DNA of 7,676 nucleotides from an uncultured Erysipelotrichaceae bacterium (GCA_964457525.1 CAYWGS010000067.1:1-7676); one strand, 5' to 3'. Numbered from the stretch's first letter, positions 1 through 7,676 are shown. Notes: generated by a model from the letters alone, not told the origin. Numbers and translations are program-made.

Positions 1-55
1 ATCATTCGTATTTAGTGAATAATAACCTATGATAAATTAAAGTGAGGAACTAGAA

Positions 56-496
56 ATGAAGTTTATATCTCCGTTAAATGGTCAACTCGTCGCAATCAGC
101 GAAGTTAAAGACCCTGTATTTTCCCAAAAGATGATGGGAGATGGATTTGCAATTGTGCCAAGTTCCAATGAAGTTGTGTCACCTGTTGATGCGACAATTG
201 AAGTTTTATTCCCGACTGGACATGCGATTGGACTTAAAACCAACGATGGTGTAGAAATCTTAATTCACTTAGGAATCGATACCGTTAAGAGTAAATCCAA
301 TAGTTTTAAACTCTTGAAACAAGTTGGAGACAAGGTCTCTGCAGGTGATGCGATTATCCAAATGAACTTAAAACAATTGATTAATGAGGGCTATGATATG
401 ACAACACCGATCATCTTTCTTTCAGGACAAAAGTTAAAAGAAATGGATTCAAGATCTGTTCAACTTAAGGAACCGATTGAAGTTGAGTTTATCTAA
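56..496 (+). CDS. PTS EIIA component, glucose (EIIA-Glc/Crr) family, stand-alone
   Basis: 146 aa. GDGFAI motif and two His 15 residues apart (H56 in FPTGHAIG, H71 in ILIHLGIDTV), the same spacing as the His75/His90 pair of E. coli IIA-Glc. SD GAGG at 44-47, 8 nt before ATG 56. Stop TAA (494-496) overlaps the next ATG (496-498). Confidence 0.9.
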   Translation: MKFISPLNGQLVAISEVKDPVFSQKMMGDGFAIVPSSNEVVSPVDATIEVLFPTGHAIGLKTNDGVEILIHLGIDTVKSKSNSFKLLKQVGDKVSAGDAIIQMNLKQLINEGYDMTTPIIFLSGQKLKEMDSRSVQLKEPIEVEFI

Positions 497-1323
497 TGGA
501 AAAATCAACTGAAGCCTTTAGGATTATTAAGATTCTAAACAACAGTGCGCTTCTGGTAAATGATTCTAAACAATCCTTTATCCTACTGGGCAAAGGGATT
601 GCGTTCAATCGTAAAGCGGATGAAATACTTCCAATTGGATTTGTCTATGAACAACGATTTGGATTATTACGTTCATCTCGTACATTTGAACAGTTAATCA
701 ATGCACACAAACCAGAGATTATTGACTTAGTGTTCAAGACCGTCCAAGAATTTATGTTTGATGAGAATCAAATTACCGCAGAAGCCTTAGTCGCATTTTG
801 TGATCACATCGCTACCATGTATGATCGTGTGATTAAGCATGAATCGATTGAAAATCCGTTCTTAATGGAAACGAAAACACTTTATCCTGAAAGTTTTAAA
901 TCTGCATCAATGTTAATCGATCAAATGAATAAGAAGTACCAAGTTGAGATTCCTGAAGCTGAGATTGGTTTTATTGCTTTGCATCTTCAAAAGATATCCA
1001 CAAAGGATAAGGGCATAAATGTCAATGTCATGAATAACATTATCTTTACGGTTACGAATCTATTAACTGAAAAGTATCAGTATAACTTAGACAAAGAATC
1101 GGTTAAGTTTGCACAGTTTATTACCCATATTAAGTTCGTTGTTCTTCGTTTGGTTCGTAATGAATCACCGAATAATGAGATGACTGAAATTATCTTGAAT
1201 AAGTACAGTCAGTTTAAACCACTTGCATCTGAGATTGTTAAGATCATTGAGTCTGAAACGAATAGTGAATTGAATATCGATGAATTAGCGTATTTGATGA
1301 TGCATGTGAGTCGTTTAAATTAG
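496..1323 (+). CDS. BglG/LicT/SacY-family PRD-containing transcription antiterminator
   Basis: 275 aa. N-terminal CAT-like RNA-binding region (FRIIKILNNSALLVNDSKQSFILLGKGIAF). Two PRD-like halves follow, with four His at 104 (FCDHIATMYDR), 163 (IALHLQK), 211 (FITHIKFVVLR) and 270 (LMMHVSRL). These positions parallel LicT H100/H159/H207/H269. A RAT-like/terminator leader lies immediately downstream. Confidence 0.9.
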   Translation: MEKSTEAFRIIKILNNSALLVNDSKQSFILLGKGIAFNRKADEILPIGFVYEQRFGLLRSSRTFEQLINAHKPEIIDLVFKTVQEFMFDENQITAEALVAFCDHIATMYDRVIKHESIENPFLMETKTLYPESFKSASMLIDQMNKKYQVEIPEAEIGFIALHLQKISTKDKGINVNVMNNIIFTVTNLLTEKYQYNLDKESVKFAQFITHIKFVVLRLVRNESPNNEMTEIILNKYSQFKPLASEIVKIIESETNSELNIDELAYLMMHVSRLN

Positions 1324-1326
1324 GTG

Positions 1327-1354
1327 TTGACAAGTTATGCGCTTTCTTTATAAT
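1327..1354 (+). promoter_or_regulatory. sigma-A-type promoter for the murP-mupG-murQ unit
   Basis: TTGACA (1327-1332), 16-nt spacer, TATAAT (1349-1354). It sits right after the antiterminator stop codon and just upstream of the RAT-like element. Confidence 0.6.
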
Positions 1355-1357
1355 GAA

Positions 1358-1388
1358 GGTATAGGCGTGCAATTCACAAGCAAGAGCC
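1358..1388 (+). promoter_or_regulatory. RAT-like (ribonucleic antiterminator) element, divergent from the B. subtilis consensus
   Basis: ggtataggcgtgcaattcacaagcaagagcc. Outer GG(1358-1359)/CC(1387-1388) pairing. Inner stem g1365-c1381, c1366-g1380, AA bulge, g1367-c1377, t1368-a1376, g1369-c1375, with loop CAATT. The 3' part GCAAGAGCC resembles the GGCAAGACC / GGCAAAACC ends of known RATs. The 3' end (1385-1388) overlaps the 5' arm of the terminator, which is the classic mutually exclusive arrangement. Confidence 0.5.
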
Positions 1389-1416
1389 GGAAACTTTTTA
1401 GTTTTCGGCTTTTTTT
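1385..1416 (+). terminator. leader intrinsic terminator (antitermination target)
   Basis: 11-bp stem agccggaaact (1385-1395) / agttttcggct (1400-1410) with one G-U pair (g1390-t1405). Loop tttt, then a T6 tract at 1411-1416. It lies 22 nt upstream of the murP-like ATG. Confidence 0.8.
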
Positions 1417-1438
1417 ACGCCAGGAAAGGGACATATTT

Positions 1439-2857
1439 ATGGATGTAAGAGAAGTCGCAAAGACATTAATCGATCTCGTTGGATCAAAATCAAATGTCAA
1501 AGCTAACGCTACATGTATGACACGTTTACGTATTAGTGTCGTCGATCAAACTAAAGTCGATATTGAGTCGATTAAGAAAGTTGATGGAGTATTAGGAGTT
1601 GTTGAGGGAGAAACGGTACAAGTTATTCTTGGACCTGGTAAAGTTAGCAAAGTGGGGGAAGAGTTTGCTAAGTTAACTGGATTGAATTTGGGTTCAGACG
1701 AAATGGGTGCTGAAGAATTAGCTAAAGAAAATAAAGCTAAATTAAAAGCTAAGCAACAAACACCTGTTCATGAATTCTTACAAAAAATTGCTAAAATCTT
1801 TATTCCGTTAATTCCAGGTATTATCGCTGCTGGTTTAATTAATGGTTTAACAAACGTTATTAACGTATCTACTGGTGGCGCATATAATGCATTCTGGTGG
1901 TATCAATTAATTCGTACATTAGGTTTCGCAGTATTCACTTTCTTACCGATCTACGTTGGTATGAATGCTTCTAAAGAATTTGGTGGTACTCCAGTACTTG
2001 GGGCTATCGCTGGTGCATTATCCGTTTCTCATGCTGGTATGCCTTTATTGATGAAGATTGCGGATGCGCCTATCTTAATGCCTATCACTAACGCAGCATA
2101 TAACCCTGCAAGTGGTGGTTTATTAGCCGCTCTATTCGCTGGTATGTTCTTCGCGATTGTTGAAAAACAAATTAAGAAGTTTATGCCGGATCTACTTACA
2201 ACATTCTTCACACCTTTACTAACTGTATTGGTTGGTGGATTCGTTGCAGTACTTGTTATTCAACCATTTGGTTCAATCTTAACGACTGGTATCTTCAATG
2301 CATTAGACTTTGCATATAATCAATTAGGTATCTTTGGTGCTTATATTCTATCGGCTGGTTTCTTACCACTTGTATCCATCGGTTTACACCAAGCGTTAAC
2401 TCCAATTCACGTCTTGTTAAATAATCCAGAAGGTCCTACAATGGGTGTTAACTACTTACTACCTATTCTTATGATGGCTGGTGGTGGACAAGTAGGTGCT
2501 GGTTTCGCAATCTACTTGAAGACTAAGAATGCTAAGTTAAAACAATTAACACGTGACTCCTTACCAATCGGTATCTTAGGTATTGGGGAACCAATGATGT
2601 ACGCTGTTACCTTACCACTCGGTCGTCCATTCATCACTGCATGTTTAGGTTCTGGTGTAGGTGGTATCTTAGCTTCCCTATTCCATCTTGGAACTGTCAC
2701 TCAAGGTGTTAGTGGTTTATTCGGTCTATTGATCGTTGTTCCTGGCACACAATTGTATTTCTTAATTGCGATGTTAGGTGCTTATGTAGGCGGATTCGTC
2801 ATTACTTACTTCTTCGGTTATGATGATGCTCGCGTTGCAGAAGTTTACGGAGAATAA
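1439..2857 (+). CDS. murP: PTS EIIBC component, MurNAc (or MurNAc-GlcNAc)-specific MurP-like
   Basis: 472 aa from ATG 1439, with SD AGGAAAGGG at 1422-1430. N-terminal EIIB with the phospho-Cys motif NATCMTRLR (Cys26). The linker/first TM ENKAKLKAKQQTPVHEFLQKIAKIFIPLIPGIIAAGL closely resembles my memory of E. coli MurP (QNKRQLKAKQ...[21 protein letters not shown]). EIIC motifs PILMMAGGGQVGA and GIGEPMMYAVTLP are present. Synteny with mupG-like and murQ genes supports the call. The ORF-track start at 1337 is rejected (see noticed_but_rejected). Confidence 0.8.
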   Translation: MDVREVAKTLIDLVGSKSNVKANATCMTRLRISVVDQTKVDIESIKKVDGVLGVVEGETVQVILGPGKVSKVGEEFAKLTGLNLGSDEMGAEELAKENKAKLKAKQQTPVHEFLQKIAKIFIPLIPGIIAAGLINGLTNVINVSTGGAYNAFWWYQLIRTLGFAVFTFLPIYVGMNASKEFGGTPVLGAIAGALSVSHAGMPLLMKIADAPILMPITNAAYNPASGGLLAALFAGMFFAIVEKQIKKFMPDLLTTFFTPLLTVLVGGFVAVLVIQPFGSILTTGIFNALDFAYNQLGIFGAYILSAGFLPLVSIGLHQALTPIHVLLNNPEGPTMGVNYLLPILMMAGGGQVGAGFAIYLKTKNAKLKQLTRDSLPIGILGIGEPMMYAVTLPLGRPFITACLGSGVGGILASLFHLGTVTQGVSGLFGLLIVVPGTQLYFLIAMLGAYVGGFVITYFFGYDDARVAEVYGE

Positions 2858-2865
2858 TTCGATTT

Positions 2866-2894
2866 AGGGTGGATTCTTTCCACCCTTCTTTTTT
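2866..2894 (+). terminator. intra-operon hairpin plus T-tract (putative partial terminator or RNA-stability element)
   Basis: 8-bp stem agggtgga (2866-2873) / tccaccct (2879-2886), 5-nt loop ttctt, then tcttttttt (2887-2894). It directly abuts the SD AAAGGAGG (2895-2902) of the next gene. Confidence 0.55.
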
Positions 2895-2906
2895 AAAGGA
2901 GGATGT

Positions 2907-3974
2907 ATGCGATTAGGATTTTCACTTTATTTTAGTACAGGCGTTCAGAAGAATTGTGAGTTGATTGAACGATTCGCAAATGCAGGGTTTACGATTGCGT
3001 TTACCTCTTTGCATATTCCAGAGGAGAGTAATACCAATTACAAGGAAGAGATTCATTTAATCTTTGAAGCGTGTAAGAAACATAATATCGAACTCATGGC
3101 AGATGTTGGTCCACGTACCATTGAGAAATTAGGTCTAAGTTCTTTAGATCAATTAGTGGATACACCATTTCGTCATCTTAGAATGGACTATGGTTTCTCG
3201 TATGAAGAAATGGTTCGTTTATCCAAGAATTTCCATATTATCTTAAATGCTTCTACGATTTCATTTGATGATATCTTTGAACTTAAGAAGTTAAATGCTG
3301 ATTTAACAAAGTTCTCTGCTTGTCATAATTTCTATCCTAAACCATATAGTGCTATTTCTCTTGAAAGAGCCTATAAGATGAATCGTTTCTTAAAAGATAA
3401 TGGAATGCGAGTTCAAATGTTTGTGCCTGGGGATCGTGAAAAACGTGGTCCTCTTCATGAAGGTTTACCAACCATTGAAACGCATCGTTATCAAGATGTT
3501 TTATTATCGGCTTTAGAACTTAAATACTTCTGTGATACCGATGATGTCTTAGTCGGGGATGTGGATGTGAGTGATCCTACTTTGCATCAATTATCCTTAT
3601 TGAGTCAAAATACTGTAGAACTCTATGCCCATTTAGATGAACACTATCACTCATTCTTTGGACAAGTTCATCATGATCGTCCGGATAGTAGTGATTATGT
3701 CATACGTTCTCAAGAATCTCGTTTATATGCGACTCCAGGTCAAATTATTGAACCGAATAATCAAAAAGAGATTTATGCTGGTGATATCTTATTATCAAAT
3801 AAGTATTATCTACGATATTCTGGTGAGTTAGAGATTGCTCGTTGTGATCTTCCGAAGAATGAGAAGATTAATACGATTGGTCGTGTTTGTGATGAATCCA
3901 TTCCGTATCTTAAGTTCATTGATCGAGGGATGGGATTTATATTAAAGGAGAACCATAATGGAAGAAAAAATTAG
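2907..3974 (+). CDS. mupG: DUF871-family protein, MupG-like 6-phospho-N-acetylmuramidase
   Basis: 355 aa. The N-terminus [10 protein letters not shown]... and the size match my memory of DUF871/MupG proteins (M-LGISxY start, about 350 aa). It sits between murP-like and murQ genes, as in the S. aureus mupG-murQ-murP cluster. Strong SD AAAGGAGG. The 3' end overlaps murQ by 17 nt. Confidence 0.7.
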
Positions 3975-4851
3975 TCATTTAACTACTGAAACACGTAATC
4001 CTAAGTCCAGTGAGTTAGATACCTTATCCAGTTTAGAAATCATTCAAATCATGAATGAAGAGGATCATAAAGTTGCCCAAGCTATCCAGAAACAACTTCC
4101 TCAGATTTCTAAAGCCGTTGATCTTATTGTTAAGCAATTAAATCAAGGGGGTCGTGTCATCTATTTCGGTGCAGGTACCAGTGGTCGACTAGGTGTACTT
4201 GATGCATCTGAATGTCCTCCTACCTTCTCAAGTACCGATGAATTTATTGGTATTATTGCAGGTGGAGATAAAGCACTTCGTGTTCCAATTGAAGGGGCTG
4301 AAGATTCTCTTACCTTGTGTGAAGAGGATTTAAAGAAATTAAATTTAACCAGTAAGGATGTGGCGATTGGATTAGCTGCGAGTGGTCGTACACCTTATTG
4401 TATCGGTGGATTAGAATACGCGAAGTCATTAGGTTGTCATACGGTATCGGTCACATGTAATCCAAATTCTAAGATGTCTCAGATTGCGGAGATTGGAATC
4501 GATATTGAAGTAGGCCCTGAAGTGTTAACCGGTTCGACTCGTTTGAAATCAGGTTCTGCTCAGAAGATGGTCTTGAATATGTTATCAACGGCTTCCATGG
4601 TTCGTTATGGTAAGGTCTATGGAAACCTTATGGTTGATGTGAGTCCTACCAATGCGAAGTTGGTTAAGCGTGCGATTAAGATTGTAATGGATGCGACAGG
4701 TTGTGATGAAGAGTTTGCGGAAAAGAAACTTCATGAAGCGAATCTCAAACCTAAATGTGCGATTGTTATGATCATGAAGAATTGTTCATACGATGAAGCA
4801 CTTGTAAGATTAAAAGAAGCGAATAACTTCGTACGTGTTGCGATAAAGTAA
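3958..4851 (+). CDS. murQ: N-acetylmuramic acid 6-phosphate etherase (SIS domain)
   Basis: 297 aa. Hallmark MurQ blocks are [30 protein letters not shown] and [30 protein letters not shown] at 3944-3950, 7 nt before the ATG. Confidence 0.92.
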
Positions 4852-4872
4852 AAAGGGGTTGTCCCCTTTTTT
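4850..4872. terminator. bidirectional intrinsic terminator shared by convergent murQ and the 431-aa gene
   Basis: aaaagggg (4851-4858) / ccccttt t (4863-4870), loop ttgt. T-run on the plus strand (4867-4872) and A-run on the plus strand, which reads as a T-run on the minus strand (4850-4854). It overlaps the murQ stop codon (4849-4851) and the minus-strand stop codon (4872-4874). Confidence 0.8.
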
Positions 4873-6167
4873 CATGCATTATCTCCAACTTCTTCATCAC
4901 TTAATTCAAATAATTTTGTTAACCAGTCGTATGCTAAATTATAATCAATGAATGAATATTCTATTCTATCTACACTTTTATTCTTAAGTCCATCTAGATT
5001 ATTTACATAGGCTTTGTGGATAAACTGACAGGCTCTAGAAAAGCCTTGATGGAATACTTCATAGTAATAGTTTGGACTCATCTTTTTAAAGGATTCACAT
5101 CTTGATCCGAGTTGTTGGGTCAAGTAGTCAAGATCTCGCAGTTCTGACACACTTGGCTCAATCCCTTCATCTCCAAATTGAAGATTGGCTTCATTAAAAT
5201 TTTGGTACAGATTATCTGTAATAACTAAGAATTCTTTATTCCATTCTTCATAAGCTTGAGGATAACGTGTCGTTGATTCAGGATCTTTTCCTAACTCCTC
5301 ATGTACAGTTGTGAAATCGAAGTTTCGTTCTTGTGATGTTTTAAAGAGTACGGTCATATCATTCTCTTTATCGTAATACACACCATCTTTTTCTAGATCG
5401 ACCACATCTATCAGAAATAGATTATATAAACGTGTTTGTGCAAACACTTCATCCACATCGATGAAATCGATATTAAGTTCTTTGGTATACGCATAGGTAT
5501 CGTAGTCTCTTGTCATATTATCCACAATGCTTCGAGTAACATAGCCAACTAGAAATCGATCTCTTTTTACATAAACCTCGATATTTATGATGAATTGTTG
5601 ATCGATTGGATTAATATCAATATTTCCTAAGCTTAGTTCAAATTCTTTAAGATGTTTTGTAAGTCTGTCTTGCATCTCTTCACTGGTAATCGTCTCAAGT
5701 GTTTCATAACCTTGTTCGATTTCAAAGTTATAGGCATCTGGCTTTATTCGATGTTCATTCAGTAGATTACTTAAAAACGTTCTACCAAAGAAAAATAGGA
5801 ATACGACTAAAATTCCAATGAGTTGCTCAATTGTATCTAGCTTTTTGTTTTTAATAATTCTTCGATCATAGACTTTATATAATTCTATGAGTACATAAAA
5901 CATGACCGGCAGTCCTAATACACCGATTGCTAGGTATAAATTGTTGTTCGTCATTGAACCATATGTAATTAAACCAATGGATACTAAAAGTATGATTGAA
6001 TAAATCATTATTTTCTTAGTTTTTTTAGGATTAACTTGCGTTGTATCCTCTAGTTTATTCTCTAATTCAATTATGATTGGTTCTTCTTGTTTTTCCCCAC
6101 AAAATAAACAATACTTCTCATCTTCTTGTAATATCTCATTACAATGTTTACATCTTTTCTCGCTCAT
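4872..6167 (-). CDS. uncharacterised membrane protein: N-terminal C4 zinc ribbon, 3 predicted TM helices, 286-aa acidic extracytoplasmic domain (paralog B)
   Basis: 431 aa. KRCKHC-x10-CLFCG (Cys6/9/20/23). Hydrophobic helices at aa ~53-70, 77-97 and 113-135, with basic patches KKTKK and DRRIIKNKK on the predicted cytoplasmic side. Residues 146-431 are homologous to the neighbouring ORF. SD GAGGTGG is 3 nt from the ATG. A long ORF with no competing frame. Confidence 0.85.
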   Translation of the reverse strand: MSEKRCKHCNEILQEDEKYCLFCGEKQEEPIIIELENKLEDTTQVNPKKTKKIMIYSIILLVSIGLITYGSMTNNNLYLAIGVLGLPVMFYVLIELYKVYDRRIIKNKKLDTIEQLIGILVVFLFFFGRTFLSNLLNEHRIKPDAYNFEIEQGYETLETITSEEMQDRLTKHLKEFELSLGNIDINPIDQQFIINIEVYVKRDRFLVGYVTRSIVDNMTRDYDTYAYTKELNIDFIDVDEVFAQTRLYNLFLIDVVDLEKDGVYYDKENDMTVLFKTSQERNFDFTTVHEELGKDPESTTRYPQAYEEWNKEFLVITDNLYQNFNEANLQFGDEGIEPSVSELRDLDYLTQQLGSRCESFKKMSPNYYYEVFHQGFSRACQFIHKAYVNNLDGLKNKSVDRIEYSFIDYNLAYDWLTKLFELSDEEVGDNA

Positions 6168-6172
6168 GTCCC

Positions 6173-6198
6173 ACCTCAGTCTTGTCTATTATATCAAA
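6173..6198 (-). promoter_or_regulatory. conserved 26-nt core promoter/leader (extended -10 TGATATAAT plus SD GAGGT), copy 1
   Basis: The minus strand reads TTTGATATAATAGACAAGACTGAGGT. It is identical to 7386-7411. TATAAT = complement of 6188-6193, TG = complement of 6195-6196, SD = complement of 6173-6177. No convincing -35 hexamer. Confidence 0.5.
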
Positions 6199-6235
6199 GG
6201 TGTTTTAACACTTATACAATAATTTGTACACATAG

Positions 6236-6258
6236 AAAAAAAGGATAATTATCCTTTT
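6236..6258 (-). terminator. weak AT-rich hairpin plus T-run after the 372-aa gene
   Basis: The minus strand after stop TAA (6261-6263) reads AAAAGGAT-AATT-ATCCTTTT, followed by further T residues. Only two G-C pairs, so this is at best a leaky terminator. Confidence 0.3.
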
Positions 6259-6260
6259 AA

Positions 6261-7379
6261 TTATGCAGAATCTCCCACAACTTCTTCATCATCTGTATAG
6301 AGATCATAGAAGTAATCACGTCCTAAATTGTAGTCTAAGAAGGAGTATCGAATACGATCAACACTTCGGTTTTTGAGTCCATCGATATTGATTACGTAGG
6401 ACTTGTGGATAAATGCACATCCTCTTTTTAAGTCTTGATGAAATACTTCAAAATAATAATTAGAGTTAAATTCATCAATAGTTTTACAATAATTTCCGTA
6501 TTCTTCAGTTAATGCACTAAGTTCTCGTATTTCTGTTACAGTTGGTTCTATTCCTTCATCGATATAATGCATGTTCACTAAGTCAAAGGCATCATCAATT
6601 TCGGTTGAGAAGGGTGCGAACTGATTATACCAACGTTCATATGCGGATATAAATTCTTCAGTCGATTCAGGATTATCGATCCAATCTTCGCGTTCAGTTG
6701 GGAACTCGAAGTTTGTATCTTGTGATGTCTTAAAGCGAATATTGAGGTTGCTTCTTTCATCATAGAATTCGCCATCCTTATTCAAACTAATCACATCGAC
6801 TAAGAATAGATTGTATAAGCGTGTGCTATAGAGATACGTTCCTTCATTGTAGAAATGAGCATTTAAATCTTTTACATAGGCGTAGGTATCGTAATCTCTT
6901 GAGATACTTCCCACGATGGATTTAAATAGTTTACCTGCTTCAAATCGATCACCAATCTTATTGATATCAAAGTTTACATAAAATTGATCATCTTCTTCTG
7001 TCACGGTTATGTAGTCATAGTCTTCGGTATACCTTGAAACATGTGTTTCAATACGACTTTGCATCTCTTCTTCGCTTATGACTTCTATCGCTTCATAGCC
7101 TGGTTCTATCTCATATACATAGGATTCTTCAACTGGAGGATTACTTTCAATGGATTCTCTTATATAGGGTGTCATATCTGACATATTCCATAATTGGAGA
7201 ACGACAAATGTTGTAAAGATTGTAATTCCAATAAATATCAAGAATGCTTTTAAGAGAGGATTATTGGTTTTTTTAGATTTCGTTTGTGGTGCTACAGTTT
7301 GATCTGCTCCACAGTTCATGCAAAAATGATCTCCTTCGTCGATATAAGCATGGCATGTATGGCATCTTTTTTGAATCAT
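6261..7379 (-). CDS. uncharacterised membrane protein: N-terminal C4 zinc ribbon, single TM helix, 286-aa acidic extracytoplasmic domain (paralog A)
   Basis: 372 aa. KRCHTC-x10-CMNCG (Cys6/9/20/23). TKSKKT basic patch, then the helix LLKAFLIFIGITIFTTFVVLQLW (aa 42-64). Residues 87-372 align without net gaps to aa 146-431 of the downstream ORF. Confidence 0.85.
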   Translation of the reverse strand: MIQKRCHTCHAYIDEGDHFCMNCGADQTVAPQTKSKKTNNPLLKAFLIFIGITIFTTFVVLQLWNMSDMTPYIRESIESNPPVEESYVYEIEPGYEAIEVISEEEMQSRIETHVSRYTEDYDYITVTEEDDQFYVNFDINKIGDRFEAGKLFKSIVGSISRDYDTYAYVKDLNAHFYNEGTYLYSTRLYNLFLVDVISLNKDGEFYDERSNLNIRFKTSQDTNFEFPTEREDWIDNPESTEEFISAYERWYNQFAPFSTEIDDAFDLVNMHYIDEGIEPTVTEIRELSALTEEYGNYCKTIDEFNSNYYFEVFHQDLKRGCAFIHKSYVINIDGLKNRSVDRIRYSFLDYNLGRDYFYDLYTDDEEVVGDSA

Positions 7380-7385
7380 TTTGTT

Positions 7386-7411
7386 ACCTCAGTCTTGTCT
7401 ATTATATCAAA
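7386..7411 (-). promoter_or_regulatory. conserved 26-nt core promoter/leader (extended -10 TGATATAAT plus SD GAGGT), copy 2
   Basis: Identical 26-mer to 6173-6198, located 6 nt upstream of the start codon (7377-7379). TATAAT = complement of 7401-7406. Confidence 0.5.
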
Positions 7412-7413
7412 TT

Positions 7414-7436
7414 AAAAAGTAATCATGATTGATTAC
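7414..7436 (-). terminator. small hairpin plus T5 directly after the HxlR-family stop codon (weak terminator and/or operator)
   Basis: GTAATC (7419-7424) / GATTAC (7431-7436) forms a 6-bp stem with a 6-nt loop. On the minus strand it is followed by TTTTT (complement of 7414-7418). It contains the perfect 10-bp palindrome AATCATGATT (7421-7430), which overlaps the position where a -35 box for the downstream promoter would lie. Confidence 0.3.
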
Positions 7437-7676
7437 TTAAGAACTTGTTTTATTGAGATCTAACTTATAGTAATGTGTTCCAAATCGTCTCATTTCATCT
7501 AGGACTGGACCTAATGATAAGCCTAACTCAGTTAAGGTATATTCCACCTTAGGTGGCACAACCGGATAGACTTTACGTTCAATGAGTCCATCTTCCTCTA
7601 ATCCTCTTAAACTCTGCGTCAACATCTTCTGGGTTACCCCTGGCATCACTCGTTTCATTTCACTGAATCGTTTTGT
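7437..7676 (-). CDS. HxlR-family winged-helix transcriptional regulator (5' end truncated by window edge)
   Basis: The reading frame is open to the window end: TKRFSEMKRVMPGVTQKMLTQSLRGLEEDGLIERKVYPVVPPKVEYTLTELG. This is the typical HxlR/MarR-like wHTH signature (PGIxQKMLTxxLRxLEEDGLIxRxVYPxVPPKVEYxLTxxG). The ATG at 7658 in the ORF track is internal. Confidence 0.85.
   Translation of the reverse strand, partial: TKRFSEMKRVMPGVTQKMLTQSLRGLEEDGLIERKVYPVVPPKVEYTLTELGLSLGPVLDEMRRFGTHYYKLDLNKTSS

Follow-up and report, generated by a model that had tools for sequence, protein, structure and literature searches.

Organisation of the locus

The window analysed here, a stretch of 7,676 nt from an uncultured, gut-type Erysipelotrichaceae bacterium, carries two neighbouring genes that encode membrane-anchored proteins, called A and B below. 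Both lie on the minus strand, as do all features described here unless stated otherwise. The A gene (4872-6167) encodes 431 aa comprising a predicted zinc ribbon, three TM segments and a 286-aa ectodomain, the B gene (6261-7379) 372 aa with a zinc ribbon, one TM helix and an ectodomain of the same size. Orthologues of A are 99% identical in the related loci L001 and L004, those of B 98% identical in L001, L004 and L011.

The site holding the two genes is bounded upstream by the 3' part of hxlR (7437-7676; PF01638, E = 2.9e-23), which is cut by the end of the window, and downstream by murQ (3958-4851, plus strand). The latter is the last gene of an EIIA-licT-EIIBC-mupG-murQ operon, an assignment based on the Pfam SIS, MupG and PTS labels of the same proteins in L001. 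In 11 related loci the hxlR-murQ site is occupied by a family gene in one or two copies. murQ is 88-100% identical in related loci and stands tail-to-tail with the family gene, a linkage that is broken in L009. hxlR is the upstream neighbour in L001 and L004-L011, and an rve-domain transposase-like ORF takes its place in L002. An NA37 gene and a RelA_SpoT gene (PADLOC candidate PDC-S33) are found downstream of the family gene in L009, and AbiEii upstream of it in L010. hxlR forms a divergent pair with an oxidoreductase gene, and a LicT-type regulator is encoded in the murQ operon itself. The first-pass annotation had suggested a survey of linkage to murQ and HxlR genes; the position is indeed shared, but the linkage is positional synteny inside one narrow clade.

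An identical 25-nt element, TTGATATAATAGACAAGACTGAGGT, precedes both genes (7386-7410 for B and 6173-6197 for A), where no match would be expected by chance. It contains a putative extended -10 promoter of the form TGaTATAAT (TGATATAAT; 7401-7409 for B, 6188-6196 for A) and a GAGGT RBS (7386-7390 and 6173-6177, respectively). Only three TGNTATAAT sites occur within the window. Neither promoter has a -35 element, which is why a generic -35/-10 scan did not report them. At all related loci the first family gene is preceded by this leader in conserved form, with 0-2 mismatches in 13 of the 14 upstream regions that have it. The junction of A, GAGGTGGGA(C/T)-ATG-AG(C/T)-GAG-AAA, is common to the single-copy type (L006_1, L007_1), while L002, L005 and L010 depart from it by ATGAAT. 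Over 6082-6199 the nucleotide identity of A to L005 and L007 is 87-89%.

Each gene is also followed by a hairpin. The one past the B stop codon (6239-6258) is AT-rich with a T-run, a perfect 10/10 palindrome of -6.3 kcal/mol (z = -1.9), and resembles a weak terminator. A and the convergent murQ share a putative bidirectional hairpin terminator (4850-4871, both strands) with a 9-bp perfect stem including 4 G-C pairs (-11.6 kcal/mol, z = -4.3 on the minus strand; -11.9 kcal/mol, z = -3.2 on the plus strand). A further hairpin with a T-run (7417-7438; -7.7 kcal/mol, z = -2.8; inverted repeat I1) lies behind hxlR, directly upstream of the B promoter. The earlier proposal that each copy has its own promoter and downstream hairpin is thus borne out at the sequence level.

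Membrane anchor and topology

The first-pass annotation had given coordinates, strand and a common N-terminal cysteine motif for both ORFs, all of which we confirm. A and B begin with M-x-x-KRC-x2-C-x10-C-x2-CG, with the four cysteines at positions 6, 9, 20 and 23 of a predicted cytoplasmic C4 zinc ribbon (aa 1-26; 6090-6167 in A, 7302-7379 in B). By sequence the B ribbon is a member of PF13240 (Zn_Ribbon_1), its 26.4 bits lying above the gathering score of 25 bits. The A ribbon has the same Cys spacing and scores 17.1 bits, below that limit. At least 90% of family members retain all four cysteines.

In A the ribbon is followed by a membrane region (aa 50-137; 5757-6020) with three hydrophobic segments (about 50-74, 76-100 and 109-137), arranged as a TM hairpin, a basic loop (+4/-1) and a third TM. 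This arrangement is present in every lineage but B, for which hydropathy and the charges on either side (+3/-0 ahead of the helix, +1/-5 behind it) predict a single TM helix (aa 39-66; 7182-7265), modelled by AlphaFold as helix 41-68. A positive-inside charge pattern, with an acidic stretch after the last TM, was seen in 11 of 11 lineages examined. Hydropathy, charge bias and the logic of zinc and disulfide placement fit an N-in/C-out topology for A with its three segments and for B with its one, as had been proposed from the positive-inside rule.

A and B are 35% identical over their full length (BLASTP, E = 3e-93), and all 59 gap positions fall in the membrane region. The anchor (zinc ribbon, TM hairpin, basic loop and TM) is also fused to unrelated small C-terminal domains, e.g. 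KTSC; another fusion partner gives a weaker, sub-threshold Big_2-type match. Since the anchor is generic and shared with unrelated C-terminal domains, the ectodomain is likely to be the functional end of these proteins.

The ectodomain

From Y146 of A (aa 146-431; 4875-5732) and Y87 of B (aa 87-372; 6264-7121) to the C-terminus both proteins are exactly 286 aa long and align without gaps, as originally described. Their identity, estimated by eye as roughly half, is slightly lower (131/286 = 45.8%), and the conserved blocks that had been listed are visible in the BLASTP alignment. Across the family the ectodomain measures 275-287 aa. Its acidity was also correctly recognised: D+E/K+R is 57/27 in A and 62/25 in B, and across lineages the net charge is -14 to -55 with 14-20% aromatic residues. 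Each of the two ectodomains has exactly two cysteines (C357/C380 in A, C298/C321 in B), a pair that is invariant in a 12-lineage alignment and at least 90% conserved in alignments including fragments.

AlphaFold predicts the same fold for A and B, an alpha-beta-beta-alpha-beta-beta module packed on a four-helix bundle that bears the Cys pair. In A the module would span about aa 162-274 (5346-5684) and the bundle aa 296-421 (4905-5282); in B they would span about aa 103-219 (6723-7073) and aa 237-359 (6303-6671). The underlying alignments were shallow (10-13 sequences); the A ectodomain alone reached pLDDT 85 and pTM 0.82, and block pLDDT for B was mostly 83-93 in the folded core. Conservation is unevenly spread over this fold. 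Mean pairwise identity is 25-27% in bundle helices 1-2 and 31% in the alpha/beta module, and 40-49% in bundle helices 3-4 and the juxtamembrane segment (EIEPGYE). The latter and the cytoplasmic zinc ribbon are the best-conserved parts of the protein. The only residues invariant over the deepest splits are E, Y, N, D, W, C, C and G; no nucleophile/His set was found among them, and H314 is not kept in P0024 or P0160. On this sequence evidence we infer that the ectodomain is non-enzymatic.

A polymorphic cassette site

Ectodomains of different lineages are only 17-61% identical, while the proteins encoded beside them are far more alike: MurQ 88-93%, EIIBC 92-94%, LicT 89% and MupG 76-83%, EIIA alone being lower (68% to L003). 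Judged from these sequences the hxlR-murQ site is a polymorphic cassette site that is occupied by one copy or two from a set of about eight deep lineages. At the nucleotide level the loci are mosaics. Identity is about 82% in the flanks, 87-89% in the promoter and zinc ribbon and 66-70% in the last ~200 nt, and no similarity was detectable in the central ~1 kb.

A and B had been called duplicated. They are two paralogues, but B is no closer to A (46%) than to the single-copy type of other genomes (46%), so the pair is not a recent local duplication. Other genomes have a single copy or a two-copy operon array of different lineages. In L006 and L007 the second gene is promoter-less and lies 17 nt behind the first, whereas the promoter is duplicated in the window; two-copy arrays have thus arisen independently in two ways.

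Selection within lineages is purifying. Whole-gene omega within lineages is 0.08-0.36; against close orthologues it is 0.11-0.33 for A and 0.12-0.18 for B, and between A and B, where dS is saturated, about 0.2. In five of six genome pairs the dS of the family gene exceeds that of murQ (1.5-2.8 times), and in the sixth it is lower, a contrast that points to incongruent histories. Disrupted alleles also occur. A TAT-to-TAG change at codon 146 of A, exactly at the TM/ectodomain boundary, is present in L011, L014 and L015 (three samples) with B intact, indicating that loss of the A ectodomain is tolerated. The L013 allele has two in-frame stops beside an A18 tract.

Searches for known families

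Neither the profile libraries (Pfam, NCBIfam, PADLOC and PHROGs) nor the PDB sequences contained a match to the ectodomain. When A, B and 12 ectodomains were scanned against Pfam-A with E values up to 1 allowed, zinc-ribbon families were the sole recurrent hits, the rest being scattered noise from individual members. Foldseek searches with the AlphaFold models found nothing significant in the PDB (best E = 0.03) or in BFVD (best E = 3.8e-3, above the 1e-3 significance line). The best PADLOC match was BrxB (E = 0.0056), with no single stretch passing by itself, and PHROG matches (E = 0.004 or worse) were confined to the zinc ribbon; membership of a known anti-phage or phage family was rejected on these profiles. 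No relatives were found on viral contigs (IMG/VR), a result that neither supports nor contradicts a role as phage receptor. A membrane anti-sigma factor of the ZAS or RsgI type was likewise rejected, the motif being a C4 ribbon rather than H-x3-C-x2-C and no anti-sigma Pfam family matching; no sigma-factor gene was present in the annotated neighbourhoods of L001, L010 and L011.

With about 16 clusters, from uncultured Erysipelotrichaceae, in a set of 1.84 billion representatives, this is a small orphan family of one narrow clade. We infer that the ectodomain is a new family on a known type of anchor. The first-pass view of A and B as tandem paralogues, probably expressed independently, of a membrane-anchored surface or sensor family without an assigned function is supported, none of the counter-evidence it named having been found: neither profile nor structure searches (Pfam, PDB, Foldseek) link the ectodomain to a characterised domain, homologues sharing the conserved blocks are present, and dN/dS is far below 1.

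Possible function

The reading that we prefer, tentatively and at somewhat less than an even chance, is that A and B are non-enzymatic N-in/C-out surface binding proteins under frequency-dependent selection. The zinc ribbon would remain in the cytoplasm and the ectodomain would be displayed outside the cell as a binding surface. The juxtamembrane EIEPGYE, bundle helices 3-4 and the Cys pair would form a conserved scaffold, and the alpha/beta module together with helices 1-2 would provide the fast-changing faces. An external binder, with phages and other extracellular antagonists or partners as the most plausible candidates, might impose negative frequency-dependent selection, and allele classes of great age would persist as a result. 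Cassettes would be swapped or stacked by recombination in the conserved stretches, namely the flanks, the promoter with the zinc-ribbon 5' end, and the 3' end, and two cassettes, as in the window, each transcribed from its own copy of the -35-less extended -10 promoter, might broaden or hedge specificity.

Exposed surface receptors often vary greatly between close relatives. Allelic, mosaic surface or recognition loci that are hypervariable at the centre and conserved in the flanks are also familiar, as in the staphylococcal agr specificity region and the variable region of Enterococcus PIP_EF. Like them, the site described here has deep allele classes at a fixed position, is conserved at its ends and in its flanks, and is under purifying selection within each class, although the proteins and mechanisms are unrelated. 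Against our reading, whole-gene omega is well below 1, passive display does not explain the role of the cytoplasmic zinc ribbon, and the deep allelic divergence could also stem from lateral replacement without balancing selection.

The first-pass annotation had compared the layout with that of Staphylococcus aureus TcaA, a protein with an intracellular zinc finger, a membrane span and its bulk on the extracellular side that has been linked to the ligation or retention of wall teichoic acid (PMC10328498). The comparison holds for the order of C4 ribbon, membrane span and large outside part, which A and B share with TcaA and with the PF13240-ribbon membrane proteins of Bacillota, a class in which the zinc-ribbon and TM module carries many unrelated ectodomains. 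It does not extend to the ectodomains, which showed no TcaA-region match, or homology to any Pfam family, in Pfam-A scans at E up to 1; membership of the TcaA family was therefore rejected. TcaA also has one TM as against three in most members of the present family, which is confined to one narrow clade and highly polymorphic at a fixed locus. A and B might nevertheless act as envelope-assembly or scaffold factors whose ectodomain organises or retains wall polymers or wall enzymes. We regard this as rather unlikely. It would give meaning to the tail-to-tail position beside a MurNAc recycling operon, and wall components of cationic or glycan nature are conceivable ligands of an acidic, aromatic-rich ectodomain. 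The alpha/beta module also weakly resembles the extracellular domains of CamS-type lipoproteins of Bacillota (PDB 3n2q, 2qx2 and 4hn3), superposing locally over 90-97 columns with an rmsd of 3.9-5.6 A (best E = 0.03). It also superposes on the ferredoxin-like C-terminal domains of the CDF proteins MamM and CzcD (79-88 residues, rmsd 2.2-3.6 A, target TM-score 0.71-0.76). With E values of 0.03-0.2 and sequence identities of 7-17%, these matches reflect a two-layer alpha/beta fold of a generic kind. Residues of a metal site were not identified, and a CamS lipoprotein was rejected, the N-terminus being a zinc ribbon and TM without a lipobox or a Pfam CamS match. Housekeeping envelope factors are normally conserved, whereas this family reaches only 17-61% identity between genomes whose flanking genes are mostly 76-94% identical, and a truncated allele circulates. 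Its restricted distribution and a murQ linkage that is synteny of close relatives, lost in L009, argue in the same direction.

Quite unlikely, in our estimate, is a transmembrane sensor in which the bundle binds a small ligand and signals to the zinc ribbon, which then engages a conserved cytoplasmic partner or is released to it after proteolysis; in one version it would sense muropeptides for the murQ operon. A conserved inside with a variable outside is the typical receptor pattern, and the two best-conserved parts of the protein, together with flank-level conservation of the zinc-ribbon 5' end, conform to it. The predicted bundle, up-down, ~125 aa long and outside the membrane, recalls the 4HB ligand-binding domains of chemoreceptors and sensor kinases, with a weak local match to PcaY_PP (PDB 6s1a; probability 0.96, E = 0.24). 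That E value is not significant, however, and a 4HB_MCP-type sensor was rejected: the bundle is extreme C-terminal and does not return to the membrane, lacks a second TM and a cytoplasmic signalling domain, is fused to the alpha/beta module, carries the conserved Cys pair, matches neither 4HB_MCP nor any other Pfam sensor family, and gives Foldseek E values of at least 0.24. An output domain is absent, and a ribbon of 25 aa offers little on which signalling could be built. The neighbourhood lacks a constant sigma-factor, kinase or regulator gene, hxlR being paired with the divergent oxidoreductase gene and the murQ operon under its own LicT/EIIA control.

A membrane-anchored anti-phage or superinfection-exclusion protein, blocking adsorption or DNA entry and diversifying in an arms race, seems to us decidedly unlikely. 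Variation in copy number and hypervariability in a region open to inserts of defence type (PDC-S33 candidate, AbiEii) are as such a protein would lead one to expect, and the marginal BFVD matches are to small helical phage lipoproteins. Those matches are not significant and have a high rmsd, however, PADLOC and PHROG searches gave no family match, viral contigs gave no relatives, and the genes lie outside any prophage at a fixed chromosomal position with a conserved promoter. Decay of one or both copies into functionless duplicates is highly improbable: the A nonsense mutation, the L013 stops and the loss from B of the TM hairpin of all other lineages are outweighed by two intact genes in the window, the low omega values, retention of ectodomain length, Cys pair, acidity and promoter, and confident AlphaFold folds for both.

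The surface-binding reading that we prefer can be taken further, to a version that is itself unlikely. The hxlR-murQ site might be a balanced-polymorphism 'surface identity' locus, with the ectodomain, a structurally new union of alpha/beta module and disulfide-braced four-helix bundle, as the phage adsorption or strain-recognition receptor of the clade and the ribbon reporting its occupancy to a conserved intracellular partner. If true, single-chain transmembrane receptors would gain a new class, one in which recombination through the conserved promoter/zinc-ribbon and 3' ends shuffles the alleles.

Zinc-ribbon-anchored membrane proteins are very common in Bacillota, yet we know of almost none with a known mechanism. 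What is new here is the polymorphic cassette site, the duplicated extended -10 leader, the purifying selection within lineages and the Y146-stop allele. The family offers an unusually clean natural experiment: a single fixed locus where promoter and cytoplasmic handle are conserved, some eight ectodomain alleles that have diverged deeply, independent stacking of two alleles, and a circulating allele that removes the ectodomain only. If A and B are only lineage-specific envelope proteins, the outcome is a new domain family that merits an entry in Pfam and little else. If the ectodomain is a receptor for a phage or a partner, the locus could readily serve to type strains of this uncultured gut or sewage Erysipelotrichaceae lineage and to match them with phages, and would provide a first functional handle on the cytoplasmic zinc ribbon.

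Architecture of the two proteins

The two family genes of the window lie on the reverse strand and encode proteins A (431 aa, 4872-6167) and B (372 aa, 6261-7379). Both begin with the pattern M-x-x-KRC-x2-C-x10-C-x2-CG (cysteines 6, 9, 20 and 23), and in each of them exactly 286 aa extend from a tyrosine (Y146 of A, Y87 of B) to the C-terminus. These 286-aa ectodomains align without gaps and share 131 of 286 residues (45.8% identity), so that the first-pass annotation, which had described tandem paralogues with a common cysteine pattern and gapless ectodomains, was confirmed with minor corrections. Over the full length BLASTP gave 35% identity (E = 3e-93), and all 59 gap positions fell within the membrane region, where three hydrophobic segments of A stand against a single one in B. 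Acidic residues predominate in the ectodomains (D+E/K+R of 57/27 in A and 62/25 in B), each of which contains exactly two cysteines.

In all 11 lineages examined basic residues precede the first transmembrane (TM) segment and occupy the loop before the last one, and the 20 residues past the last TM segment are acidic. Together with a cytoplasmic zinc ribbon and an extracytoplasmic cysteine pair, this charge pattern supports a predicted N-in/C-out topology. A TM hairpin followed by a basic loop and a third TM segment was present in every lineage examined except B, whose single-TM arrangement is a derived form. Proteins combining a zinc ribbon, a TM region and a variable ectodomain are a known but poorly understood kind in the Bacillota. 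The zinc ribbon and TM module found here also occurs joined to small C-terminal domains of unrelated kinds, KTSC among them, and another protein carrying it gave a weaker, sub-threshold match of the Big_2 type. This marks the module as a generic anchor and the ectodomain as the functional end of the protein. A literature search on characterised zinc-ribbon single-pass proteins yielded nothing of direct relevance.

The ectodomain is a new sequence family

The zinc ribbon matched PF13240 with 26.4 bits in B (gathering score 25) and, below that score, with 17.1 bits in A. Scans of A, B and 12 ectodomains against Pfam, NCBIfam, PADLOC and PHROGs returned zinc-ribbon matches and single-member noise only, no Pfam family being matched by more than one of the 12 members. 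PDB sequence profiles, searched with full-length proteins and with ectodomains only, gave zinc ribbons or nothing. Foldseek found nothing at E 1e-3 or better, either in the PDB (models of A and B) or in BFVD (one model). The earlier statement that the ectodomain lacks a match among known families thus held in both profile and structure searches.

AlphaFold2 modelled full-length B with block pLDDT values of mostly 83-93 across the folded ectodomain core, and the A ectodomain alone with a pLDDT of 85 and a pTM of 0.82. The predicted fold is alike in A and B: an alpha-beta-beta-alpha-beta-beta module with a small extra hairpin is followed by a four-helix bundle, whose helices 2 and 3 bear the two conserved cysteines in the models. 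Recurrent local resemblances reported by Foldseek were not significant. They concerned CamS-type extracellular lipoprotein domains (E = 0.03), the ferredoxin-like C-terminal domains of the CDF transporters MamM and CzcD, and generic four-helix bundles (the GH84 C-terminal bundle, cytochrome c' and the PcaY_PP sensor domain). The ectodomain is a new sequence family carried on a known type of anchor, and its combination of domains was not found in the PDB.

The family is small. Among 5.8 billion proteins a word-indexed search detected 11 relatives, and about 16 clusters covering the ectodomain emerged when 1.84 billion representatives were searched exhaustively by HMM, which bears out the existence of ectodomain homologues; the remaining HMM matches covered the zinc ribbon or TM region only. 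An ectodomain-only profile added no further relatives at E up to 1, and family relatives were absent from the IMG/VR viral contigs scanned. The host is an uncultured bacterium: the related contigs come from metagenomes, and neighbouring proteins are labelled as belonging to an 'Erysipelotrichaceae bacterium' MAG. Several contigs carry the study label MUNK22-1, which by its wording would denote a sewage survey. One ENA entry, P0011 (283 aa), is 99% identical to part of the A ectodomain over its N-terminal 133 aa, and its remainder is annotated as SusD-like (PF07980); it is probably a chimeric metagenome assembly.

A fixed site with variable content

In the window and in 11 related loci on other contigs (L001-L011) the family genes occupy one and the same site, fixed in place but polymorphic and cassette-like in content. 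Upstream lie an oxidoreductase gene and the divergent hxlR, downstream the convergent EIIA-licT-EIIBC-mupG-murQ operon. Two copies in the order B then A are present in the window, L001, L004 and L011, and two copies of other lineages in L006 and L007. Single copies occupy L002, L003, L005, L008, L010 and L009, the last followed by NA37 and RelA_SpoT genes.

The junction of A, GAGGTGGGA(C/T)-ATG-AG(C/T)-GAG-AAA, is common to type I, the widespread single-copy lineage of other genomes; it is exact in the first family genes of L006 and L007, and ATGAAT stands at this position in L002, L005 and L010. This identifies A as the positional orthologue, to which B was added upstream together with a second copy of the promoter. 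The arrays of L006 and L007 are built otherwise: their second gene lacks a promoter and begins 17 nt past the stop codon of the first. Given a duplicated promoter in one case and a promoter-less second gene in the other, the two-copy arrays arose independently at least twice and by different routes.

The neighbourhood varies as well. L003 has two genes, for a methyltransferase and a YdjM-like protein, between hxlR and the family gene. In L002 the place of hxlR is taken by a transposase-like ORF with an integrase core (rve; 435-1130, below the Pfam gathering score), which adjoins the promoter of the family gene immediately upstream. Directly 3' of the family gene in L009 (1816-3836) we found a gene of the NA37 nucleoid-associated type (PF04245, 2.6e-11) and a RelA_SpoT-domain gene matching the PADLOC candidate system PDC-S33 (1.5e-18), which suggests that the site takes defence-type inserts. 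L010 possesses an AbiEii-domain gene with an unannotated partner (6121-7570) about 2.4 kb upstream of the family gene and adjacent to a two-component system, further evidence for a variable neighbourhood.

Neither flank appears to be tied to the family by function. HxlR was set aside as its regulator, since hxlR is followed by its own hairpin and is paired divergently with the oxidoreductase gene in relatives, extra genes intervene in L003, and hxlR is missing from L002. Its divergent partner, a 186-aa gene whose sole Pfam annotation is a faint F420_oxidored match (the pair spans L003 7215-8247, L010 8898-9919 and L011 2379-3401), is a likelier target of HxlR than the family genes are. As to murQ, a link in function was likewise set aside and the association read as synteny among close relatives, because the genes are convergent and the linkage is broken in L009.

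Two features of the operon itself may be recorded. Between licT (496-1323) and the EIIBC gene, window positions 1327-1415 on the forward strand carry a canonical TTGACA-17-TATAAT promoter; a hairpin, AGCCGGAAAC...TTTTCGGCT, and a T-run come next, before the ATG at 1439. The arrangement resembles an antitermination leader of the LicT/BglG type; Rfam reported nothing there. The likely start of EIIBC is 1439, which gives 472 aa as in the L001 call, rather than 1337 as in the ORF list. The end of mupG and the beginning of murQ share 17 nt (3958-3974), as is also the case in L001, suggesting translational coupling.

Promoters and terminators

A generic sigma-70 and terminator scan of the intergenic gaps reported no promoter or terminator because the promoters lack a -35 element and the hairpins are AT-rich. 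The signals were therefore obtained by direct reading and folding of the sequence. An identical 25-nt element, TTGATATAATAGACAAGACTGAGGT, lies directly 5' of both start codons (6173-6197 for A, 7386-7410 for B), where chance would lead one to expect none; it holds an extended -10 (TGATATAAT) and the ribosome-binding site GAGGT. At every locus this promoter/leader is conserved before the first family gene. The window as a whole contains just three TGNTATAAT sites, two of which belong to the promoters of A and B. The third (TGGTATAAT; 6624-6653, reverse strand) lies within the B coding region, upstream of the B terminator hairpin; it has a -35-like hexamer, TTTATA, at 18-nt spacing, and the promoter scan flagged it.

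The end of hxlR is followed, shortly before the B promoter, by a hairpin with a T-run (-7.7 kcal/mol). Behind B there is a weak, AT-rich hairpin (-6.3 kcal/mol, z = -1.9), and A and the convergent murQ have a stronger bidirectional one in common (-11.6 and -11.9 kcal/mol). The proposal that each copy has its own promoter and hairpin was thereby substantiated as far as sequence goes. Judged from these elements separate transcription of A and B is plausible, and partial read-through from B into A may occur. Rfam gave no match over the whole window at E up to 1.

Divergence and selection

The family proteins have diverged far more than their flanks. Between the window and L002/L003 identity is 88-93% for MurQ, 92-94% for EIIBC, 89% for LicT and 76-83% for MupG (EIIA, compared with L003, 68%), and only 32-39% for the family proteins. 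A neighbour-joining tree of the ectodomains showed about eight deep lineages with 17-61% identity among them. A related protein, P0016, is the sister of A (55%), and B shares 46% identity with A and likewise with type I. Nucleotide identity to L005/L007 is mosaic along the site: about 82% in the flanking genes, 87-89% in the promoter and zinc-ribbon 5' end of A, undetectable over the central ~1 kb and 66-70% over the last ~200 nt. Mean pairwise protein identity between lineages is highest in the juxtamembrane YxYEIEPGYE segment (49%), the zinc ribbon (45%) and bundle helices 3 and 4 (44% and 40%), and lower in the alpha/beta module (31%) and bundle helices 1 and 2 (25% and 27%). The residues that stay invariant over the deepest splits are E, Y, N, D, W, C, C and G alone, a set that shows no evident catalytic constellation.

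Within alleles the genes are under purifying selection. Between A and B dN is 0.47 and dS is saturated (about 2.3), giving a dN/dS (omega) of about 0.2. Compared with close orthologues, A has an omega of 0.11-0.33 and B one of 0.12-0.18, and among type I orthologues omega is 0.08-0.36. The ratio near 1 that the first-pass annotation had named as a sign of a decaying duplicate was thus not observed, and neither copy in the window is decaying. In five of six genome pairs dS was higher for the family gene than for murQ (1.5-2.8 times) and in one pair lower, which indicates a history unlike that of the flanks. When members of a single allele class are compared (the window with L001 and L004), dS resembles that of the flanks; a diversity-generating retroelement or hypermutation was ruled out on this ground and because divergence extends across the whole protein.

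An ectodomain-loss allele is nevertheless in circulation. Codon 146 of A (TAT, window 5730-5732) is TAG in L011 (5060-5149), L014 (563-652) and L015 (267-356), from three independent metagenome samples, and is accompanied by a linked silent change of AAG to AAA. The stop truncates A precisely where the TM region meets the ectodomain; L011, the one contig of the three long enough to tell, has an intact B. The L013 allele (1366-2679) has two in-frame stops beside an A18 homopolymer tract, which lies in the linker joining the alpha/beta module to the helical bundle. A pseudogene, a phase-variable tract subject to strand slippage and an assembly artefact are all conceivable.

Possible role of the family

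We propose that the ectodomain would act as a displayed, non-enzymatic binding surface. An external agent, whether phage, antagonist or partner, may shape its variable faces, on which frequency-dependent selection would then act, and the conserved ends of the gene could provide the route of cassette exchange. An envelope factor resembling TcaA would have the same layout, but a housekeeping role sits poorly with the extreme polymorphism and the narrow distribution. Against a sensor that spans the membrane stands the lack of both an output domain and a conserved partner gene. An exclusion or defence protein finds support in neither a family match nor a phage context, and decay of the copies is contradicted by omega and by the conserved features. 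A displayed binding surface is the preferred reading. An unusual feature of this family is its behaviour as an allelic cassette at one fixed locus.
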